A stretch of 64,000 nucleotides of DNA from an uncultured delta proteobacterium (GTDB lineage Bacteria > Myxococcota > UBA727 > VGSZ01): assembly GCA_963775425.1 (NCBI GenBank), contig CAVZJB010000016.1, positions 512,001-576,000 on the forward strand. The letters are read 5' to 3'. Shown one piece after another: positions 1 to 64,000 of the stretch (the stretch's first letter is position 1; the number at the start of each line of letters is the position of its first letter). A program made the translations under genes and the position numbers. The notes below the pieces were generated by a model. That model was not told the origin of the DNA. It did not search any database and worked only from the letters and a program-made list of their open reading frames with translations.

Positions 1-1125
1 TGCCCCGCGGGCGCCTCGAGGTACGTGCGCGCCGCGCTCCCGACGCGCTCGAAGAGCGGCCGTGCGCCCGAGGGCGGCGCGAGGTCGTCGGCGTCGCCGG
101 CGACGACGAGGATGGGGCGGTCGAAGCGCGCGAGGCGCGCGCCGGCGTCGACGGCGCCGGCGCGGCCGGCGTCGGTGGCGACGAGCTCGAGGAGGTCGGC
201 GAACGCGGCCCAACTGTCGTCGGCGAAGCTCTCCCGGAGCGTGAACGCGAGCGATTCTCTCGTCGAGCGAGCCCGGCGCCCAGATGCGCACCGGCGCGGG
301 GAACGCGGGCGTGTCGAGCGCGCCGCGCATCGCGTAGAGGAAGCCGCTCCAGCGGCGCCCCTCGAAGCGAAAGCCGCGCGCATGCGCGAAGCGCGCCGCG
401 CGGACGCTGCGCGCGGCGGGCATCAGGCGGAACAGCTCGGGGCGCCCGGGGAACAGCGGCGCGCCGATGGTCACGACGGCGTCGAGCCTGTCGCGCGCGG
501 CGTCGGGGAGGAGCGCGCCGACGAGGCCGCCCATGGAGTGCCCGAGCCACGCGACGCTCTTGTGGCGCGACGCCACGTAGGCGACGACGGCGGCGCCGTC
601 CGCGTCGGTGTACTCGTGGAGGCCGGCGGCGGTGCCCACGCCCCGGCGCCCGCGCAGCTCGACGACGTACACCACGAGCCCGAGCCCGCGCAGGTGCGCG
701 AGCAGCGAGCGCTTGTGGCACTCGAAGCTCATGCGGTTCTGGATGTAGCCGTGGCACACGACAATCGCGGGCGCGTCCTCGTCGACGCCCGCGTCCCGGC
801 TGCGCCACACGTCCACGCCGACCCCGCCCGCGACGACGACGACGTGCTCCACCGCTGCGGCGGCCTCGTCACGCGAGGCGCTCTCGGCGTGGGGCGCGCT
901 CTCGGCGGCCTGCTCGCGCGCGGCGCTCTCGGCGTGGGGCGCGCTCTCGGCGGCCTGCTCGCGCGCGGCGCTGTCGGCGTGGGGCGCGCTCTCGGCGGCC
1001 TGCTCGCGCGCGGCGCTGTCGGCGTGGGGCGCGCCCTCGGCGGCCTGCTCGCGCGCGGCGCTGTCGGCGTGGGGCGCGCCCTCGTAGGGCGGGGGCTTGT
1101 CCCCCGCGTCGCCGCCGCGGTTCAC
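1..1125 (-). pseudogene. Alpha/beta hydrolase, runs off the left edge, apparent frameshift at ~255-261
   Basis: GTG at 1125 overlaps the upstream stop (GTGA). The frame reads ...IVVCHGYIQNR...WLGHSMGG... (nucleophile elbow). The C-terminal ILVVAGDADDLAPP...YLEAPAG segment lies in a different frame after ~257. Confidence 0.7.
880..1084. repeat. 45-bp tandem repeat, ~4.5 copies, encoding (SAPHADSAAREQAAE)n in the hydrolase N-terminus
   Basis: Unit gctctcggcgtggggcgcgctctcggcggcctgctcgcgcgcggc repeated head-to-tail with few substitutions. Confidence 0.9.
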
Positions 1126-2828
1126 ACGAGGAAATCCGTGACCACGTCGGGCTGCTTGAGCTCCTGGTTGAGCTTCTGCCGCCGCTCGGAGAGCGCCGTG
1201 AGCGTCTCGAGGATCTGCGGGTGCGTCATGATGATCTCGTTGAACGACTCGCGCGGCAGCCGCAGCACCACGCACGGCGACGAGGCTCGCACGGACGCAC
1301 AGGTCTTCTTGTGCCAGAGCATGGACATCTCGCCGAAGACGTCGCCCTCCTTGAGCTCTGCGAGCAGGACCTCCCCGCCCTGGTCCTTGGCGTCGAGCAC
1401 GTCACAGCGGCCCGACAACAGCACGTAGAGGCCTTCGCCCGGGTGCTCTCGCGTGATGAGGTAGGTGCCCTCGTCGACGGAGCGCGACTTGAAGCGCTCG
1501 ATGAGCTCTTTTTTGTCCTTGGTGGAGAAGGGCTGAAAGATGGGGCTCGTCTTCAGGAGGTTGGTGAGCAGGCGGTTCTTGTGGAAACGCTTCATCACCT
1601 CGCCCACGGACGGGTACTCGGTGGTGATGTCGGCGAGCAGCTCGCGCGAGATCTCGAAGAGCATGGTGTCGTCGGCGCAGACCACGCTCGCCATGCGCGG
1701 CGCGTCCGAGAGGAGCGCCATCTCCCCGAAGAACGCGCCGTCCGACAGCTCCGCGAGGAGGATGTCGGGCTGACCGAGCTCGAGCGAGGTGCGCTTCACG
1801 ACGACGCGCCCCTGGATGATGATGAACATCGAGGTGCCGCGCTCGCCCTCCTGCACGAGCACCTCGTCCTTGCCGGCCACCCGCAGGTCCATGCGCTCCG
1901 TGAGCGTGATGAACGCTTCGCGCGGAAGATCGGAGAACAGCGGGATGGGCGGCACCTGATCGACGTCGATCTGCGCGGGCTCGGTGAGCTCGATGATGTC
2001 GCTTTCATCTTCACCCACCACCACCGGCGCCATCTCTTCGACGGCGAAGGCGGGCTCGTCCTGGGGCACGGGTGGCGGCTCGACGTGGGGGGCGCCGGCG
2101 AAGCCCTGGAGCGCGGCGAGCATGGCGGCGTCGGTGGGCGCGGCCTCGTCCGGCGGGAGGTCGGGCGGCAGCGGCCGGCCCTCTTGCGACGCGCTCGTGC
2201 CGACGACCACGGGGACGCCCTCGCCGGACATGATGCTGATCTCGATGGGCGCGCCGACGACGGCGCCGCCGTCGTTGGCGTCGAAGCTGACGTCTATGGC
2301 GATGGCGTCGCCGTGGTCTTCGTCGTCGGCCTGTCGGCGCTGGGCCTGCATCGCCTCGAGCGCGGCCGCCTCCGCCGTGCCCGGCGCGGGCCGCGGCTGG
2401 AGCTGAGACGCGGGCATCCCGCGGATGTCCGCTGCGGAGCGCTTGGCGCCGGGGGCGAGCGCGGTGCTCATCGCCTTGGGCATGGCGACGGCGCCGGAGC
2501 CCTCACCGCGGCGACGCGTCGAGAGCTCGGCGAGGATGTGCTGCGTCTCTTTGTGCGCCGGATCGATCTGCAGGATGATCTTGCAGACGGCGATGGCCTT
2601 CAGCAGGAGGCCGTCGGCGGCGTAGCTGCCGGCCACGCTCTGGTACTCGAGGACGGCTTCGCGCACGCGGCCCATGCGCGCATAGATCTCCGCGAGCTTC
2701 TGGCGCGCGGTGAGGTCGCGGGGATCGAGCTTGACGATCCTGACGTACTCGTCGGCCGCGTCCCCGAGCTTGCCCTTCGCGATGAGGCGGGACGCGGTGT
2801 CCTTGAGCTTGCGGATCTTCTCCGACAT
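1122..2828 (-). CDS. TPR plus tandem cyclic-nucleotide-binding domain protein
   Basis: TPR-like N-terminus, acidic/Pro linker, two CNB motifs (FFGEMALLSDAPRMASV; VFGEMSML..KTCASV). Confidence 0.85.
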   Translation of the reverse strand: MSEKIRKLKDTASRLIAKGKLGDAADEYVRIVKLDPRDLTARQKLAEIYARMGRVREAVLEYQSVAGSYAADGLLLKAIAVCKIILQIDPAHKETQHILAELSTRRRGEGSGAVAMPKAMSTALAPGAKRSAADIRGMPASQLQPRPAPGTAEAAALEAMQAQRRQADDEDHGDAIAIDVSFDANDGGAVVGAPIEISIMSGEGVPVVVGTSASQEGRPLPPDLPPDEAAPTDAAMLAALQGFAGAPHVEPPPVPQDEPAFAVEEMAPVVVGEDESDIIELTEPAQIDVDQVPPIPLFSDLPREAFITLTERMDLRVAGKDEVLVQEGERGTSMFIIIQGRVVVKRTSLELGQPDILLAELSDGAFFGEMALLSDAPRMASVVCADDTMLFEISRELLADITTEYPSVGEVMKRFHKNRLLTNLLKTSPIFQPFSTKDKKELIERFKSRSVDEGTYLITREHPGEGLYVLLSGRCDVLDAKDQGGEVLLAELKEGDVFGEMSMLWHKKTCASVRASSPCVVLRLPRESFNEIIMTHPQILETLTALSERRQKLNQELKQPDVVTDFLV

Positions 2829-2874
2829 TCGGGGAGGATGGCACCGGTTCGGGGGGAAATGCGACTGTGGCCCT

Positions 2875-3726
2875 TCAACCGGGGAGAATTCTGTACCAGC
2901 GCCCCTCCTCGACGACGATGGGCCTCACGCGGACCCCTTGCGGCACGCGCCGCCAGCCGGGCTCGGCTTTCACGACGAGGCCACCGAGGGCGCTGAGGCC
3001 GATGTCGTCGCCGAGGAGAACGGCGTAGCGCGCGTGTGAAAGCCCGGCGAGGAGCAAGGCGTCCTCGCGGTCGAGGGTCCGTGGTGCTCCAGCGAACGAG
3101 AGGCCGAGCGCGCACGCGGCCACCACCTCGGCGCCGTGGTCGCGCGCGAACTGCGCGGCGCCCGCGGCGACGTCGAGGGGCGGCGGAGCGCCGGCGTGCC
3201 ACAGGGTGCGGCCGCCACGCGAGAGGTGGAAGCCGACGGCGTCGGCGCCCAGGAGCGAGCCCGACGGCGACATGCTGACGACGACGTCGCGCGTCTCGAA
3301 GACGTCGCCGGCGCGGACGACGCGCACGCGGCGGAAGCCCTGGTAGCGGAGGATCTTCGCCGTCTGCTCGTCGGGGACGAAGCACGACGCGCGGCGGCCG
3401 CGCAGGCGCGCCGTCGACGCACCGTCGAACGCGCCGGGCTCGCGCGCGGTGACGAGGAGGACGTCGACGTCGCCGGTGTCCTCGGGCGCGATGGACGCCG
3501 GCGGCGCGTCATAGAGGACCGACGCGCCGAGGTCCTCGGCGAAGCACGGATCGACGAGCACGCGGCGCCCACCGAGATCGACGAGGAGCGTGCGCCCGCG
3601 GACGCGGAAGATGCGCAGCGTCGCCGCGTCGGCCTCCCGGGCGCGCGCCCCACCCGTCGCGAGCGCGGCGCCCGCGCCGGCGGCGACGACGAGGAGGTCG
3701 CGGCGCTTGAGCACGGCGCCGACCAT
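2875..3726 (-). CDS. Tat-exported MBL-fold protein lacking the canonical HxHxDH motif
   Basis: Twin-Arg signal KRRDLL. RVLVDP, DVLLVT, GFHL and LWHAG match MBL (UPF0173/RomA-like) strand order. Start approximate. Confidence 0.6.
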   Translation of the reverse strand: MVGAVLKRRDLLVVAAGAGAALATGGARAREADAATLRIFRVRGRTLLVDLGGRRVLVDPCFAEDLGASVLYDAPPASIAPEDTGDVDVLLVTAREPGAFDGASTARLRGRRASCFVPDEQTAKILRYQGFRRVRVVRAGDVFETRDVVVSMSPSGSLLGADAVGFHLSRGGRTLWHAGAPPPLDVAAGAAQFARDHGAEVVAACALGLSFAGAPRTLDREDALLLAGLSHARYAVLLGDDIGLSALGGLVVKAEPGWRRVPQGVRVRPIVVEEGRWYRILPG

Positions 3727-3826
3727 AGCCTGCGCGCGCGGCGCGGGCGCGGGCGCGGGCTCCCGCGCCACGGCGACGTCCCCCTCCGAAGCCGGCGCGC
3801 CGTCGCGGATGTTAGCTTGTGCGCCC

Positions 3827-4810
3827 ATGGGGCGGATCAAGGAAGCGCTCGCCAAGGTGCGGCCGTTCCTGCCGTGGCTGAGCCTCGGCACCGGCATCGG
3901 CGGCGCCGTGCTCATGCACCGCACGCCGGAGCGCGCGTGGCTCGTGGTCGTCGCGTCCATCGCGGGCTGGGTCGCCCTCGTCGTCTTCAACCTCGCCGAG
4001 CGCGCGTGGAGCCGCGCCGACAAGACCGTCACCAAGCGCGGCGCGCGCTTCGCCCTGCTGTTGTCGAACCAGATGGCGATGCAGCAGGCGCTGTTGTTCC
4101 CCCTGCCCTTCTACGTGAAGGCCGCGAACCTCCCTCACGTCCAGCTCGGCCACGTCGTGTTCTTCCTCGTCTACGCAGGCGCCCTCGCCGTGGTCATGTG
4201 GGATCCGTTGTTCGAGCGCGCGATGTCGTCGGTGGCCGCCGCGTTCGCGCTGCAGGCCTTCGCCGTGTTCGTCGGCCTCGACATGGTGCTCCCCGTGCTG
4301 GGCCTGTCGAACGGCGTCGCCCTCGTCGTCGCCGGCGCCGCCACCGGCATCGGGGTGCCCCTCCTGGTGCTCCTCCTGCGCCCGCGCTCCTCCACCGTCG
4401 TGCGCGACCGCGTCGTCGCCGTCAGCGGCGCCGTCGTCGTCGTCGTGCTCCTGCGCCTCGCCGCCCCGCTCGTGCCCCCCGCGCCGCTCGAGCTCAAAAG
4501 CGTCGCCGTCGGCACGAACGTCGAGCACCGCGAGCTCGTCGGATCCGGCGGCGCGTTCGATCACCCGGCCGCGCTGTACTGCCACTCGGCCATCGCCGCC
4601 CCGCTCGGCCTCAAGGACGCGCTCGTGCACGTGTGGAAGCGGGACGGGAAGCCGTACGACGCCGTCACCCTCGACGTGCGCGGCGGGCGCCAGGCGGGCT
4701 TTCGCACGTGGTCGCGCGAGACCGCACCGAAGCCCGGGCGCTATCGCTGCACCGTCGAGACGTCCTCCGGACAGGTGCTCGGCGGCGTCAGCGTCGATGT
4801 CCGCGACTGA
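3827..4810 (+). CDS. Multi-pass membrane protein with C-terminal DUF2914-like domain
   Basis: Several TM helices, then LYCHSAIAAP..LVHVW..GGRQAGFRTWS..GRYRCTVET..GQVLG. Confidence 0.75.
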   Translation: MGRIKEALAKVRPFLPWLSLGTGIGGAVLMHRTPERAWLVVVASIAGWVALVVFNLAERAWSRADKTVTKRGARFALLLSNQMAMQQALLFPLPFYVKAANLPHVQLGHVVFFLVYAGALAVVMWDPLFERAMSSVAAAFALQAFAVFVGLDMVLPVLGLSNGVALVVAGAATGIGVPLLVLLLRPRSSTVVRDRVVAVSGAVVVVVLLRLAAPLVPPAPLELKSVAVGTNVEHRELVGSGGAFDHPAALYCHSAIAAPLGLKDALVHVWKRDGKPYDAVTLDVRGGRQAGFRTWSRETAPKPGRYRCTVETSSGQVLGGVSVDVRD

Positions 4811-4820
4811 CCGGGACCGG

Positions 4821-5567
4821 CTAGAGCGCTCCGATGTGCCACGTGACGCCGGCGTTCGCGCCGACGGTCACGGGGCTCGTCGGCCCGCCCTTCACCGTGG
4901 TGGCCGCGGCGAACGCCCACAGCTCGAGGCTCCACGCGCCGGTGAGCCGAACGCGGACGGTGGGGACGTCGGCAGGCACGGCGCCGCCGGGGGAGCCGAC
5001 GCCGATGGTGGCGCTGTCGCGCCCGCCCGCGGTGTCGTGTCGGGCGGCGAGCCGGCCCGAGAACCCGAGCGACCAGCGGTCGTCGAGCCTCACGACGACG
5101 CCGGCGACGCCGCCGCCGGCCTCGTCCACGACGTCGCCGCCGGCGGTCTGCGCGCTCGCATCGGCGGTGAAGACGAGCGCCATCCGCCTGCCGACGAGGG
5201 ACACGGTGCCGGCGAGCGCGGGCGCGAGGATGACGCCCGCGGCGCTGCTGTAGCCGGCGCCCGCGAGGCCGGTGGTGACGGCGAAGCGCGGCGAGAGGCC
5301 GCCGACGCCGCCGATGTCGTCGACGGAGAAGCTACCCGTGACGAGGAGCGGCAACGCGAGCTGCACGTTGTCGGTGATGCCCCAACGCGCGCCCAGGGCG
5401 ACGCTCGGCGCCACCGGCGCCACCGGCGACGACGTGAACGCGAGCCCCGACGCGGCCATGAGGTCGACGGTGCCGGCGCGCGCAGGCTCGAGCTGCAGCG
5501 CCCACCCCGCGGAGGACGGCGGCGACCCGATCGGCGCGGCGGCCAGGCAGAGCGCGAGGGCGATCAC
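4821..5567 (-). CDS. Hypothetical secreted protein, possibly an outer-membrane beta-barrel
   Basis: Signal peptide, alternating amphipathic strands, ends GVTWHIGAL. Confidence 0.45.
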   Translation of the reverse strand: MIALALCLAAAPIGSPPSSAGWALQLEPARAGTVDLMAASGLAFTSSPVAPVAPSVALGARWGITDNVQLALPLLVTGSFSVDDIGGVGGLSPRFAVTTGLAGAGYSSAAGVILAPALAGTVSLVGRRMALVFTADASAQTAGGDVVDEAGGGVAGVVVRLDDRWSLGFSGRLAARHDTAGGRDSATIGVGSPGGAVPADVPTVRVRLTGAWSLELWAFAAATTVKGGPTSPVTVGANAGVTWHIGAL

Positions 5568-5595
5568 GGCGATCCGGCGCCGGGACGCGCGCGTT

Positions 5596-6078
5596 TCACG
5601 TCGACGCCTCGGTGCCGACGATGGGACCGACGGCGATGGTGAAGGTGGTCTCGCCGATGACGAAGCTGTCGCCGTCGAGGAGGGTCATGCGCTCGACCCG
5701 CTCGTCGTCGACGAGCACGCCGTTTCGGCTGCCGAGGTCGGCGATCTCGAAGTAGCCGCCGGCGTTGCGGCTGATGCGCGCGTGCCGGCGGCTGGCGCTG
5801 TCCTCGGCGAGCACGATGTCGCAGCGCGGGTCGCGCCCGATGACGGTCTCGGTGCGGTCGAGGGGGACGCGCACCTCGGGGTGCTTGGGCCGCTTGACGA
5901 GGAGCTCGGCCGCCGTGGTCCGGCGCCGCCTGGTGGCGGCCTTGTCGGCGAGCGCCTTCAGCTTGTACGGCTGCGTCTTGTCCTCGACCTTCTCGGCCGG
6001 CGCCTCCTCCTCCTCGGCCCCGTCGGCGGGGGCCTCGGCGCCGGCGTTCGAGGCCTCGGGGTTGTCGCTCTCGCTCAC
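5596..6078 (-). CDS. FHA domain protein
   Basis: VIGRDPRCDI...SRRHARI...DLGSRNGVLV. Confidence 0.9.
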   Translation of the reverse strand: MSESDNPEASNAGAEAPADGAEEEEAPAEKVEDKTQPYKLKALADKAATRRRRTTAAELLVKRPKHPEVRVPLDRTETVIGRDPRCDIVLAEDSASRRHARISRNAGGYFEIADLGSRNGVLVDDERVERMTLLDGDSFVIGETTFTIAVGPIVGTEAST

Positions 6079-6115
6079 GACGGGGAATCTAGCCTGCGCC
6101 GACGACGTCGCGCCA

Positions 6116-7111
6116 TCACGCCCGCGCCGGCGCCGGCGTCGCCGCCTGGTCACGCGGGCGGCGCGGGTGCGGCATCGCGAGCGCCTCTTCGAGGTACGCG
6201 AGCACCGCCGGGACGTCGTTGTCGACGACGACGGCCGGGTCGTGCGGGTTGAAGCGCCAAAACAGCGACGGCGCGCGCAGGTGCTGCGCCACGCTCTGCG
6301 CGATGGAGAAGCACTCGAGGGTCATGGCCCAGCAGCCGTAGTCGTGGTGCAGGCGATCCTCGAGCTCGCCGGTGAGGACGTCGACGAAGCGGTTGGCGAG
6401 GCGCACGTAGCGCGCGCGACGCTGCGCCCGCCGCGCCGCGTGGGCGAGCCTCTTGTACGCGCGGGCCTCCTCGGCGGTGCGCACGCACGGCGGGATGCAG
6501 GTGCCCATGAAGGAGTGCAGGCTCAGGCAGGCGATGAAGCGCTCGCGCTCGCAAAAGGCGTCGAGCGCGCGCGCCTCCGGCTCCGACAGCGGCGCGCTGC
6601 CCCGGTACGTCGACGACCACGGATCGCTCGAGCCCGAGCCGGAGAAGCGCGTGCTCACGTGCCGCACGAACGCCGACGACGGCACGCCCGCGGGCACGGG
6701 GAAGTTCCGGTTGAGGTCCACGCCGTGGTCGTTGGTGCGCAGGGCCTTGAGCGTGCCCGCGCCGCCGGCGGCCTCCACGCGTGCGTATCCGTCGACGTTG
6801 ACGCACGGGAGCACGACGACCTCGGCCCGCGCGCGCAGCGGGTGCCCCTCGGCCAGCGCGCGCAAGACGCCCATGGCCACGCGCGAGCCAATCCACTCGG
6901 GTCCGTGGATGTTGGCGTCGACGAGCACCCGCGCGCGAGGCTCGAGGGCCCCGTCGCTCGTGCACGGCACCCGCGCCGCGCGGATCGGGCGGCCGCCCGC
7001 GCTCTCGCCCACGACGACAATCTCGCCGCCGGCCTTGGCGCAGAGGTCCTCGAGCTCGCGCTCGCGCTGGTCGCTGCCCGGATACGGCGCGGTGCCCTCG
7101 CGCGCGCTCAC
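6116..7111 (-). CDS. M14 family zinc carboxypeptidase
   Basis: IHGPE (HxxE), NVDG, RTNDHGVDLNRNF, SEPE, SLHS and TLE motifs. Confidence 0.85.
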   Translation of the reverse strand: MSAREGTAPYPGSDQRERELEDLCAKAGGEIVVVGESAGGRPIRAARVPCTSDGALEPRARVLVDANIHGPEWIGSRVAMGVLRALAEGHPLRARAEVVVLPCVNVDGYARVEAAGGAGTLKALRTNDHGVDLNRNFPVPAGVPSSAFVRHVSTRFSGSGSSDPWSSTYRGSAPLSEPEARALDAFCERERFIACLSLHSFMGTCIPPCVRTAEEARAYKRLAHAARRAQRRARYVRLANRFVDVLTGELEDRLHHDYGCWAMTLECFSIAQSVAQHLRAPSLFWRFNPHDPAVVVDNDVPAVLAYLEEALAMPHPRRPRDQAATPAPARA

Positions 7112-7893
7112 GGCGTCCCCCCGAGGATCAGGGCGAGCAGGCCCTCGGGGTTGTCGGTGTGCAGCCAGTGCCCCGCGTCCGGGAGCGCGTGGTACGCCGC
7201 CGGCGACCGCTCCGCGCGCGCGACGTCGTCGTCGTTGAAGCGATCCGATCGAGCCGCGCGCACCAGGTGCAGCGGCGCTGCGCCGGCGGGCGGGTGCTCC
7301 ACGGCGGGCCACAGATCGAGCGCGCCGAACGACGCCAGCATCTCCGGGATCGCCGTGAGGTCGAAGCGCCAGACGAAGCCCTCGCCGTCCGCCTCGCGCA
7401 GGTTGGTGGTCATCCACTGCGCCAGGGGCTCCGACAGCCCCCGCGCGCGCAACTGCTCCACGAGGGCGCGGCGGCTCTCCACCGGCATCGGCAACGACGA
7501 CACGATCGCGATCACGCGCTCCACGTCGCTCCCGCCGGCGAGGGCCCGCGGGCCCGGGGGCGCGTCGAGGATCCACGCCGTGATCGCGGGGTGGTCACGC
7601 CAGCACACGAGCGCGACCTTGCCGCCGTAGGAGTGCCCGACGACGACGTCGCCGGCGCCGAGCCCGGGCAGGAGATCGGCCACGTCGCCGGCGCACGCCT
7701 CGACGGTGTGCGGCGGCGAGAAGCCGTGTGAGTCGCCGTGGTTCCTCAGGTCCGCGATCACGGCGCGAAACGCCGGACGCGCCGCGACCAGCTTCTTGGC
7801 GAAGCTGCGCCAGTTGTTTCTCGAGCCGAGGATGCCGTGCAGGAACACGACGGTGCGGGGGCCGTCGCCGATGACGTCGTGGGCGAGCTTCAC
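7108..7893 (-). CDS. Alpha/beta hydrolase (YbfF/ABHD11-like esterase)
   Basis: LHGILGSRNNW, DLRNHGDS, GHSYGGK, AGHWLHTDNP. Confidence 0.88.
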   Translation of the reverse strand: MKLAHDVIGDGPRTVVFLHGILGSRNNWRSFAKKLVAARPAFRAVIADLRNHGDSHGFSPPHTVEACAGDVADLLPGLGAGDVVVGHSYGGKVALVCWRDHPAITAWILDAPPGPRALAGGSDVERVIAIVSSLPMPVESRRALVEQLRARGLSEPLAQWMTTNLREADGEGFVWRFDLTAIPEMLASFGALDLWPAVEHPPAGAAPLHLVRAARSDRFNDDDVARAERSPAAYHALPDAGHWLHTDNPEGLLALILGGTP

Positions 7894-7903
7894 CCGCCCC
7901 GGT

Positions 7904-8263
7904 CTACGTCTTTTTCTTCAGCTCGGCGACGACCTTGGCGGTGCGCGCGTTCTGCGCCCGCGGGCCGCGCCGCGACTTGCCGGCGGGGACGTCGGGGAGG
8001 TCGTCGATGCGGCCGCTCTCGACGTAGGCGCGCACCTCCATCTCGAAGAGCTGGGCCATCAGCTCGTCGGTGACGCCGTTTGTGGGGAGCTGCGCCTGCG
8101 CCTTGACCGAGACGCCGTGGTGCATGCGCACGACGGCCTCCTCGAGCGAGGTGAGCACCTTTCCGGACTTGGCTTCCAGGCTCGTCACGCGGCGGGTCTC
8201 CTTGACCTTCTCCGTCGTCGCGGTGGTGGCGGTCTTGCCTTTGCTGGTCGTCTTGCGGGCCAT
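7904..8263 (-). CDS. Small hypothetical protein with basic termini
   Basis: ATG preceded by GGAG-like RBS; plausible codon usage. Confidence 0.65.
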   Translation of the reverse strand: MARKTTSKGKTATTATTEKVKETRRVTSLEAKSGKVLTSLEEAVVRMHHGVSVKAQAQLPTNGVTDELMAQLFEMEVRAYVESGRIDDLPDVPAGKSRRGPRAQNARTAKVVAELKKKT

Positions 8264-8341
8264 GCCGTCTCCGCCTCCGTGCGCGTGAACAGAGGGTAGG
8301 GGGGGTCCGGGGCGAAGGCAAGTTTGCGACCCGCGGGGATG

Positions 8342-9141
8342 TCAGCGGTCCGCGGCGCAGCGGAACCCCACGCTGTCCTTGGAGATGTGGGGATTGAGGG
8401 AGGTCCGGGAGGTGGAGCGCAGCAGGTACTCGCCGTTGCTCGACCAGGACCCGCCGCGGACCACCTTGCTGCCCGTGTCTTCCTGCGGGCCCTTGGGGTT
8501 CGTGCCCGGGCTCTTTTGGTACCAGGTGGCCTCGTACCAGTCGGCGGTCCACTCGGCGACGTTGCCGCCCATGTCCATCACGCCGTAGCCCGAGGCCCCC
8601 GCCGGGTACGAGCCCACCGGCGCCGTGCGCTCGAAGCCGTCGCGCACGCCGGCGGCGTTGGCCTTTTGGGGATCCCAGAAGCCGGGCCACGGGAACTTGT
8701 CCATCTTGGGCGCCCGCGCCGCGTACTCCCACTCGGCCTCGGTGGGCAGCCGCTTGCCGACCCACTCGCAATACTTCTCGGCGTCGTACCAGTTGACGCC
8801 GACGACGGGGTGCTTGTCGGGATCCTGGAGATCGGCGTCGGCGTCGTTCTTGGGGATGTGGCGGCACACGCGCGCGTCGGCGCAGCGCGCGTAGTCGCCG
8901 CGCGTGACCTCGAGCTTGTCGATGTAGAAGCCCTTGAGCTCCACCTTGTGCGGCGGGTACTCGTCGGCCTCGGCGTTTTGCGCGCCCATGTCGTAGACGC
9001 CGCCCGGGATCTTCACCATGGCGTCGCGGCTCATGAGGTCGCCCGGTGCCGTGCCCTTTCCGCTGTTCTTGAACGCGAAGCTGGTGCACCCGGCGAGGGC
9101 GGCGACGGCGACGGCGACGATCACGGCGGGCGCGGGGGTCT

Positions 9142-9145
<4 letters not shown>
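8342..9145 (-). CDS. FGE-sulfatase (SUMF1-like) domain lipoprotein
   Basis: Lipobox LAGC, RLPTEAEWEYAAR, DMGGNVAEW, RGGSW, GFRCA. Confidence 0.9.
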
Positions 9146-9855
<710 letters not shown>

Positions 9856-9861
9856 GCGTGG

Positions 9862-9898
9862 CCTTAAAACGAAACGGGCCTGCTTGAAAGCAGGCCCG
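9862..9898 (-). terminator. Rho-independent terminator after the 9922-10281 gene
   Basis: Perfect inverted repeat cgggcctgctt/aagcaggcccg (9875-9898) followed on the minus strand by TTTCGTTTT. Confidence 0.8.
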
Positions 9899-9921
9899 CC
9901 TCGTCGTGGATCGAACCTCGC

Positions 9922-10281
9922 CTACTTGACGGCGATGCCGCTCGCCATCGCCGGGGGCAGCGAGATGATGCCGCCCGCGAGCGCGAAGATGAGGCCGTGC
10001 TTCGGCATCTCCATCGCGGTCAGGATCTGCACCTTGTTGCCGCCGAGCGCCTTGGCCTCCGCCACCATCATCTTGTTGACGACGGTGTCGAGGCTGGCCT
10101 CGGTGATGGTGATGAAGTGGAAGATGGCCGTAAGACCGAGCGCGGTGCACTGCACGACCGCGACGGCTTCACCGTTCGAGGTGGCGATGGTCGCCGGATC
10201 GACCTTGGCGGACTCGACGCTCTGGCACGCCATGGTCGTGAGCGCGAGCGACGCAACGAGAGCAACGAGAAGCTTCTTCAT
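9922..10281 (-). CDS. Small lipoprotein
   Basis: MKKLLVALVASLALTTMAC lipobox; GGAG RBS upstream. Confidence 0.75.
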   Translation of the reverse strand: MKKLLVALVASLALTTMACQSVESAKVDPATIATSNGEAVAVVQCTALGLTAIFHFITITEASLDTVVNKMMVAEAKALGGNKVQILTAMEMPKHGLIFALAGGIISLPPAMASGIAVK

Positions 10282-10401
10282 CGAAAATCTCCATTCGCCA
10301 CGTGTGGTTGGTGCACGGGCGGGCGCATCCTCCACGAGGATCCAAGGTTGTGTCAACCGAATCCACGCGTTCGTGCGTCACATAGTTTCAAGCTCGTCGA
10401 G

Positions 10402-11787
10402 TCAGCGGGCGATGCGATCGATGGCCCGGGCGAGATCGGAGGCGCTTCTCACCACGAAGATCGCATCGGCATGACGCGCGTACCGGACCATCTCCGAGTC
10501 GCCGAAGCCCCAGGTCCCGCGGTCCTCCGGAGACAGCCACAGCACCCGCCGCGAACGTCGACGGACCTCCCCGAGGATCCAGTCCTCCGGCGGCCGGTAA
10601 TTGCTGCGGCCGTCACCCAGGATCACGACCGTGGTCTTGCGGGTGAGCTGGCCGCCGCAGGCGTCCCAAAATGCCCTGAAGGCCCGCCCATAGTCCGAGT
10701 TCGCGCCGACGGGGACGACGTCGCCTCCGAGGATGGCCTCCACCGGGTCGCCGGCGCGCGAGGCAAACAGGGACGTCACCTCGCCGATGCGATCGACGAA
10801 GACGAACGAGCGCGCGCGCCGCAGGACGTCGGAGACGGCGCCCACGAGCTCGAGCATGAAGAGGCTCGCCTGGCGGACCGAGTCGCTCACGTCGCACAGG
10901 AGGATCACGTCGGGGCGCTCCGGGCGCTTGCGTTGCAGGTGCACGCGCATGGGGACCGCGTCGGTGGCGACGCTCGCGCGCAGGATGCGCCGGATGTCGA
11001 GGCGCCCGCGCCGCGACCGCCGCCGCCGGATCACGAGGCGGGCCTTGAGCTTCTCCGCGAGCCGCCGGACCAGCGCGCGCAGCTCCTCGACCTCCTCGGC
11101 CCGCACCGCGCGCAGGTCCCGATCGAGGAGCGATCCCTTGCGCGCGGGTCGGGCCACCGTGCGCTTGTCGTGCTCGAGCTCCACCGCGCGCCGGGCGGTG
11201 CGGCGCAGGCGCTCCTGCAGCTCCCACGCCGCCGACGCCAGCGCGCGATCGCGGGCGGCGTCGCCGGGCAGGAGGGCGGCGCGCGCGCGCATCAGCCGCT
11301 CCTCGACGCCGGTGTGGCCGAGCCGCGTGAGCACGCGCGACGTGAAGTACGCGATCTGCAGCGGGCTCTGCAGGCCCGACAGATCGCTCTCCTCGAGCGC
11401 CTCGCGCACGAGCTCGGTGAGGCGGGCGGCGTCGCCGGCGGCGAGGGCGCCGACGAGGTCCGCGCCCTCGAGCTCGCGGAGCACGGCGGCGATGTCCTCC
11501 TCGCCGAGCCCGCGCTCGCGCAACAGCGCGGCGAGGGGCTTGCCGGCGGCGGCGTCGAGGGCGAAGCCGAAGTGGAGGGCGAAGACCCGCTCGAGGATCT
11601 CCTCCTCGGCGGTCGACTTGGCGAGGGTGGCGGCGAAGACGGCGAGCGCCTGCTCACGACCCGCGAGCATGTCGCCGTCCGCGTCGAGGGCGAGCGCGCG
11701 GAAGCAATCGATGACCTCCTGCTCCGCCGCGCGCACGCCGTTTTTCCGCAGCGCCTCGCAGAAGCCGAGGATCCTCTCGACGCTCAC
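10402..11787 (-). CDS. CoxE-like VWA domain protein
   Basis: GRLDIRR, LLCDVSDS (MIDAS), SDYGRAF, ILGDGRSNY, WLSPE..WGFGDSEM. Confidence 0.88.
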   Translation of the reverse strand: MSVERILGFCEALRKNGVRAAEQEVIDCFRALALDADGDMLAGREQALAVFAATLAKSTAEEEILERVFALHFGFALDAAAGKPLAALLRERGLGEEDIAAVLRELEGADLVGALAAGDAARLTELVREALEESDLSGLQSPLQIAYFTSRVLTRLGHTGVEERLMRARAALLPGDAARDRALASAAWELQERLRRTARRAVELEHDKRTVARPARKGSLLDRDLRAVRAEEVEELRALVRRLAEKLKARLVIRRRRSRRGRLDIRRILRASVATDAVPMRVHLQRKRPERPDVILLCDVSDSVRQASLFMLELVGAVSDVLRRARSFVFVDRIGEVTSLFASRAGDPVEAILGGDVVPVGANSDYGRAFRAFWDACGGQLTRKTTVVILGDGRSNYRPPEDWILGEVRRRSRRVLWLSPEDRGTWGFGDSEMVRYARHADAIFVVRSASDLARAIDRIAR

Positions 11788-12092
11788 TCCTCTCCCGCCT
11801 CGAGATCGGGCGGGAGCCCGAGGTGGCGGGGACGCTTGTCCTCGAGCGCCACGCGCGTGACGCTGCTCAGGGGCAACACGATCCAGCGCATCTCCCCGCG
11901 CAGGTAGAGATCACTCTCGTCGGCGCCGATGAGGCGGCCGCGGTAGGTGAAGCCGTTGGCGCGCACGACGACGTCTTCGCCCTTCATGGCTTCGAGCGTG
12001 TACGGCCGCGCGTCGCCCGGCGGCTCGCGCCGCTCGACGACCACGGCGAAGCCCGCGGGCACGACCTCGTCGATGTCGTCGTCGTCGGGCAC
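11784..12092 (-). CDS. Small protein with possible Sm/LSM-like fold
   Basis: LEAMKGEDVVV..NGFTYRGRLIGAD..LYL pattern resembles the Sm1 motif. Confidence 0.5.
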   Translation of the reverse strand: MPDDDDIDEVVPAGFAVVVERREPPGDARPYTLEAMKGEDVVVRANGFTYRGRLIGADESDLYLRGEMRWIVLPLSSVTRVALEDKRPRHLGLPPDLEAGEE

Positions 12093-12101
12093 GCGTCGAG
12101 T

Positions 12102-12668
12102 CTAGCGCGCGCGGCTGCGCAGCAGCTCGCCGAGCAACGAGCGCGCGTCGTCGGCCATGCCGACGAGCTCGATGCCCATGCCCGCGCGTGCGTCCCTCAG
12201 GCCACCGAACGGGGTGACCCAACGAACGCGGCCGGAGAGGCGCAGGCGGCGGCCGTCCTCGAGCGGCAGGTGGAGCACGACGGGGTCGCCGACGTCGAGC
12301 GGTCGCGCGGTCTCGATGAAGACCCCGTGCATCGACGCGTCGCGCACGCGGTCGCCCGCGTCGAGCCCGAAGAAGCCGCTGAGCTGCACCGGCGCGTCGA
12401 CGGGGACGCGGGGGTCGCGCCGGGCGATGGGGTACTCCCCGAGGTCGTCGTCGGCGTCGAGGTCGATCTCGATGGCCTCGACCTCGGACACGTCCTCGGG
12501 CACAGCCGGAGGCTGCGGCGCTGCCGCTGCCTGCGGCGCTGCCTCAGCCTGCGGCGCTGCCTCAGCCTGCGGCGCTGCTTCAGCCTGCGGCGCCGCTTCA
12601 GCCTGCGACGACGGGGCGCCCGCGGTGTGCGCAGCCCTCAGGCGCGCCTTCTTCTTCCTCCCGGCCAT
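12102..12668 (-). CDS. PilZ domain protein
   Basis: RRDPR (RxxxR), DASMHG (DxSxxG), GRVRW, GMGIEL. Confidence 0.88.
   Translation of the reverse strand: MAGRKKKARLRAAHTAGAPSSQAEAAPQAEAAPQAEAAPQAEAAPQAAAAPQPPAVPEDVSEVEAIEIDLDADDDLGEYPIARRDPRVPVDAPVQLSGFFGLDAGDRVRDASMHGVFIETARPLDVGDPVVLHLPLEDGRRLRLSGRVRWVTPFGGLRDARAGMGIELVGMADDARSLLGELLRSRAR
12511..12607. repeat. 18-bp tandem repeat (~5 copies) encoding (QAEAAP)n
   Basis: Unit gcctgcggcgctgcctca inside the PilZ gene. Confidence 0.85.
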
Positions 12669-12732
12669 CGCCCCCGTGTACCCGCGCGTTTGTTGGCCTC
12701 AAAGGGGGCGTTCCCAGTAGAGTCGTTCGCGC

Positions 12733-13191
12733 ATGGATGATGTGTTTGCGTTCCTCAAGGCGAACCCGCTTCTGCGCGGCTTCTCCGATGACGGTGTGCG
12801 CATCATCCAGGCCGTGGCGGCTCCCCGCCAGCTCGAAGACGGCATGCCCATCTTCGTCGAGCGCATGATGGGCGAGAGCGCGTTCCTCCTGTGCCACGGG
12901 GAGGTCACCCTCCACGCCACCCGGCAAAACGTCGAGCGCGAGATCGGCATCCTCACCGCGCCCGACTCCTTCGGCGAGCTCTCGCTTCTGCAGCCCGGCC
13001 CCCGCCGCGTCACCGCCAAGGCGCGCGGCACCGTCCTCCTCCTCGAGATCCCCCGCCGCGACTTCGGCCGCCTTCAGCAGCAGCGGCCGCAGGCCTGCCT
13101 CAAGTTCACGGTGAACATCACCGAGTCGTTCGCCCAGAAGAGCCTCGCCGCCGCCGGCGTCCTCGAGCGCCTGGTCGAGCTCACGTCCTGA
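12733..13191 (+). CDS. Stand-alone cyclic-nucleotide-binding domain protein
   Basis: SFGELSLLQPGPRRVTA motif. Confidence 0.85.
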   Translation: MDDVFAFLKANPLLRGFSDDGVRIIQAVAAPRQLEDGMPIFVERMMGESAFLLCHGEVTLHATRQNVEREIGILTAPDSFGELSLLQPGPRRVTAKARGTVLLLEIPRRDFGRLQQQRPQACLKFTVNITESFAQKSLAAAGVLERLVELTS

Positions 13192-13206
13192 GCCGGCGGG
13201 AGCGCG

Positions 13207-14475
13207 TCACTCCACCGGCACCACGAACGGCGAGCTGCGCAGCACCTCACCCTGCCCGTCCGTGAGCGTCGTGTCGTCCTGCGCCGCGAAGTACATCAGG
13301 TTGTTGCGCGCGCTGTCGTCGTCGGGCGTGTCGGTGATGCTGTCGACGACGGGGTTGGCGCCGAACACGTTCGACTCCTTCGTGTGGTAGAGCCCGAGGA
13401 AGTGCCCCATCTCGTGGGCCATCACCACGCCCAGCGCCCGCGCGTCACCGCCGGCGAAGCTCGTGGCCACCGCCACGCCGGAGTGCCGCGAGCCGTGCAC
13501 CAGCGGCAAGCCGGGGATGCCCGCCGCGATGCCGCCGATGGCGGAGCCGACGTCGGCGCCGTTCACCACGCAGTGGAAGGTGTCGATGAAGAACAGGTCG
13601 ACGCCGCGCTCGTCGCCGGCGCCGGCGCCCACCACGGAGTCGAGGTCGCCGCCCTCGCAGCGGTTGTCGAGCAGGTTGACGCTCGCGAGGCCCGAATCGA
13701 TGTCCTTGAGCCGCACCGTGCCGATGTCGATGCCGACCTGGCCGTACGCCTCGCGCACGACGTCGAGCGCGCCCTGGACCAGCGCGTTGTTCGGCGCGTT
13801 GTCCGCCGTGATGCCGCCGGTGAAGTGCACGTTCAGATCGAGGACGCCGTGCGCCGGCGCCCTCCCCTTCACGAGCAACACGACGCGCACCGGTCAATCC
13901 ACCGGCGCCTTCCGCGGCGGCTGCGCGAGCACGTTCACGCTGTACTGGCCCACCCGCAGCGTCCAGCGGCCCGACAGCGGCTCGATGTCGGGCGTGTTCG
14001 GCAACAGGAACGCCCCGGAGCCCTCGGAGCCGAGCACGCGGTTGATCGAGTACACCTGCGCGGGGAAGCCGCGCGCGAAGGAGAGGTGCGCGGCGTCGAG
14101 CTGCGGCGGATCCTCGTCGCTGACGACGGCGGCGCCGTCGGGGTCCTCCGCGCGCTCGAGGATCACCGTGTCGCCCGGGTGCCCGTACACGAGGACGGTC
14201 ATGGCCCCGAGGCCGCTGACGTCGACGAAGATGTCGCCGCTGTGCCCGTCTTTGATGCCGAGCACGCCGAGGTCGATGACCTGCACGCCGTCGGGCACGT
14301 CCGTCGGCAGCAGCGCCTCCACGTCGGGCGCGTCGCCGGGGTCGGCGGCGGGGGCGTCGGCGGCCACCGACGCGCTCACGTCGAGCGGCTGGTGCTCGGG
14401 CGGGTTGTCCGGCGGCGGCGTGGGACAGCCGAAGAGCGCGACGGTGCACACGACGAGGACCGCAGCGGCGCGCAT
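13207..14475 (-). pseudogene. Metzincin (M43/pappalysin-like) metalloprotease lipoprotein interrupted by an in-frame TGA at 13894-13896
   Basis: Lipobox LFGC at the N-terminus; ...GTG GAT TGA CCG GTG CGC... is in frame; the downstream part has HEMGHFLGLYH and an NLM Met-turn. Confidence 0.7.
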
Positions 14476-14521
14476 CCGGCGATAGTGCCACGCGGGCGCC
14501 GCCGTCGCCACCGGACGGCCG

Positions 14522-14860
14522 CTACATGTGCGCGGCGAGCGCCGCGGCCGCCCGCGGGATGTCGAAGCGCACCGCGCCGTCGCGGGAGCGCGCCGCGAGG
14601 CACAAGAGGTAATAGCCGCTGTCCACCGTGGCGATCCACACCGCGCGCCCGTCGAACAGCACGCGCACGGCGCAGCCCTCGGGGATGGACGGCGCCACGG
14701 CGGCGCAAGCGGCGCCCATGAGGTCGAGGTCGTACGGGTCGACGCCGTCGAGGGCGAAGCTGTCGACGCGCTCGCCCTCCTCGTCGCAAAAGATCGCGGC
14801 ACACAACGCCGGCGCGTGCGTCTCCACGAGCGTCGCAAGGATCGCGCGAAACGGCAGCAC
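14522..14860 (-). CDS. Roadblock/LC7 (MglB-like) small protein
   Basis: PFRAILATLVE..AAIFCDEEGERVD...YYLL..GAVRF pattern. Start approximate. Confidence 0.65.
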   Translation of the reverse strand: MLPFRAILATLVETHAPALCAAIFCDEEGERVDSFALDGVDPYDLDLMGAACAAVAPSIPEGCAVRVLFDGRAVWIATVDSGYYLLCLAARSRDGAVRFDIPRAAAALAAHM

Positions 14861-14905
14861 CCGGCCGTTTTCGCACATCCCCGCCCGGAGGGAGCGGGCG
14901 CTGCG

Positions 14906-16873
14906 CTACGTGCGGGGCCGCAGGAACGGGCGCGCCCGCCGGGCGACGCTCGCCGGGTCCGTCATCGGCGGCGAGCAGAACGACGCGCCGCACAGGTAGA
15001 GCGCGGGCTTGCCGAGGTCCGGGAACTTTGCGCCCGGCGCCACCGTCTCGATGAGGCGGTGGGGCGCGTAGACGTCGAGCGCGGCGCGGTACAGCGCGCG
15101 GCTCGCGGCGTCGCCGGCGTGGGCGGTGACGACGGCGAAGTGCAGCGGCTCCGCCCGCGCCTCCTCCAGCGCCAACACATACGGCCCGATCATGCGCCCC
15201 TCCTCGCGCACCGCCGGCTCGTCCGCGAACGCGGCGAGGATCTGCGCGGCGGCGCCCTCGAGCGCGGCGTCGTCGTCAAGGCGCCCGAGCTTTTGCAGGA
15301 AGCGCGCGGCCTCGGCGTTGGCGCGAAGCGGCCGGCGCGCGTCGAGGTCGAACACGCTGTCGTCGCGCGCGTGCTCGAGGAGGGCACCGCCTTCGCCGTC
15401 GCGCAGCCGCAGCAACGCCTTGGCGACGGCGCGGGCCTCTACGCGGAAGCGCGCGTCGCCGGTGGCCTCGTACAGCGCGAGCGCGGCCCGCGCCATGGCG
15501 ACGTCGTCCGCGAGGTGCTCCAACGGCCGGCCGGCGTCGTGCAGGAAGCCGCCGTCGTGGCGATGGGTGGCGCAGACGGCGTCGAAGGCGCGCGTTGCGT
15601 CGGCGACGACGGCGTCGTCGTGGACCGCGGCGCCGAAGCGGGCCATGCCGGTGATGATGCGCCCGTTGTGCGACGCGTAGACGTGGCGATCGACGAACGG
15701 GGCGCCGGCCTTGTCGCGGTCGGCGCGGGACAACGCGTACCAGCTCTTCCCCACCACGAACGGCCGATCGCCGCGGGTGCCGACGTCGGCGTCCTGGTTC
15801 GCGTAGAACGCCCCCGACGGCGCCCGCAGCGTGGTGGTGAGGTAGCGGTGGATGAGGCGGCCGGCGGCCTCGAAGCGCGCGGCCGCGGCGTCGTCGCCGG
15901 CGGCGCGGGCGGCGCGGACGGCGAGGGCGAAGGTGCCGAGCGCGTCGCCGTTTATCGCCGCGAGCTTCTCGTAGTGGGGCGCGGTCCACACGCCGTCCAG
16001 CGAGTACTGGAACATGCCGCCGTCGACGGGGTCGACCAGCGCCCGCTCGCGATCGACCGTGAACAACGCGCGATCGCGCGCGCCGTTGTCGCCGGTGAGG
16101 AACGCGCGCAACAGCGCCTCCTCCGGCGGCGCGTACAGCGGGTACTTCTGCACGCGGCCCCAGCCGCCCTGGGCCTCGTCGTAGACCGCGTCGAGCTGCT
16201 CGCGCGCGAACGCTTCGGTGGCGGCGAGGCGGTCGGCGCCCGCGGCGCCGCCGGCGGTCGGCGCGGCGCCCGCGGCGACGGAGGCCCGCGGGCCGGCGAC
16301 GCTGGCGCGCGAGAGGTGCTCTCCCGCGTCGATCTTGTCGACGAGCGAGCGCAGGAGCGCGAGGAACGCGGTCTTTTCCTGGTAGCCGCGCAGCTCCGTG
16401 ATGGGCGCGCCGTCGGGGCCGAGGAGCGCGATGGCGGGCCAGCCCCAGTCGGCGTAGCGCTCGGCGAGGTCGGGGCGCGCGTCGGCGTCCTCGCGCACGG
16501 CGACGAAGCGGTCGGCGACCAGCGCGCGCACGGCCGGATCCGACCAGGTCTCGTCGTCCATCACGTGGCACCAGTGGCACCACTCGGTGGCGACGGTGAC
16601 GACGATGATCTTGTGGTCGGCCCGCGCCTCGTCGAAGCTCGCGCGGTCCCAGTGCCGCCACGCGATCGCGGCGACCGCGGCGTGGCGCGCGCCCGCCGCG
16701 TCGTGGGCGGCGCCGCCGCGGGGCGCGCTTTGGACGCGCGCGCGCGGGGATGCGCAGCCCGCGACGACAACACAGACCGCGACACACGCGCCGACACACG
16801 CGGCGACAGAGACGACGACAGAGACGACGCCGCCGGTGATGCGGCGGAGGGCGAAGGACCGAGGCGCGTGCAT
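14906..16873 (-). CDS. DUF255/YyaL-like thioredoxin plus alpha/alpha-toroid protein (probable lipoprotein)
   Basis: WCHWCHVMD, DADARPDL, GWP, DPVDGG, PHYEKL, GAFYANQDAD. Confidence 0.88.
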   Translation of the reverse strand: MHAPRSFALRRITGGVVSVVVSVAACVGACVAVCVVVAGCASPRARVQSAPRGGAAHDAAGARHAAVAAIAWRHWDRASFDEARADHKIIVVTVATEWCHWCHVMDDETWSDPAVRALVADRFVAVREDADARPDLAERYADWGWPAIALLGPDGAPITELRGYQEKTAFLALLRSLVDKIDAGEHLSRASVAGPRASVAAGAAPTAGGAAGADRLAATEAFAREQLDAVYDEAQGGWGRVQKYPLYAPPEEALLRAFLTGDNGARDRALFTVDRERALVDPVDGGMFQYSLDGVWTAPHYEKLAAINGDALGTFALAVRAARAAGDDAAAARFEAAGRLIHRYLTTTLRAPSGAFYANQDADVGTRGDRPFVVGKSWYALSRADRDKAGAPFVDRHVYASHNGRIITGMARFGAAVHDDAVVADATRAFDAVCATHRHDGGFLHDAGRPLEHLADDVAMARAALALYEATGDARFRVEARAVAKALLRLRDGEGGALLEHARDDSVFDLDARRPLRANAEAARFLQKLGRLDDDAALEGAAAQILAAFADEPAVREEGRMIGPYVLALEEARAEPLHFAVVTAHAGDAASRALYRAALDVYAPHRLIETVAPGAKFPDLGKPALYLCGASFCSPPMTDPASVARRARPFLRPRT

Positions 16874-16997
16874 CGTCCACAGATACGCCCGAAGACGCGC
16901 GTCCGACCGTCGACGCTCTGCGTCGAGATCACCCCGTTGATTCGGCGCGCCATGATGTAGGCCTGCGTGATACATACGCGTGAAGGTCGCATACCCG

Positions 16998-18383
16998 ATG
17001 TCGCGTTCAGACCGCCCCGAGCCCTTCCGCGCCATGATCGAGCAGGCGCTCGAGGCGGAGGCTCCGCGCCCGCCGCAGGCGGCCCGTGCGGTGGCGGCGC
17101 CGCCGCGACGGCTGGACGCCGCGCTCGATCGTCGGCTCGACCAGGTCGCGCTCGCGGGCGTCACCCCTGCCCACGGCATGCGCGCCCGCCGCGAGCTGCC
17201 CGCCGCCGTGTCCTCACCGCCGCCGCTCGTGCATGCCCCCGCAGACGCCCTCGCCTCCGAGATGCAGGCCCAGACCAAGAAGATCGATCGGGGAAACGCG
17301 CTCGACGCGATGATCCTCGACGCCATGGCCGCCGCGGAGGCCACCCGCGAGATGCCGCCGCAGTCGCTGCCGGAGCCGCCCAGGCCGCCGCCCAAGCTCG
17401 TCGCCATGCCGGAGCTTTCGGACCCCGCGCGCTTCGCCCATGACCACGCGCCGCGGCCGGTGACGCTCACGGGGAAAAAGCCGCTGCCGCGTCCGCCCCC
17501 CCTGCCCCCGCGCCCCAGGCCGAAGCCGGTGGCCATCGCGCCGGTGCCGAAGCTGATGACCGTCCTCGACGAGGTCACCATGCCGGGGTCGTCGTCGTCG
17601 TCGAGCGGCAGGCTCCGCAGCAGCGACATGTACCGCCTGCAGCTCGAGTTCGAGGACACGCCGGCGCGTCCCCTGCCGGCGCTCGCGTCCCTCGTGCCGA
17701 TGCCCGTCGTCAACGCCGGCGCGCCCCCGCCCGGGGAGTCGCCCGGGCTCGCCGACCCGATCGAAGAAGGCGGCTTTCACCGGTCGCCTTTCGGGCTCGA
17801 CGGCGTCGAGAGCACCGACCTGAACGACCTCGAGCAGCTCGAGGGCATCCAGGACCTCGACGCTCTCGCGCACGCCCTCGGCCTGCGCAGCGTCGTCGAC
17901 GTCTCCATCCCCTCCGATGAGGGGAAGCCCGTCGTCGATGACTACGCCATCCCCAAGAACGTCAGCGCCATTCGCCGCGCCGCCGTCCTCAAAGCGCTCG
18001 GCGAGGACGAAGGCGAGGCGCTCCCCGTCGAGCGGCCCAAGCTCAAGGCCCGCGGCGCCGCCGCCGTGCCCGTCATCGTGCGCATCCCGTCGCGGCCGAA
18101 GGTCACGGTCGTCGCGCGTGAGCGCGCGCGCAAGCTCTACATGAAGGCGGTCGATGCGCTCGGCGCCGGCGACCGCGCCGCGGCTGTCAGCCACCTGAAG
18201 CTCGCCATCGACTACGACGACGGCGTGCAGCTCTACAAAGACCTCCTCGTGCAGCTCGAGCGCACCACCCGCTCGGGCGAGGCCGTCACCACCGAGGAGA
18301 GCGCGCCCGCGCTCATGGTGATGAAGTCGTCGGGCCGGCTCACCCCCGCCCGCGCCGAGTGGCAGAGCGACCCGCAGCGCTGA
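16998..18383 (+). CDS. Pro-rich hypothetical protein with C-terminal TPR-like helices
   Basis: Long ORF with GC3-type codon usage; ARKLYMKA..AVSHLKLAIDYD. Confidence 0.65.
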   Translation: MSRSDRPEPFRAMIEQALEAEAPRPPQAARAVAAPPRRLDAALDRRLDQVALAGVTPAHGMRARRELPAAVSSPPPLVHAPADALASEMQAQTKKIDRGNALDAMILDAMAAAEATREMPPQSLPEPPRPPPKLVAMPELSDPARFAHDHAPRPVTLTGKKPLPRPPPLPPRPRPKPVAIAPVPKLMTVLDEVTMPGSSSSSSGRLRSSDMYRLQLEFEDTPARPLPALASLVPMPVVNAGAPPPGESPGLADPIEEGGFHRSPFGLDGVESTDLNDLEQLEGIQDLDALAHALGLRSVVDVSIPSDEGKPVVDDYAIPKNVSAIRRAAVLKALGEDEGEALPVERPKLKARGAAAVPVIVRIPSRPKVTVVARERARKLYMKAVDALGAGDRAAAVSHLKLAIDYDDGVQLYKDLLVQLERTTRSGEAVTTEESAPALMVMKSSGRLTPARAEWQSDPQR

Positions 18384-18392
18384 CGACAGGAT

Positions 18393-19688
18393 CTACGAAA
18401 GCACGCGCGCGAAGATGGTGTCGACGTGCTGCAGCTGCGACTCCAGCGAGCACAGCGCGTCGATGGCGGCGTCGTCGAGATGCTTCTTCACGTCCGGGTC
18501 CGCCTTCAGACGGTCGCGGAACGAGCCGCCGCCGAGCGCGCAGCGCTGGACCCAACCGTAGGCCTCCTGGCGCATGACGCCCTTTTCGACGAGGGCCAAC
18601 AACACCCCGCCGGAGGAGACGAGGTCGCCGGCGGCGTCGAGGTTCCGCTTCATTGCGTCGACGTCGACGACGAGACCCTCGAGCATCCCGCCCATGCGCC
18701 GCAGCGCGAAGTGCAGCACCGTGGTGGCGTCGGGCGCGATCACGCGCTCCACCGACGAGTGCGAGATGTCGCGCTCGTGCCACAAGACGATGTCTTCGAG
18801 GCCGGCGCCCGCGTACGCGCGCAGGAGGCGCGCGAGGCCGGTGACGTTCTCGCTCAAGATGGGGTTCTTCTTGTGCGGCATCGCCGAGCTGCCGCGCTGC
18901 CCCTTGCCGAAAGGCTCGAAGGCCTCGCGCACCTCGGTGCGCTGCAGGTGCCGCACCTCGACGGCGATGCGCTCGATGCCGCCACCGATGACGGCGAGCG
19001 TCGAAAAGAGCATCGCGTGCCGGTCGCGCGGCACCACCTGCGTGGCGACGGGCTCCACGCGCAGGCCCAGGGCGTCGACCGTGTGCCGTTCGATCTCGGG
19101 CGGGATGTTGCCGTAGTTGCCGACCGCGCCGGAGAGCTTGCCGGAGCGCACCTCGTCGAGCGCCGCCACCAGGCGCGCGCGGCCGCGCGAGAGCTCCGCG
19201 TAGAAGCCGAGGAGCTTGAGGCCGAACGTGGTGGGCTCGGCGGCCTGGCCGTGCGTGCGCCCGAGGCACGGCGTCTTCTTGTGCTCTCGCGCTCGCGCCG
19301 CGAGCGTCCCGAGGAGGGCGTCGAGGGCGACGAGCAGCTCGCGCCCGGCCTCCTGCAGCAGCAGCGCGAAGGCGGTGTCGACGACGTCCGACGACGTCAT
19401 GCCGAAGTGCAGGTGGCGCGCGTCCTCACCGAGGACCTCTTCGCACGCGCTGAGAAACGCGATGACGTCGTGCTGCGTGGTTCGCTCGATCTCCGCCGCG
19501 CGCGCCGCGAGGCCTTCGTAGTCCACCGCTGCCGCGCGTTGGTGCAGGCGCGCGGACGTGCCCGCCGGCACCAGCCCGCGCGCCTCCCACGCGGCGGCGC
19601 TGGCGATCTCGACGCGCAGCCACGCCTCGAAGCGGTGCGCGTCGGACCAGATGCGGGCCATCTCCGGGGTGGTGTATCGCGGGATCAT
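18393..19688 (-). CDS. purB: Adenylosuccinate lyase
   Basis: MIPRYT, HDVIAF, TSSDVVD, GRTHG, GSSAMPHKKNP signature, WHERDISHSSVER. Confidence 0.97.
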   Translation of the reverse strand: MIPRYTTPEMARIWSDAHRFEAWLRVEIASAAAWEARGLVPAGTSARLHQRAAAVDYEGLAARAAEIERTTQHDVIAFLSACEEVLGEDARHLHFGMTSSDVVDTAFALLLQEAGRELLVALDALLGTLAARAREHKKTPCLGRTHGQAAEPTTFGLKLLGFYAELSRGRARLVAALDEVRSGKLSGAVGNYGNIPPEIERHTVDALGLRVEPVATQVVPRDRHAMLFSTLAVIGGGIERIAVEVRHLQRTEVREAFEPFGKGQRGSSAMPHKKNPILSENVTGLARLLRAYAGAGLEDIVLWHERDISHSSVERVIAPDATTVLHFALRRMGGMLEGLVVDVDAMKRNLDAAGDLVSSGGVLLALVEKGVMRQEAYGWVQRCALGGGSFRDRLKADPDVKKHLDDAAIDALCSLESQLQHVDTIFARVLS

Positions 19689-20632
19689 CGTCGCCTCGTG
19701 GTTGTCGTTGTCGTCGCCGCCACGGGGGACGACGCCGCAAAGAGCGAGAGCTGTCGCTCGAGCGCCGCGTGCCTGCGGCCTGCGCCAGGAGCGGACGCGG
19801 GCTCGTCGTGGGGGGCGCGGGGGCTCGTCCCCTGCGGCGCGCTCTGCGGTGCCGCCGGCCGGCGGGCGCGATGCGGGCGCAGCCAGTCGGTGGGGTGGTG
19901 CTGCGGGGCGATGGACACCTCGACGTCGCAGCCGTCGACGACGGGGCGGGCGGCGCCGAGCGCGAGCGTCGGGGTGTTGTTGACCTCGGAGAGGTGCCCG
20001 AGGAGCACGCGCGAGAGCCCGTTGTGCATGGCCATCGCGAGCAGCCGCGCGCCGTCCTCGTTGGAGAGGTGTCCGCGCGCGGACGCGACGCGGCGTTTGA
20101 GCGACTCGGGGTACGGGCCCTTGCGCAACATGGGCTCGTCGTAGTTGTGCTCGAGCAGGAAGGCGTCGCACGTGGCGAGGGCGGCGGCGACGCGCTCCGA
20201 GGGCACCCCGAGATCGGTGCAGACGCCGACGCGCTCCATGCCGTCGTCGACGACGAAGCAGACCGAACCGGGCGCGTCATGGGGCGTGGCGACGGGGAGC
20301 ACCTCGAGCCCACCGACCTTGAAGCGCTGTTGGCTGGCGATGGGGACGTGGTTTTTCAGCCCGCCGAAGCCCGCGCAGAAGCGCTTGGTCTCCTCGGTGG
20401 CGTACGTCGGGATGCCGAGGGCGCCCGCGATCTGCTTGGCGCCCTTCATGTGGTCGCCGTGGCCGTGGGTGAGCAGGATGCCGTCGAGCGCGCGCAGCTC
20501 GATGCCGAGGTGCTGAAGCCGGCGGCGGGTCTCGCGCGGGCTGTAGCCGGCGTCGATGAGGACGGTGACGCCGCCGCCCTCGACGACGAGAGCGTTCCCC
20601 TTGCTGCCGCTGCCGAGGACGGAGAAGCGCAC
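19685..20632 (-). CDS. MBL-fold hydrolase, YycJ/WalJ-like
   Basis: LGSGSKGNA, THGHGDH, PHDA, EHNYD, GHLSN, HLSEVNN. Confidence 0.9.
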   Translation of the reverse strand: MRFSVLGSGSKGNALVVEGGGVTVLIDAGYSPRETRRRLQHLGIELRALDGILLTHGHGDHMKGAKQIAGALGIPTYATEETKRFCAGFGGLKNHVPIASQQRFKVGGLEVLPVATPHDAPGSVCFVVDDGMERVGVCTDLGVPSERVAAALATCDAFLLEHNYDEPMLRKGPYPESLKRRVASARGHLSNEDGARLLAMAMHNGLSRVLLGHLSEVNNTPTLALGAARPVVDGCDVEVSIAPQHHPTDWLRPHRARRPAAPQSAPQGTSPRAPHDEPASAPGAGRRHAALERQLSLFAASSPVAATTTTTTRRR

Positions 20633-20686
20633 GCCGCTACCTACCACACCGCGATCGCGCGCGCGCCCTGTGTGCGCGCGGTCAGG

Positions 20687-23600
20687 TCAGTGCGGGTCGG
20701 CGCAGCAGCGGAAGCCGACGTTCTTGAGCTGGCCGCGGGGCGGGACCCAACGGGCGGCGCAGCGCGAGGAGAAGTCGGGGCGGTCGGCGGCGCCGCCCTT
20801 GGTGATCTTGTTGCCGTTCACCGAGTCGAGCACCCACTCGTTGGCGTTGCCGGACAGCTCGAAGACGCGGAACGGCGAGCGGCAATGCTTGTAGGACACG
20901 GCCGGCGCCAACGGGCGCGCCTTGCCCTGGGCGTCCTCGGTGTTGCACGTGTCGACGTTGTACGTGTTGCCGTACGGGAAGCGCGAGCCCGACGGCCCCT
21001 TGCACGCGCGCTCCCACTCCTTCTCCGTGCACAGCCTGCGGCCGATGCGCTCGCAGGCGTTCTTCGCCGCGCCCCAGGACACGCCGACCGTGGGCAGCGC
21101 GTCCTTGCCGTTGGGCTGCTCGTAGTAGTCCATGCAGAAGGGCTTCACGTCGACCTTGGTGTCGACGGCCTCGCCGAAGTTGCGCATGGGATCGCCCCGC
21201 GCGCTGCCGAGCGAGAACGTCCCGCCCTGCACGAACGCCATGCCGCGCGGACACGTCCCGCGCACCGCCGTCGCCACCACCGGCGCCGTGGGCTGCGTAC
21301 CCTCGTCGCCGCTCGTGCTGTCGCCCTCGTCGGGCGTCGCGTCGTGGTGGTCCACCTCGACGGGCGCGTGGTCGGCCACCGCGTGGTCCGGCGGCGTGGT
21401 GTGGTCGCTCGGCGGGGCGGTGTGGTCTTGCGGCGGGGTGTGGTCCGGCGGCGTGACGTGCTCGCCCTGCGCCGTGTCCCCCTGCGTGTCCCCCTGCGCC
21501 GTGTCCGGCGCGTGCTCGGGCGCCGCGACGTCCGCGACGGCGACGGCGCCCGCGTCCGGCGTCGCCTCGCCCTCGTGGGCGGCGTCGTCCATGGGCGGCG
21601 GCGTGAGCCGGACGTCGGCGCCGGCGTCTGCGGCGGGGCTCACGAGCACCTGGTCGCGCGGCTTGTCCTCGTGCGGCAACACGAAGCGCCACACCACGAT
21701 GGCGGCGGCGATGGCCACGACGCCGATGATGGCGGCGGCGGCGAGCCCGCTCGAGCTCTGGCCCGGGCGGCGCGGCGGCGCCACGGGGCGCAGCACCGGC
21801 GGCGGCGCGATCACCGGCGGCGGCAGCGGCTCGGCGCGGTGCAAGCCCGGCGAGCTGCGCTCCTTGGCCGCGCGCAGCACCTCGGCCGACAAGGTCTCCT
21901 GCAGCGAGTCGTCGTCGGCGATGGGCGGCGGCCGGTCTGGTCCGGCGGGCGGGAGCGACCGCGCTCGATCGGACTTGCGCTCGCGCACCTTGTCCGTCCG
22001 CTCGGAGGCGACGTTGCCCGTCTTCACCGGCGACTTGCGCTCACGCTCGGCCGCCTCGGCGTCGGCCTCGTGCTGCGCGCGCACCTCGTCGTCCATCAGC
22101 TCGGGCGGGTGCAGCTTGAGCGCGGTGAGCGCGTCGTGGATCTCGCCACCGTCCTTGCCGGCGTCGCTGCGCTTCAGTTGGGGGAGGCGCTCGTCGGTCC
22201 GCTCGTCCTCGTCGTCGAGCGCGTCATCGTCGTCGCCGGGGAGGCGCACGCGCTGATCGAGGCTGTTGTCGACGGGGTCCTCGGGCAGCGGCGGGGGGAT
22301 GAGCCCTTCGTCCTTCTCGTCGGCATACAGCGCCTCGACGAGCTTGTCGGGATCCGGCGGCAGCTCGCCGGAGGCGAGCAGGCCGTTGGTCTCGCGCGGC
22401 GGCTCGACCACCATCTCCTTCGGCAAGGGCGCGCCGCGCGGCGCGGTCTCCATGTCGGAGCCGGCGCCGCCCTCGTCGAGGGTGTCGTCGGGGTTCTGGC
22501 CGGCGCCCATCAGCCGGCGGGCGGCCTCGGCGAGCACGTCGGGCGGCGCCTCGGTGACGCCGCTTTGCAGCAGCAGCACCTGGCTCTGGCCAATCTCGAG
22601 GATCTCGCTCGGCTCGCGGAGGTCCTCGATGCCGTCGGGCAGCGGCGGCGGCCCGGGATCGTCCGACGACAACATCGGCGGCGGCCCGCGCATGGGCCCG
22701 GTGTCGTCGGCGGGCGGCGGCGCCGGCGGCTGCGTGGTGGGCAACTGCGCGCTCGCGGCTTGCGCCCCATGCGGCGGGTGACGCGGGTTCGGCAACGTCT
22801 GCGCCCCCGACAGCAGCGGCGCCGGCGGCTTGGCGGGCGGCGGCAGCGGGCCGGTCATCGCGCCGAGCGCGGCCTCGAGGTCGCGCGCCAGATCGGCGCC
22901 GCGCTGGAAGCGCCCGTCGGGGTGCTCGGTGACCGCCTTGCGCACGAGCCCGTCGAGCTTGGTCGGGAGCTGCTCGAGCGCCGCGGTCATCGCGCGCGTG
23001 TAGTGCCCCTCGAACACCATCCCCGTGAGCATCTCGGCGAGGATGACGCCGAGCGCGTAGAGGTCGGCGCGGCCGTCGATGCTCTGGGCCTCCACGCGCA
23101 GCTCCGGCGCGATGTACGGGAAGCCCTTGCTGCGCGACTTGGCGATGCCGAGGAACGGCTTGAGCGGCAGCGCCTTGACGAGGTTGAAGTCGGTGACCTT
23201 CAACAGGTCGGGGAGGATGATGATGTTCTCGGGCTTGAGATCGCCGTGCCACGTCGACTTGTGCGCGTAGTCGAGGGCGGCGCCGAGCTGGTGGAAGATG
23301 GGGACGAGCTCCTCGGCGGTGAAGGGCTGCCCCTTCTCGTGCCGCAGCCGGATGATCTTCCTGAGCGTGAGCCCCTCGAGGAGCTTCATGGTGAAGAAGC
23401 GCCGGGTGCCCTCGTGGCCCTCGTCGTAGATGCGCACGATGTTCGGGTGCTGCAGCTTGCGCGCGCCCTTGATCTGCTTGCTGAAGTTCTTCTGCTCCTC
23501 CTCGGTCTGCAGGAGGTTCGGCGTGATGCCCTTCAGCGCGATGTCGACGTCGATCTCGAGGTCACGCGCGCGGTACACGGCGCCGACGCCGCCCTGCCCG

Positions 23601-23791
23601 AGGAGCTCACCGATGCGGTAGCGGCCGGCCACCGTCTCGCCGGGCACGAAGATCGCGGCGGGGGTGCTGGTCTTGGACTCGCGGCGCGGCGGCCCGACGA
23701 CGTTGCCGCTCTCGTCGATGAACCCCTGCCCGCAGACGGTGCACTTCTGCGCGTTCTCGGGGTTGTACGAGCCACAGCGGAAACAGAGCAT
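20687..23791 (-). CDS. Zinc ribbon-Ser/Thr kinase-like-TM-FGE-sulfatase domain membrane protein
   Basis: CFRC..CTVC, GQGGVG, HGDLKPEN, DFN, YIAPE, one TM, RLCTEKEWE..GNANEW..GFRCC. Confidence 0.88.
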   Translation of the reverse strand: MLCFRCGSYNPENAQKCTVCGQGFIDESGNVVGPPRRESKTSTPAAIFVPGETVAGRYRIGELLGQGGVGAVYRARDLEIDVDIALKGITPNLLQTEEEQKNFSKQIKGARKLQHPNIVRIYDEGHEGTRRFFTMKLLEGLTLRKIIRLRHEKGQPFTAEELVPIFHQLGAALDYAHKSTWHGDLKPENIIILPDLLKVTDFNLVKALPLKPFLGIAKSRSKGFPYIAPELRVEAQSIDGRADLYALGVILAEMLTGMVFEGHYTRAMTAALEQLPTKLDGLVRKAVTEHPDGRFQRGADLARDLEAALGAMTGPLPPPAKPPAPLLSGAQTLPNPRHPPHGAQAASAQLPTTQPPAPPPADDTGPMRGPPPMLSSDDPGPPPLPDGIEDLREPSEILEIGQSQVLLLQSGVTEAPPDVLAEAARRLMGAGQNPDDTLDEGGAGSDMETAPRGAPLPKEMVVEPPRETNGLLASGELPPDPDKLVEALYADEKDEGLIPPPLPEDPVDNSLDQRVRLPGDDDDALDDEDERTDERLPQLKRSDAGKDGGEIHDALTALKLHPPELMDDEVRAQHEADAEAAERERKSPVKTGNVASERTDKVRERKSDRARSLPPAGPDRPPPIADDDSLQETLSAEVLRAAKERSSPGLHRAEPLPPPVIAPPPVLRPVAPPRRPGQSSSGLAAAAIIGVVAIAAAIVVWRFVLPHEDKPRDQVLVSPAADAGADVRLTPPPMDDAAHEGEATPDAGAVAVADVAAPEHAPDTAQGDTQGDTAQGEHVTPPDHTPPQDHTAPPSDHTTPPDHAVADHAPVEVDHHDATPDEGDSTSGDEGTQPTAPVVATAVRGTCPRGMAFVQGGTFSLGSARGDPMRNFGEAVDTKVDVKPFCMDYYEQPNGKDALPTVGVSWGAAKNACERIGRRLCTEKEWERACKGPSGSRFPYGNTYNVDTCNTEDAQGKARPLAPAVSYKHCRSPFRVFELSGNANEWVLDSVNGNKITKGGAADRPDFSSRCAARWVPPRGQLKNVGFRCCADPH

Positions 23792-23892
23792 CGGATCCTT
23801 GGCTTCTACCCTCTCATGGCGAGAGGTAAATCCCCGTCGTCGTCAGCGGCCCTGATGTCGGACCTTGGCCTACACCCGGCCTCAAAGCCCGC

Positions 23893-24351
23893 TCACGAGC
23901 CCGTGGAGCCGAACCCTCCATCGCGGCGCGCGGTGTCGTCGAGGGCGGCGACGACCTCGACCGCGGCGGGCGCCACCGCGGCCACCACGAGCTGGGCGAT
24001 GCGCATGCCGCGCTCGACGACGAACGGGACGTCGCCGTGGTTGATGAGGATGACCTTCACCTCGCCGCGGTAGTCCGCGTCGATGGTGCCCGGGCTGTTC
24101 AGGCAGGTGACGCCATGCTTGAGGGCGAGGCCCGAGCGCGGCCGCACCTGCGCCTCGAAGCCGTCGGGCACGGCGACGGCGACGCCGGTGGGCACGAGCG
24201 CGCGCGCACCGGGCGCGAGCGTCGCGGGCGCGGCGGCGACGAGGTCGAGCCCGGCGGCGCCGGCCGTGGCGCGACGGGGCAGCAGGAGCTCGCGGGCGGC
24301 GGCGTCGCTCCTGGCGGCGTCGTCGACGAAGGCGATGCGGAGCGTGGTCAC
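23893..24351 (-). CDS. dut: dUTPase
   Basis: [34 protein letters not shown]. Confidence 0.97.
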
Positions 24352-25379
24352 GGGCGCACCATACCCAATCGCTCGCCCGGCACAGCCGGCGATCCCGCCG
24401 CCGTCGGCGGCGAGACGCAGCGGGCGCTCGCGCGCACGGCGAACGGCACGTCGGTGATCCGCGCCGCGACGAGCTCCTTGCCCTCGTCGCGGTACGCGTA
24501 GCGCTCGCCGGCGGCCCCCGTGTAGCAGGGCGGGAAGTGCATCGAGAGCCCGCGCACCGGTTCGACGGGCGCCGCGTGGACCCGGGCCGCGGCGGCGACG
24601 GGAGCGGCGACGGGAGCGGCGCGGCGAGCGGCGGGCCGCGACGACCACGGGTGTGACAGGACGAGGACGCCGACGGCGATGACGAGGGTGACGACGAGCG
24701 CGCCCAGCAGCGACGGCGACGTCTTGGTTTGCGCGGGGGCCTCGCCCCAGCTCGACGTCGAGATCGCGGGCGGCTCCGGCTCGTGCACCACGGCGAACGG
24801 CCGGTGGCCGGTGAACGGGAGCAGGCCGAGGCAGCCGACGGTGGCGACGGCCATGAAGGACACGGCGGCGGCGGCGTCGACCAGCGACGGCGCGACGACG
24901 CCGGCGAGGGCCATCTCGGCGGCGGCCGCGGCGGCGACGCTCAACAGCCCCGCGACCAGCGCGACGCCGACGATGTTGCCGGGCCGGAGCTCGGTGTCCT
25001 CGCGCCGATGCCACGCGAACGCCACCTGGATGGCGCGCGCGCCGACCGCGAGCGTGGCGAGGTCGGCCCACGGCACATGGCCGTGGGACAGCGTGACCAG
25101 CGCGTCGCCGGCGGAGACGACGACGAGGGTGACGGCGAGCGCCCGGCTCTTTCGGCGCGGCAGGAAGAGCGCCGCCAGCGCGCGCAGCGCGGCGTTCGGG
25201 ATCTCCTGGGCGACGGCGTCGACGCCAGCGTGACCCGCGAGCCGCGCGAGCACGAACGCGAGCGCGAGTCCGGCGGCGGTCACGAGCCAGAGGGCGCGAG
25301 CGACGACGACGAGATCGAGCTCGAGGCGCTCGCCGGTGCGCTGTTTTACGGGCGGGTCGCCCTCGGGCGGCGCGCTCAC
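24348..25379 (-). CDS. Hypothetical multi-pass membrane protein with small C-terminal extracytoplasmic domain
   Basis: Several TM segments; C-terminal [15 protein letters not shown]; GTGA overlaps on both sides. Confidence 0.55.
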
Positions 25380-26560
25380 GGCGGATCGTGACCCGCCTTG
25401 GCGCCGTCTCCGGGCGCGGCAGGGTCGGAGGGCGTAACGACGGTGGCCTCGGCGGCGGCGCCCTTGCCCTTCCAGAAGCCGGCGGCGCCGCAGGACGGGC
25501 AAAAGAAGCCGTCGGTCTCGGGGTCGAGCGCGTCGTAGGGGACGTTCTTGCCGCACGAAGGGCAGCGGACGTCGGTGATGCGCCGGCGGCGCATCGGCAC
25601 GATCACCCAGGCGAAGAGCGCGACGAGCGCGGCGCCGCCGACGGCGGTGCCCATGATCGCGACCGCGACCGTCTTGAGCGGCGGGCCCTTGTGATCGTCC
25701 ATGCCCGGCACCGGGAACGGGTCCTCGATGCGGGAGCGGTCGGCGCTCGCGGGGATGCCCGTGCGCGTGAGGTCGGTGGCGCCGGTGCCGTCGGAGTCGA
25801 CCTTCCACGGCTCGCCGACGCCGAACGACGCCGACACCGGCTTCACGGTGATGTGCGTGGGCTTGTTGGGCGCGAACGCGAGCCCCTGGTCACACACCTC
25901 GACGCGCCCGAGGCCGAAGACGCCCGCGTAGCGCGCGTCGACGACGGCGGAGCGCCCGGTGTGCGCGTCCTCGACGAGGAACGCCTCGGGCTCCGGCGAG
26001 CCGGGCGCGGTCTCGAAGGCGATGCGGTGCGTGAGCCACGTCCCGCACCCGGGCCGCTCGCGCGCCTCGAGGGGCGCGAGCCACAGCGCGGTGAGCACCG
26101 GCGGCCCCGCGCTCGGCGACGCCGGGCCTTTCGTCGACGACTCCCGCGCCGGCGCCCCCGACGGGCCCGGCGCCCGCGGCGCGGGCGGCTCGCTCGTGAC
26201 GGCGACGGCGTCGCGCGGGAGCTTGTCGCTCTTTCGCAGGATGCCGAGGTACGCGCGCTCCGGCATGGCGCCCGTGGCGCTGACCTTCACGAAGCGGCTG
26301 GGGCTCGCGCCCTGGTCGCCGAAGACGTCGAACGACACGGGGGCGTCGTCGACCGGCGTGAGCGTCTGCTTTTTGACCGCGTCCTGCTGGAACAGCTCGA
26401 GCTGCGCGTCGTCGTGCAGCCACGCCGTCACCGTGTGGTCGCCGGCGAGCTGCGCGGGCCCGCGCTCGAGGATGCGCGCCGTGGGGCAGCCGCAGACCAC
26501 TCGCGGCGGCGGGCTCGCCGCGACGGCGAGGGCCGCGCCGAGCAGCGCGGCGATCATCAC
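25376..26560 (-). CDS. Signal peptide-ectodomain-TM-C-terminal zinc ribbon protein
   Basis: TM helix, RRRR stop-transfer, then CPSC-x17-CPSC. Confidence 0.7.
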
Positions 26561-27159
26561 CGGAGCACCCTCGCCTGGGCGGCCTTGCCTTTGCCCGTCA
26601 CCGCGACGCTGCACGCGGCGCCGCACATCGGGCAGAACATCTGGTGCCCGCTCTTGTCGTCGACGGGGATGGGCAACGGCGCCTCGCACGACGGGCACGG
26701 CACCTCGAGGATCACGCGGCGCTTCAGGCGCGAGACCGCCGCCAACGCCGCGGCGCCGAGGAAGATGGCGCCGAGCCCGCCCACGGCCGCCATCGGCATC
26801 ACCAGGGCGAGCATCTGGTCCTCGTCGGAGACGTGCAACGAGCGCGGCGTCCGCATGTCCTTCCACCGGCCGTCGGCGCCGGGGGCGTAGACGGCGACGC
26901 CCTGGTCGCAGACGTGCTCGTCCCAGGTCTCCCCGTAGCCCACCTTGTGCTGCTGGGCCTCGTCGAGCTCCTCGAAGAACGCCGCGTTCGTGCCGTCGCA
27001 GCGGATGTCCACGGGATCGCTCGCGCCCGCCGGGGCGGCTTTGTCAGGCGCGGCCGCTCCCTCCGGCCGCTGATCAGCGACCGGGCGCGCGCTCTTGGCC
27101 GTTTCACCGGCCCATGCGCCCGGGGCCGCCAGGAGGGTCAGGACGAAAAGCGCGCGCAT
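26557..27159 (-). CDS. Signal peptide-small ectodomain-TM-C-terminal zinc ribbon protein
   Basis: MRALFVLTLLAAPGAWA, TM, KRR, then CPSC-x17-CPMC. Confidence 0.7.
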   Translation of the reverse strand: MRALFVLTLLAAPGAWAGETAKSARPVADQRPEGAAAPDKAAPAGASDPVDIRCDGTNAAFFEELDEAQQHKVGYGETWDEHVCDQGVAVYAPGADGRWKDMRTPRSLHVSDEDQMLALVMPMAAVGGLGAIFLGAAALAAVSRLKRRVILEVPCPSCEAPLPIPVDDKSGHQMFCPMCGAACSVAVTGKGKAAQARVLR

Positions 27160-27210
27160 TCGGGCCACCTTAGCAAACCGACACCGCCGCGACGGGGTTA
27201 GTTTCCGCGC

Positions 27211-29733
27211 GTGACGCAGCTCGTCGCCAGGGTGCCCGGCCTCACGGGACGCGGGATGCCGAAGCGGCTGGGGCCGTTTCTGTCGCCGTTCGCCAAGCGG
27301 TTCCTCGACCACATCCCCTTCCCCGCCGCCACCGCCGACAAGATCCGCTCGCTCGCCGCGGACGGCGCCGTCGTCGTCTGGGTGCACCGGGCGCGAAACC
27401 CCGTGGAGCTGCTCGCGCTCACCCGGGTGCTCGCGCGCGAGGATCTGCCGCGCGCGCGATACGTCGGCGGGCTCAACGTCGCCGGGCTGCAGCCGTTCTG
27501 GGTGTGGCCCTCGTGGCCCAAGAGCGCCGCCCGCGAGGAGGACCTCCTCGAGCGCTGCGTGCGCGCCGGCTTCGCAGCCGAGATCTTCCTGCGACGGCCG
27601 CTGACGCTCTTGTCGTCGGGCAGCGCGCTCAAGGCGCGCTTCATGGAGGTGCTCGTACGGGCGCAGCGCACGATGGAGCGCCCCATCGTCCTCGTGCCTT
27701 GCTTCCTCGCGCTCAAGCAGCGGCCCGGCAAGTTCGAGCCCACGCCGCTCGACGCCATCTTCGGCACCGTCGAAGAGCCCGGCCTCCTGCGCGCCATCGG
27801 GCGCGTCGTCGCCGCCGGCAACGCCGCGCGCTTCGAGGTGAGCGAGCACGTCGACCTCAAGACCTTCGTCGGCGAGCACGAAACGGCGAGCGACGCCGTC
27901 ATCGCCAAGAAGGTGCGCTGGTCCATCCTCCACCACCTCGCGCGCGTGGAGCGCGTGGCGCACGGGCCGGCGCTCAAGAGCCACGCGCGCATGCGCGCCG
28001 AGATCCTCCGCGACCACGCGCTCCAGCGCACCATCGACGAGCTGGCGACGTCGACAGGCACCCCCAAGGCGCTCCTCGAAAAGAAGGCGGGGGCCATGCA
28101 CGACGCCATCGCCGCCCGCTTCGACGTCGACATCACGCGGCTGTACTCCCGGATCCTCGACGTCATCTGGTCCCGCATCTACGACGGCATCCATTGGTCC
28201 GCCGAGGAGGTCGACAAGCTGCGCGAGGTGGCCAAGCGCGGGCCGCTGGTGCTCGTGCCGTCGCACCGCAGCCACGTCGACTACATGGTGATGTCGCAAG
28301 TGATGCTGAAGGCCGGACTGTTGCCGCCGCTCGTCGCCGCCGGCGACAACCTCAGCTTCTTCCCCCTCGGCCCGCTGTTTCGCCGCGGCGGCGCGTACTT
28401 CCTCAGGCGCTCCTTCAAGGGCGACGCGCTGTACGCCGCGGTGTTTCGCGCGTACGTCCGCAAGCTCTTCGTGGAGGGCTTCACCCAGGAGTTCTTCATC
28501 GAGGGCGGCCGCAGCCGCACGGGCAAGACGCTGCCGCCCAAGCTCGGATTGTTGTCCATGCTCGTCGACGCGTACCTCGAGTCGCGCGAGGACGACGCCA
28601 TCTTCGTCCCCTGCCACATCTCCTACGAGCGCGTCATCGAGGCCCGCAGCTACATCGGCGAGCTCGCGGGCAAGCAGAAGGAGAAGGAGTCGGCGCGCGG
28701 GCTGGTGAAGACGGCGGGCGTCCTCGGTGGGCGCTACGGCCGCGTGTACGTCACCTTCGACGAGGCCATCTCTTTGAAGGCGCACCTGGCGTCACGCGGG
28801 CCCGACCCGGACCGGCGCCTGGCCATCTCCACGCTGGCGCACAAGATCGTCTACGGCATCAACCGCTGCGGCGTGGTGACGTCGACGTCGGTGATGGCCA
28901 CCGCCTTCTTCGGCTCGCGCAAGAAGGGCGTCGACGAGGACGTGCTCCTCAACGGCGCGCGTCTGTTGACCGGGCACCTGAACAACAAGCCCGCGGCGAG
29001 CGTGCGATGGCAACCCGGCCTCGACGTCAGCGACCCGGCCGCGCTCGACCTCGAGCTGCGCGCGGCGCTGGCCCGCCTCGTCGACGACGGCCTGCTCCTG
29101 CGCGCGGAGGCCGGCCCGCGCGTCCTGTACCAGATGGCGCCGGAGGCGGCGTTTCCCCTCGACACGTTCAAGAACCAGATCCTGCATCACGTGGTGCCCG
29201 AGGCCATCGTGGCCACCGCCATCACCGCCGCCGGCCCCGGCCCCGCGGCGCGGGCGGCGCTGGCGGAGACGGCGCGCACGCTCTCGCGCGCGTTCAAGAT
29301 CGAGTTCATCTACCGGGTCGGCGTCACGTTCGACGAGCTGTTCGACGAGGCCGTGAGGAACGGCATCGCCGCCGGCTTCCTCGAGCAGTCCGGCGAGACC
29401 ATCGTCACGCCGGACACGCCGGAGGCGCGCGCCGCGCGCAGGTTCGCGAAGAACCTCATCCTGAACTTCGTCGAGGCGTACCACGCGTGCCTGGTCGCGC
29501 TCCCGCCGGGCCCGCCGCCCGAGGACAAGGCGGAGCTGAAGGCGCTCGAGAGCAGCCTCCTCGACGCGCTCAAGGCGCACGTGCTCGCGGGCGAGATCCG
29601 CTGCGCCGAGGCCGCGAGCAAAGCCATCGTCGAAAACGTCGTCGCGCTCACGTCCGAGATCGACGACGCTGAACGCGCCCGCATCGTCGACGTCCTCGGA
29701 CGCGCCCGCACCCCCCACGGCGCTCCCTCGTAG
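27211..29733 (+). CDS. plsB: Glycerol-3-phosphate acyltransferase (PlsB type)
   Basis: PSHRSHVDY, GAYFLRRSF, FFIEGGRSRTG, ISYERVIE. Confidence 0.9.
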   Translation: MTQLVARVPGLTGRGMPKRLGPFLSPFAKRFLDHIPFPAATADKIRSLAADGAVVVWVHRARNPVELLALTRVLAREDLPRARYVGGLNVAGLQPFWVWPSWPKSAAREEDLLERCVRAGFAAEIFLRRPLTLLSSGSALKARFMEVLVRAQRTMERPIVLVPCFLALKQRPGKFEPTPLDAIFGTVEEPGLLRAIGRVVAAGNAARFEVSEHVDLKTFVGEHETASDAVIAKKVRWSILHHLARVERVAHGPALKSHARMRAEILRDHALQRTIDELATSTGTPKALLEKKAGAMHDAIAARFDVDITRLYSRILDVIWSRIYDGIHWSAEEVDKLREVAKRGPLVLVPSHRSHVDYMVMSQVMLKAGLLPPLVAAGDNLSFFPLGPLFRRGGAYFLRRSFKGDALYAAVFRAYVRKLFVEGFTQEFFIEGGRSRTGKTLPPKLGLLSMLVDAYLESREDDAIFVPCHISYERVIEARSYIGELAGKQKEKESARGLVKTAGVLGGRYGRVYVTFDEAISLKAHLASRGPDPDRRLAISTLAHKIVYGINRCGVVTSTSVMATAFFGSRKKGVDEDVLLNGARLLTGHLNNKPAASVRWQPGLDVSDPAALDLELRAALARLVDDGLLLRAEAGPRVLYQMAPEAAFPLDTFKNQILHHVVPEAIVATAITAAGPGPAARAALAETARTLSRAFKIEFIYRVGVTFDELFDEAVRNGIAAGFLEQSGETIVTPDTPEARAARRFAKNLILNFVEAYHACLVALPPGPPPEDKAELKALESSLLDALKAHVLAGEIRCAEAASKAIVENVVALTSEIDDAERARIVDVLGRARTPHGAPS

Positions 29734-29745
29734 CGCGCCGGCGGC

Positions 29746-30453
29746 CTACTCGAGGTCGCAGGCGTCGACGACGCCGGCGTCGCCGCGGGCGAAGTTGCAC
29801 TCCGCGAGGCGCTCCGGCAGCAGCTCGAGCGTGAACTGCACCTTGATGTTTCCCTCGAGGAAACCCTTGTTCTCGTTGTCGCTCTTCTTGGCGCCAATCT
29901 CGAGGGTGGCGGACAGCTCCGGCGACGTCTGTTCGACGACGAGGCGCGCCGTGCGATCGGACGCCACCTGCGCGACGCGGTCGGGGTAGCGATCCGCCTC
30001 GCTGATCACGGGCGAGCGGAGGTGGATGGTGACGTCGCTGATGAAGGGGAGCACCTCGGGCGGCAGCGAGCCGTCGCTCTTGACGAGCGTGATGTTCTTG
30101 TCGCCCTCGCGGATGACGTTTCCACGGCTGACGTCGACGAGCAGCTCGTCGCCGCGCGCGATGTCGTCGAGGATGGCCTGACGATCGGCCGCGGAGAGCG
30201 TGCGCAGGTCGACGCGCGGGTCGAACACGGCCTGGCTGAACATCAGGTGCAGCACCACGGCGTCGGTGGCGCGATCCTTGAGCACGGGGGTGTCGCCGCC
30301 CGCGTCGGCGACGTACGCCGTCTCGTCGAGCCAGGCCGCGGCGGTCCCGCCGATGTCGAGCGCGCGCCCGCCGAAGTCGCCGCTGACCACCACGGGGCTG
30401 CACCCCGAAAAGAGCGCGCCGGCGACGACGAGGACGCCCGCGGCGCGCTTCAC
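29746..30453 (-). CDS. Hypothetical lipoprotein
   Basis: Lipobox FSGC. Confidence 0.7.
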   Translation of the reverse strand: MKRAAGVLVVAGALFSGCSPVVVSGDFGGRALDIGGTAAAWLDETAYVADAGGDTPVLKDRATDAVVLHLMFSQAVFDPRVDLRTLSAADRQAILDDIARGDELLVDVSRGNVIREGDKNITLVKSDGSLPPEVLPFISDVTIHLRSPVISEADRYPDRVAQVASDRTARLVVEQTSPELSATLEIGAKKSDNENKGFLEGNIKVQFTLELLPERLAECNFARGDAGVVDACDLE

Positions 30454-31067
30454 CCTGCGCCTCCCTCGTCGTCACGCTCGCTGCCCGCGGGGGCGGCGTC
30501 GGGCGCGGGCGGGGTGGCGACGTTCTCCGCTGCACCCTCGGCGAGGAGCTCCTCGCGCAGCTTGGCGCCCGCCTCGTGCCCCGCCTGCTGGATCGAGACG
30601 CCGGCGTCGGGCGCCTGCGCCACCGCGCGCACCAGCTCCTTGGCGCCGCGCTGCACGCGCACCGTGCACAGAAACGTGTCGCCGATGCGCGAGACGCTGC
30701 TCGCGACGATGAAGGCGGCGTCTTTGAACTTCGACGCGACGGCGTCGGGGCACGGGGCCTCGGTGCAGGCCGCGAGCTCGGCGCGCACGGAGGGCTCGTC
30801 GACGACGTCGAGGCCGCTCGTCAGCGCGACGGCGTCCCGCAGCCGGGCCGACAGGTCCTCGACGTTGAGCCCGGGCGCGTCGACGAGGTGCACGGCGGCG
30901 GGCGGCGCGTCGATCTTCGCGGCGGCTTCGACCTTCGGCTGCGGCGCGGCGGCGGGCGCTTCGGCCGCGGGGCCGGCGCACGCCGCGCCCCCGAAGAGGC
31001 CGGCCGCGAGCACGGCGGCGGAGAGCGCGGCCGCGCGGAGGGTGGAGACGATGAGCGGGAGGGGCAC
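30450..31067 (-). CDS. Hypothetical lipoprotein (CsgG/TolB-N-like alpha/beta pattern)
   Basis: Lipobox AAC; CTEAPC; IVASSVSRIGDTFLCTVRV. Start approximate. Confidence 0.55.
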   Translation of the reverse strand: MPLPLIVSTLRAAALSAAVLAAGLFGGAACAGPAAEAPAAAPQPKVEAAAKIDAPPAAVHLVDAPGLNVEDLSARLRDAVALTSGLDVVDEPSVRAELAACTEAPCPDAVASKFKDAAFIVASSVSRIGDTFLCTVRVQRGAKELVRAVAQAPDAGVSIQQAGHEAGAKLREELLAEGAAENVATPPAPDAAPAGSERDDEGGAG

Positions 31068-31146
31068 GGGCGAAGCATCGAGAGCGCCGGGCGTCCGGTC
31101 AAGCCCCGGGCGCGGCGGGGCCGGCGGGCCGCTGTATCGTCCGTCG

Positions 31147-31944
31147 ATGCCACGGCTCGACGGGCGCGCGCGGATCGTCACGGGGATCGTCACGGGGCTC
31201 CTCGCCGCCGCCTCCGCAGCCTGCGCCACCCCCGCTGCCGGCGCCACCCCCGCGGCGCCGCCCGCGCGAGCTGCGCCGACCGTGGTGGGGCCGGGCCATG
31301 ACGCCGTCGCACGCGCGCTCCCGGCGGCGCTGCGGCGGCTCAGGGCGCACGGCTTCGACGTCGATGCGCTCGCGCGACACACCCGCGTCGAGGTCCACCC
31401 CACGCTCGAGGGCTTCATCGCCGTCACCGGACAGGACGTGCCCGAGCTGCGCGCGTGGACCACCTACGACGTCGTGCACCTCGCACCGCTCCAGGCGTGG
31501 CGCCACCACGACGACGCGCACGTCGTCACGCGCCTGACCCACGAGCTGTGCCACGCCGCGCTCTATCAAGCGTTCGGCTCCGCGGCGCGCGCCCGAGACG
31601 CGCGCATCCCGGTCGCGTTCGCCGAGGGCGCCTGCTCGGTGGTCGCCGGCCAGGGCGGCGAGCGCGCGCCGCTCGAGGTGGTGCTGCGGCACGCGCCCGC
31701 GAACGCCCTCGATCGCGCGTTCTTCTCGATCGACCCCGCCATCGCCTACGCCGCCGCGCACCACGCGATGGCCTGGGTGCAGGCGCGCGCGCCGTCGTCA
31801 CCGTCGCTGTTCGCCGACATCATCCGGCGCGCGGCGAAGGCCGGCGGGCCCGGCTGCGTCGCGCGCGCGTTCGCTGCGGCAACCGGCATCGATCTCGCCG
31901 GGCTCTGGCCGGTGTTCGTCGACAGCCTCGGCCGGCGCACCTGA
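31147..31944 (+). CDS. Lipoprotein with gluzincin-like (peptidase MA) motif
   Basis: Lipobox AAC; THELCH followed by FAEG. Confidence 0.65.
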   Translation: MPRLDGRARIVTGIVTGLLAAASAACATPAAGATPAAPPARAAPTVVGPGHDAVARALPAALRRLRAHGFDVDALARHTRVEVHPTLEGFIAVTGQDVPELRAWTTYDVVHLAPLQAWRHHDDAHVVTRLTHELCHAALYQAFGSAARARDARIPVAFAEGACSVVAGQGGERAPLEVVLRHAPANALDRAFFSIDPAIAYAAAHHAMAWVQARAPSSPSLFADIIRRAAKAGGPGCVARAFAAATGIDLAGLWPVFVDSLGRRT

Positions 31945-31959
31945 AGATGCCGCCATAGC

Positions 31960-32172
31960 GGCGCGCCGTCCCCCTCTCGCGGGCGCCGATGTCCGGGGCG
32001 GTGCCCGCGAACAGCGCGGGGTCGTCGTCAAGAGATCCAGGCCGATGTCCGGCTTGAGGTCGCGGTGCACCACGCCCGCGAGGCGGACCCCCGGGAGCAG
32101 CGGGGGCTCCTCCCCTGCGGCGCTCGGCGCACCGCCTGCGAGGACGTCCTGGGTTTCGGCGGGGCGCGTCAC
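31960..32172 (-). pseudogene. Ser/Thr kinase gene remnant
   Basis: LLPGVRLAG joined directly to VVHRDLKPD with no other kinase subdomains. Confidence 0.55.
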
Positions 32173-32268
32173 GGCCCAAGCATCGAGCGTGGTGAGAGCG
32201 CCGCAAGCGCGGCCCGTTCGAGGCACACGTGTCCGCGCGTCCGTGCGGCGCGCGCTATGGTGCACACC

Positions 32269-33444
32269 ATGCCCTCGCGATCCGCGTTCGTACACGCGGC
32301 CGACGTCGTCGAACGCGCGCTCGATGGAGCCGCTTGCGGCGCCGCCCGCGTCGACGCCCGCTTCGGCAGCGCCGAGGTCTCGTTCGCCGGGCTGTCGCCG
32401 GCGCAAGCGGTCCACGCCGAGGCCCGCTTCGGCGCGCTCCCCCCAGCGGCCGCGCCCGACCCGGCGGTCCGGGTGCGGGTGGTGCGCGCGGCGCGCGAGG
32501 GCTTCGTCGAGATAGACACCCGCGGCTGGGACAACACCATGGCGCTCGAGCACGCGCCCGACGTCGTCGTCGTCGTGGGCCGCGACTTCGTCGCCCGCGT
32601 GGCGCCCGACGCACACGAGGCCACCGTGGCCACCTGGCTCGACGACGAGCACGTCATCGCCGCCCTCGAAAACCCGCTGCGTGTGCTGTCCGCCTACCTG
32701 TGCCTCGCGCGCGGGGGCGCGCTCCTGCACTGCGCCGGCCTGGTCGACGGCGGGGCGGCGCGGGTGTGCTTCGGCCCCTCCGGGATCGGCAAGTCCACGG
32801 TGGCGGCGGACTGGCTCGCCCGGGGCCGGAGCCTCCTGAGCGACGAGCTGTGCGCGCTCGAGCCCGAGGGCACGGGCTACGTCGTGGAGCAGCTCCCCTT
32901 CGCCGGCGACGTCGCCGCCGCCGTCGTCCCCGGCGCCCGCGTGCCGCTCGCGGGGCTCTCGCGCCTCGACCAGGGCCCGGCCTCGCGCGTGGACCCCATG
33001 GGCAACGCCGCCGCCGTCGGCGCCCTCCTCGCGTGCGCGCCGTTCGTCAACGTCGATCCGTTCCGCCGCGACGCGCTCTTCTCCTCGCTCGAGCGCCTCG
33101 CGCGCGCGCACCCGGTGTCGCGCCTCACCCTGCGCCTCGGCGACGATCCGCGCGTCGTCCTCGCGGGGATCGAGGTCGCTTCGCGCTTCGCGCTCGCCCA
33201 CGGCGTCCGCTACCGCGTCGTCGACGGAGAGGCGCTCATCGTGTTGCAGACGTCGGGCGAGGCCGTGGGGCTGAACGGCACCGGCTCGCGGGCCTTCGAC
33301 CTCGCCGCGCGCGGCGCCTCGTTCGCGGCCATCGTCGACGCGCTCGACGGCGAGCTCGACGTCGAGCGCAGGACGCTCGAGAGCGATCTGCGCAGCTTCT
33401 TCGGCGAGCTCGTCGGCGGCGGCCTGCTCGAGGTGCGCGCGTGA
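32269..33444 (+). CDS. HPr-kinase-like P-loop protein fused to a C-terminal PqqD/RRE domain
   Basis: LLHCAG, Walker A GPSGIGKST, LSDE; last ~90 aa GVRYRVVDGEALIV..LNGTGSRAFDL..LESDLRSFFGELVGGGLL. Alternative ATG at 32257. Confidence 0.85.
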   Translation: MPSRSAFVHAADVVERALDGAACGAARVDARFGSAEVSFAGLSPAQAVHAEARFGALPPAAAPDPAVRVRVVRAAREGFVEIDTRGWDNTMALEHAPDVVVVVGRDFVARVAPDAHEATVATWLDDEHVIAALENPLRVLSAYLCLARGGALLHCAGLVDGGAARVCFGPSGIGKSTVAADWLARGRSLLSDELCALEPEGTGYVVEQLPFAGDVAAAVVPGARVPLAGLSRLDQGPASRVDPMGNAAAVGALLACAPFVNVDPFRRDALFSSLERLARAHPVSRLTLRLGDDPRVVLAGIEVASRFALAHGVRYRVVDGEALIVLQTSGEAVGLNGTGSRAFDLAARGASFAAIVDALDGELDVERRTLESDLRSFFGELVGGGLLEVRA

Positions 33445-34466
33445 GCTACGCCGACGTCATCGAAAACGCCTGGAACAAGAACGTGCTGCTCGTCGTGCTC
33501 TTCGAGCTCACCTACGACTGCAACTACGACTGCGTCTTTTGCTACAACGATCGGTCCCTCGCGGGGCGCAAGCTCGAGCTCGACGAGTACCTGCGCGTGC
33601 TCGACGAGCTCGCCGCCCTGGGCGTGTTGAACGTGGTGCTGTCGGGCGGCGAGCCCATGGTGCACCCCCACTTCTTCGACATCGGGGCCGCCGCCAAAGA
33701 GCGCGGCTTCGTGGTGCGTGTGAAGACCAACGGGCACCTGCTCCGCGGGGAGGCGCTCGAGCGGATGATGACCGACGTGGAGCCCCTCGCCGTGGAGGTG
33801 AGCCTGCACGGGGCCACCGCCGCCACGCACGAGAGGCAGACCAGGGTGCCCGGCAGCTTCGAGCGGCTCGTCGACAACCTGCGCGAGGCGCGCGACGCCG
33901 GGCTCCGCGTGCGCATCAACAGCACGCTCACCCGCTTCAACGAGGGCGAGCTCGACGCCATGTTCGCGCTCGCCGCCGCCCTCGGCTTCCCGCTCACGGT
34001 GGACCCGGACGTGACGCCGCGCGACGACGGCGATCGCTCACCGCTCGCCCTCGCCGCCAGCGACGACGCCCTGCGCGCGCTCGCCGGCCGGGGGCTCGTG
34101 CCCGGCGTGCACCACGAGGCGTGCGACACGCGCACCGACAAGCACTGCGGCGCCGGGTCATCGGCGCTGTGCATCGACCCGGTGGGCAACGTCTACCCCT
34201 GCGTGCAGTGGCGGCGCGCGGCGGGCAACGTGCGCGATGGCGCGCTGTCCGCCCTGTGGCGAAGCTCGCCCGTCCTCGCCGAGGTGCGCGCGCTCACCGT
34301 CGACGTCAAACGCATGGTGCAGTCCCACGACGCCGGCGCGTTCATGGGCTTTTGCCCCGGAACGGCCGAGAGCCTCGGCGGCGACCCGCTCGCTCCGTAC
34401 CTCAACGCCCGGCGTCGCAGTGACGCCGCGCTCGTGGTGCGCGGCAAGCTCCGCGTGCTCGACTGA
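33441..34466 (+). CDS. Radical SAM peptide-maturase-like enzyme (PqqE-like) with Twitch/reduced SPASM domain
   Basis: CNYDCVFC (CxxxCxxC), SGGEP, TNG, CGAG...GNVYPC; GTGA-coupled to the RRE fusion. Confidence 0.92.
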   Translation: MSYADVIENAWNKNVLLVVLFELTYDCNYDCVFCYNDRSLAGRKLELDEYLRVLDELAALGVLNVVLSGGEPMVHPHFFDIGAAAKERGFVVRVKTNGHLLRGEALERMMTDVEPLAVEVSLHGATAATHERQTRVPGSFERLVDNLREARDAGLRVRINSTLTRFNEGELDAMFALAAALGFPLTVDPDVTPRDDGDRSPLALAASDDALRALAGRGLVPGVHHEACDTRTDKHCGAGSSALCIDPVGNVYPCVQWRRAAGNVRDGALSALWRSSPVLAEVRALTVDVKRMVQSHDAGAFMGFCPGTAESLGGDPLAPYLNARRRSDAALVVRGKLRVLD

Positions 34467-34474
34467 CGACGCGC

Positions 34475-34663
34475 TCAGCTCGAGATAGGTCCGCTCGGAC
34501 ACTGGCCGGGGTTGCCCTTGGCGGGAGGCGCCGGCGCGCACACCGCGGCGATGGCCTCGATGCGCTCGCGAAAGACCACGCGCGGCGCCGCGTACGGCTT
34601 CTTCTCGGGGTTGCCGCGGTTGTCCGGCGCTGTGTCCGGCGCGACCTGGGTGGGGGCCTTCAA
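34475..34663 (-). CDS. Putative RiPP precursor peptide (62 aa)
   Basis: TTG start overlaps the C25 gene stop (TTGA). Sequence MKAPTQVAPDTAPDNRGNPEKKPYAAPRVVFRERIEAIAAVCAPAPPAKGNPGQCPSGPISS, with a KKPYxxPxV leader motif. Confidence 0.75.
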   Translation of the reverse strand: MKAPTQVAPDTAPDNRGNPEKKPYAAPRVVFRERIEAIAAVCAPAPPAKGNPGQCPSGPISS

Positions 34664-37600
34664 CGCCGCCTCCGGCGCAGCAGCAGCGCGAGCCCGAGCG
34701 CGAGCGCCGCGAGGAGCGGTGCGCCGCCGCTCTGCGCGCAAGACGCCGAGTCCCCCGTGGAGGCGAGCGGCACGGTGGGGTCACCGAGCAGCTCTTCGGT
34801 GCCGAGGAGCCTCGCGTCGCCGCCGCCGTCGACGTACCCGCGCCCGGCGTCGACGAGGACGGCGCCCACCGTCCCGCCCTGCGAGAGCCGCGCGAAGAGC
34901 TGCGCCGCGAAATTGCCGGCGAGCGCGTCGCTGGTCTTCGTCGTGGGCGCGAGCGCGACGACGGCGCCGCCGGAGCGGATGAGGTCTTCACCGAGCCCCG
35001 GGAACGGAGCCAGCTCGAAGCGGTTGATGAGGCAGGTGAGCGCGAGCAGCGCCCACGGGCCGCGCGCCGCGAGCGCGTCCTCGTCGCGCGCCATCAGGAT
35101 GCCGTCGTTGCCGATGCGGTCCATGCCGCCGTGGCCGACGAAGGTCAGGAGGGACGAAGGCGCGAGGGCGTCGAGCACCGCGGCGCGCGTCTGATCCAAC
35201 GACGCGCCACCGGCCGACACCAGCGACGACGAGACCGTCACCTGCTGCCGCAAGCTCGCCGCCTCGGCCGCGAACGCGGCGCCGTCGCGCGGGCCGTCGG
35301 CGAGGAACGTGGCCGACGCTGGCCCGGCGAAGGCGCGCGCGCGCGCGAGGTAACCCTCGACGTCGGCCGCGCTGTGCGCCGGGATGCGGCCGACGGCGAC
35401 GTCGGGGACCCCGTCGCCGTCGACGTCGCCGGCCAGGGAGTCGGCGGCGGCCAGCCCGGCGCCGCCGGTCTGCTGGAGCAGCGGCGGGATGAAGTCCTCG
35501 TGCCGCCCTTGCACGTCGCGATAGTCGACGTCGCCGTCGCCGACGAAGACGGCGTAGCGCGGCGCGGGGCTCCAGCGCGCGACCGCAGCGGCGAGGAACC
35601 GGCGCAGCGCGCGGGGATCGGGGTCGCCGGCCGCGTACCGATCAAAGACGTCCTGCACGTCCACCACGCGGCTCACGAGCCCGCGCTCCGCGTGCCACGC
35701 GGCGAGGTCCGCCGCGGCGTCCAGGAACGCGTGGGGCGCGATGACGACGACGTCGGCGCCGCCGGCGGCGAGCGGGAGCGCGGGCCCCGCCGCGGGCACC
35801 ACGAGCGCGGGGCGCGCGCGCCCGTCCGCGAGCGCGAACACGCCGGCCGCCGGCAAGCGCGCGCGCAGCGCACCGTCGACGACGCGCGCGCCGGCGAGCC
35901 GCAGGAGCCGCCCGCCGTCGACGCGGTACAGCCACGACGACGCCGGCGCCCCGGCCAGCGCGACGACGTCCCCCGCCCCGCCCGCGAACACGCGCGGCGC
36001 CGCCGTGAGGGTGCGCTCGTAGTCGACGCGGACTGCGTCCAGGAACAGGGCGTTCATCGACACGCCGGGGTCGAGCACGGCGTCGACGGCGACGTGGACG
36101 TGGCCGCCGGCGACCGCGTCGGCGGGGAGGTCCAGCGAGCGCTCCACGCGGGCCACGCCGGAGAAGAACACGTCGCCGGCCGCGACGCCGTCGACGGTGA
36201 CGCGGACGTGGTGGTCGTCGGGCCTGCCCGCGTCGGTGGCGCCTTGCAGGGCGAGCGTGAGCCGCGGGGCGGCGCCGGCCTCGACGGCGCCGGGCGCGTC
36301 GACGTCGGTCTCGTAGTGGTCGTAGCCCGCGTAGCCCGCCGCGAGCGACGCGGCGAACCAGACGTCGGCGTTCGGGTCGAGGTCGACGCTGGTGCCGGGG
36401 AAGACGTCGTCGGCGCGCACCGCCGTGGCGCGGGCGCTGCGGCGTGTCACCGGCGCGACGCCTGGATCGGCGTCGACGACGCCCGCGCGCGCGCCGGCGG
36501 CCTCGGAGAGGAAGTACGTGCGCGCCGCGGCGAACGGGCTCGTCGAGCCCCGGCCCATGAAGACGAGCGCGCCGTCGCGGACGTCGACGGGGACGGCGAG
36601 CCCGTCGCTTTCGACCGCGATGTGCCCGTGGTCCGCGTCGTCGACGATGCGCTGCAGGGGGCGCTGAAGCAGCAGCGCGATCTGCGCGAGCGGAACGCCG
36701 ACGACGCCGTCGTCCTTCACGAGCACGCGCAGCCGCGCGGGCGGGCGAGCGCGCAACGGCGCCCCCGCGGACGGCAGCGCGGCGGGCGCGGCCATCATCG
36801 CGAGCTGCGGTGCGCCCGAGACACCGCTCCATTGCGGCGCGCCCCCGGCGAGGCTCGGCCCCCGCGGCAAGACCGCGCGCACGTCGACGACGTCGTAGGG
36901 GCCGTGCGCGGTGGCGTTGCCGCGCACGTCGTGCTCGGTGATGACGTAGGCCACCGCGCCGAACGCGGCCGCGTCGTCGTCGTGCACGGCGTAGGCGTGG
37001 CCCTCCGCGTGCATCGGGCTCGGCACCAGATCGCCGACGGGGGCGCGCTCGCCGTCTGCGCCGACGCGCTCGACGGAGAACCCGAGCGTGCCGGCCTCGC
37101 CGGCGGTGCGCCACGACACGTCGACGCCGCCGGGCGAGCGCTCCACGGCGACGTCGACGACGGACGCGTAGGTCTCCAGGCCCGCGGTGACCGCCAGCTC
37201 GCACAGCGGACCGAAGGTGAACGTGGCGCGCCCCTGCGTGCTGTTGCCGGTCTCGTCGACGTATTGCGCGGTCGTGCCCGCGGCCGTGGCGCCCGTGACG
37301 ACGATGCGCTCGCCCGCGGACGCCGGCGTGACGTCGACGTCGTAGGCGATGAGCGCCGTGGCCCCCGCTATGACGACGCCGGGGTTCCAGACCACGTCGC
37401 CCGCGACGCCCACGGCGGGGGACGTGGCCGTGCCCTGCGTGGCCGCGAGCGCACCGGCGAAGGACACGCCCGCCGGCACCGTCGACGTCACGGTGTGCGT
37501 GGCGGAGAACGTGATCGGCAGCGACGTCGGGTTCCGCACGCGCACCGTGACCGTGAGCGTCGACGTGCTCCCGGGCGCGGGCGGGTTCGGCCCGCCCTTG

Positions 37601-38637
37601 GCGCGTACGAATTGCTCGACGATGGGCTTCGCCGGCGCGGCGCCGCTGTCGCTCGGCAGGTAGAGGCGGAACGCGCCGGGCTCCGGTTGGTTGCGCGGGC
37701 TCGGCGGGTTGCCGCTGCCGGCCACCGCAGCGAATTGGCCTGCCACGGAGTAGGTAATGACGTTGGCGGCGGCGCCGCCGGCCTTGCGGACGTCGGCGGC
37801 GGCGGTCCACACGCCGTAGTTCTGCGCGGTGTTGTCGCTGGTGAACGGCGCCGACGCGTTGCTCCGCCAGACACCGTTGCCCGACACGTTCGTGAACGCC
37901 TGCGAGAAGCTCACGTTGCCGGTCAGCGTGTAGCTCGTGCCGGCCGCGCCGTCGGCGTCGAAGTCGTTGGAGGCGGCGGTGCAGCCGGAGGTCACCCAGG
38001 GGTGGAACGTGTTCACCTGCTGCGACGCGGTGGTAGGCCCGAGGCCGAGATAGCTGTCCGCGTACACCGGGATCTCGACGCCGCCTGCGCCGGGATCGCC
38101 GTCGTGGGCGCGGACGCCGTAGCCGGCGGTCTCGTCGCCGTTGTTGTTGGGATCGATGCGGAGCTCCCAGTGGCCCGCCGCGGGGTTTTGGACCGTCCCG
38201 AACAGCGCCGACCACGCGTTATCGACGCAGACCGCGGGCGTGTTGGCGTTGCTGCACACGACGGTGCCCCCCACCTGGGCCCCGCTCGGCGCAAACAGCG
38301 AGTAGGCCACCGACGTGTTGAACCGGCGGCCGGTGAGCAGATCGCGCGTGCCCTCCCCGTTGCCGCCGCGGCCGACGTCCGCGTCGAAGACCTCCACGAC
38401 GAGCTGCGAGAGGCCGGGCGGCACCTCGATGAAGAAGCGGTAGCTGTCGTTCAACGCCGGGGCCTGCGCGGTGCCGACCCAGTCGCCGCTCACGACCTGC
38501 TCGCCCGCGCCGTTCAGCCGCAACAGCGCGGTGGTGCTCGTGGGGTTGCTCGACGCAGCGGACGCCGCCGCGCACCACAGCGCCGCCACGGCGGGCGCGG
38601 CGCGGCACAGGGGGATCGGGAGCACAACGGAGCGCAC
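34660..38637 (-). CDS. Large secreted C25 (gingipain-like) cysteine peptidase with MYXO-CTERM-like anchor
   Basis: Signal peptide, beta-rich N-terminal domains, WRTAGEAGTLGF motif, VFVGDG, AVGRIPA, FVGHGG (His), LTC (Cys), LLGDP, tail SCAQSGGAPLLAALALGLALLLRRRRR. Confidence 0.88.
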   Translation of the reverse strand: MRSVVLPIPLCRAAPAVAALWCAAASAASSNPTSTTALLRLNGAGEQVVSGDWVGTAQAPALNDSYRFFIEVPPGLSQLVVEVFDADVGRGGNGEGTRDLLTGRRFNTSVAYSLFAPSGAQVGGTVVCSNANTPAVCVDNAWSALFGTVQNPAAGHWELRIDPNNNGDETAGYGVRAHDGDPGAGGVEIPVYADSYLGLGPTTASQQVNTFHPWVTSGCTAASNDFDADGAAGTSYTLTGNVSFSQAFTNVSGNGVWRSNASAPFTSDNTAQNYGVWTAAADVRKAGGAAANVITYSVAGQFAAVAGSGNPPSPRNQPEPGAFRLYLPSDSGAAPAKPIVEQFVRAKGGPNPPAPGSTSTLTVTVRVRNPTSLPITFSATHTVTSTVPAGVSFAGALAATQGTATSPAVGVAGDVVWNPGVVIAGATALIAYDVDVTPASAGERIVVTGATAAGTTAQYVDETGNSTQGRATFTFGPLCELAVTAGLETYASVVDVAVERSPGGVDVSWRTAGEAGTLGFSVERVGADGERAPVGDLVPSPMHAEGHAYAVHDDDAAAFGAVAYVITEHDVRGNATAHGPYDVVDVRAVLPRGPSLAGGAPQWSGVSGAPQLAMMAAPAALPSAGAPLRARPPARLRVLVKDDGVVGVPLAQIALLLQRPLQRIVDDADHGHIAVESDGLAVPVDVRDGALVFMGRGSTSPFAAARTYFLSEAAGARAGVVDADPGVAPVTRRSARATAVRADDVFPGTSVDLDPNADVWFAASLAAGYAGYDHYETDVDAPGAVEAGAAPRLTLALQGATDAGRPDDHHVRVTVDGVAAGDVFFSGVARVERSLDLPADAVAGGHVHVAVDAVLDPGVSMNALFLDAVRVDYERTLTAAPRVFAGGAGDVVALAGAPASSWLYRVDGGRLLRLAGARVVDGALRARLPAAGVFALADGRARPALVVPAAGPALPLAAGGADVVVIAPHAFLDAAADLAAWHAERGLVSRVVDVQDVFDRYAAGDPDPRALRRFLAAAVARWSPAPRYAVFVGDGDVDYRDVQGRHEDFIPPLLQQTGGAGLAAADSLAGDVDGDGVPDVAVGRIPAHSAADVEGYLARARAFAGPASATFLADGPRDGAAFAAEAASLRQQVTVSSSLVSAGGASLDQTRAAVLDALAPSSLLTFVGHGGMDRIGNDGILMARDEDALAARGPWALLALTCLINRFELAPFPGLGEDLIRSGGAVVALAPTTKTSDALAGNFAAQLFARLSQGGTVGAVLVDAGRGYVDGGGDARLLGTEELLGDPTVPLASTGDSASCAQSGGAPLLAALALGLALLLRRRRR

Positions 38638-38794
38638 GGTCGGGATGTTAGTGCGGGCGTCCAGCCCCGCCCATGAAGAAGCCCGGGGTGCCTCGCTCGG
38701 CGACGAAGAGGGGCCCGATGCATCCTGCGCCGGGGCGTTTCGGGGGCGGAGGGACGGCCTCGATTCCGCGCGCGCGGTGCTCTAGCGTGACCGC

Positions 38795-39637
38795 GTGAAG
38801 CTCCCCTTCGGCGCCGGCCGCGTGCTCGGGTCGCTCGCCGTCATGTCGCTCCTGCTCGCCGCCCTCGCGCGGCCACCGCTGCCCGGCGTCGCCCGCGTCG
38901 TCGTGGTGCTCGTCGTCGCGGCGCTCGCGGCGCTGTCGGCGCGCTCGAGCCTGCTGCTCATCGCCGCCCGCCGCGGGCTGCTCGTCGTCCAGGAGGGCGC
39001 GCCCCGTCACCGGCTCCTGCTCGTGAGCGTCCCCGCCGCCGCCGCGGGCGCGGTGCTCGGGGCGCCGCTGCTGGTGTTGCCGGCGGTGCACGCGCGCTTC
39101 GAGGTCCTCGTCGCCGGCCTCCTCGGCGCCCTCGCCGGCGCGGGCCTCGCCCTCGCCGACGACAGGCCCAAGGGCCCCCGGCCCACCACGCGCTTTTCGT
39201 GGCTGGTCCTCGACACGGCGCTGCCCGCGGGGATCGTCGCCGCGTCTGTGGGCGTCTGCGTCGCGTTCCTGCGGCTGCGCAACCTCGACGTCGTCACGCC
39301 CGGCGAGCTCGCCCGCCACCTCGGCATGACCACGTTCGCGTACGCGCTCCTCCTCGGCTTGGCGGGCTTCTTCAAGGCCTACGGCGAGCAGTCCGCCGGC
39401 CTCGTCGTCGTCGAAAAGACGGCCGCGTCCCTCCCCGGCCCCGTGCTCGCGGGCGCCGCCCTCGGCGTCACCCTCTTGTTCGCCGTGCCGCACCTCGCGC
39501 CGGCGCTCCCGCTGCGCGACGCGCTGATCCTCAAGGCGGCCGTCGGCCTCGTCGTCGGCGGCGGCCTCTCGTTGCTCGGCGCCCTTCAGGGAGCGCGGGC
39601 AGCGTCGCTCGGTCTCAAGCGGCGCAAGGCTAGCTGA
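38795..39637 (+). CDS. Hypothetical multi-pass membrane protein
   Basis: About 8 hydrophobic segments. Confidence 0.6.
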   Translation: MKLPFGAGRVLGSLAVMSLLLAALARPPLPGVARVVVVLVVAALAALSARSSLLLIAARRGLLVVQEGAPRHRLLLVSVPAAAAGAVLGAPLLVLPAVHARFEVLVAGLLGALAGAGLALADDRPKGPRPTTRFSWLVLDTALPAGIVAASVGVCVAFLRLRNLDVVTPGELARHLGMTTFAYALLLGLAGFFKAYGEQSAGLVVVEKTAASLPGPVLAGAALGVTLLFAVPHLAPALPLRDALILKAAVGLVVGGGLSLLGALQGARAASLGLKRRKAS

Positions 39638-40517
39638 CGACGCGGTTTCTGCCGCCCTGCTTGCCTTCGTAGAGCTTCTCGTCGGCGCGCTCGATGAAGC
39701 TGTCGACGCTGTCGCCCTTGGCCATCTGGGTGACGCCCATGGAGATGGTCACCGGGATGATGTTCCCCTCGAACTCGTAGCGGGTCTCCTCGATCATCTG
39801 CCGGATCTTCTCGGCGAGGATGACGCCGCGGTCGGCGGGCGTGTCCGGCAGGAGGATGGCGAACTCCTCGCCGCCGTAGCGGGCGAAGCACTCCTCCTTG
39901 CGGATGTTCTTCGTCGAGATGGAGATGGAGAGCTTCTTCAACACGAAGTCGCCGGCGAGGTGCCCGTACTCGTCGTTCACCTTCTTGAAGTGATCGATGT
40001 CGAACATGATGAGCGCCAGGGGTCTTTGATAGCGAGCACAGCGCGCCATCTCGCGATCGATGAACTCGAGGAAGTAGCGCTTGTTGTAGGTCTGCGTGAG
40101 GCCATCGATGATGGCCATCCGGTAGATCTCTTCGTAGTAGAGCTGCTCGATGTTGTCGCCGTCGATGAACTTGAAGATGACGCCGCCGACCTTGACGAAG
40201 TCACCGTTTTTGAGCTTCCGCCTCGACGTCAGCTCCTCGTCGTTGACGAAGGTGCCGTTGGTGGAGCCCATGTCCTCGATGTAGTTGCCGCCGGCGCCCG
40301 CGTAGATCTTGCAGTGCGTGCGCGACACGTTGTCCATGTCGCAGACGATGCCGTTGTCGGGGCCGCGGCCGATGGTGGTCTGCACCTTGTCGAGCGGGTA
40401 CTTGCGCCCGATGTCCTTGCCGTAGATCTGCACGAAGCAGGGGATGCCACCGGCAAGGCGCTTGTCGGCGATCTTGCTGACCTGGGAGACGCGGGTCTTC
40501 TCTTCGCGGGTGACCAC
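39630..40517 (-). CDS. FHA-GGDEF diguanylate cyclase
   Basis: IGRG..SRTH..DMGSTNGT; DIDHFKKVND; RYGGEEF. Confidence 0.93.
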   Translation of the reverse strand: MVTREEKTRVSQVSKIADKRLAGGIPCFVQIYGKDIGRKYPLDKVQTTIGRGPDNGIVCDMDNVSRTHCKIYAGAGGNYIEDMGSTNGTFVNDEELTSRRKLKNGDFVKVGGVIFKFIDGDNIEQLYYEEIYRMAIIDGLTQTYNKRYFLEFIDREMARCARYQRPLALIMFDIDHFKKVNDEYGHLAGDFVLKKLSISISTKNIRKEECFARYGGEEFAILLPDTPADRGVILAEKIRQMIEETRYEFEGNIIPVTISMGVTQMAKGDSVDSFIERADEKLYEGKQGGRNRVVS

Positions 40518-40529
40518 GGGGGGACCGTA

Positions 40530-42020
<1,491 letters not shown>

Positions 42021-42116
42021 GCGGGGAATGTGCCCCGAGCCGCCGCCCCGCGTCAATCAAGCTCCCGGGGTGCTTCCCGCATTGACGTCGACAAGCCCCC
42101 GCGTGATCCCGCCCGC

Positions 42117-42896
42117 ATGAACAAGCTCCTCAAAACGGCCGACGAGGCCGTCAAGGACGTCGCGGACGGGGCCACCCTGATGGTGGGCGGCTTCGGCCTG
42201 TGCGGGAACCCCGAGTCGCTGATCAGCGCCCTGCACCGCAGGGGCACAAAGGGGCTGCACATCATCTCCAACAACTGCGGCACCACCGACAAGGGCCTGG
42301 GCATCCTCCTCGCCGCAGGCCAGGTGAACAAGATGGTGTCCTCGTACGTCGGCGAGAACAAGGAGTTCGAGCGGCGCTACCTGACGGGCGAGCTCGACGT
42401 GGAGCTCAACCCCCAGGGCACCCTGGCGGAGCGCATCCGGGCGGGCGGCGCCGGGATCCCGGCCTTCTACACGGCCACCGGCGTGGGCACCGCGGTCTCC
42501 GAGGGCGGCCTGCCCATCCGGTACAGCGCCGACGGCAAGGTCCTCGTGGAGTCGCCCAAGAAGGAGGTGCGAGCCCTGGTGGACCCGCGCACCGGCAAGG
42601 AGCGCCGGTACGTCCTCGAGACCGGCCTGTTCGCGGACTTCGCCCTGGTGCGGGCTTTCAAGGCGGATGCCTACGGCAACCTGGTGTTCCGAAAGACCGC
42701 GCGGAATTTCTCGCCGATGATGTGCGCGGCGGCGCGGGTGTGCATCGTCGAGGCCGAGCAGATCGTCGACAAGATCGACGGCGACGAGGTGCACGTCCCC
42801 GGCGTCTACGTGAAGCGCCTGATCAAGGTCGAGCACAAGGCCAACTGGATCGAGCAGCGGACCGTCCGTCCGCGCGCAGAAGGGAGCGCGTCATGA
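42117..42896 (+). CDS. scoA: 3-oxoacid CoA-transferase subunit A
   Basis: [33 protein letters not shown]. Confidence 0.93.
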
Positions 42897-43573
42897 GCCT
42901 CACCCGCGACCAGATCGTGCAGCGCGCCGCCTTGGAGCTCAAGGACGGGTTCACGGTCAACCTCGGCATCGGCATGCCCACGCTCGTCGCCAACTTCGTG
43001 CCCAAGGGCATCGACGTCGTGCTCCAGAGCGAAAACGGCATGCTCGGCGTGGGCCCGTTCCCGCTCGAGGGCGACGAGGACCCCGACCTCATCAACGCCG
43101 GCAAGCAGACCGTGAGCGAGACGGCGCACACGAGCTTCTTTTCGTCGGCGGACAGCTTCGCGATGATCCGCGGGGGCCACGTCGACCTCACCATCCTCGG
43201 CGCCATGCAGGTGTCCCGGAAGGGAGACATCGCCAACTGGATGATCCCGGGCAAGATGGTGAAGGGCATGGGCGGCGCCATGGACCTCGTCGCGGGCTCG
43301 CCGCGCGTCATCGTCACCATGGAGCACGTCGCGCGCTCGAAGAAAGACCCGCAAAAGGTGGACATGAAGATCGTCGACGAGTGCACGCTGCCGCTCACGG
43401 GGCGCGCGTGTGTCGACATGATCATCACCGACCTCGCCGTGTTCAACGTGAAGCGCGGCGAGGGGCTCACCCTCGTCGAGCACGCGCCCGGCGTCAGCGT
43501 CGACGACATCGTGGCCGCCACCGGCTGCGCCTTCGAGGTCAGCCCGTCGCTGAAGCCCGTCCCCGCCGCGTGA
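42893..43573 (+). CDS. scoB: 3-oxoacid CoA-transferase subunit B
   Basis: NLGIGMP, LQSENG (catalytic Glu), GMGGAMDL. Confidence 0.95.
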
Positions 43574-43616
43574 CACGCCCCGCCCCCCGCGTGGGCCTCC
43601 CCCGGCGCGTCCGGCG

Positions 43617-44774
43617 ATGAACGCGCTCGACCGCCTCGAAGCGTTCCTCGAGCAGGCGCACCCGGGCTTCGCCGACGATCGCGCGTTGCACGCCGAGGCA
43701 CGCGCGCTGTCGGAGGCGTACACGCGGACGGGCGCCGTCGACGACGGCGCCGCCGGGAGCGTCGCCTACCTCGCCCACTTCGGCCCGCGCGCCGTCGCCG
43801 CCGCCGGCCACGCGCTCTCGTTCGTCCCCGCGGTGCCCGCGCACTGCATCGACGTCGGCGCCGGCTCCGGCGCCTCGGCGCTGGCGCTCTTCGCCGCCGG
43901 CGCGCGTCGCGTGACCCTCGTCGAACGAAGCAAGCCGGCGCTCGCCCTCGCGCGCCGGCTCCTCGAGGGCCTCGACGCCGAGCTCGTCCACACGGACGCG
44001 TGGCGCGGCGGCGCGTCCGCCGCCGGGCCGTCCGCGGGGCCGTTCGCGGGGCCGTTCGCGGGGCCGTTCGCGGGGTCGTTCGCGGGGTCGGGGCGCGGCG
44101 GCGCCGGCCCGGGCCTCGTGTTGTCCGCGTTCGCGTTCGGCGAGCTCGTGGACGGCGCAGGCGGCGCAGGCGGCGACGACGACGCCAAGGAGCGGGCGCG
44201 CGCCGCATTCGCCGCCCTCGAGCGCGCCGCCCCGGGCGCCGCGCACGTCCTCGTCGACGCCGGCGACCGCGCGCATGCCCGCCGCGTCCAGGAGCTGCGC
44301 GACGCGCTCGTCGCCGAGGGCCGGGTGGTGCGCGCGCCGTGTCCGCACACGGACCGCTGCCCCGCCCTCGCGCGCGCCCGCGACTGGTGCCACACCCGCA
44401 TCGACAAGCGCCTCCCCGACAAGCTCGCGCGCTTCGCCCGCGCCGTCGGCCGCGACGACGAGCACATGGCGCTGTCGTTCCTCGTCATGGACCGCGCCGA
44501 TCCCGAGCGCCTCGTCGTCATGGACAGCGCCCATCCGGCGCGCGCCGCCGGCATCCTCGTCATCGGCGACCCGCTCAAGGAGAAGGGCCGCGCGCGCCTG
44601 CCCGTGTGCGGCCCCGGCGGCCTTCGCTTCCTCCAGGCCCTCAAGCGAAACCGCCCCGCCCACGACGCGCTTTTGCACCTCGAGCGCGGCACGCGCCTGC
44701 CCGTGGCGCTCGCCGCCGGCGCGCGCCAGGGGACGGCCGCCGTCGACGACGCCGCCGCCCTCGCGCCGGAGTGA
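43617..44774 (+). CDS. Rsm22-like SAM-dependent methyltransferase
   Basis: AYLAHFGP, DVGAGSG, APCPHTDRCP..DWCH. Confidence 0.78.
   Translation: MNALDRLEAFLEQAHPGFADDRALHAEARALSEAYTRTGAVDDGAAGSVAYLAHFGPRAVAAAGHALSFVPAVPAHCIDVGAGSGASALALFAAGARRVTLVERSKPALALARRLLEGLDAELVHTDAWRGGASAAGPSAGPFAGPFAGPFAGSFAGSGRGGAGPGLVLSAFAFGELVDGAGGAGGDDDAKERARAAFAALERAAPGAAHVLVDAGDRAHARRVQELRDALVAEGRVVRAPCPHTDRCPALARARDWCHTRIDKRLPDKLARFARAVGRDDEHMALSFLVMDRADPERLVVMDSAHPARAAGILVIGDPLKEKGRARLPVCGPGGLRFLQALKRNRPAHDALLHLERGTRLPVALAAGARQGTAAVDDAAALAPE
44025..44090. repeat. 12-bp tandem repeat (~5.5 copies) encoding (GPFA)n
   Basis: Unit gggccgttcgcg inside the methyltransferase gene. Confidence 0.85.
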
Positions 44775-44905
44775 GCCCTCCGTCGCCGGTCGGGCGCGCC
44801 CTCGACGAGGCCCGGCCGACGCATGACACGGGGCGCGCCGCCGCGGCGGGTGGGCGCTCGGCCCCGGGCATGGTCCCGCTGGTGTCGGTCGCGTAGCCTC
44901 GCCCG

Positions 44906-45673
44906 GTGAGCGCGCTCCCCGTCGTCGACGACCGGCCCGCCTTGGCGGAGCACGTCCCCGGTTCGCTCGAGTCGGGGCTCGCCGCCTTGTGGCAGTCGGC
45001 CGGCCGGCGGGTGAACACGCTGCGGTACTGGCGCGAGTCGCTCGCCTTGCGGCGCCGCTTTCATCTGCGCTTCCTCCGCCTCGGGCAGCTCAAGGTCGCG
45101 GTGCCGCGGGGCAAGACCCCGGACTGCGACGCCTGCACCGAGATCTGCTGCACGGGGCCGGACGCCGTGGTCTCGCTCCGCCTGCGCGACATCGCGGCGC
45201 TCGTCGACGCGGGGCTCGAGCGCCACATCGCGCCGTCGTCGGCGGTGCGCCCGGCGCTCGCGCCGTCGACGCGCCGCGAGCGGAAGGCGGTGACGTGGGC
45301 GCGGCAGGAGGCCGACGGCTCGGTCTTCCACCAGGTCTTCCCGGTGCTCGCCCGCGACGACACCGGCACCTGCTCGCTGCTCACCGAGGATCGCTTGTGC
45401 GGCGCGTATCCGCACTGGCCGCTGTCGTGCGCGCGCTATCCGTACGCGCTCGACCTGCGCTTGGGCGTGGTGTTCTACGCCCGGAGCTGCGGCTCGTATC
45501 ACGAGGTCCCCGCCGTCGATGCGCCGGTGCACGTGCGAGCGTTGCTTCGCGCCGTCGTTGACGCGTACAACGAGCGTGTGAAGGACGCCGTGCTCCTCCA
45601 TGTCGCGCGGCCGGAGCTCGAGGCGCTCGGGCTCCTGCGCTTCCTCGACCTCGAAGCGCTCAAGCGGAGGTGA
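44906..45673 (+). CDS. YkgJ-family (CxxCxxxCC) putative Zn/Fe-chelating protein
   Basis: CDACTEICC, CSLL..CGAY..PLSCARYPY. Confidence 0.8.
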   Translation: MSALPVVDDRPALAEHVPGSLESGLAALWQSAGRRVNTLRYWRESLALRRRFHLRFLRLGQLKVAVPRGKTPDCDACTEICCTGPDAVVSLRLRDIAALVDAGLERHIAPSSAVRPALAPSTRRERKAVTWARQEADGSVFHQVFPVLARDDTGTCSLLTEDRLCGAYPHWPLSCARYPYALDLRLGVVFYARSCGSYHEVPAVDAPVHVRALLRAVVDAYNERVKDAVLLHVARPELEALGLLRFLDLEALKRR

Positions 45674-46323
45674 CCGTGCTCCTCAAGTGGATCGTCTGCC
45701 GGGTCGCCGCCGACAAGGCAGCCGCGTTCTCGCAGGCGCAGCGCGCGTGGGGCGCCTGCGCCGACGCCGTCGGCTTCCTCGGCCAGGCCGGCGGCTTCGC
45801 CGGCGACGACGCGTGCGTCGCCGCGCTCTGGTCCGACGAGCCCGCGCTCGCGGCGTTCATGGCCCACCTCCACGACCCGATCGTCGCGGGGACGGTGCAG
45901 GAGCGGACCTACGAGTCGCTCGAGACCACGCCCTTTCGCCCGCTGTTGCGCATGCGCGCGGCGAGCGGCGCGCGCGCCTCGCTCGCCTCCGTCGTGGACG
46001 CCGTCGTCGACGCCACGGTCATTCGCGTCGCGGACTGCCGCGTGAGGGACGGCCGCGCGGACCACTTCGTCGACGCGCAGCTGCGCGTCTGGCTCCCGGG
46101 CATGGCCGCGGCGCCGGGCATGCGCGGCGGCTTCTTCTCGGTCTCTCAGGAGGACCCGCGGCGCTTCCTCGTCGTCACCGGCTGGGACGCCGCCGCGGCC
46201 CACGACGCCTACGCCAAGGAGCGCGTCCCCGAGCTGCGCGCGGCGGCCTCCGTCGACGACGACCTCGAGAGCCTGCGGGGCCACCGGGTGCTCTGCGAGC
46301 CGAGCTGGCGCGTCCACCCCTGA
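45670..46323 (+). CDS. Tandem ABM/dimeric alpha-beta barrel protein (YdbC/DUF4937-like)
   Basis: LLKWIVCRV..FSQAQRAW..GFLGQAGG; second repeat Q..VW.PGMAAAPGM. Confidence 0.7.
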   Translation: MTVLLKWIVCRVAADKAAAFSQAQRAWGACADAVGFLGQAGGFAGDDACVAALWSDEPALAAFMAHLHDPIVAGTVQERTYESLETTPFRPLLRMRAASGARASLASVVDAVVDATVIRVADCRVRDGRADHFVDAQLRVWLPGMAAAPGMRGGFFSVSQEDPRRFLVVTGWDAAAAHDAYAKERVPELRAAASVDDDLESLRGHRVLCEPSWRVHP

Positions 46324-46386
46324 GCGCGCCGCCGGACGCAGCGCACCGAGGCCGGCACGCCGGTGGTCGGCGCGGCGCGGCGCTCG

Positions 46387-47322
46387 TCACACCGCAGGGT
46401 ACGGCTGGGAGCGCGTCTGCAGGACCACCACGCCGTCGTCGCAGCCGATGTGCAGGAGCTCGCCGACCAACGCGGTCTCGCCCGGGATCTTCCGGTCCTC
46501 GTCGAGCTCCACGGCGTCGACGACGCGCACCGGGGCGCCGCCGGCGTCGGCGTACAGCGTGTTCCAGCGGCCGACGCCGCGGACGAACGTGAACACCCGC
46601 CGCGCGCCGAGCGCGGGATCCACGAGGTGATCGGCGGGCGCGGGCCGCGGCGCGTGCGTGGCCCGCGCAGCGTCCTGCGGGCGGGGACGAAGCGTCCCCG
46701 CGCCGAGCTGGGCGAGCGCCGACACCGTCATGCGCGCCGCGCGCTGCGCCAGGTCGTCCACGAGGTCCTCGCCGGCCGTCCCGAACGGCAAGGCCACCGC
46801 CTCCTGCAACAGGACGTCCCCGTCGTCCTCGCCCGGCGCGACCTGATGGAGGGTCAGCCCCGTCTCCGCCACGCCGTCGCGGAACGTCCAGAACAACGGC
46901 GCCGGCCCGCGGTACGACGGCAGCAGCGACGGGTGCAGGTTGACGACGCCCAGCGGCGCGGCGCGAAGGAAGGCGGGCTTCAAGAGCTGATTGAAGAAGG
47001 AGACCACCACGACGTCGACGGCCTCACGCTTCACGAGGTCGACGGCGGCGGGGCACGAGGCGTCCCCGACCAGGTACGCAGGCACGTCGCTCCGCGCCGC
47101 CACGACGAAGGGGTTTCGCCGCCCGTCGTCGGCGCGCGTCATGCCGAGTGCGCGCTTGACGGCGACGTCGAAGCCGCGGTGGCGCTTGAGCACCGGCTTT
47201 CTGCGGGTGTCGAGGCCCCCCATCGGTCGCATCACGAAGCGCACGTCGTGCCCGGCCTCGAGCAACGCCTCGAGCGGCCTCACGGAGAACACGCTCTCCA
47301 TGCACAGGAAGCCCACCCTCAT
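46387..47322 (-). CDS. Methionyl-tRNA formyltransferase-like formyltransferase
   Basis: NLHPSLLPSYRGPAP, GLTLH, DDGD; N-terminus diverges from canonical Fmt. Confidence 0.85.
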   Translation of the reverse strand: MRVGFLCMESVFSVRPLEALLEAGHDVRFVMRPMGGLDTRRKPVLKRHRGFDVAVKRALGMTRADDGRRNPFVVAARSDVPAYLVGDASCPAAVDLVKREAVDVVVVSFFNQLLKPAFLRAAPLGVVNLHPSLLPSYRGPAPLFWTFRDGVAETGLTLHQVAPGEDDGDVLLQEAVALPFGTAGEDLVDDLAQRAARMTVSALAQLGAGTLRPRPQDAARATHAPRPAPADHLVDPALGARRVFTFVRGVGRWNTLYADAGGAPVRVVDAVELDEDRKIPGETALVGELLHIGCDDGVVVLQTRSQPYPAV

Positions 47323-47336
47323 CTGCGCGCCCTCTC

Positions 47337-50300
47337 CTACTCGAGATGGTACACGACGACGCGCCCGGGCCGGTCGGTTTCGAAGTACGGGGCGCCGCCC
47401 GCGATGAGGATATCGACGTCGCGGTCGCGGTCGATGTCGCCGGCGGCGAAGTTGTTGAGCTGCAGGTGCTCGTTGCCGAACGAGGGCAAAGCGCCGCTGC
47501 CGTCTACGTACGTGCCGTCGCCGCGGTTGATGAACACCCGGAGCTGCGCGTGGGTGTCGAACAGGTCGCGCGTGCCCCCGAACAGCAGATCGAGGTCGCC
47601 GTCGTCGTCGAGGTCCACCAGCGCGCTGCCCACGGTGCAGCTCTGCGTGAGCGACGGAAGCGCCGCGGTGTCGCGCACGAGGTCTCCGCCTTCGTTCCTC
47701 AAGAGCACCTCGCCGAAGTCGCCGTCGCACACGGTGGTGACGATGTCGGGGTCGCCGTCGCCGTCGACGTCGCCGGCGTCGAGGTCATAGAGGTCGCCGA
47801 AGATGTTCAAGAGGCCGGCGGGAAACTCCGGGACGAAGCCGAGCCCTTCGTTCACGCGGTTTCGCAGGACGCGGTTCTGCTCCGAGGGGAACGTGGTGTT
47901 GTTGGTGACGATGACGATGTCGCCGTCACCGTCGCCGTCGAGATCGGCGGCGATGACCTTGTGATCGTGCACCCACGCGGTCCGGTGGGGCACGAGGTCG
48001 GAGCGGTCGTCGAACCCGTTGTCCACCTGCTCGAGCAGCACGTCGGGCCCGATGACGCTCGGGTCGCAGCCGCCGCCGCCGAATTCGTTGGGGTCGCAGC
48101 CCGCGGAGAGGTTGTAGATGTCGGGGCGGCCGTCGCCGACGACGTCGAGAAACTCGGCGTCGAACGCGTCGTCGGCGGAGCCGGTGCCGAGGTCGACGCG
48201 CTCGAAGACGAAGCCGCCCCGGTTCTCCATGAGGATGGGGCCGCTGCCGTTGGTGGCGCCGATGAGGACGTCGGGGCGGCCGTCGCCGTCGGCGTCGGCG
48301 ACGGAGGTGTTGTTGGCGACGGTGAAGACGTTGATGTCGCGGCGCGTGAACACGCCGTGACCGTCGTTCTCCCACACGCTCGTGTCCTGCGGGATCTCCT
48401 GGGTGTTGCCGAAGCGGTCCTGGATCACGTTGCCCGTGGCCACCACGGCGTCGAGGTCGCCGTCGCCGTCGAAGTCCGCGAGGTCGACGTCGTTGCAGTT
48501 CTCGCCGTTCATCGGGAAGTCCGACGAGTGCGCGGCGTAGGTGCGGTAGTGGAACGCGGCCGTGCCCGTCTCGCTGGTGCCGTCGGGGTTCACGAAGCGC
48601 ACGTCGACGTCGCCGTGGCCGTTTCCCGCGAGCGCCGACGCCGGCGTCTGACAGACGAATTCGCGCGAGGACACGAAGGTGCAATCGGCCGCGACGCCCC
48701 CGAAGGTGATGACGGCGTCCGCTTGCATGCCGGCGCTGCGCACGCGCACCCGGGTGAAGCCGACGGGCAGGCCGTGGTCGGGCGTGACGGCGACGCCGAG
48801 GTAGCGATAGATGCCCTCGGCCGTGTCCTCCTGCGCGTCGGGGTTCACCACGCGCACGTCGGCCGGGCCCTCCGCGCCCGGCGGCGTGGTGCAGGTGATC
48901 TCCTGCGCGCTCACGACGTCGGCGCCGCTGCAGGGGGCGCCGTCGATGAACACCAGCGCGCCCTCCTGGAAGAAGTCGCCGTTCACCGTGACCTCTTCGC
49001 CGCCGAAGGTGGGCCCCTCGGGCGGGTCCGCGGAGTCCACGCGCGGCGGCGCGATGTAGAGGTACGCGTCCGCCGCCGTCCCCGACGACAGCGGGTGGTT
49101 TTGCACCGTGACGTCGGCGAAGCCCGGATCGCCCGGCGGCGTCGTGCACTGCAGCGACGACGTCGAGGTGACCTCGACGTCGGTGCACGCGCCGTCGGCG
49201 AAGAGCACCGTGAAGTCCTCGCCCTCGATCTGCCGGAAGAAGCGCCCCTCGACCACCACGCGCGTGCCGCCGGCGGTGGGCCCCGAGGGCGGCGCCACCG
49301 CCGTGACCTCGGGCGGCCAGAAGTACACGAGGCCCGCGGGGAGCGTGCCGCTGCGCGTGTCGCCGGGCTCGGTGCGGGTGACGGTGACGTCGACGGCGAG
49401 CAGGCCGCTCGAGGGCGCCGGGTCGAGCCCGGCCGGCACCGGGGGCACGCGCACGAGCAGCTCCGCGGAGCCCGTCTGGGAGATCACCTCGCCGGCGGCG
49501 CCGCCGAAGCTGACGTCGTCGGCGTCGGAGAGGCCCGAGCCGAGCACGCGCACCTCGACGCCGCCCGCGACGGGGACGAGCGACGGCACCACCTCGACGA
49601 CGATGGGCGGCCCGAGGAAGCCGTAGCCCCCCGGCAGGGTGTCCTGCTGGCCGTCGTCGTTTTCCACGGTGACGTCGGCGGCGCCGGGCGTGCCCGCGGG
49701 CGTGGCGCAGGTGAGCGTGGCCGCATCGAGGACCACCACGTCGGTGCACGGCGCGCCGCCGATGGTCACGACGGCGCCGTCGCGGAAGCCGTCGCCGTCG
49801 ACGGTGACGACGGTGCCGCCCTCGCTCGAGCCCTGGCCGGGATCGACGGCGGTGACCAGGGGCGCCTGGATGTACTCGTAGCCGTCGGGCAACACGCCCT
49901 GCCCGGTGGCGCCCACCTCGTCGCGCACGACGACGTCGACGAGGCCGTGGTGGCCCGGCGGCGTGTCGCAGTCGAGCTCGGTGTCGTCGACGAGCCGCTG
50001 GTGACGGCAGGGGACGCCGTCGAAGGAGCCGCGGACGCCGTCGACGAAGTTCCCGCCGCGGATGATGACGGCGGTGCCGCCGGCCTCGGGCCCGGACGCG
50101 GGCTCGACGGAGTCGACGATGGGGGACGGCACGAAGGTGAACGCGCTCTCGAGGAGCGCCACGCGGCCGTCGGGGTTCGTGAGGCGTACGTCGACGACGC
50201 CCGGGTCCTCGGGGCTCGTCACGGCGGCCACGAGGTCCTCCCGCAGCCACTCCACCGATGTCGCCTCGACGGCGCCGAAGAGCACCACGGCGCCGGGCCG

Positions 50301-50777
50301 CAGGTCGTCGCCGTGGATCTCGACGCGGGTCCCGCCGCTCGCGGGGCCGGTGTCGGGGTCGATGCGGGCGATGGCGGGCGCCGACGGCACCGGCCCCACG
50401 CGGAACGCGTAGGGATCCCCGAGGGGGTTTTGCGCGCAACGATCGCCCGTGTCGCAGACGGTGAGCGTCCACTGCACCACGCTGCCGAGCGGCTGCCCGG
50501 GGATGAGGCCCTTCAGCCGCGTGCCCTTCTGGAGCGTCTCGTCGACGACGACGGCCAGCGGCACGGTGCCCGCGCGCGGCACGGTCAGCGGGCCCGCCAC
50601 CGACCACGACAGCGTCGACGCGCCGATGCCGTCGTCGTCGTGGGCGATGACGCGCGCCTCGTACGGCCCGCTCTCGATGGAGGTGTCGCTGACGACGGCG
50701 GCCTCGAGCACGTCCGGCGGCGGGTTTTCGCAGCCGGCGACGACGGCGAAGGCGACGAGCCCGAGGAGCGCCTTCAT
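47337..50777 (-). CDS. Lipoprotein with ~7 IPT/TIG domains and an FG-GAP beta-propeller
   Basis: Lipobox VAGC; repeated P..GP..GGT.V.I.G; seven DxDxDGxxD-like loops. Confidence 0.9.
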   Translation of the reverse strand: MKALLGLVAFAVVAGCENPPPDVLEAAVVSDTSIESGPYEARVIAHDDDGIGASTLSWSVAGPLTVPRAGTVPLAVVVDETLQKGTRLKGLIPGQPLGSVVQWTLTVCDTGDRCAQNPLGDPYAFRVGPVPSAPAIARIDPDTGPASGGTRVEIHGDDLRPGAVVLFGAVEATSVEWLREDLVAAVTSPEDPGVVDVRLTNPDGRVALLESAFTFVPSPIVDSVEPASGPEAGGTAVIIRGGNFVDGVRGSFDGVPCRHQRLVDDTELDCDTPPGHHGLVDVVVRDEVGATGQGVLPDGYEYIQAPLVTAVDPGQGSSEGGTVVTVDGDGFRDGAVVTIGGAPCTDVVVLDAATLTCATPAGTPGAADVTVENDDGQQDTLPGGYGFLGPPIVVEVVPSLVPVAGGVEVRVLGSGLSDADDVSFGGAAGEVISQTGSAELLVRVPPVPAGLDPAPSSGLLAVDVTVTRTEPGDTRSGTLPAGLVYFWPPEVTAVAPPSGPTAGGTRVVVEGRFFRQIEGEDFTVLFADGACTDVEVTSTSSLQCTTPPGDPGFADVTVQNHPLSSGTAADAYLYIAPPRVDSADPPEGPTFGGEEVTVNGDFFQEGALVFIDGAPCSGADVVSAQEITCTTPPGAEGPADVRVVNPDAQEDTAEGIYRYLGVAVTPDHGLPVGFTRVRVRSAGMQADAVITFGGVAADCTFVSSREFVCQTPASALAGNGHGDVDVRFVNPDGTSETGTAAFHYRTYAAHSSDFPMNGENCNDVDLADFDGDGDLDAVVATGNVIQDRFGNTQEIPQDTSVWENDGHGVFTRRDINVFTVANNTSVADADGDGRPDVLIGATNGSGPILMENRGGFVFERVDLGTGSADDAFDAEFLDVVGDGRPDIYNLSAGCDPNEFGGGGCDPSVIGPDVLLEQVDNGFDDRSDLVPHRTAWVHDHKVIAADLDGDGDGDIVIVTNNTTFPSEQNRVLRNRVNEGLGFVPEFPAGLLNIFGDLYDLDAGDVDGDGDPDIVTTVCDGDFGEVLLRNEGGDLVRDTAALPSLTQSCTVGSALVDLDDDGDLDLLFGGTRDLFDTHAQLRVFINRGDGTYVDGSGALPSFGNEHLQLNNFAAGDIDRDRDVDILIAGGAPYFETDRPGRVVVYHLE

Positions 50778-51163
50778 CGCGGCTTCCGCGTGCTGCCGGT
50801 GGGCGGCGTGTCCGTGGCGAAGACGGGCTTGGGCGCGGTGGGGGCGCGCGCGAGCTTCTTGCGCAGGAGCGCCTCGCGGGGATCCGGGGGCACGCGCGGC
50901 ACCGCTTTCCCGGGCGCCTCGGCGGCGGGCGCGGCGGCGTCGGGGGCCTCCATCGCCCCGGTGGCCATGGCGGCGGCGTCGGGGGCGCCGGTGGGGCGCT
51001 TGCCCGGCCGCGCCGGGGCCTCGTCCTCGTCGGCGAGCACGGCGCGCGCGGGCGCGTCCTTGAGCACGTCGCCGAAGCCCTTCTCGGGAGCCTTGTGCCA
51101 GGCGCGCTTGTGCCGCGCGGCCTCCTCCTCGAGCTCCTGGATCTTCTCCGGGTCCGTCGACAT
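50774..51163 (-). CDS. Hypothetical protein
   Basis: ATGA-coupled to the downstream gene; start may be 51211. Confidence 0.55.
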   Translation of the reverse strand: MSTDPEKIQELEEEAARHKRAWHKAPEKGFGDVLKDAPARAVLADEDEAPARPGKRPTGAPDAAAMATGAMEAPDAAAPAAEAPGKAVPRVPPDPREALLRKKLARAPTAPKPVFATDTPPTGSTRKPR

Positions 51164-51229
51164 CCCGGTCCCGACGATCCCCCGCGGCTCGACCCGGCGA
51201 TGCTCGGCCATGCGGCGAGCGTAGCGCGG

Positions 51230-51640
51230 TCAACCGCCCAGGGGCACGTCGGGGGTGACGGATTTCACCCCGAGCTTGCCGACGAGCGCGCGCAGAGACT
51301 CCACCTTGCCGGGCTCGATCTCGACGGTGATGGCGTTCGACATCCACCACACCTCGACCACCTGGCCGCCGAGCGCGACCACCTGCCCCTCGACGTCGGA
51401 GTGCGCCTGCTTGAGCTTGGCGCGCGCCTTCTCCGCGAAGGCGTCGGCCTTGTCGTCGTCGCCGTCTTTGAGCAGCTCCCGGTACGCGCCCAGGTCGCCG
51501 TCGCCTCCGTCGAACGCCACGATCCAGCGCTCGCGGCCCTCGCTGCCGAGCACGTGCTTGCCCGGCGGCGCCGCCTTCTTTCCCGGGCAGCCGGCCGCCG
51601 ACAACGCCACGGCCGCAAGGAGAGCGAGGATGACCCTCAT
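51230..51640 (-). CDS. Lipoprotein resembling a stand-alone subtilisin propeptide (I9-like)
   Basis: Lipobox AAGC; WIVAFD...VEVWWMSNAITVEI...VKSVTPD. Confidence 0.55.
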   Translation of the reverse strand: MRVILALLAAVALSAAGCPGKKAAPPGKHVLGSEGRERWIVAFDGGDGDLGAYRELLKDGDDDKADAFAEKARAKLKQAHSDVEGQVVALGGQVVEVWWMSNAITVEIEPGKVESLRALVGKLGVKSVTPDVPLGG

Positions 51641-53196
51641 CGGGCGGAGTTGAGCACGTTCCGCCGCGCGTTGTCATCCCGCGGGCGCGTCATGATGGCC
51701 TTGCGGATCGACGCGAGCGGCGCCCGGTCGTCGAGGTGGACCGCGTCCTCGCCGGCGCGCACGATGCCGAGCGCCGCGAGCAGGTCGTCCACCGGCGGGA
51801 AGGGAGCGCGCAGCCCACGGGCCACGATGCCGCGCACATCCACCTCGGGCGCCGCCTCGGCCCACCACCCGACGATCTCGTCGGCGGCACGGTAGGTCAC
51901 GTCGGCGGGCTCGCGCACGCGGACGCCCGCCACGAGCTCGTCGAGGGAGCGGCCCTTTTGCCGGAGCGCGACGTCGAGGCGCAGCAGGATCGCGGCGCCG
52001 CCCCAGTAGACGGGGACGTACTCGTAGCGATCGCCCATGTGGTGGCTCGCGTCGGCGAGGGTGGGCTCCACGCTCTGCGCCTTGCCCCGGTCGAAGCCGT
52101 CCACCAGCGCGGCCCAGGCGACGTCGTCGTCGAGGAGCCCCGCGCGCCCCCGCGCGATCTGTTGGTAGTACGAAGCGAGCCCCTCGGAGAGCCACGCGTC
52201 CCGGCGCTTCACCGGCGGGATCAACAGGTGCGAGAGCTCGTGCACGCCGACCCACTCCCCGAGGAGGTCGGCGTCGCGGGCCCGCGCGGACACGAGCACC
52301 ACCGCCGCGGGGCCGCCGCCGCGGATGGCCATCCCGAACGGCACGGCGCGGCCGCCGTTGACGGGCAGCAGCAGGATCTGCGCGCGCGGCACGGGGAAGC
52401 GGCCGTCGACGAGGCTGACCGCGCTCGCGGCGGCGCTCAGCCAGCGCACGAGGCCGGCGTCGCTCGCGCGGATGGCGCCGGGGACCCGCGCGACGCGGAA
52501 CGTGGCGCCGCCGACGGCGAGCGTCTGGTGCTCGAGCGGGCCGAAGGCCGCCTTGCACATCATCGTCCACGTGGTCTCGCCGACGACGTAACGGCCGTCG
52601 TCGTGCTGCGCCCAGGGCACGCTCGCGGTCATCCCCTTGGGCAGGTGCAGCCGCAGGGTGCCGGTGACGCCGGCGGGCCATGGCACCGGCCGCCACAGCC
52701 AGATGTCCGGCGACGTGATGAGCACCCCTGCCCGCTCCTGGATGTTGTCCCGGTCGTCGAGCTCGGCGGCGGCGCGGCCGAGATCGAGGTCGAGATCGGC
52801 GCAGTCGGCGCCGAGCCCGGCGAGCTCGATGCCCTTGTCGCCGACGGCGAGCTTTCGCCCGGCGCCGTCGAAGGCCGCGTCGACGTACGGGAGCCCCGCG
52901 GACACCTGCGGCATCAGCCGCGTCCTCGGGGCGCTCCAGCAGACGCGCTCGTGCATCTCGAACGCGGGGGACAGCGTGACGTCCCAGGTGACCTCGAGCG
53001 GCTTCGCCGCGGGGGTCGCCGCGGCAGGCGCCGCGGTCGCCGTCATCGTCATCGTCGTCGTCGCCGTCGGGCGCGCCGCCGGGGGATCCGCGGCGCACGC
53101 TGCCAGCGAGAGGATCGTGAACGAGAGCGTCGCGAACGAGCGGGTCGCGAACGGGAGGCAAAGCGCGGCCGCCCCCCCGGGCCGGCGATCAGTCAA
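51637..53196 (-). CDS. Gluzincin metallopeptidase lipoprotein (M61-like)
   Basis: Lipobox LAAC; VHELSH, WLSEGLASYYQ, VYWGG. Confidence 0.8.
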   Translation of the reverse strand: MTDRRPGGAAALCLPFATRSFATLSFTILSLAACAADPPAARPTATTTMTMTATAAPAAATPAAKPLEVTWDVTLSPAFEMHERVCWSAPRTRLMPQVSAGLPYVDAAFDGAGRKLAVGDKGIELAGLGADCADLDLDLGRAAAELDDRDNIQERAGVLITSPDIWLWRPVPWPAGVTGTLRLHLPKGMTASVPWAQHDDGRYVVGETTWTMMCKAAFGPLEHQTLAVGGATFRVARVPGAIRASDAGLVRWLSAAASAVSLVDGRFPVPRAQILLLPVNGGRAVPFGMAIRGGGPAAVVLVSARARDADLLGEWVGVHELSHLLIPPVKRRDAWLSEGLASYYQQIARGRAGLLDDDVAWAALVDGFDRGKAQSVEPTLADASHHMGDRYEYVPVYWGGAAILLRLDVALRQKGRSLDELVAGVRVREPADVTYRAADEIVGWWAEAAPEVDVRGIVARGLRAPFPPVDDLLAALGIVRAGEDAVHLDDRAPLASIRKAIMTRPRDDNARRNVLNSAR

Positions 53197-53851
53197 CGGC
53201 CTGGCCGCTGATGTTCACGCCGTCCATGTACTCGCCGCGGATGTACGCGTTGCCGTCGTCGTCGAACAGCGCGAAGGTGCCGTCGCGGGCGCCGTCCTTG
53301 TAGCTGCCGACGCGGCGCAGGGTGCCGTCTTTGCGGTACCACCGCTCCTGTCCGTCGCGCTCGCCGTCCTTGCGGCCAATCTCCCACTCCTTGTTGCCGT
53401 TTGCGAAGTACCAGGTCTCGGTGCCGACGAGCTTGTCATCGGCGTAGACGCCCTCGAAGCGCGGGGTGCCGTCGGCGTACAGCTCGCGCCAGAGGCCGAC
53501 GCGGTTGCCGTTTTTGATGTCGTAGTCGCCCTCGATCCACAGGTGGCCCGACGGGTGCCACTCGCGCCGCGATTGGAGGCTGCCGTCGACGGTGGTGATC
53601 TCCGAACGGCGCTGGACGGTGAAGGGATAAAAGCGCACCTCGTGGCAGACGACGGCGTCGTCGCGCGTCTCGCAGCGCCGCACGCCGTGCTCCGAGAGGT
53701 AGAGGCTCACGCCCGCGAGGACCACGGTGACGCCGACGGCGATGCGCGCGGCGCGCCCCGCGCGCTGTCTCATCGATTGCCGGACCAGGGCGCGCCACCA
53801 CACGGGGGCGAGATCGGCATCGGCGGCGGGGGTGGACGGCAGCTCGTTCAT
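53189..53851 (-). CDS. Membrane-anchored MORN-variant (YwqK-like) repeat protein
   Basis: TM followed by repeated G.W..Y..G/EG.Y.DG units. Confidence 0.8.
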   Translation of the reverse strand: MNELPSTPAADADLAPVWWRALVRQSMRQRAGRAARIAVGVTVVLAGVSLYLSEHGVRRCETRDDAVVCHEVRFYPFTVQRRSEITTVDGSLQSRREWHPSGHLWIEGDYDIKNGNRVGLWRELYADGTPRFEGVYADDKLVGTETWYFANGNKEWEIGRKDGERDGQERWYRKDGTLRRVGSYKDGARDGTFALFDDDGNAYIRGEYMDGVNISGQAVD

Positions 53852-53973
53852 GGCGCTCCTCACGACGGCAAGGCGCAGGCGTCGCATCTTCCGTGCGGCC
53901 GGGGGGAGCGGCCGCGCTGTTTCGAGTGTAGCGACCGCTCGGCGCCGGGCGCCATCCGCCCAGGCCGCCTGCG

Positions 53974-54831
53974 TCACATGCGACCGATGCGGCGCCCGAG
54001 GACAAGCGGGCTGCCCGGCGCGCCGGCGTCGAGCGTGAGCCACCCCGGGGTGGCGACGACAACGATGGTGGACCCGAGCTCGAATCGCCCCCACTCCGCG
54101 CCCTTCTCGACGCGCTTCGGGGGGTCGTACGTGCGCGCCGTGGACGCGCCGCCGCCGTCGTTGGTCGTGAGGTCGTCGAAGACCACGTGCACCTTGCCCA
54201 CCATGGTGGCGCCCACCGCGACCATCGCCAGGAGCGCATCGGGCCGGCCGTCTGGCCGGACCAGGGCGATGATCCGCTCGTTCTTGGCGAAGAGCCCGTC
54301 GACGTGCGTGATGCCCGCGCTGTTCACCGGCCACAGCGCGCCGGGGACGTGGCGGGCGGCCACGACGTCGCCGCTCAGGGGCGCGTGGAAGCGGTGGTAG
54401 TCGCGCGGGGAGAGGTAGAGCGTGGCGAAAGGCCCGCCGTCGAAGCGGGCGGCCAGCGCGGGATCGTCGAGCAAGGCCGCGACCGAGTAGGGCCGGCCCT
54501 TCACCTGGAGCGCCGCCCCGGCGTCGACGACGCCGGCCGCGCCCCACGCGCCGTCGCAGGGGGACACGAAGGCGTCCGGCGCGTCGTCGAGGGGCCGCGC
54601 GCCTTCCTTGAGGGCGCGGGTGAAGAAGCTCTGCACCGACGGGAAGGTGTCGAGCGGGTCCCTCACCTCGCCGAAGTCGACGCCGAAGTATCCGCCGAAC
54701 GCCCGCAGGGCCGGGCGACGCACCGGGCGCGGCAGCGGCGTCGACGCGAGGACGCCCATGAAGTGCGACATGGTTCGCTGCGGCAGCACCTTGAGCGACG
54801 CGATGACCGCGCGATCCTTCAGCCTTCCCAT
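53974..54831 (-). CDS. psd: Phosphatidylserine decarboxylase proenzyme
   Basis: FFTRAL, SPCDG, YLSPRDYHRFH, NER, VGATMVG, LGST cleavage motif. Confidence 0.93.
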   Translation of the reverse strand: MGRLKDRAVIASLKVLPQRTMSHFMGVLASTPLPRPVRRPALRAFGGYFGVDFGEVRDPLDTFPSVQSFFTRALKEGARPLDDAPDAFVSPCDGAWGAAGVVDAGAALQVKGRPYSVAALLDDPALAARFDGGPFATLYLSPRDYHRFHAPLSGDVVAARHVPGALWPVNSAGITHVDGLFAKNERIIALVRPDGRPDALLAMVAVGATMVGKVHVVFDDLTTNDGGGASTARTYDPPKRVEKGAEWGRFELGSTIVVVATPGWLTLDAGAPGSPLVLGRRIGRM

Positions 54832-54873
54832 GGGGCGCCGACCATACACCCGCTCCCCGGCGCGAACAGAGCG

Positions 54874-55305
54874 TCAGCCGCGTGCGCGCTCCGGCGGGAT
54901 CGAGGCCAACAGCGCGACCGCCGCAGCGAGGAGGACGACGTCGCGCCCGATCGTCCACGGCGTGACGGGGCCGGTGCCGACGCCGAAGCAGCCGCAGTCG
55001 ACGTCGATCCCGCGCGCGACCACCTGGGCGACGGCGACGGTGAACACCGCGAGCAGCGCGGCGGACGCGACGGCCGCGGCCCTCCGCCACGCCGCGGGGC
55101 CGACGACGATCGCGACGCCGACGACGAGCTCCACCGCCGGCAGCGTGATCGCGAGGAGGGGCGCCAAAGACGGAAGCAGCCGGTAGTTCGCGATCTCGTC
55201 GGCGAACCCGGCGGGATCGCGCAGCTTGGCGAGGCCGGCGGCGACGAACACGGCCCCGAGGCCGAGCCGCAAAAACCACGACACGACCACCCGCGCGCGG
55301 CTCAC
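54874..55305 (-). CDS. MauE/DoxX-family membrane protein
   Basis: LRLGLGAVFVAAGLAKL, PAVEL, GIDVDCGCFG. Confidence 0.88.
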   Translation of the reverse strand: MSRARVVVSWFLRLGLGAVFVAAGLAKLRDPAGFADEIANYRLLPSLAPLLAITLPAVELVVGVAIVVGPAAWRRAAAVASAALLAVFTVAVAQVVARGIDVDCGCFGVGTGPVTPWTIGRDVVLLAAAVALLASIPPERARG

Positions 55306-55829
55306 GGTCCACCGCTGACGTCGTCACAGGGCCCCGAGGCGCACGCGAGCCCCGCGCGGGACCAGGCCTCGAAGCCGCCGTCGAGGAGAGCGACGCGCGC
55401 GCCGGTGTTTCGCTGCAGCAGGCCTTCGGCGACGGGCCGCGCGGCGTCGGTGGTGGCGCCATAGACCACGACGGCGGGCGCGCCGTCGAAGCGCGCGAGC
55501 ACCTCGGCGGCGGCGTGGCCCGCGGCGTCGCACGGCAGGTGCACGGCGCCGGCCGCGTGCCCCTCGGCGAAGGCGCGCGCCGGCCGCGCGTCGACGAGCA
55601 GCGCGCCTTCACGCGCACAGAGCTCCGCGCACGCCGCGGCGTCGAGGACCTCGGGGCCGCGCGCGTCGGCGTCGACGGTGCACGCGGACGGCGGCGCGTA
55701 GCTCGCGACGCGGACGCCGTCGCGCCGAACGGCGTTCTGCACGACGCCGAGCCCGGCGCCGGCGACGACGAGGAGCGCCGCGCGGACGAGGATGCCCGGG
55801 GCGAGGCGAGGTGGAAAAGCGGCGCGCAC
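55302..55829 (-). CDS. Membrane-anchored rhodanese-like domain protein
   Basis: LVDARP..FAEGHAAGAVHLP, LDGGFEAW. Start approximate. Confidence 0.8.
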   Translation of the reverse strand: MRAAFPPRLAPGILVRAALLVVAGAGLGVVQNAVRRDGVRVASYAPPSACTVDADARGPEVLDAAACAELCAREGALLVDARPARAFAEGHAAGAVHLPCDAAGHAAAEVLARFDGAPAVVVYGATTDAARPVAEGLLQRNTGARVALLDGGFEAWSRAGLACASGPCDDVSGGP

Positions 55830-55885
55830 GCCGCCTGAACAACGCCGGCGGCGCGCGTGTTCCCGTCGAGATCCTTGCGTGGTCG

Positions 55886-56212
55886 CTAGCGGCGGCGGCG
55901 GCGCGGCGGCTCTTCGGGAGCGTCGAGCGGCGTGCGGTCGGGGCCCGAGCCCGGCGGCAGCGCCGGCTTGAGGCGCTCGACGCGACGGCGATAGGCCTCG
56001 GGCTGACAGAAGGGACACTCGACGAACGTGAACGACCTGCCCTGCTCGATGATGAGGTTCGGCTTGTAGAGGGTCCCCGCACACGAGCCGCAGTCGGGCT
56101 CCTGCGGGCAGTAGCCGTAGACGATGGGCCGCTCGCCGTTCACCTGCAGCTCGCGGTTCTTTCGGTGGGTCGGGTAATTCACCCACGGGCACGTGCGCGG
56201 GCGCACCCTCAT
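55886..56212 (-). CDS. Small zinc-finger-like protein
   Basis: ATGA-coupled to the helicase; CGSCAG...ECPFC. Confidence 0.7.
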   Translation of the reverse strand: MRVRPRTCPWVNYPTHRKNRELQVNGERPIVYGYCPQEPDCGSCAGTLYKPNLIIEQGRSFTFVECPFCQPEAYRRRVERLKPALPPGSGPDRTPLDAPEEPPRRRRR

Positions 56213-58338
56213 TCGTCGCCGCCCTCGACGAGCGCCCGGGGCGCGGCGCCGGCCTCGAGGGGCGGCGCCGCTTCCGGCGGCAGCACCTCGATCTCCCACG
56301 CCTCGTACAAGCCGAACGGCTCCCCGTGCTCGTCGACGCCGGGCTTGTCCATCTCGTCGACGAAGCGCGAGGGGCGGTGCAGCACCATCGACGTGTCGCG
56401 CGCCCGCGTCACCAGCGGGTGCACCAGGTACAGCTCGTCCCTGGCCCGCGTGACGCCGACGTAGAACAAGCGCCGCTCCTCGTCCTCGCCGCCCGGATCC
56501 TTCAGCGCGAGGTCCGAGGGGAAGGCGCCGTCGGCGAGCCACACCACGAACACGCGGCTCCACTCGAGACCCTTGGCCTGGTGCACCGACGACAGCGTCA
56601 GCTTCTCGTCGGGATCCTCGGCCGCGACCACCTCCTCGGCGGAGAAGCTCTGCACGAGGGCGAGCTCCGAGAGGAACGCCTCGAGGTCGGCGAAGCCGGC
56701 GGCGTAGTCGGCGAGCTCCTCGATCTCCTCGATGCGTTCGCGGGCGTTGGCCTGGGTCTTTCCGAGGACCTCGGCGTAGAAGCCGTCGAGCAGCACCCGG
56801 ATCATCTCGCCGGGCTTCCCGTCGACGTCGGCCTTGGTGATGGAGCCGAGCGTGCGCGCGAAGCGCTCGACGCCGGGCTTGGCGCGGCGGCCCAGCGTCC
56901 CCCCGACGACCTCGTCGTCGTCGAGGAGCGCGCGCGCAGCCTTGCCCGCGGCTTGTCCCCCCACGCGGCCCGCGATGTTCGCCTTGAAGCGTCGCCACAG
57001 GACGTCGGTGGTGGCGTTGCCGATGCCGTCGTGGAGCTTGACGATGCGCCGGAAGCTCAGCTCGTCGTCGGGGTTGTAGACGACGCGGAGGTGGGCGACG
57101 ACGTCCTTGATGTGCGCCTGCTCGAAGAAGCGCAGGCCCGAGCGCACCACGTAGGGGATGCCCCGCCGGGTGAGCTCCACCTGCAGCTCGAGGACGTGGC
57201 GGTGCGCCCGATACAGGACGGCCACCTCCGACAAAGCGACGCCCTCGTCGCGCAACTGCAGCACCCGCTCCGCGACGAACTCCGCCTGCTGGTGCGCGTC
57301 CCGCGTGGGCACCAGCGCGGGCGTGAGGCCGAAGGGGCGCACGCCGCGCAGCGCGTGCCGGAAGCCCTGGCGCGCCTTCTTCAACACGGCGTTGGCGACG
57401 TCGAGGATCTGCGGCGTGGACCGATAGTTCACCTGGAGCGGCAACAGCGTGGCGTCGGGCCAGCGCGCCTGGAACTCCAGCATGTTCTTCACCTCGGCGC
57501 CGCGGAAGCCGTAGATGCACTGTGCGTCGTCGCCGACGGCGGTCACGTTCCGGTGCCCGGCCGACATGAGATCGACGATCTGCCCCTGCAAGGCGTTGGT
57601 GTCCTGGTACTCGTCGACGAGCACGACGGAGTACGCCTTGGTGATCTGCTGGGCGAGCGGCCCGCCCTCCTCGAGGAGCACCTTCCAGTTCATCAGGAGG
57701 TCGTCGAAGTCCATCAGGTTGCGCTCGACCTTGCGCTTCACGAAGGCCTGGCACACCGCCATGATCTCGTCGGCGAGATGCATGAACCGCGGCGCGCGCT
57801 GCTGCACGATCTCGCGCGCGGGCCTCTGCGTGTTGAACGTGGTGGACGCGAGGTCGAGCAGGACGTCGGCGCGCGGGAAGCGCTCCTGCGTGACCTTGAT
57901 CCTGGCGTCGACGACGGCGGCGTCCATGACGTCGCGCGCGTCTTCGCGGTCGATGATGGTGAAATTCTCGCCGTAGCCGATGGCCTCGGCGTGCCGGCGC
58001 AGGATGGCGTTGGCGACGTGGTGGAACGTCCCGCCCATCACCCGTTGGCTGGCGGGCCCGACGAGGCCGGCGACGCGCTCGAGCATCGCGCGGGCGGCGC
58101 GGTTGGTGAACGTGAGGAGCAGGATCTGCTCGGGCGGGATGCCCTCGTCGATGAAGCGCGCCACCCGGTAGGTGAGGGCCCGGGTCTTCCCCGAGCCCGC
58201 GCCGGCGAGCACGAGCACGGGCCCCCGCGGCGCGAGGGCGACGGCGCGCTGCTCGTCGTTGAGCGCGACGCCGTAGTCGATGCCCAACCGGCTGGGGGCG
58301 GCGACCGCGGAGCTCTTGAGCTGAAAGACGCGCGCCAT
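56209..58338 (-). CDS. UvrD/PcrA-family ATP-dependent DNA helicase
   Basis: AGAGSGKT, LTFTNRAA, VDEYQDTN, VGDDAQCIY, NYRS, VHQAKGLEW, EERRLFYVGVTRA. Confidence 0.95.
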   Translation of the reverse strand: MARVFQLKSSAVAAPSRLGIDYGVALNDEQRAVALAPRGPVLVLAGAGSGKTRALTYRVARFIDEGIPPEQILLLTFTNRAARAMLERVAGLVGPASQRVMGGTFHHVANAILRRHAEAIGYGENFTIIDREDARDVMDAAVVDARIKVTQERFPRADVLLDLASTTFNTQRPAREIVQQRAPRFMHLADEIMAVCQAFVKRKVERNLMDFDDLLMNWKVLLEEGGPLAQQITKAYSVVLVDEYQDTNALQGQIVDLMSAGHRNVTAVGDDAQCIYGFRGAEVKNMLEFQARWPDATLLPLQVNYRSTPQILDVANAVLKKARQGFRHALRGVRPFGLTPALVPTRDAHQQAEFVAERVLQLRDEGVALSEVAVLYRAHRHVLELQVELTRRGIPYVVRSGLRFFEQAHIKDVVAHLRVVYNPDDELSFRRIVKLHDGIGNATTDVLWRRFKANIAGRVGGQAAGKAARALLDDDEVVGGTLGRRAKPGVERFARTLGSITKADVDGKPGEMIRVLLDGFYAEVLGKTQANARERIEEIEELADYAAGFADLEAFLSELALVQSFSAEEVVAAEDPDEKLTLSSVHQAKGLEWSRVFVVWLADGAFPSDLALKDPGGEDEERRLFYVGVTRARDELYLVHPLVTRARDTSMVLHRPSRFVDEMDKPGVDEHGEPFGLYEAWEIEVLPPEAAPPLEAGAAPRALVEGGDE

Positions 58339-58404
58339 GGTGCGCCGGTTGTACCGCGCCGGCGGTGGTCCTGAACAGCCGTTTAGCTCAAGGCGCCGAG
58401 GACG

Positions 58405-59064
58405 CTAGGCCGGGATGCGATCGCGGGCCGCGCGCTCGAACTCGGCGATGGAGGCGCCGTACATCGCCATCCCGTAGGGGATGGAGACGATGAGGCCGAC
58501 GCCGCAGGCGATGATGCCGAGCTCGCTGATGATGCCGGCGACCAGGATGGCGACCCAGAACAGCAGGTACTCGGTGCCGCCGGCCATCATGAGGCGCCAG
58601 AGCTTGCCGATCTGCATCGACGACCACGGCTCGCCCTTCACGATGTGGAGGAACAGCATGCCGGGCATCATCACCATGTTCCACAAGGACAGCGGCAGGA
58701 GCAGCACCACGCCGACGACGCTGCCGATCATGGCGAGCGCCGGGACGTGCGCCGAGGCGCCGATCATGGTGAGCACGACGGTGACGATCTCGACCGCGAT
58801 CATCACACCGATGAGCGGGAGGTAGCTGAGGAACAGGCGCCAGCCGGGCCCCATGTAGCCGAGGCCGGCGGGGGGCAGGTCCGTCTCGCCGCGCAGGCGG
58901 GAGTCCGCGTAGGTGCGCAGCCAGCCGGCCGCGTTCAGTCCCGCGATGATGCCGCCCGCGATGGGGACGATGCAGAGCACGATGGTCAGAAGGCCCATGA
59001 GCGCGCACTTCTTGAGCCATTCCTTGTCCTGCATGGGTGCCTGGATGATTGCGCCGAGATCCAC
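58405..59064 (-). CDS. DUF4013-like membrane protein
   Basis: APMQDKEWLKK..GL..IPIAG..GW..LP pattern; multiple TM segments. Confidence 0.65.
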   Translation of the reverse strand: MDLGAIIQAPMQDKEWLKKCALMGLLTIVLCIVPIAGGIIAGLNAAGWLRTYADSRLRGETDLPPAGLGYMGPGWRLFLSYLPLIGVMIAVEIVTVVLTMIGASAHVPALAMIGSVVGVVLLLPLSLWNMVMMPGMLFLHIVKGEPWSSMQIGKLWRLMMAGGTEYLLFWVAILVAGIISELGIIACGVGLIVSIPYGMAMYGASIAEFERAARDRIPA

Positions 59065-59118
59065 GGGAGCCTCCTGGGGTGCCGTTCCATAGCACGTTGC
59101 GGTGCGATACGAAGCGCC

Positions 59119-59540
59119 ATGCGCGCCGTCGTCGCCGTCCTCGCCCTGGCCCTTGTGTCCTGCGCCACCACCACCAAGATCGTGAGCGATCCGCCCGGCG
59201 CCACGGTCACCAACCTCGACGACAAGAAACCCCTGGGAAAGACGCCCCTCACCTGGGAGTCCAAGATGTGGATCTGGCAGAGCGAGCACTTCGAGGTGAA
59301 GGCGCCGCACCACCAGACCCGGGTGATCGAGCTCAAGCGCACCGAGCCCGACGCGCTCCCCATCGTCGCCGCCGCCTGCCTCACCCTCACGTGCTGCGGC
59401 GCCGTCGGCGGCGTCCCGCTCTTCCTCGCCGGCGGCCTCAAGCTCCCGGCCACCGTCAAGGTCACGCTGCCCGCCGACAAGCGCCACGCCGTCGTCGGCG
59501 AGGCCGGCGGCGGCGACGACGACGTCGTCTGCATGCGCTA

Positions 59541-59544
<4 letters not shown>
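59119..59544 (+). CDS. PEGA-like domain lipoprotein
   Basis: Lipobox LVSC; SDPPGATV..LGKTP. Confidence 0.75.
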
Positions 59545-61442
<1,898 letters not shown>

Positions 61443-61540
61443 GCCCGTCGGAGCGTCGACGCGCAAGGGCGTGTGCGCCGGGTCACCCGGCCGCGACCTC
61501 GGTCACCGCCACATCGGGATCCGGGGGGTACAAGGCGCCC

Positions 61541-63028
61541 ATGACCCGCACCCTGCCCCGCCCCGCCGCCGCCCGCCTGCTCCTGTCGTGCTGCGCCGCC
61601 CTCGCCGCCTCGACCGGCTGCGGCCTGCCGAACCTCCAGGACCTCCTCGGGGGCGGGCCGGCCGCCGAGTGTGAGCACAGCCGCGACTGCGCCGACGACG
61701 AGATCTGCGACGGCGGCTCCTGCCGACCCCTGCGCGGCGCCGGCGAGGGCGAGGGCGGGGGCGACCCCGGCGAGGGCGAGGGCGAGGGCGAGGGCGAGGG
61801 CGACGTCCCGTCCGACCCGCAGGGCCCGCAGTTCCTCCAGTTCGCCACCAACGTGACCACGGTGCACCGCTTCGACACCATCACCTTCACCGCGGTGCTC
61901 ACCGACCCGGACGGCGTCGACGACGTCATCGGCGGCAGCCTCGTCGATCCCGGCACGCAGGCGGCCTACGGGGCGTTTTCAACGTCGGCGTCCGAGGGCA
62001 GCTACTCGCTGTCGCTCACCTGGGATCAGGTCAACGTCGTCGCCCCCATCGACTTCGCCAACACGGGCTCGCGCACCTTCCAGGCCCGCTTCTTCGACGT
62101 CGCCGGCCACGTCGCCGAGCGCTCCGCGACCTTGAGCCTCACCTGTGACGGCTCCCCCGCCTGCGCCGGCGACTGCGGCGCCGCCCGCTGCGGCGACGGC
62201 TCCTGCACGTCGGCGAACGACCGCCCCGACGCGAACGGCAACGGCCTGTGCGGAAACGCCTGCTTCGATCTCACGACGTCGTCGCGCTGCGGCTCGTGCG
62301 AGACGTCGTGCTCGACGTCGTGCGGGGACTTCGGCGAAGAGCTCTTCCAGTGCGTCTGCAACGGCGGCGCCGACTGCACCGGCACCGACGTCTGCGTGGA
62401 CTCCACCTGCCTGTCGGACGGCTCCATCAGCATCGAAACGAGCAACCCTGCGTTCACCTTCGTGAGCGTCTCCGCCGGCGGCTTCTCGGAGAACCTCTGC
62501 GACATCACCGCCACGACGGCCACGCTCGTCTGCCAGAGCCAGGGCTTCGCCACCGGCTCGGTCTTTAACACCGGCGGGTTCACGACCAGCGGCGTCGTCG
62601 CCCACTGCACCGGCGCTTCCAGCATCATCGACTGCAACTTCACGACGTCGGGGAGCTGCAGCGCCGACCCGATCTCCTGCGGCGACGGCGGCGGCGGGGG
62701 CGGCGGCGGCAGCATCACACACCACACGGGCGTCAACGGCGAGACGTTCACCAACGACGCGGCGTCGGACGTCAATTCGCTCCAGGGCGCCATCGACGCG
62801 TGCAACGCCCACTTCGGCGTCACCACCTGCGGCGACGCCTGCCCGACCTCCGGTGGCGGCTGCACCGGCGTCATCGTCGACGGCGCCAACCCCTCCACGT
62901 GCACCTGCACCACCACCGAGCCGCTGGTGTGGAACCACGGCGGCACCTCGTGCTTCACCGGCGGCGGCGTCAGCGCCGGCTCGGTCACACAGGCGTGCTC
63001 GACGACCGTCCTCGGCTCATGGGACTGA
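61541..63028 (+). CDS. Cys-rich secreted lipoprotein
   Basis: Lipobox TGC, Cys-rich modules, (GE)n and poly-Gly linkers. Confidence 0.8.
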
Positions 63029-63036
63029 GCTGACTG

Positions 63037-63321
63037 TCAGCGTTTGACGGTGCCGACGAAGCTCTCGAAGAGCTCTTCCTCGGCCTTCTTGTCGTCGACG
63101 CGGGCGGCGGCGGGCGTCTCGTCGTACTTCCGCTCGATCGCGTCCTGCTCGACGCCGGCGACGGCCTCGCGGAACAGCTCTTCGTCGCTCTTCTTCTTCG
63201 CGGGCGCCCGCGCGCGTGGCGCGGCCGCGTGTCCGCCGCCCCTGCTCCGGGCCTGCGGCGCCGGCGCGGCGGGGTGGGCGCGCTTCCAGTCCCTGAGCTG
63301 GTCTTTGAGGTCCTTGGCCAT
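63037..63321 (-). CDS. Small hypothetical protein
   Basis: MAKDLKDQL...SDEELFREAVAGV...EEELFESFV. Confidence 0.65.
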   Translation of the reverse strand: MAKDLKDQLRDWKRAHPAAPAPQARSRGGGHAAAPRARAPAKKKSDEELFREAVAGVEQDAIERKYDETPAAARVDDKKAEEELFESFVGTVKR

Positions 63322-63392
63322 AGCGAAGGTGGCGCGCGGGCGACGGGTATCCGGCGATCGCGAGGATCGCGAGGTGCGAGGGGGAGACCGGC

Positions 63393-63602
63393 CTACACCG
63401 GGACGACGTTGTCGTCGTCGCCGGGGGAGATGTCGAGGACGACGACGCGCGCGGTAGGCGCACCCCGTCCCCGCTCCTCCACGGGCGCGGCCCCCTCGGA
63501 GGGAGCCAGAGGGAGCTCGATGCGGTTCCGCTGGGCGTCTTCCTGCTCCCGGCGGCGCTGCTCCTCTTCGAGCTCGTCGATGATCCAGGGTTCCGGCTTC
63601 AC
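63393..63602 (-). CDS. Small acidic hypothetical protein
   Basis: PWIIDELEEEQRRREQ...IELP; AGGAAGGA RBS upstream. Confidence 0.6.
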   Translation of the reverse strand: MKPEPWIIDELEEEQRRREQEDAQRNRIELPLAPSEGAAPVEERGRGAPTARVVVLDISPGDDDNVVPV

Positions 63603-63733
63603 GCAGTGTCCTTCCTCTGCCGATCATGCCGTGTGGGAAGGAGGCGCAGCAAGCCGCCGTCCGGATCCGCCACCGATGTGCATCACATGTGGGCGCTAAG
63701 GCGCCGGAGTCATGTGGGTTTCGGTCCCATCGG

Positions 63734-64000
63734 TCAACTCCCGTAATTGGGCTTCCTGTCGAAGTGGTGCTCGGCCTCGATGAAGCGGATGGTGCCCGAC
63801 TTGCTTCGCATGACGATCGAGTGCGTGTGCGCGCCGCCCTTGAAGAAGCGAACGCCCTTGAGCATGTCGCCGGACGTGACGCCGGTGGCGGCGAACATGA
63901 CGTCGCCGCGCGCGAGGTCCATGAGCCCCCACTTGCGATCGAGGTCCTTGATGCCCATGGCCGCGCCGCGATCGCGCTCCTTGTCCGAGCGGAACATCAA
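63734..64000 (-). CDS. glpX: Class II fructose-1,6-bisphosphatase, 3' part (runs off the right edge)
   Basis: DVMFAATGVTSGDMLKGV..THSIVMRSKSGTIRFIEAEH. Confidence 0.92.
   Translation of the reverse strand: MMFRSDKERDRGAAMGIKDLDRKWGLMDLARGDVMFAATGVTSGDMLKGVRFFKGGAHTHSIVMRSKSGTIRFIEAEHHFDRKPNYGS

Follow-up and report, generated by a model that had tools for sequence, protein, structure and literature searches.

The closest characterized system to the locus described here is the pathway for the linear polyphosphorylated peptides (LPP) of Bacillota (LppA/K/B/S/D/N; Popov et al., Nat Commun 2026, PMC13381572). According to that report, the RREs of lasso and LPP systems bind a YxxP-type leader motif and the HprK homologue LppK targets Ser3 of the LPP core for phosphorylation; LPP is described there as restricted to Bacillota. 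Phosphorylated lasso peptides of the paeninodin type offer a second point of reference, in which the C-terminal Ser of the precursor is the target of an HprK homologue (review PMC8498205). With regard to radical SAM (rSAM) chemistry, the sactipeptide and ranthipeptide maturases SkfB, CteB, and AlbA, together with the RRE-dependent rSAM/SPASM enzymes PqqE and MftC, share with the present system an rSAM core with a C-terminal auxiliary-cluster domain, a Cys-containing precursor, and (predicted here) leader delivery by a PqqD-type RRE. The SynChlorMet (SCM) cassette (NCBIfam TIGR04249-04251), to our knowledge itself uncharacterized, likewise unites an HprK/ScmC-like protein, a PqqD-like protein, and rSAM/SPASM enzymes. 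The gingipains RgpB and Kgp and the T9SS sortase PorU, all of peptidase family C25, are, like the protease of this locus, secreted, surface-attached cysteine peptidases.

The locus lies in a window of 64,000 nucleotides (the whole stretch of DNA that was analyzed), from a host genome of 8.26 Mb with a completeness of 94.55%, and has the following features:

32257 or 32269..33444, + strand: kinase-RRE fusion (ATG at 32257, second ATG at 32269)
33441..34466, + strand: radical SAM enzyme, 341 aa, with a short SPASM/twitch-like C-terminal domain (Radical_SAM, SPASM)
34467..34474, no strand: tail-to-tail gap of 8 bp between the rSAM and peptide stops (ORF coordinates)
34475..34663, - strand: candidate precursor peptide, 62 aa (GC3 0.89, TTG start, conservation)
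34669..34673, - strand: Shine-Dalgarno-like GGAGG (read directly from the sequence)
34660..38637, - strand: secreted C25 (gingipain/PorU-like) cysteine peptidase, 1325 aa (Peptidase_C25)
34663..34749, - strand: MYXO-CTERM sorting tag with Cys motif, transmembrane helix, and RRRRR tail (TIGR03382, TIGR03901)
34765..35748, - strand: C25 catalytic domain with the His1169/Cys1202 dyad (homologue alignment, AF2 model)

An earlier note on this DNA had described two convergent gene pairs meeting 8 bp apart, and the ORF calls confirm both the gap and all four genes. The couplings that it reported are also present: the GTG start of the rSAM gene overlaps the TGA stop of the fusion (GTGA), and the TTG start of the peptide overlaps the stop of the 1325-aa C25 gene (TTGA). 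The start that it used for the fusion was the second ATG, at 32269. Its remark that no transporter is evident nearby was borne out, as the scan of 10 flanking proteins revealed neither transporter nor exporter. A scan of 31800-39200 gave four terminator-like sites, none of them inside the gap. The tight tail-to-tail layout is conserved, with 37 of 67 convergent pairs spaced -14 to +23 bp. In this DNA of 73% GC, third-position GC reaches 0.95 for the fusion, 0.95 for the rSAM gene, 0.96 for C25, and 0.89 for the peptide; the latter value, together with a changeover of the frame signal at 34660, makes the 62-aa ORF coding-like.

The proposal that this small ORF encodes a precursor is strengthened by its coding signal, its TTG start, and the GGAGG, which precedes the TTG by 5 nt and falls in the last part of the C25 gene. 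The peptide has 14 close relatives at 61-82% identity, 492 relatives among representative proteins at E<=1e-3 (64 at <=1e-10), and is found at 97 loci in genomes. Given these 14 close and 492 representative relatives and the recurrence of the gene set in ~80 other genomes, both gene set and peptide family are far beyond chance. On sequence evidence, then, the 62-aa product is a genuine precursor of a conserved cassette. Its leader motif is KKPYAAPRVVFRERIEAIA, within which P-Y24-A-A-P27-R-V-V fits the [Y/W]xxPx[VIL] pattern of the lasso/LPP type, and its core is (A)VCAPAPPAKGNPGQCPSGPISS, with Cys42, Cys55, and a C-terminal Ser62 and without Asp or Glu. Throughout the family the N terminus is variable and the core near-constant across two phyla. 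Two Cys occur in all 86 peptides compared, 84 of which end in Ser; one of the two non-Ser tails is cut by a contig end. The host genome carries a single peptide gene of this family.

The first gene on the + strand had been read as an HprK-like/PqqD fusion, and both halves of that assignment hold. The C-terminal ~85 aa are a PqqD-type RRE (Pfam PqqD, E 3.8e-8, aa 332-392, passing the Pfam cutoff). The N-terminal ~300 aa, with the motif GPSGIGKST, correspond to a PEPCK/HprK-like P-loop kinase domain that is weak by sequence (HprK_rel_A, 24.6 bits versus a cutoff of 200) and was assigned by fold: the high-confidence AF2 model (pLDDT 89.6) matched ATP-PEPCK (E 1.9e-8) and HPr kinase 1knx (1.1e-4) in Foldseek. 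G174, G177, G179, K180, and T182 of the P-loop, plus H159 and D197, are invariant in 39 kinase sequences, and the modeled fold and these invariant P-loop, His, and Asp residues support the kinase assignment. Unfused homologues carry a precomputed Pfam match to PF27840. The fusion is the sole instance among the 62 kinase genes called and occurs also in two of five database homologues. For the RRE, the nearest solved relative is the lasso protein TbiB1 with its leader, both by structure (5v1v, TMt 0.86, 34% identity) and by sequence (9e-7). The predicted complex of RRE and peptide reached an ipSAE of 0.51 versus 0.00 for the best control, with at least 92% of contacts shared between runs and a partner pLDDT of at least 53. 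Of 157 solved complexes, 116 came up to this mark, as did 2 of 215 mismatched pairs; values <=0.60, however, make up only 18 of the 157 solved cases but both of the passing mismatches. As a similar complex has already been solved, this pass may reflect likeness, and the prediction lends weak backing to binding of the leader by the RRE.

The locus shares several features with paeninodin-type systems: an HprK-like kinase with a discrete RRE, an RRE closest to lasso B1, and precursors ending in Ser, the site of phosphorylation there. This likeness, the YxxP leader, and the B2-like protease, HprK_rel_A kinase, and nucleotidyltransferase that often adjoin the acidobacterial relatives could point to a degenerate lasso-peptide cluster whose cyclase was lost. 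We find such an origin scarcely credible, given that cyclase and B2 protease are absent from the window, that B2 had 0 matches in the host genome, and that the core offers no Asp/Glu as macrolactam acceptor. The rSAM enzyme stands where the ring-forming enzyme would, and its strong conservation with the cassette in ~80 genomes argues against a lasso remnant.

Profile searches identified this second + strand product as an rSAM enzyme, as had been proposed (Radical_SAM, 4.3e-23; SPASM, 2.5e-6). Its PDB relatives by sequence are PqqE (9e-18), the thioether-forming enzyme SkfB (2.1e-11), and CteB-type 5wgg (3.6e-7). Among 21 sequences the invariant cysteines are C27, C31, and C34, forming the CxxxCxxC motif, and downstream only C236, C254, and C305. 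The enzyme differs from SkfB, CteB, AlbA, PqqE, and MftC in that the RRE lies outside the rSAM protein, only three auxiliary Cys are conserved, and the system also includes a kinase and a C25 protease. All its NCBIfam matches are far under the cutoffs, the top one being the mycofactocin maturase (122.7 bits versus 265). The suggestion that the cassette is of the SCM type was rejected, with ScmC at 15.6 bits versus a cutoff of 125, and ScmF and ScmE at 88.1 and 76.5 versus 400. The near-constant core with its variable leader, the PqqD-like chaperone, the mycofactocin maturase and PqqE as top rSAM families, and the missing transporter among the 10 flanking proteins would also suit a precursor of an intracellular cofactor like PQQ or mycofactocin, with C-C or C-S chemistry by the rSAM enzyme and excision of the product by proteases. 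This is very improbable in our view, however, since those family scores are all so low, the occurrence is patchy (9 of the 301 genomes sampled from the phylum), and the cassette travels with genes for surface polysaccharide, a kinase, a nucleotidyltransferase, and a secreted protease rather than with cofactor-dependent oxidoreductases.

The 1325-aa protein consists of a signal-peptide-like N terminus, ~960 aa of unassigned domains (no known family was found for aa 1-962), the catalytic domain (Peptidase_C25, E 1e-43, aa 964-1291), and a MYXO-CTERM tag scoring above both cutoffs (TIGR03382, 25.3 bits versus 15.85; TIGR03901, 22.2 bits versus 20), in line with its earlier description as a surface-anchored C25 protease. 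The AF2 model of the catalytic domain (pLDDT 81.6) matches the gingipain/PorU fold at TMq 0.57-0.61 (RgpB 1cvr, E 2.9e-15, TMq 0.61, rmsd 3.5; Kgp, 4e-13; PorU, 7.9e-9), and 25 homologues all retain the G-H and the C of the dyad (residues 290 and 323 in a 446-aa piece). PorU is the sole PDB match by sequence; a role as T9SS component was rejected because the PorU model scores weakly (80.4 bits, cutoff 420). Unlike these relatives, the protein has the MYXO-CTERM tag in place of the T9SS C-terminal domain, long N-terminal regions outside known families, and a linked RiPP-type cassette. No second C25 match occurs in the genome. Full-length orthologues with 32-38% identity adjoin the peptide in Acidobacteriota; their C termini are free P/G-rich tails with no membrane tag.

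The cassette itself is well conserved. Among the relatives, 68 loci extend downstream of the peptide by 2.6 kb or more. The rSAM gene is present at 63 of them (tail-to-tail next to the peptide at 50, immediately upstream at 6, immediately downstream at 1, and elsewhere in the locus at 6) and absent from 5; the kinase is likewise found at 63. The cassette genes also occur in rearranged orders within the host's own phylum, and most relatives additionally hold an SpI-like leader peptidase and a nucleotidyltransferase. The neighborhood comparison suggested in the earlier note thus recovered conserved peptide and C25 neighbors, and its pairing of C25 with the peptide stands: C25 lies within 8 kb of the peptide at 36 of the 65 loci with enough flank (20 directly upstream, 16 elsewhere). 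In a sample of 301 genomes of the phylum, in which kin are not independent, C25 (E<=1e-10) is present in 7/7 strongly peptide-positive genomes (E<=3.2e-6) versus a 10% background in genomes without a peptide match (29/292). Moreover, natural in-frame fusions place the peptide after the MYXO-CTERM tail of C25: all 11 members of one protein cluster, drawn from several assemblies and with two types of junction, have this arrangement, as does a second representative.

The link between C25 and peptide is real but facultative. That C25 is merely a frequent neighbor, serving an unrelated surface function beside an independently acting cassette, would agree with the 29 of 65 loci without C25 within 8 kb, the 29 C25-positive genomes lacking the peptide, and a quick tree in which linked and unlinked C25 are intermixed. 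It would also agree with a C25-first metagenome sample of 78 loci, many of them short, in which most lack the cassette: an rSAM match was nearby in 12, and the peptide family in 1, which is the fused form itself. We nevertheless regard this as improbable in view of the natural fusions, the translational coupling, the 7/7 co-occurrence, and the adjacency kept in two phyla and in three gene orders within the host's phylum. Five of five genomes without C25 at the peptide locus encode C25 homologues in other places, and in the quick tree two of these fall inside the clade of peptide-linked C25s. Comparative genomics shows the MYXO-CTERM-anchored C25 to be a genuine functional partner of the peptide.

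What kind of partner it may be is less one-sided. Coupling behind the 1325-aa gene and natural fusion imply 1:1 production, as would be expected of a partner more than of a protease acting catalytically on its substrate. The peptide might thus be a stoichiometric partner of the surface C25, in some lineages its cytoplasmic tail, rather than a free secreted product; cross-linked and phosphorylated at the cytoplasmic membrane face, it would regulate, mark, or assist C25 sorting, activation, or inhibition, or signal C25 production. In all fused forms the peptide follows the Arg-rich MYXO-CTERM end, which is cytoplasmic according to PMC11980579 and would thus share a compartment with the rSAM enzyme and kinase. 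The overlapping start, the single C25 and single peptide in the host genome, the lack of an exporter among the 10 flanking proteins, and a near-constant core, as expected for contact with a conserved protein, agree with this. Against it stand the loci with peptide and enzymes but no C25 within 8 kb, the untagged acidobacterial orthologues, and the fact that myxosortase cleavage would leave protease and tail on opposite membrane sides, so that we consider it possible but rather unlikely. On the contig pieces that carry the fused form, neither an rSAM nor a kinase gene lies within ~2 kb upstream or 0.9 kb downstream.

We favor, with a probability of roughly 0.7, the reading that the locus is a four-gene, reduced member of a widespread, uncharacterized family of RiPP-type cassettes making a modified peptide with a C25 partner. 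By sequence, this family is akin to lasso-tailoring and LPP systems, and by analogy the cassette most likely cross-links and phosphorylates its peptide. In the proposed pathway, the 62-aa precursor would be bound at its leader motif by the kinase-fused RRE, as homology and the complex prediction suggest, and handed to the two cytoplasmic enzymes. The rSAM enzyme, with one auxiliary cluster on its three constant Cys, would most likely form a thioether-type cross-link from one or both of Cys42 and Cys55, and the kinase would most likely phosphorylate a serine hydroxyl, most probably that of Ser62 as in its paeninodin-type homologues. By register with the LPP leader, cleavage may follow the small-x-small segment A37-I38-A39, and cleavage at A39 would give the 23-residue core AVCAPAPPAKGNPGQCPSGPISS. 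Several observations speak against this model. The sequence of the kinase domain is only distantly like those of the characterized HprK-like kinases, and the LPP register puts Cys42 where the phospho-Ser3 of LppK falls. C25 is extracytoplasmic, the rSAM enzyme and kinase are necessarily cytoplasmic, and the scan of 10 flanking proteins gave no exporter. The family as a whole is widespread yet unstudied; kinase-RRE fusion, minimal gene set, and fusions of C25 to the precursor are the features newly seen here.

Compared with the LPP pathway of PMC13381572, both systems have a PqqD-type RRE, an HprK-like kinase, and a YxxPx[VIL] leader in the same register to a small-residue cleavage site, and the acidobacterial relatives also share the archaeal-type SpI-like peptidase, NTP_transf_5, and surface-polysaccharide context. 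They differ in the added rSAM/SPASM enzyme and C25, in the fusion of kinase and RRE, in the Cys-containing, near-constant core (LPP cores are variable), and in their occurrence, in Bacillota versus Acidobacteriota and the host's phylum; an MsbA-like exporter was not found among the 10 flanking proteins. The claim that no characterized RiPP class has this gene set is therefore confined to the combination of rSAM and C25, as the kinase/RRE core and leader are shared with LPP. Likewise, the "minimal pathway" is a conserved peptide-maturation cassette, but in a reduced form relative to most relatives.

The window holds no SpI peptidase, and the model TIGR02228 had 0 matches in the host genome (94.55% complete; control found in 8/14 genomes). 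The sole NTP_transf_5 gene is unlinked, on another contig. With neither the SpI-like nor the B2-like leader peptidase of its relatives in the genome, our working model is that the surface C25 trims or processes the modified peptide. Contig C8 carries a second cassette with a divergent S24/S26-like peptidase, which could also serve in trans.

The four genes of the cassette together span positions 32257 to 38637 of the window and form two two-gene units that end 8 bp apart. Given that open frames on their own are weak evidence at a G+C content of 73%, we chose the true frames by codon-position GC, using a gene caller that demands GC3 > GC1 > GC2. This yielded the following genes:

32257..33444, + strand: kinase-RRE fusion gene, 395 aa (ATG at 32257, stop at 33444; the earlier note had started it at the second ATG, 32269)
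33441 (GTG start), + strand: radical SAM (rSAM) gene, 341 aa, overlapping the stop of the fusion gene (GTGA)
38637 to 34660, - strand: C25 protease gene, 1325 aa (ORF call and codon-position GC)
34663 to 34475, - strand: peptide gene, 62 aa; TTG start overlapping the C25 gene stop (TTGA), with GGAGG 5 nt upstream

The GC3 values of the four frames are 0.95, 0.95, 0.96, and 0.89, and the frame signal changes exactly at the C25/peptide junction. A programmed frameshift at this junction was rejected, as it lacks a slippery heptamer and has a Shine-Dalgarno sequence and a start codon instead. The four-gene layout of the earlier note was borne out in all details (ORFs, GTGA and TTGA overlaps, and 8-bp spacing), and the HMM searches it proposed found the PqqD, Radical_SAM, SPASM, and Peptidase_C25 domains alike. 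The flanking genes, which encode a PlsB-like acyltransferase, an HExxH lipoprotein-like ORF, a 280-aa membrane protein, and a GGDEF protein, have no counterpart in 86 related loci, indicating that the unit here consists of only the four genes. Upstream of the fusion gene, a long ORF (30022-31944, +) is probably overextended, the true gene likely being its last ∼250 codons; its C-terminal part resembles a small lipoprotein with a HELCH (HExxH-like) motif and has neither a Pfam match nor a counterpart in related loci. Divergent from the C25 gene lies the 280-aa multipass membrane protein (38795-39637, +), which belongs to no known family and is not conserved with the cassette elsewhere. At 39630-42056 (-), an FHA-GGDEF diguanylate cyclase adjoins a PP2C phosphatase with a cyclic-nucleotide-binding domain, a signaling pair beside the cassette. 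The peptide and rSAM genes converge within a few bases (34467-34474), and in 5 related loci they overlap by 4 to 14 nt. No terminator was found between them in the window, so the convergent transcripts must overlap, possibly as part of a conserved antisense arrangement.

The 62-aa gene product is a real precursor. The protein collection contains 14 of its close relatives, and a search with the peptide profile retrieved 492 representative proteins at an E value of ≤1e-3 and 64 at ≤1e-10; almost all of the 150 profile matches listed are 43 to 117 aa long. The family is composed of a variable N terminus, a leader of the form [KR][KR]x[YW]xxP[RQ]I[LI]xRExLEAxAAV (with P-Y-A-A-P-R-V-V as the motif in the window), and a near-constant core, C-A-P-x-P-P-A-K-G-N-P-G-x-C-P-x-G-P-I-S-S. 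Two Cys residues are present in 86/86 tails examined, and 84 of these tails terminate in Ser, the exceptions being one that ends at a contig edge and one that ends in Gly. Beyond Glu36, the window peptide contains no Asp or Glu. A search of curated families found none for the peptide, the rSAM, or the kinase.

In the kinase-RRE fusion, the PqqD domain (aa 332 to 392, E value of 3.8e-8) scores above the Pfam cutoff, and the N-terminal 300 residues are faintly HprK-like by sequence (24.6 bits versus a cutoff of 200). The kinase part scores far under the HprK_rel_A/B cutoffs, while its fold and its invariant P-loop, His, and Asp fit a PEPCK/HprK-like kinase; across 39 sequences, invariance covers the P-loop, GxxGxGK[ST]T, together with a His before it and an Asp after it. 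In an AlphaFold model built from 39 homologues (pLDDT of 89.6), the N-terminal part matches ATP-dependent PEP carboxykinases (E value of 1.9e-8) and HPr kinases (1.1e-4), and the C-terminal part matches the lasso RRE TbiB1-leader complex (TMt of 0.86, rmsd of 2.0, 34% identity). The window's kinase is the sole RRE-fused one among the 62 kinase genes called, kinase and RRE being separate genes in 56 adjacent pairs, most with frames overlapping by 4 nt; among database homologues of the fusion, 2 of 5 are likewise fused. Complex prediction for the RRE domain and the peptide scored 0.51 versus 0.00 for the best control, with runs sharing at least 92% of contacts and a partner pLDDT of at least 53. 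At this score, the pair passes a mark that was cleared by 116 of the 157 solved complexes and by 2 of the 215 mismatched pairs; just 18 of the solved complexes scored ≤0.60, as did both of the mismatches that cleared it. The predicted RRE-peptide complex lends weak support to leader binding; a like complex has already been solved, and the pass may reflect this likeness.

The rSAM carries Radical_SAM and SPASM domains and falls into no curated family (best score of 122.7 bits versus a cutoff of 265). Just six Cys residues are invariant across 21 orthologues, those of the CxxxCxxC triad plus C236, C254, and C305, which points to one auxiliary cluster, ligated by three Cys. SkfB and a CteB-type enzyme are among the solved relatives of the rSAM. 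The parts that a sactipeptide or ranthipeptide pathway would need for Cys thioether links, an rSAM/SPASM gene and Cys in the precursor (here two constant residues), are present. Judging from the three-Cys auxiliary ligation and the SkfB/CteB-type relatives, the most plausible job of the rSAM would be to make a thioether link, from Cys42 and/or Cys55.

The 1325-aa protein is a member of peptidase family C25, as seen from its domain (Pfam, 1e-43), a His/Cys catalytic dyad that is invariant in 25 homologues, and a modeled fold nearest to the gingipains RgpB (TMq of 0.61, E value of 2.9e-15) and Kgp, followed by PorU. Its C terminus has the Cys motif, transmembrane helix, and Arg-rich tail of a MYXO-CTERM tag and scores above both cutoffs (TIGR03901, 22.2 bits versus 20; TIGR03382, 25.3 bits versus 15.85). 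A family search with the ∼960 N-terminal residues gave no match. We rejected an identity as the T9SS sortase PorU (80.4 bits versus the NF033707 cutoff of 420), the C terminus being a MYXO-CTERM tag. Acidobacterial C25 orthologues (loci L015-L094) are devoid of the membrane tag, and almost all of them share a conserved C-terminal pattern that runs from ...LLGDPAL-x-L through a P-rich stretch to a terminal G-x-G-E and that may act as another type of sorting or processing signal.

Scanning one genome per species gave 97 peptide-encoding places, from which we kept 80, nearly all from Acidobacteriota and one labeled Myxococcales. We counted the rSAM and kinase in the 68 loci whose sequence extends 2.6 kb or more past the peptide on the downstream side, and C25 in the 65 loci that have 4.2 kb or more on the upstream side; neighbor proteins were clustered with a 65% coverage rule, since the fusion bridges rSAM, PqqD, and kinase in single linkage. 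The kinase is present in 63/68 loci. The rSAM also occurs in 63/68, in 50 tail-to-tail with the peptide as in the window, in 6 directly upstream, in 1 directly downstream, and in 6 elsewhere; it is absent from 5. The spacing of convergent peptide/rSAM pairs is -14 to +23 bp in 37 of 67. C25 lies directly upstream of the peptide in 20/65 loci and elsewhere within 8 kb in 16 more. The earlier note had asked whether peptide and C25 genes are conserved neighbors of the rSAM: the pairing of rSAM and peptide stood, and that of C25 stood in 36/65 loci and failed in the remaining 29, where no C25 was found within 8 kb. The usual acidobacterial layout starts with a polyprenyl glycosylphosphotransferase, C25, and the peptide, and a second module often lies between the latter two (nucleotidyltransferase, HprK_rel_A, lasso-B2-like protease, PqqD, and an unknown 489-aa protein). 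In many acidobacterial loci (L015-L094, e.g., L016, L022, and L047), this module comes with a sigma-54 activator and its nucleotidyltransferase is NTP_transf_5; small conserved ORFs of 46 to 56 aa near it could be further precursors.

In the window's phylum, Myxococcota, the pairing of C25 and peptide takes three orders: C25 followed by peptide, peptide followed by C25, and a codirectional series of C25, peptide, rSAM, and PqqD. C25 and the peptide each have a single match in the window's 8.26-Mb genome. In a sample of 301 genomes from the phylum, the peptide was matched in 9 (weakly in two) and C25 in 36; C25 occurs in 7/7 genomes with a strong peptide match (in three on another contig) versus 29/292 without a peptide match, related genomes not being independent. 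Two C25 homologues are found elsewhere in 5/5 acidobacterial or Myxococcales genomes whose peptide locus has no C25. Two unlinked C25 homologues nest within the peptide-linked clade of a quick tree, tentatively placed as it has several long branches; at 8 loci of unlinked C25 paralogues, neither peptide, rSAM, nor kinase was found beside them (all matches with E values of >0.1).

The most telling evidence for the protease link comes from in-frame fusions of C25 and peptide. Among the matches to the peptide profile is a 1426-aa C25 protein that ends in the peptide as its final 45 residues, and in 11/11 members of its 90% cluster, drawn from several assemblies and with two junction variants, the peptide follows in frame right behind the Arg-rich end of the MYXO-CTERM tag. 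The same joint is present in a second, divergent representative. No rSAM or kinase was found close to the fused gene in two short contig pieces; the gene downstream is, from its translation, a putative ribosome-recycling factor. A metagenome sample collected by C25 (78 loci, many of them short) has an rSAM nearby in 12 and the window's peptide family in the fused form alone. We conclude that the link between C25 and the cassette is functional but facultative.

We class the cassette as an RRE-dependent peptide-maturation system. Among characterized systems, two come closest: the HprK-like kinases of paeninodin-type lasso clusters and the linear polyphosphorylated peptide (LPP) pathway of Bacillota. 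In the LPP pathway, according to the available text of PMC13381572, the leader recognized by the RRE is YxxPxVLxHQxIxFETxxS, Ser3 of the core is polyphosphorylated by an HprK-like kinase, and an SpI-like peptidase then cuts after Thr-1. The window likewise has a YxxP leader and a PqqD-type RRE (the counterpart of LppB, here fused to the kinase); its kinase, with a PEPCK/HprK-like fold and scores far under the HprK_rel_A/B cutoffs, may be a counterpart of LppK. It differs in the absence of an LppS-type SpI-like leader peptidase, which most acidobacterial relatives carry (45 loci), as do 2 relatives from the window's phylum. Neither an NTP transferase (LppN) nor an MsbA-like exporter (LppD) is among the 10 flanking proteins scanned, in which no exporter was found; the one NTP_transf_5 gene in the window's genome is unlinked, on another contig. 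Furthermore, the LPP product is linear and made with no ring-forming or cross-linking enzyme, whereas in the window the kinase-RRE gene has an rSAM/SPASM gene coupled to it. From lasso systems, the window differs in having no asparagine-synthetase-like cyclase or B2 protease, and its core has no acceptor Asp/Glu, which would be expected at position 7 to 9. The SynChlorMet-type cassettes (TIGR04249-04251) to which the earlier note likened this gene set do not fit, given the scores for ScmC (15.6 versus a cutoff of 125), ScmF (88.1 versus 400), and ScmE (76.5 versus 400). In our literature searches, we found no description of the gene combination and did not meet a C25-family protease as a RiPP component; the supplementary gene lists of the LPP paper could hold related clusters. 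New with the window are the fused kinase and RRE, a minimal form of just four genes that lacks an SpI peptidase and an in-cassette nucleotidyltransferase, and the coupling of a MYXO-CTERM-tagged C25 to the peptide; the C25-precursor fusion proteins are also new here.

An ungapped overlay of the leaders from the Tyr maps the LPP cut site after A39 of the window peptide, where A37-I38-A39 forms a small-x-small site with an invariant A39. From this register alone, we infer that the peptide would be cleaved after A39. The same register places the LPP phospho-Ser on Cys42, making the constant terminal Ser the more likely kinase target; the kinase would phosphorylate it as in lasso systems, where HprK-like kinases of paeninodin-type clusters modify the C-terminal Ser of the precursor at its side chain, according to the available text of PMC8498205. 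In the window's genome (94.55% complete), no archaeal-type SpI was found with TIGR02228 (control positive in 8/14 genomes) or an acidobacterial homologue, and a family search gave no lasso-B2-like protease, so that C25 remains the sole protease linked to the cassette. A divergent S24/S26-like peptidase from a second cassette of this genome might act on the peptide in trans. Processing of the modified peptide by C25 at the cell surface faces a problem of location, as C25 is outside the cell and the rSAM and kinase must work inside. The main rival, that the peptide is a partner or tail of C25 and not its substrate, fits at least as well: in the fusions, the precursor comes to lie beyond the membrane helix of the tag, on its cytoplasmic side, based on the cytoplasmic Arg-rich end given for MYXO-CTERM in the available text of PMC11980579, and both the in-frame fusion and the TTGA coupling imply 1:1 production of C25 and peptide. 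Spelled out in full, the peptide would be cross-linked and phosphorylated as the cytoplasmic tail, or 1:1 cotranslated partner, of a surface-sorted gingipain-like protease, a composite claim that we consider unlikely. If true, it would couple cytoplasmic peptide modification to the sorting, activation, or signaling of an extracellular protease, in a RiPP-type system acting on or with a membrane-anchored protein and not making a free natural product.

If the model of cross-linking, phosphorylation, and processing by C25 holds, the cassette would represent an unstudied, widespread class of modified peptides, with 492 representative precursors and common in soil Acidobacteriota, that combines radical SAM chemistry and serine phosphorylation on one nearly constant 23-residue core. 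The tie of such a peptide class to a large secreted cysteine protease is unusual, and the natural protease-precursor fusions offer a direct handle on this connection. Among the natural versions examined, the four-gene form of the window is the smallest, lacking an SpI peptidase as well as neighboring nucleotidyltransferase and polysaccharide genes, and is thus convenient for heterologous reconstitution.

The second, paralogous cassette of the window's genome (G000) lies on contig C8 at ∼386000-401000 (locus L120:4421-13518), all on one strand. It comprises the S24/S26-like peptidase (140 aa), a PRMT-like methyltransferase, PqqD, a 1667-aa Big_13/FG-GAP protein, an rSAM/SPASM enzyme 33% identical to the window's, and an HprK-like protein (302 aa); no precursor was found for it, there being no peptide of the window's family there. 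In the 12 metagenome loci with an rSAM beside C25 (L124-L127, L130, L132, L134, L149, L153, L162, L163, and L175), the rSAM is mostly accompanied by a kinase, RRE, or SpI-like gene, and, the window's peptide family being absent, these loci probably encode other precursor families.

Follow-up and report, generated by a model that had tools for sequence, protein, structure and literature searches.

A candidate family of RRE-recruited precursor peptides encoded beside a kinase and radical SAM operon and a C25 peptidase gene

Closest described systems

Radical SAM enzymes form thioethers in the sactipeptides and the ranthipeptides (SCIFF), and the QhpC/QhpD system is a further case; in such systems a radical SAM enzyme that has an auxiliary Fe-S domain acts on a small peptide bearing Cys, and recruitment goes through an RRE. 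HprK-like kinases act on peptides as well: lasso precursors are phosphorylated by them at a conserved C-terminal Ser (PMC9266682), and LppK and BsfK phosphorylate Ser3, 18 residues after the leader Tyr (PMC13381572, PMC10368454). The linear polyphosphorylated peptides (LPP; LppA/K/B/S/D/N) were described by Popov et al. (Nat Commun 2026, PMC13381572), and the same paper defines the motif [Y/W]xxPx[L/V/I/F/A] and gives its role in RRE binding. Here we analyse a small reading frame in a 64,000-nt stretch of DNA, called the window throughout, from an uncultured delta proteobacterium. We consider it likely that the product of this frame is a precursor from an undescribed family of ribosomal peptides with enzymatic modifications. 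It would be recruited by an RRE and modified by a kinase and a radical SAM enzyme.

LPP and the phosphorylated peptides of the paeninodin type are the closest known systems, and the window family is a member of neither. As in LPP, an HprK-like kinase and an RRE are both present in the window (curated NCBIfam cut-offs being missed), the loci tend to sit in a polysaccharide setting with neighbouring lasso-type B1/B2 genes, and the leader Tyr lies 18 residues from the key core residue. An uncharacterised NTP transferase (NTP_transf_5) is found nearby in 27 of 81 loci of the peptide family, another point of likeness. Unlike in LPP, a radical SAM enzyme always accompanies the peptide, and the words 'radical' and 'SPASM' are absent from the main text of PMC13381572. 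The register of LppA Ser3 is occupied by Cys, which falls exactly 18 residues after the Y/W of [Y/W]xxP in 219 of 220 distinct members; the short core, with its two Cys and final Ser, is highly conserved, whereas LppA C-termini are variable; the frequent peptidase partner is C25; and the hosts are Acidobacteriota and Myxococcota-type genomes rather than Bacillota. The window differs further in having no SpI-like (S26-type) gene by profile search, the best match in genome G000 lying on a different contig. An NTP transferase and an MsbA-type exporter are absent among the nine scanned window genes around the peptide, and no exporter, SpI-like, nucleotidyltransferase or glycan genes stand beside the locus, which counts against the precursor reading.

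The likeness to the paeninodin type (PadeK/ThcoK/SyanK; reviewed in PMC9266682) consists of an HprK-like kinase acting on the precursor, an extremely conserved C-terminal Ser and a Y/WxxP leader with a B1-type RRE. The frame might encode a lasso precursor of the phosphorylated (paeninodin/Bsf) type, a reading in keeping with its YxxP leader, with an RRE closest to lasso B1 proteins, with the pairing of C-terminal Ser and HprK-like kinase and with the lasso B2-like and second PqqD genes of 22 of 81 loci. Yet no B2/cyclase family was found in the nine scanned window genes and no window ORF falls in the B2 cluster, the 589-aa protein adjoining B2 in locus L108 has no Pfam or NCBIfam match, the core AVCAPAPPAKGNPGQCPSGPISS lacks any Asp or Glu that could form a macrolactam (the acidic acceptor at positions 7-9 is missing), the leader has no Thr at -2, and the constant partner is a radical SAM enzyme. 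We give a lasso product hardly any chance.

With the radical SAM thioether systems the locus shares SkfB and CteB among the nearest solved sequences of its radical SAM enzyme, but differs from them in a predicted single auxiliary cluster, in an RRE that lies outside the radical SAM protein and in the added kinase. The top NCBIfam matches of the window enzymes are to SynChlorMet (ScmC/D/E/F) and GeoRSP, which likewise set an HprK-like protein beside a PqqD-family chaperone and a radical SAM/SPASM enzyme, and to mycofactocin (MftA/B/C), which resembles the locus in joining a chaperone and a radical SAM enzyme to a conserved small peptide; in contrast to these systems, the window proteins score far below the curated cut-offs. 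The window peptide itself has no match to MftA, PqqA or the other NCBIfam precursor models.

The peptide gene and its family

The gene occupies 34475..34663 on the minus strand and comprises 62 codons and a TGA, with a TTG start. The minus frame 34741..34475 translates to end in NPEKKPYAAPRVVFRERIEAIAAVCAPAPPAKGNPGQCPSGPISS and the stop, its Ser-Ser terminus being followed by TGA at 34477-34475, and the strings reported in the earlier note (KKPYAAPRV, FRERIEAIAA and the Cys-containing core) are all three found in this frame. The ORF lister had begun the frame at TTG 34741 (88 aa), a start that was rejected: it lies inside the C25 gene, the extra residues are the C25 tail read out of frame, and family lengths are about 60. 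The next in-frame start, GTG 34579, was also discarded, since the YxxP motif would be lost. The best start is TTG 34663, as had been proposed; it overlaps the C25 stop (TGA, 34662-34660) as TTGA (34663-34660), and a GGAGG ribosome-binding-like site (34669..34673, minus strand) stands 5 nt upstream of it. The peptide gene is translationally coupled to the 3' end of the C25 gene, and in genome G001 the GTG of the peptide likewise overlaps the C25 TGA, as GTGA. No promoter-like or terminator-like site was found in 33900-35100.

Between 34500 and 34650 the GC content by codon position matches the minus frame (about 0.94 at position 3, 0.58 at position 2). The codon analysis kept 72 distinct coding sequences out of 80, eight being dropped as not fitting the motif pattern by a changed residue or spacing; entropy per codon position was 0.55/0.42/1.19 bits, and 57% of codon differences were synonymous in frame, against 6-15% in four other frames and 43% in the antisense frame that shares the wobble position. 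Conservation among homologues and these codon statistics, evidence from compared sequences, demonstrate that 34475-34663 is a translated gene under purifying selection, in agreement with the earlier claim of a real 62-aa gene, and they rule out a chance ORF. An identical 62-aa product is present in a public protein collection (P0003). Public sequencing runs offered no RNA run for the locus and one DNA run only, with a 0.08 share of words.

The family is large, with 607 cluster representatives at E<=0.001. At E<=0.01, 72 proteins out of 108 candidates are related to the window peptide, and a relative is encoded in 102 of 169 candidate stretches from species-representative genomes. Among 41 relatives of the window genome, homologues occur in three other genomes (E 2e-14 to 5e-6; next best match 0.07), and two loci with weak phylum-level matches (L027 and L028, from G265 and G110) gave no tblastn match to the window peptide. 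Nine of ten other genomes of the window's own taxonomic family have no peptide match, and the system is therefore patchy, a point that also counts against the precursor reading. Neither Pfam nor NCBIfam matches the window peptide, and across 73 family members these collections gave just two stray single matches (E 0.035 and 0.13). In the protein atlas the 30 nearest clusters are all hypothetical proteins without a name. The strings PPAKGNPG, PPAKSNPG and CPSGPISS are absent from the literature searched, where GPISS occurs in unrelated papers only; the family is undescribed there, and the supplementary tables of PMC13381572 (SpI network, co-occurrence) could hold related clusters.

Homologous peptides share a small set of landmarks on a hydrophilic, leader-like N-terminus of variable length. 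The leader consensus is [K/R][K/R]P-[Y/W]-x-x-P-x-[I/V]-[L/I/V]-x-R-E-x-L-E-A-x-A, represented in the window by K22-A39 (KPYAAPRVVFRERIEAIA; 34547..34600, minus strand), with Y24-x-x-P27 followed by R32, E33, E36 and A39; P27, E36 and A39 are invariant in the alignment, and Y24, I29, R32, E33 and L35 nearly so. Its Y24-A-A-P27-R-V fits the RRE-binding motif. The putative core, A40-S62 (34478..34546, minus strand), has C42 (34540-34538) and C55 (34501-34499) 12 residues apart, numbered from TTG 34663, and ends in S62 (34480-34478); C42, K49, C55, G58, P59, I60 and S62 are invariant. Conservation of YxxP and of the Cys in homologues was a check named in advance, and both are conserved: [Y/W]xxP is found in 218 of 220 distinct members, and the two Cys that had been noted in the core are near-universal, with exactly two in 216 of 219. 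A Lys lies between them in 217 members, and the last residue, 7 (sometimes 5) residues after the second Cys, is Ser in 215 of 220. The Ser-Ser ending had been remarked on earlier and is true of the window peptide; it is no family feature, because only the final Ser is conserved. The kinase domain, the terminal Ser, the 18-residue register, the convergent gene order and the tie to C25 are additions of the present analysis. By analogy with the register of LppA (Y-16, cleavage after -1, S3; PMC13381572), we infer a boundary between leader and core after A39.

The convergent kinase, RRE and radical SAM genes

An HprK-like P-loop kinase (residues about 1-300) and a PqqD-type RRE (about 301-395) form one fused protein in the window (32257..33444, plus strand), the stop of which overlaps the radical SAM start as GTGA. 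The kinase domain has the P-loop GxSGxGKxT and the invariant residues H158, G173, G178, K179, T181, S195 and D196, and its AlphaFold2 model (pLDDT 81.9) matches the folds of ATP-PEPCK (2.5e-8) and HPr kinase (1knx and 1kkl, 3e-4 and 5e-4). In NCBIfam both domains stay below the cut-offs: HprK_rel_A matches with E 1.2e-5 and 24.6 bits against 200, ScmC with 15.6 against 125 and geo_PqqD with 16.6 against 100. The RRE is encoded by 33157-33441 (Pfam PqqD 3.7e-8), and among solved structures it comes closest to TbiB1, a lasso RRE (5v1u, 9e-7).

The proposal that the peptide carries a YxxP leader of the RRE type is supported, the motif being the most conserved feature of the leader and the gene adjoining that of a PqqD-type RRE; in the public protein P0159 a PqqD domain is even fused to a family peptide. 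A small ORF adjoining a PqqD-type RRE gene and a leader motif, both among the generic marks of an RRE-dependent RiPP precursor, are found in the window. Complex prediction for the RRE domain and peptide gave weak support, with 0.50 against 0.00 for the best of three controls, and this pass may reflect likeness to RRE-leader complexes that have already been solved; the weakness of this support counts against the precursor reading. Of 80 solved complexes 58 attain the mark, as do 2 of 110 mismatched pairs, scores of <=0.60 comprising just 7 of the 80 solved complexes together with both passing mismatches. The runs share at least 93% of contacts, with a partner pLDDT of at least 53.

The radical SAM enzyme (341 aa; 33441..34466, plus strand) matches Pfam Radical_SAM (4e-23) and SPASM (2.5e-6). 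Its CX3CX2C motif is C27/C31/C34; beyond this only C236, C254 and C305 are conserved, all in 64 of 64 sequences. The SPASM match is partial (residues 236-283), and the full set of seven Cys with two auxiliary clusters is not present. Because just three auxiliary Cys are conserved, the enzyme is predicted to have one auxiliary cluster; its auxiliary domain is not a full SPASM, so the analogy to sactipeptide and ranthipeptide maturases is loose. The best solved relatives are PqqE (6c8v, 9e-18), BlsE, SkfB and CteB. Every NCBIfam match of the enzyme lies below its cut-off (MftC 122.7 bits against 265, PqqE 86.8 against 381, GeoRSP_rSAM 95.3 against 400). That the curated-family matches of the HprK-like and radical SAM proteins all fall short is an observation against the precursor reading.

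The radical SAM gene and the peptide gene run towards each other, their stops separated by 8 nt. This counts against the precursor reading, as convergence is unusual for a precursor and transcription of the two units would collide at such a spacing. The arrangement is common: of the 73 loci with sufficient flank, 59 have a convergent radical SAM gene no more than 800 nt from the peptide gene, and the HprK-like and PqqD genes, fused to each other in the window, come next behind it. Such nearly abutting genes in most loci would also suit an unmodified cytoplasmic protein, small and conserved, its adjacency to the radical SAM operon reflecting shared regulation or antisense control by convergent transcription. 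Yet the link survives where the arrangement is divergent (as in G050 and G084) or co-directional, and it holds at genome level. Radical SAM orthologues (E<=1e-70) among the 41 relatives occur in G000, G011 and G016 only, and all three have the peptide; five of five tested genomes without a radical SAM gene near the peptide have one orthologue each elsewhere (E<=1e-74). The RRE-type motif in fixed register, the RRE-peptide fusion and the leader-like N-terminus argue against an unmodified protein as well, and we consider it very improbable.

The C25 peptidase and a possible maturation route

Directly upstream of the peptide lies a C25-family peptidase gene (longest ORF 1325 aa; 34660..38637, minus strand; Pfam Peptidase_C25 1e-43). 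Matches to PorU-type NCBIfam models are below cut-off. The C-terminus consists of a Cys, a hydrophobic stretch and RRRRR; with a secretion-type N-terminus and this membrane-anchor-like end, C25 would not come into contact with a cytoplasmic peptide before export, which speaks against the precursor reading. The fetched flanks contain a C25 gene in 47 of 81 loci, and in 26 of 70 it is the gene immediately upstream in the same orientation. Counts from ORF clustering are minimum estimates, the clustering being noisy because antisense ORFs of conserved genes cluster separately. The C25 peptidase is part of the system, more than a neighbour.

The peptide might even be chiefly a partner of C25 (a small subunit, an inhibitor or prodomain-like regulator, or a detached cytoplasmic tail) instead of a free natural product, with the radical SAM and kinase set modifying it to that end or being secondary. 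In addition to these counts, the start/stop overlaps in G000 and G001, the lack of a promoter-like site of the peptide's own, the C25 gene that comes after the peptide in the rearranged locus G050, and the C25-peptide pairs of L061 and L097, which have no radical SAM gene within 10 kb, all favour such a role, and in-frame fusions exist in P0182 (C25, a hydrophobic segment, RRKRK and the peptide) and P0153. These fusions are, however, single database proteins that may be errors of assembly or gene calling, and in P0109 the linker appears to be out of frame. Where C25 is adjacent, the two genes are unfused in all 34 loci. C25 is absent from the flanks in 34 of 81 loci, G011 and G016 carry peptide, kinase, RRE and radical SAM without C25 in 11.7 and 18 kb, and the RRE-type leader motif and the fusion to an RRE in P0159 speak against such a role. 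A role mainly as C25 partner is, in our judgement, improbable. Read-through of the stop between C25 and peptide in Acidobacteriota was considered separately and dropped, because finding 4 of the 34 adjacent pairs in the same frame, with one stop between them, is no more than chance.

Other peptidases also occur in the family. An SpI-like peptidase is found in 25 of 81 related loci, with a Peptidase_S24 match for 8 of 15 SpI-like members; in G001 the peptide gene is followed immediately by an SpI-like fragment, and the operon of G016 is headed by an M3 peptidase.

If the gene does encode a modified precursor, maturation could proceed in five steps. The C25 peptidase and the peptide would be co-translated, and the YxxP leader would be bound by the RRE, here fused to the kinase. 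The kinase domain would then phosphorylate the C-terminal S62, as PadeK, ThcoK and SyanK do on lasso precursors; the target is probably this residue, the only conserved Ser. The register used by LppK and BsfK holds Cys rather than Ser, which is a point against the precursor reading. The radical SAM enzyme would modify the Cys-bearing core, most likely so that C42, C55 or both become joined in thioether cross-links, one or two in number. Sactionine or ranthionine bridges and a disulfide, the bonds suggested earlier for the two Cys, are candidates. Finally, a peptidase would remove the leader, possibly after the invariant A39 (A37-x-A39): C25 in the window, an SpI-like enzyme of S24/S26 type in roughly one third of loci, and an M3 peptidase in a single lineage.

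Strong conservation of the core, together with the polysaccharide loci in which the gene usually lies, points to a physiological product related to the envelope, not a variable antibiotic. A more specific proposal, which we offer as speculation with a modest chance of being right, is that the envelope-directed peptide works with a surface C25 (PorU-like) peptidase or, in some lineages, as its cytoplasmic tail, and that its Cys-cross-linked loop and phosphorylated C-terminal Ser make it a peptide-derived cofactor or a covalent handle or primer by which protein sorting would be tied to the assembly of polysaccharide.

The family adds a large group of ribosomal precursors, bearing 'hypothetical' names only, mainly from Acidobacteriota, a phylum of soil bacteria with a chemistry that is difficult to access. 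It would join two maturation logics that have so far been described separately, the RRE-guided HprK-type peptide kinase and the radical SAM enzyme, with the C25 peptidase as a recurrent added partner. Its fixed landmarks (Tyr-to-Cys of 18, two Cys, a Lys between them and a terminal Ser) lead to sharp mutational predictions. The peptide is also a candidate substrate for the kinase/PqqD/radical SAM cassettes whose entries in curated databases lack a known peptide; were the envelope-directed, C25-linked proposal true, the long-missing substrate type of these orphan 'HprK-like + PqqD + rSAM' cassettes would be named. For the bacteria that carry it, the conserved core suggests a physiological role, in a cofactor, the envelope or polysaccharide, rather than that of a variable toxin.

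The peptide gene and its family

Read on the minus strand from a TTG at 34663 taken as Met, the peptide gene (34663-34475) encodes MKAPTQVAPDTAPDNRGNPEKKPYAAPRVVFRERIEAIAAVCAPAPPAKGNPGQCPSGPISS, followed by a stop. All three strings quoted in the earlier note are found in this translation, and the C-x12-C spacing it described is that of C42 and C55. The note had also preferred this TTG to the upstream start of the ORF track. The mechanically called ORF begins at TTG 34741, within the upstream gene for the Peptidase_C25 protein (C25), while TTG 34663 overlaps the TGA of that gene (TTGA) and has GGAGG 5 nt upstream. The window has a G+C content of 73%, and the codon-position GC in 34500-34650 matches the minus-strand frame of the peptide. 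Because the start at 34663 overlaps the preceding stop and a search of 33900-35100 found no promoter-like or terminator-like site, the simplest reading is that the peptide gene is transcribed together with the C25 gene and coupled to it in translation. Start/stop overlaps of 4 nt are seen at both junctions, 33441-33444 (GTGA, kinase-RRE/radical SAM) and 34660-34663 (TTGA, C25/peptide).

With the 62-residue peptide as query, three true homologues were found among 41 relatives, in genomes G001 (2e-14), G011 (4e-7) and G016 (5e-6), the next match reaching only E=0.07. The G+C content of G011 and G016 is 46-49%, so the conservation of the peptide is no by-product of composition. A profile of four sequences matched 72 of 108 candidate proteins at E<=0.01; these are 46-101 residues long, all are unnamed or 'hypothetical', none of the 72 carries a Pfam domain, and one is the window's own 62-residue product. 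A relative is encoded in 102 of 169 candidate stretches from species-representative genomes. Of the 80 loci retained, almost all belong to Acidobacteriota (Thermoanaerobaculia, Holophagales and Blastocatellia), with a few from Myxococcales or 'Deltaproteobacteria' MAGs, and only 8 of 401 sampled genomes of the window's own phylum gave a match. When 1.84 billion representatives were searched in full with HMMER, 607 proteins matched at E<=0.001, 94 of them at E<=1e-10. Selection on the reading frame was evident in 72 distinct coding sequences (of 80; the 8 omitted depart from the motif pattern in a residue or in spacing): entropy is 1.19 bits at third codon positions vs 0.55 and 0.42 at the first and second, and the synonymous share of codon differences is 57% in the peptide frame vs 43% in the antisense frame with the same wobble positions and 6-15% in four other frames used as controls. 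Judged by these comparisons of sequence, the peptide is a conserved gene. Literature searches gave no description of the family.

The N-terminus varies in both length and sequence, and conservation begins at [K/R][K/R]P-[Y/W]-x-x-P. A Cys lies exactly 18 residues past the Tyr or Trp in 219 of 220 distinct proteins, 216 of 219 family proteins contain exactly two Cys, and a Lys stands between them in 217 of the 220. The inter-Cys loop has 7-18 residues in all but one sequence (32) and 12 in 120 sequences, and the tail past the second Cys has 7 residues in 187 and 5 in 20 of the 220 proteins. The last residue is Ser in 215 of 220 (otherwise Thr in two, Arg in two and Pro in one). P27, E36, A39, C42, K49, C55, G58, P59, I60 and S62 are invariant in an alignment of 73 sequences. 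The homologue search proposed in the earlier note accordingly finds YxxP and both Cys conserved across the family (220 distinct proteins); of the Pro/Gly-rich core that it described as ending in Ser-Ser, S62 is invariant in the 73-sequence alignment, whereas the penultimate Ser varies.

The kinase-RRE and radical SAM proteins

A plus-strand operon converges on the peptide. Its first gene encodes a 395-residue kinase-RRE protein, weakly HprK-related in its N-terminal part and ending in a PqqD domain (3.7e-8), and the second, overlapping the stop of the first, encodes a 341-residue radical SAM protein with a partial SPASM match; the stops of the radical SAM and peptide genes are 8 nt apart. All NCBIfam matches of the two proteins lie far below the curated cut-offs (mycofactocin MftC, NirJ/AhbD, StsB, GeoRSP, the SCM cassette and HprK_rel_A). 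Upstream of the kinase-RRE gene, a 297-residue ORF (31051-31944, plus strand) begins like a lipoprotein and contains an HELCH (HExxH) motif; it gave no Pfam or NCBIfam match and no tblastn match in related loci, and its product may be an unrelated secreted metalloprotease.

The closest solved relative of the RRE is that of the lasso protein TbiB1 (5v1u, 9e-7). The predicted complex of the RRE domain with the peptide gives weak support: it scored 0.50, the best of three controls scoring 0.00. The mark is passed by 58 of the 80 solved complexes compared and by 2 of the 110 mismatched pairs, but only 7 of those 80, and both of those mismatches, pass it at <=0.60. At least 93% of contacts agree between runs, with partner pLDDT of at least 53; the score may reflect likeness to solved complexes of the same kind.

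In the kinase domain H158, G173, G178, K179, T181, S195 and D196 are invariant. The AlphaFold2 model of the kinase-RRE protein (mean pLDDT 81.9) exceeds 90 over most of residues 1-300 and is of low confidence in the RRE region. In structural comparison it resembles ATP-dependent PEP carboxykinases (2.5e-8) and HPr kinase/phosphatase (1knx, 3e-4; 1kkl, 5e-4; TM 0.51 on the 1kkl target), enzymes that have a P-loop fold in common. Beyond CX3CX2C, the radical SAM protein has only three conserved Cys (C236, G-x4-C254 and C305; 64 of 64 sequences), which by sequence means one probable auxiliary cluster. Its nearest solved sequences are PqqE, BlsE, SkfB and CteB. The auxiliary cluster of CteB has an open iron site, and by analogy the one predicted here, if 4Fe-4S, may have one too.

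Gene context, peptidases and fusions

An orthologue of the radical SAM gene is convergent within 800 nt in 59 of the 73 loci whose downstream flank reaches 1200 nt or more, with genes for PqqD and an HprK-like protein behind it in those 59. In these loci the RRE usually has a gene of its own; among 81 loci, HprK and PqqD share one ORF, by blastp criteria, only in the window's protein. Frequent neighbours are NTP_transf_5, lasso-B2-like, second PqqD, Wzy_C (O-antigen-ligase-like) and Bac_transf genes. The order in G016 is M3 peptidase, HprK, PqqD and radical SAM, with the convergent peptide beside a YdcZ exporter and without C25; G050 and G084 have peptide and operon in divergent orientation, with C25 behind the peptide in G050. 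The gene arrangement varies, yet the link between peptide and operon persists. All five genomes tested whose peptide loci have no radical SAM gene nearby hold exactly one orthologue elsewhere, and among the 41 relatives orthologues at E<=1e-70 occur only in the peptide carriers G000 (the window's own genome), G011 and G016. In the low-GC G016 locus (L110, contig C126, 3836-8931) the M3 oligopeptidase gene (1e-130) overlaps the HprK-like start, the YdcZ gene, of DMT type, adjoins the peptide, and C25 is absent within 18 kb. At L108:13344-17929 and similar loci, genes for lasso-type B2 (4.5e-18), PqqD (1e-16), an HprK_rel_A-like protein and NTP_transf_5 lie upstream in the same orientation, with no recognisable lasso cyclase; a conserved protein of 500-590 residues, without a family match, stands beside the B2/PqqD genes in 23 of 81 loci.

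The window's genome holds a second, paralogous system on contig C8 (L115:7421-11209, minus strand). A 58-residue ORF (11030-11206; ...SPYKPPAIVSSETYERLALGC...C...LGAS, then stop) has YxxP, two Cys in total, one of them 18 residues past the Tyr as in the window peptide, and Ser as its last residue, and is followed on the same strand by HprK-like, radical SAM/SPASM, methyltransferase-like and S24/S26-like peptidase (GGSM) genes. Its radical SAM protein matches that of the window at 8.6e-38 (tblastn, 33% identity) and, in a second comparison, at 9.4e-42 (38%). All its genes are co-directional, so the convergent order is not essential, and the system supports the class-level reading of the peptide.

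The C25 protein upstream of the peptide (1325 residues, minus strand; Peptidase_C25, 1e-43) has only below-cut-off matches to PorU-type NCBIfam models. It ends in a Cys, a hydrophobic stretch and RRRRR, which we take to resemble MYXO-CTERM-type sorting tails; the family scan listed no model of that type for it. C25 lies within the flanks at 47 of 81 loci, and directly upstream on the same strand at 26 of 70. Acidobacterial C25 proteins beside the peptide (L029-L108) are without the hydrophobic/RRRRR tail, and most end in a conserved ...LLGDPAL...SGE. At 25 of 81 loci a protein of 120-200 residues, with the motif G-x-C-M-A-P ... H-R-L-L-G ... G-D, is encoded directly upstream of the HprK gene; 8 of 15 members scanned match Peptidase_S24 (best 5e-6) and one matches sigpep_I_arch. 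In an alignment (A3) of L108:12604-13197, L071:12467-13036 and 13 others, this S24/S26 fold has Cys at the usual nucleophilic Ser position in 13 of 15 rows, Ser in one, and one row could not be aligned. We see in this protein a possible Cys/His form of the SpI-like leader peptidase, named after the enzyme of clusters for linear polyphosphorylated peptides (LPPs). In G001 the contig that carries the peptide is 1.8 kb long and has an SpI-like fragment at its end.

Fusions, each a single database protein, also involve the peptide. In P0159 a PqqD domain (5.5e-13) is followed in frame by the peptide. In P0182 (1426 residues) C25, a hydrophobic segment and RRKRK run in frame into the peptide from PY, P0153 has the same in-frame join of C25 tail and peptide, and in P0109 the C25-peptide join has an odd linker that looks out of frame. 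Even so, these proteins would tie the peptide independently to both RRE and C25, and would put it on the cytoplasmic side of the C25 anchor.

Relation to published systems and a model of maturation

LPPs are described in Bacillota, from clusters within capsule loci and beside paeninodin-type lasso clusters; their leader is YxxPxVLxHQxIxFETxxS with its Tyr at -16, cleavage follows position -1, and Ser3 is polyphosphorylated (PMC13381572). The words 'radical', 'SPASM', 'Acidobacter' and 'C25' do not occur in the main text of that source. If the LPP register is mapped onto the present family, cleavage would follow the invariant A39 and C42 would be core residue 3; A37-x-A39 is a signal-peptidase-like pattern. 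PadeK, ThcoK and SyanK are reported to phosphorylate lasso precursors at their extremely conserved C-terminal Ser (PMC9266682), and BsfK to act on Ser3 together with BsfB1 (PMC10368454). The window system departs from defining features of each of six families, namely LPPs, lasso peptides, sacti/ranthipeptides, mycofactocin and the NCBIfam cassettes SCM and GeoRSP. We therefore class it as a new form of RRE-dependent peptide maturation and place it in none of the six.

In the most economical model, the precursor would be recruited by the RRE and modified in two ways: the HprK-like domain would phosphorylate the terminal Ser, the only conserved one, and the radical SAM enzyme would act on the two-Cys loop, thioether formation being the leading guess for this step. 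The leader would be removed by whichever peptidase the lineage carries; removal by C25 would need prior export, and no exporter was seen in the window. From the conservation of the core, the presence of one copy at each locus and the polysaccharide/C25 context, we argue for a product that is physiological and envelope-linked.
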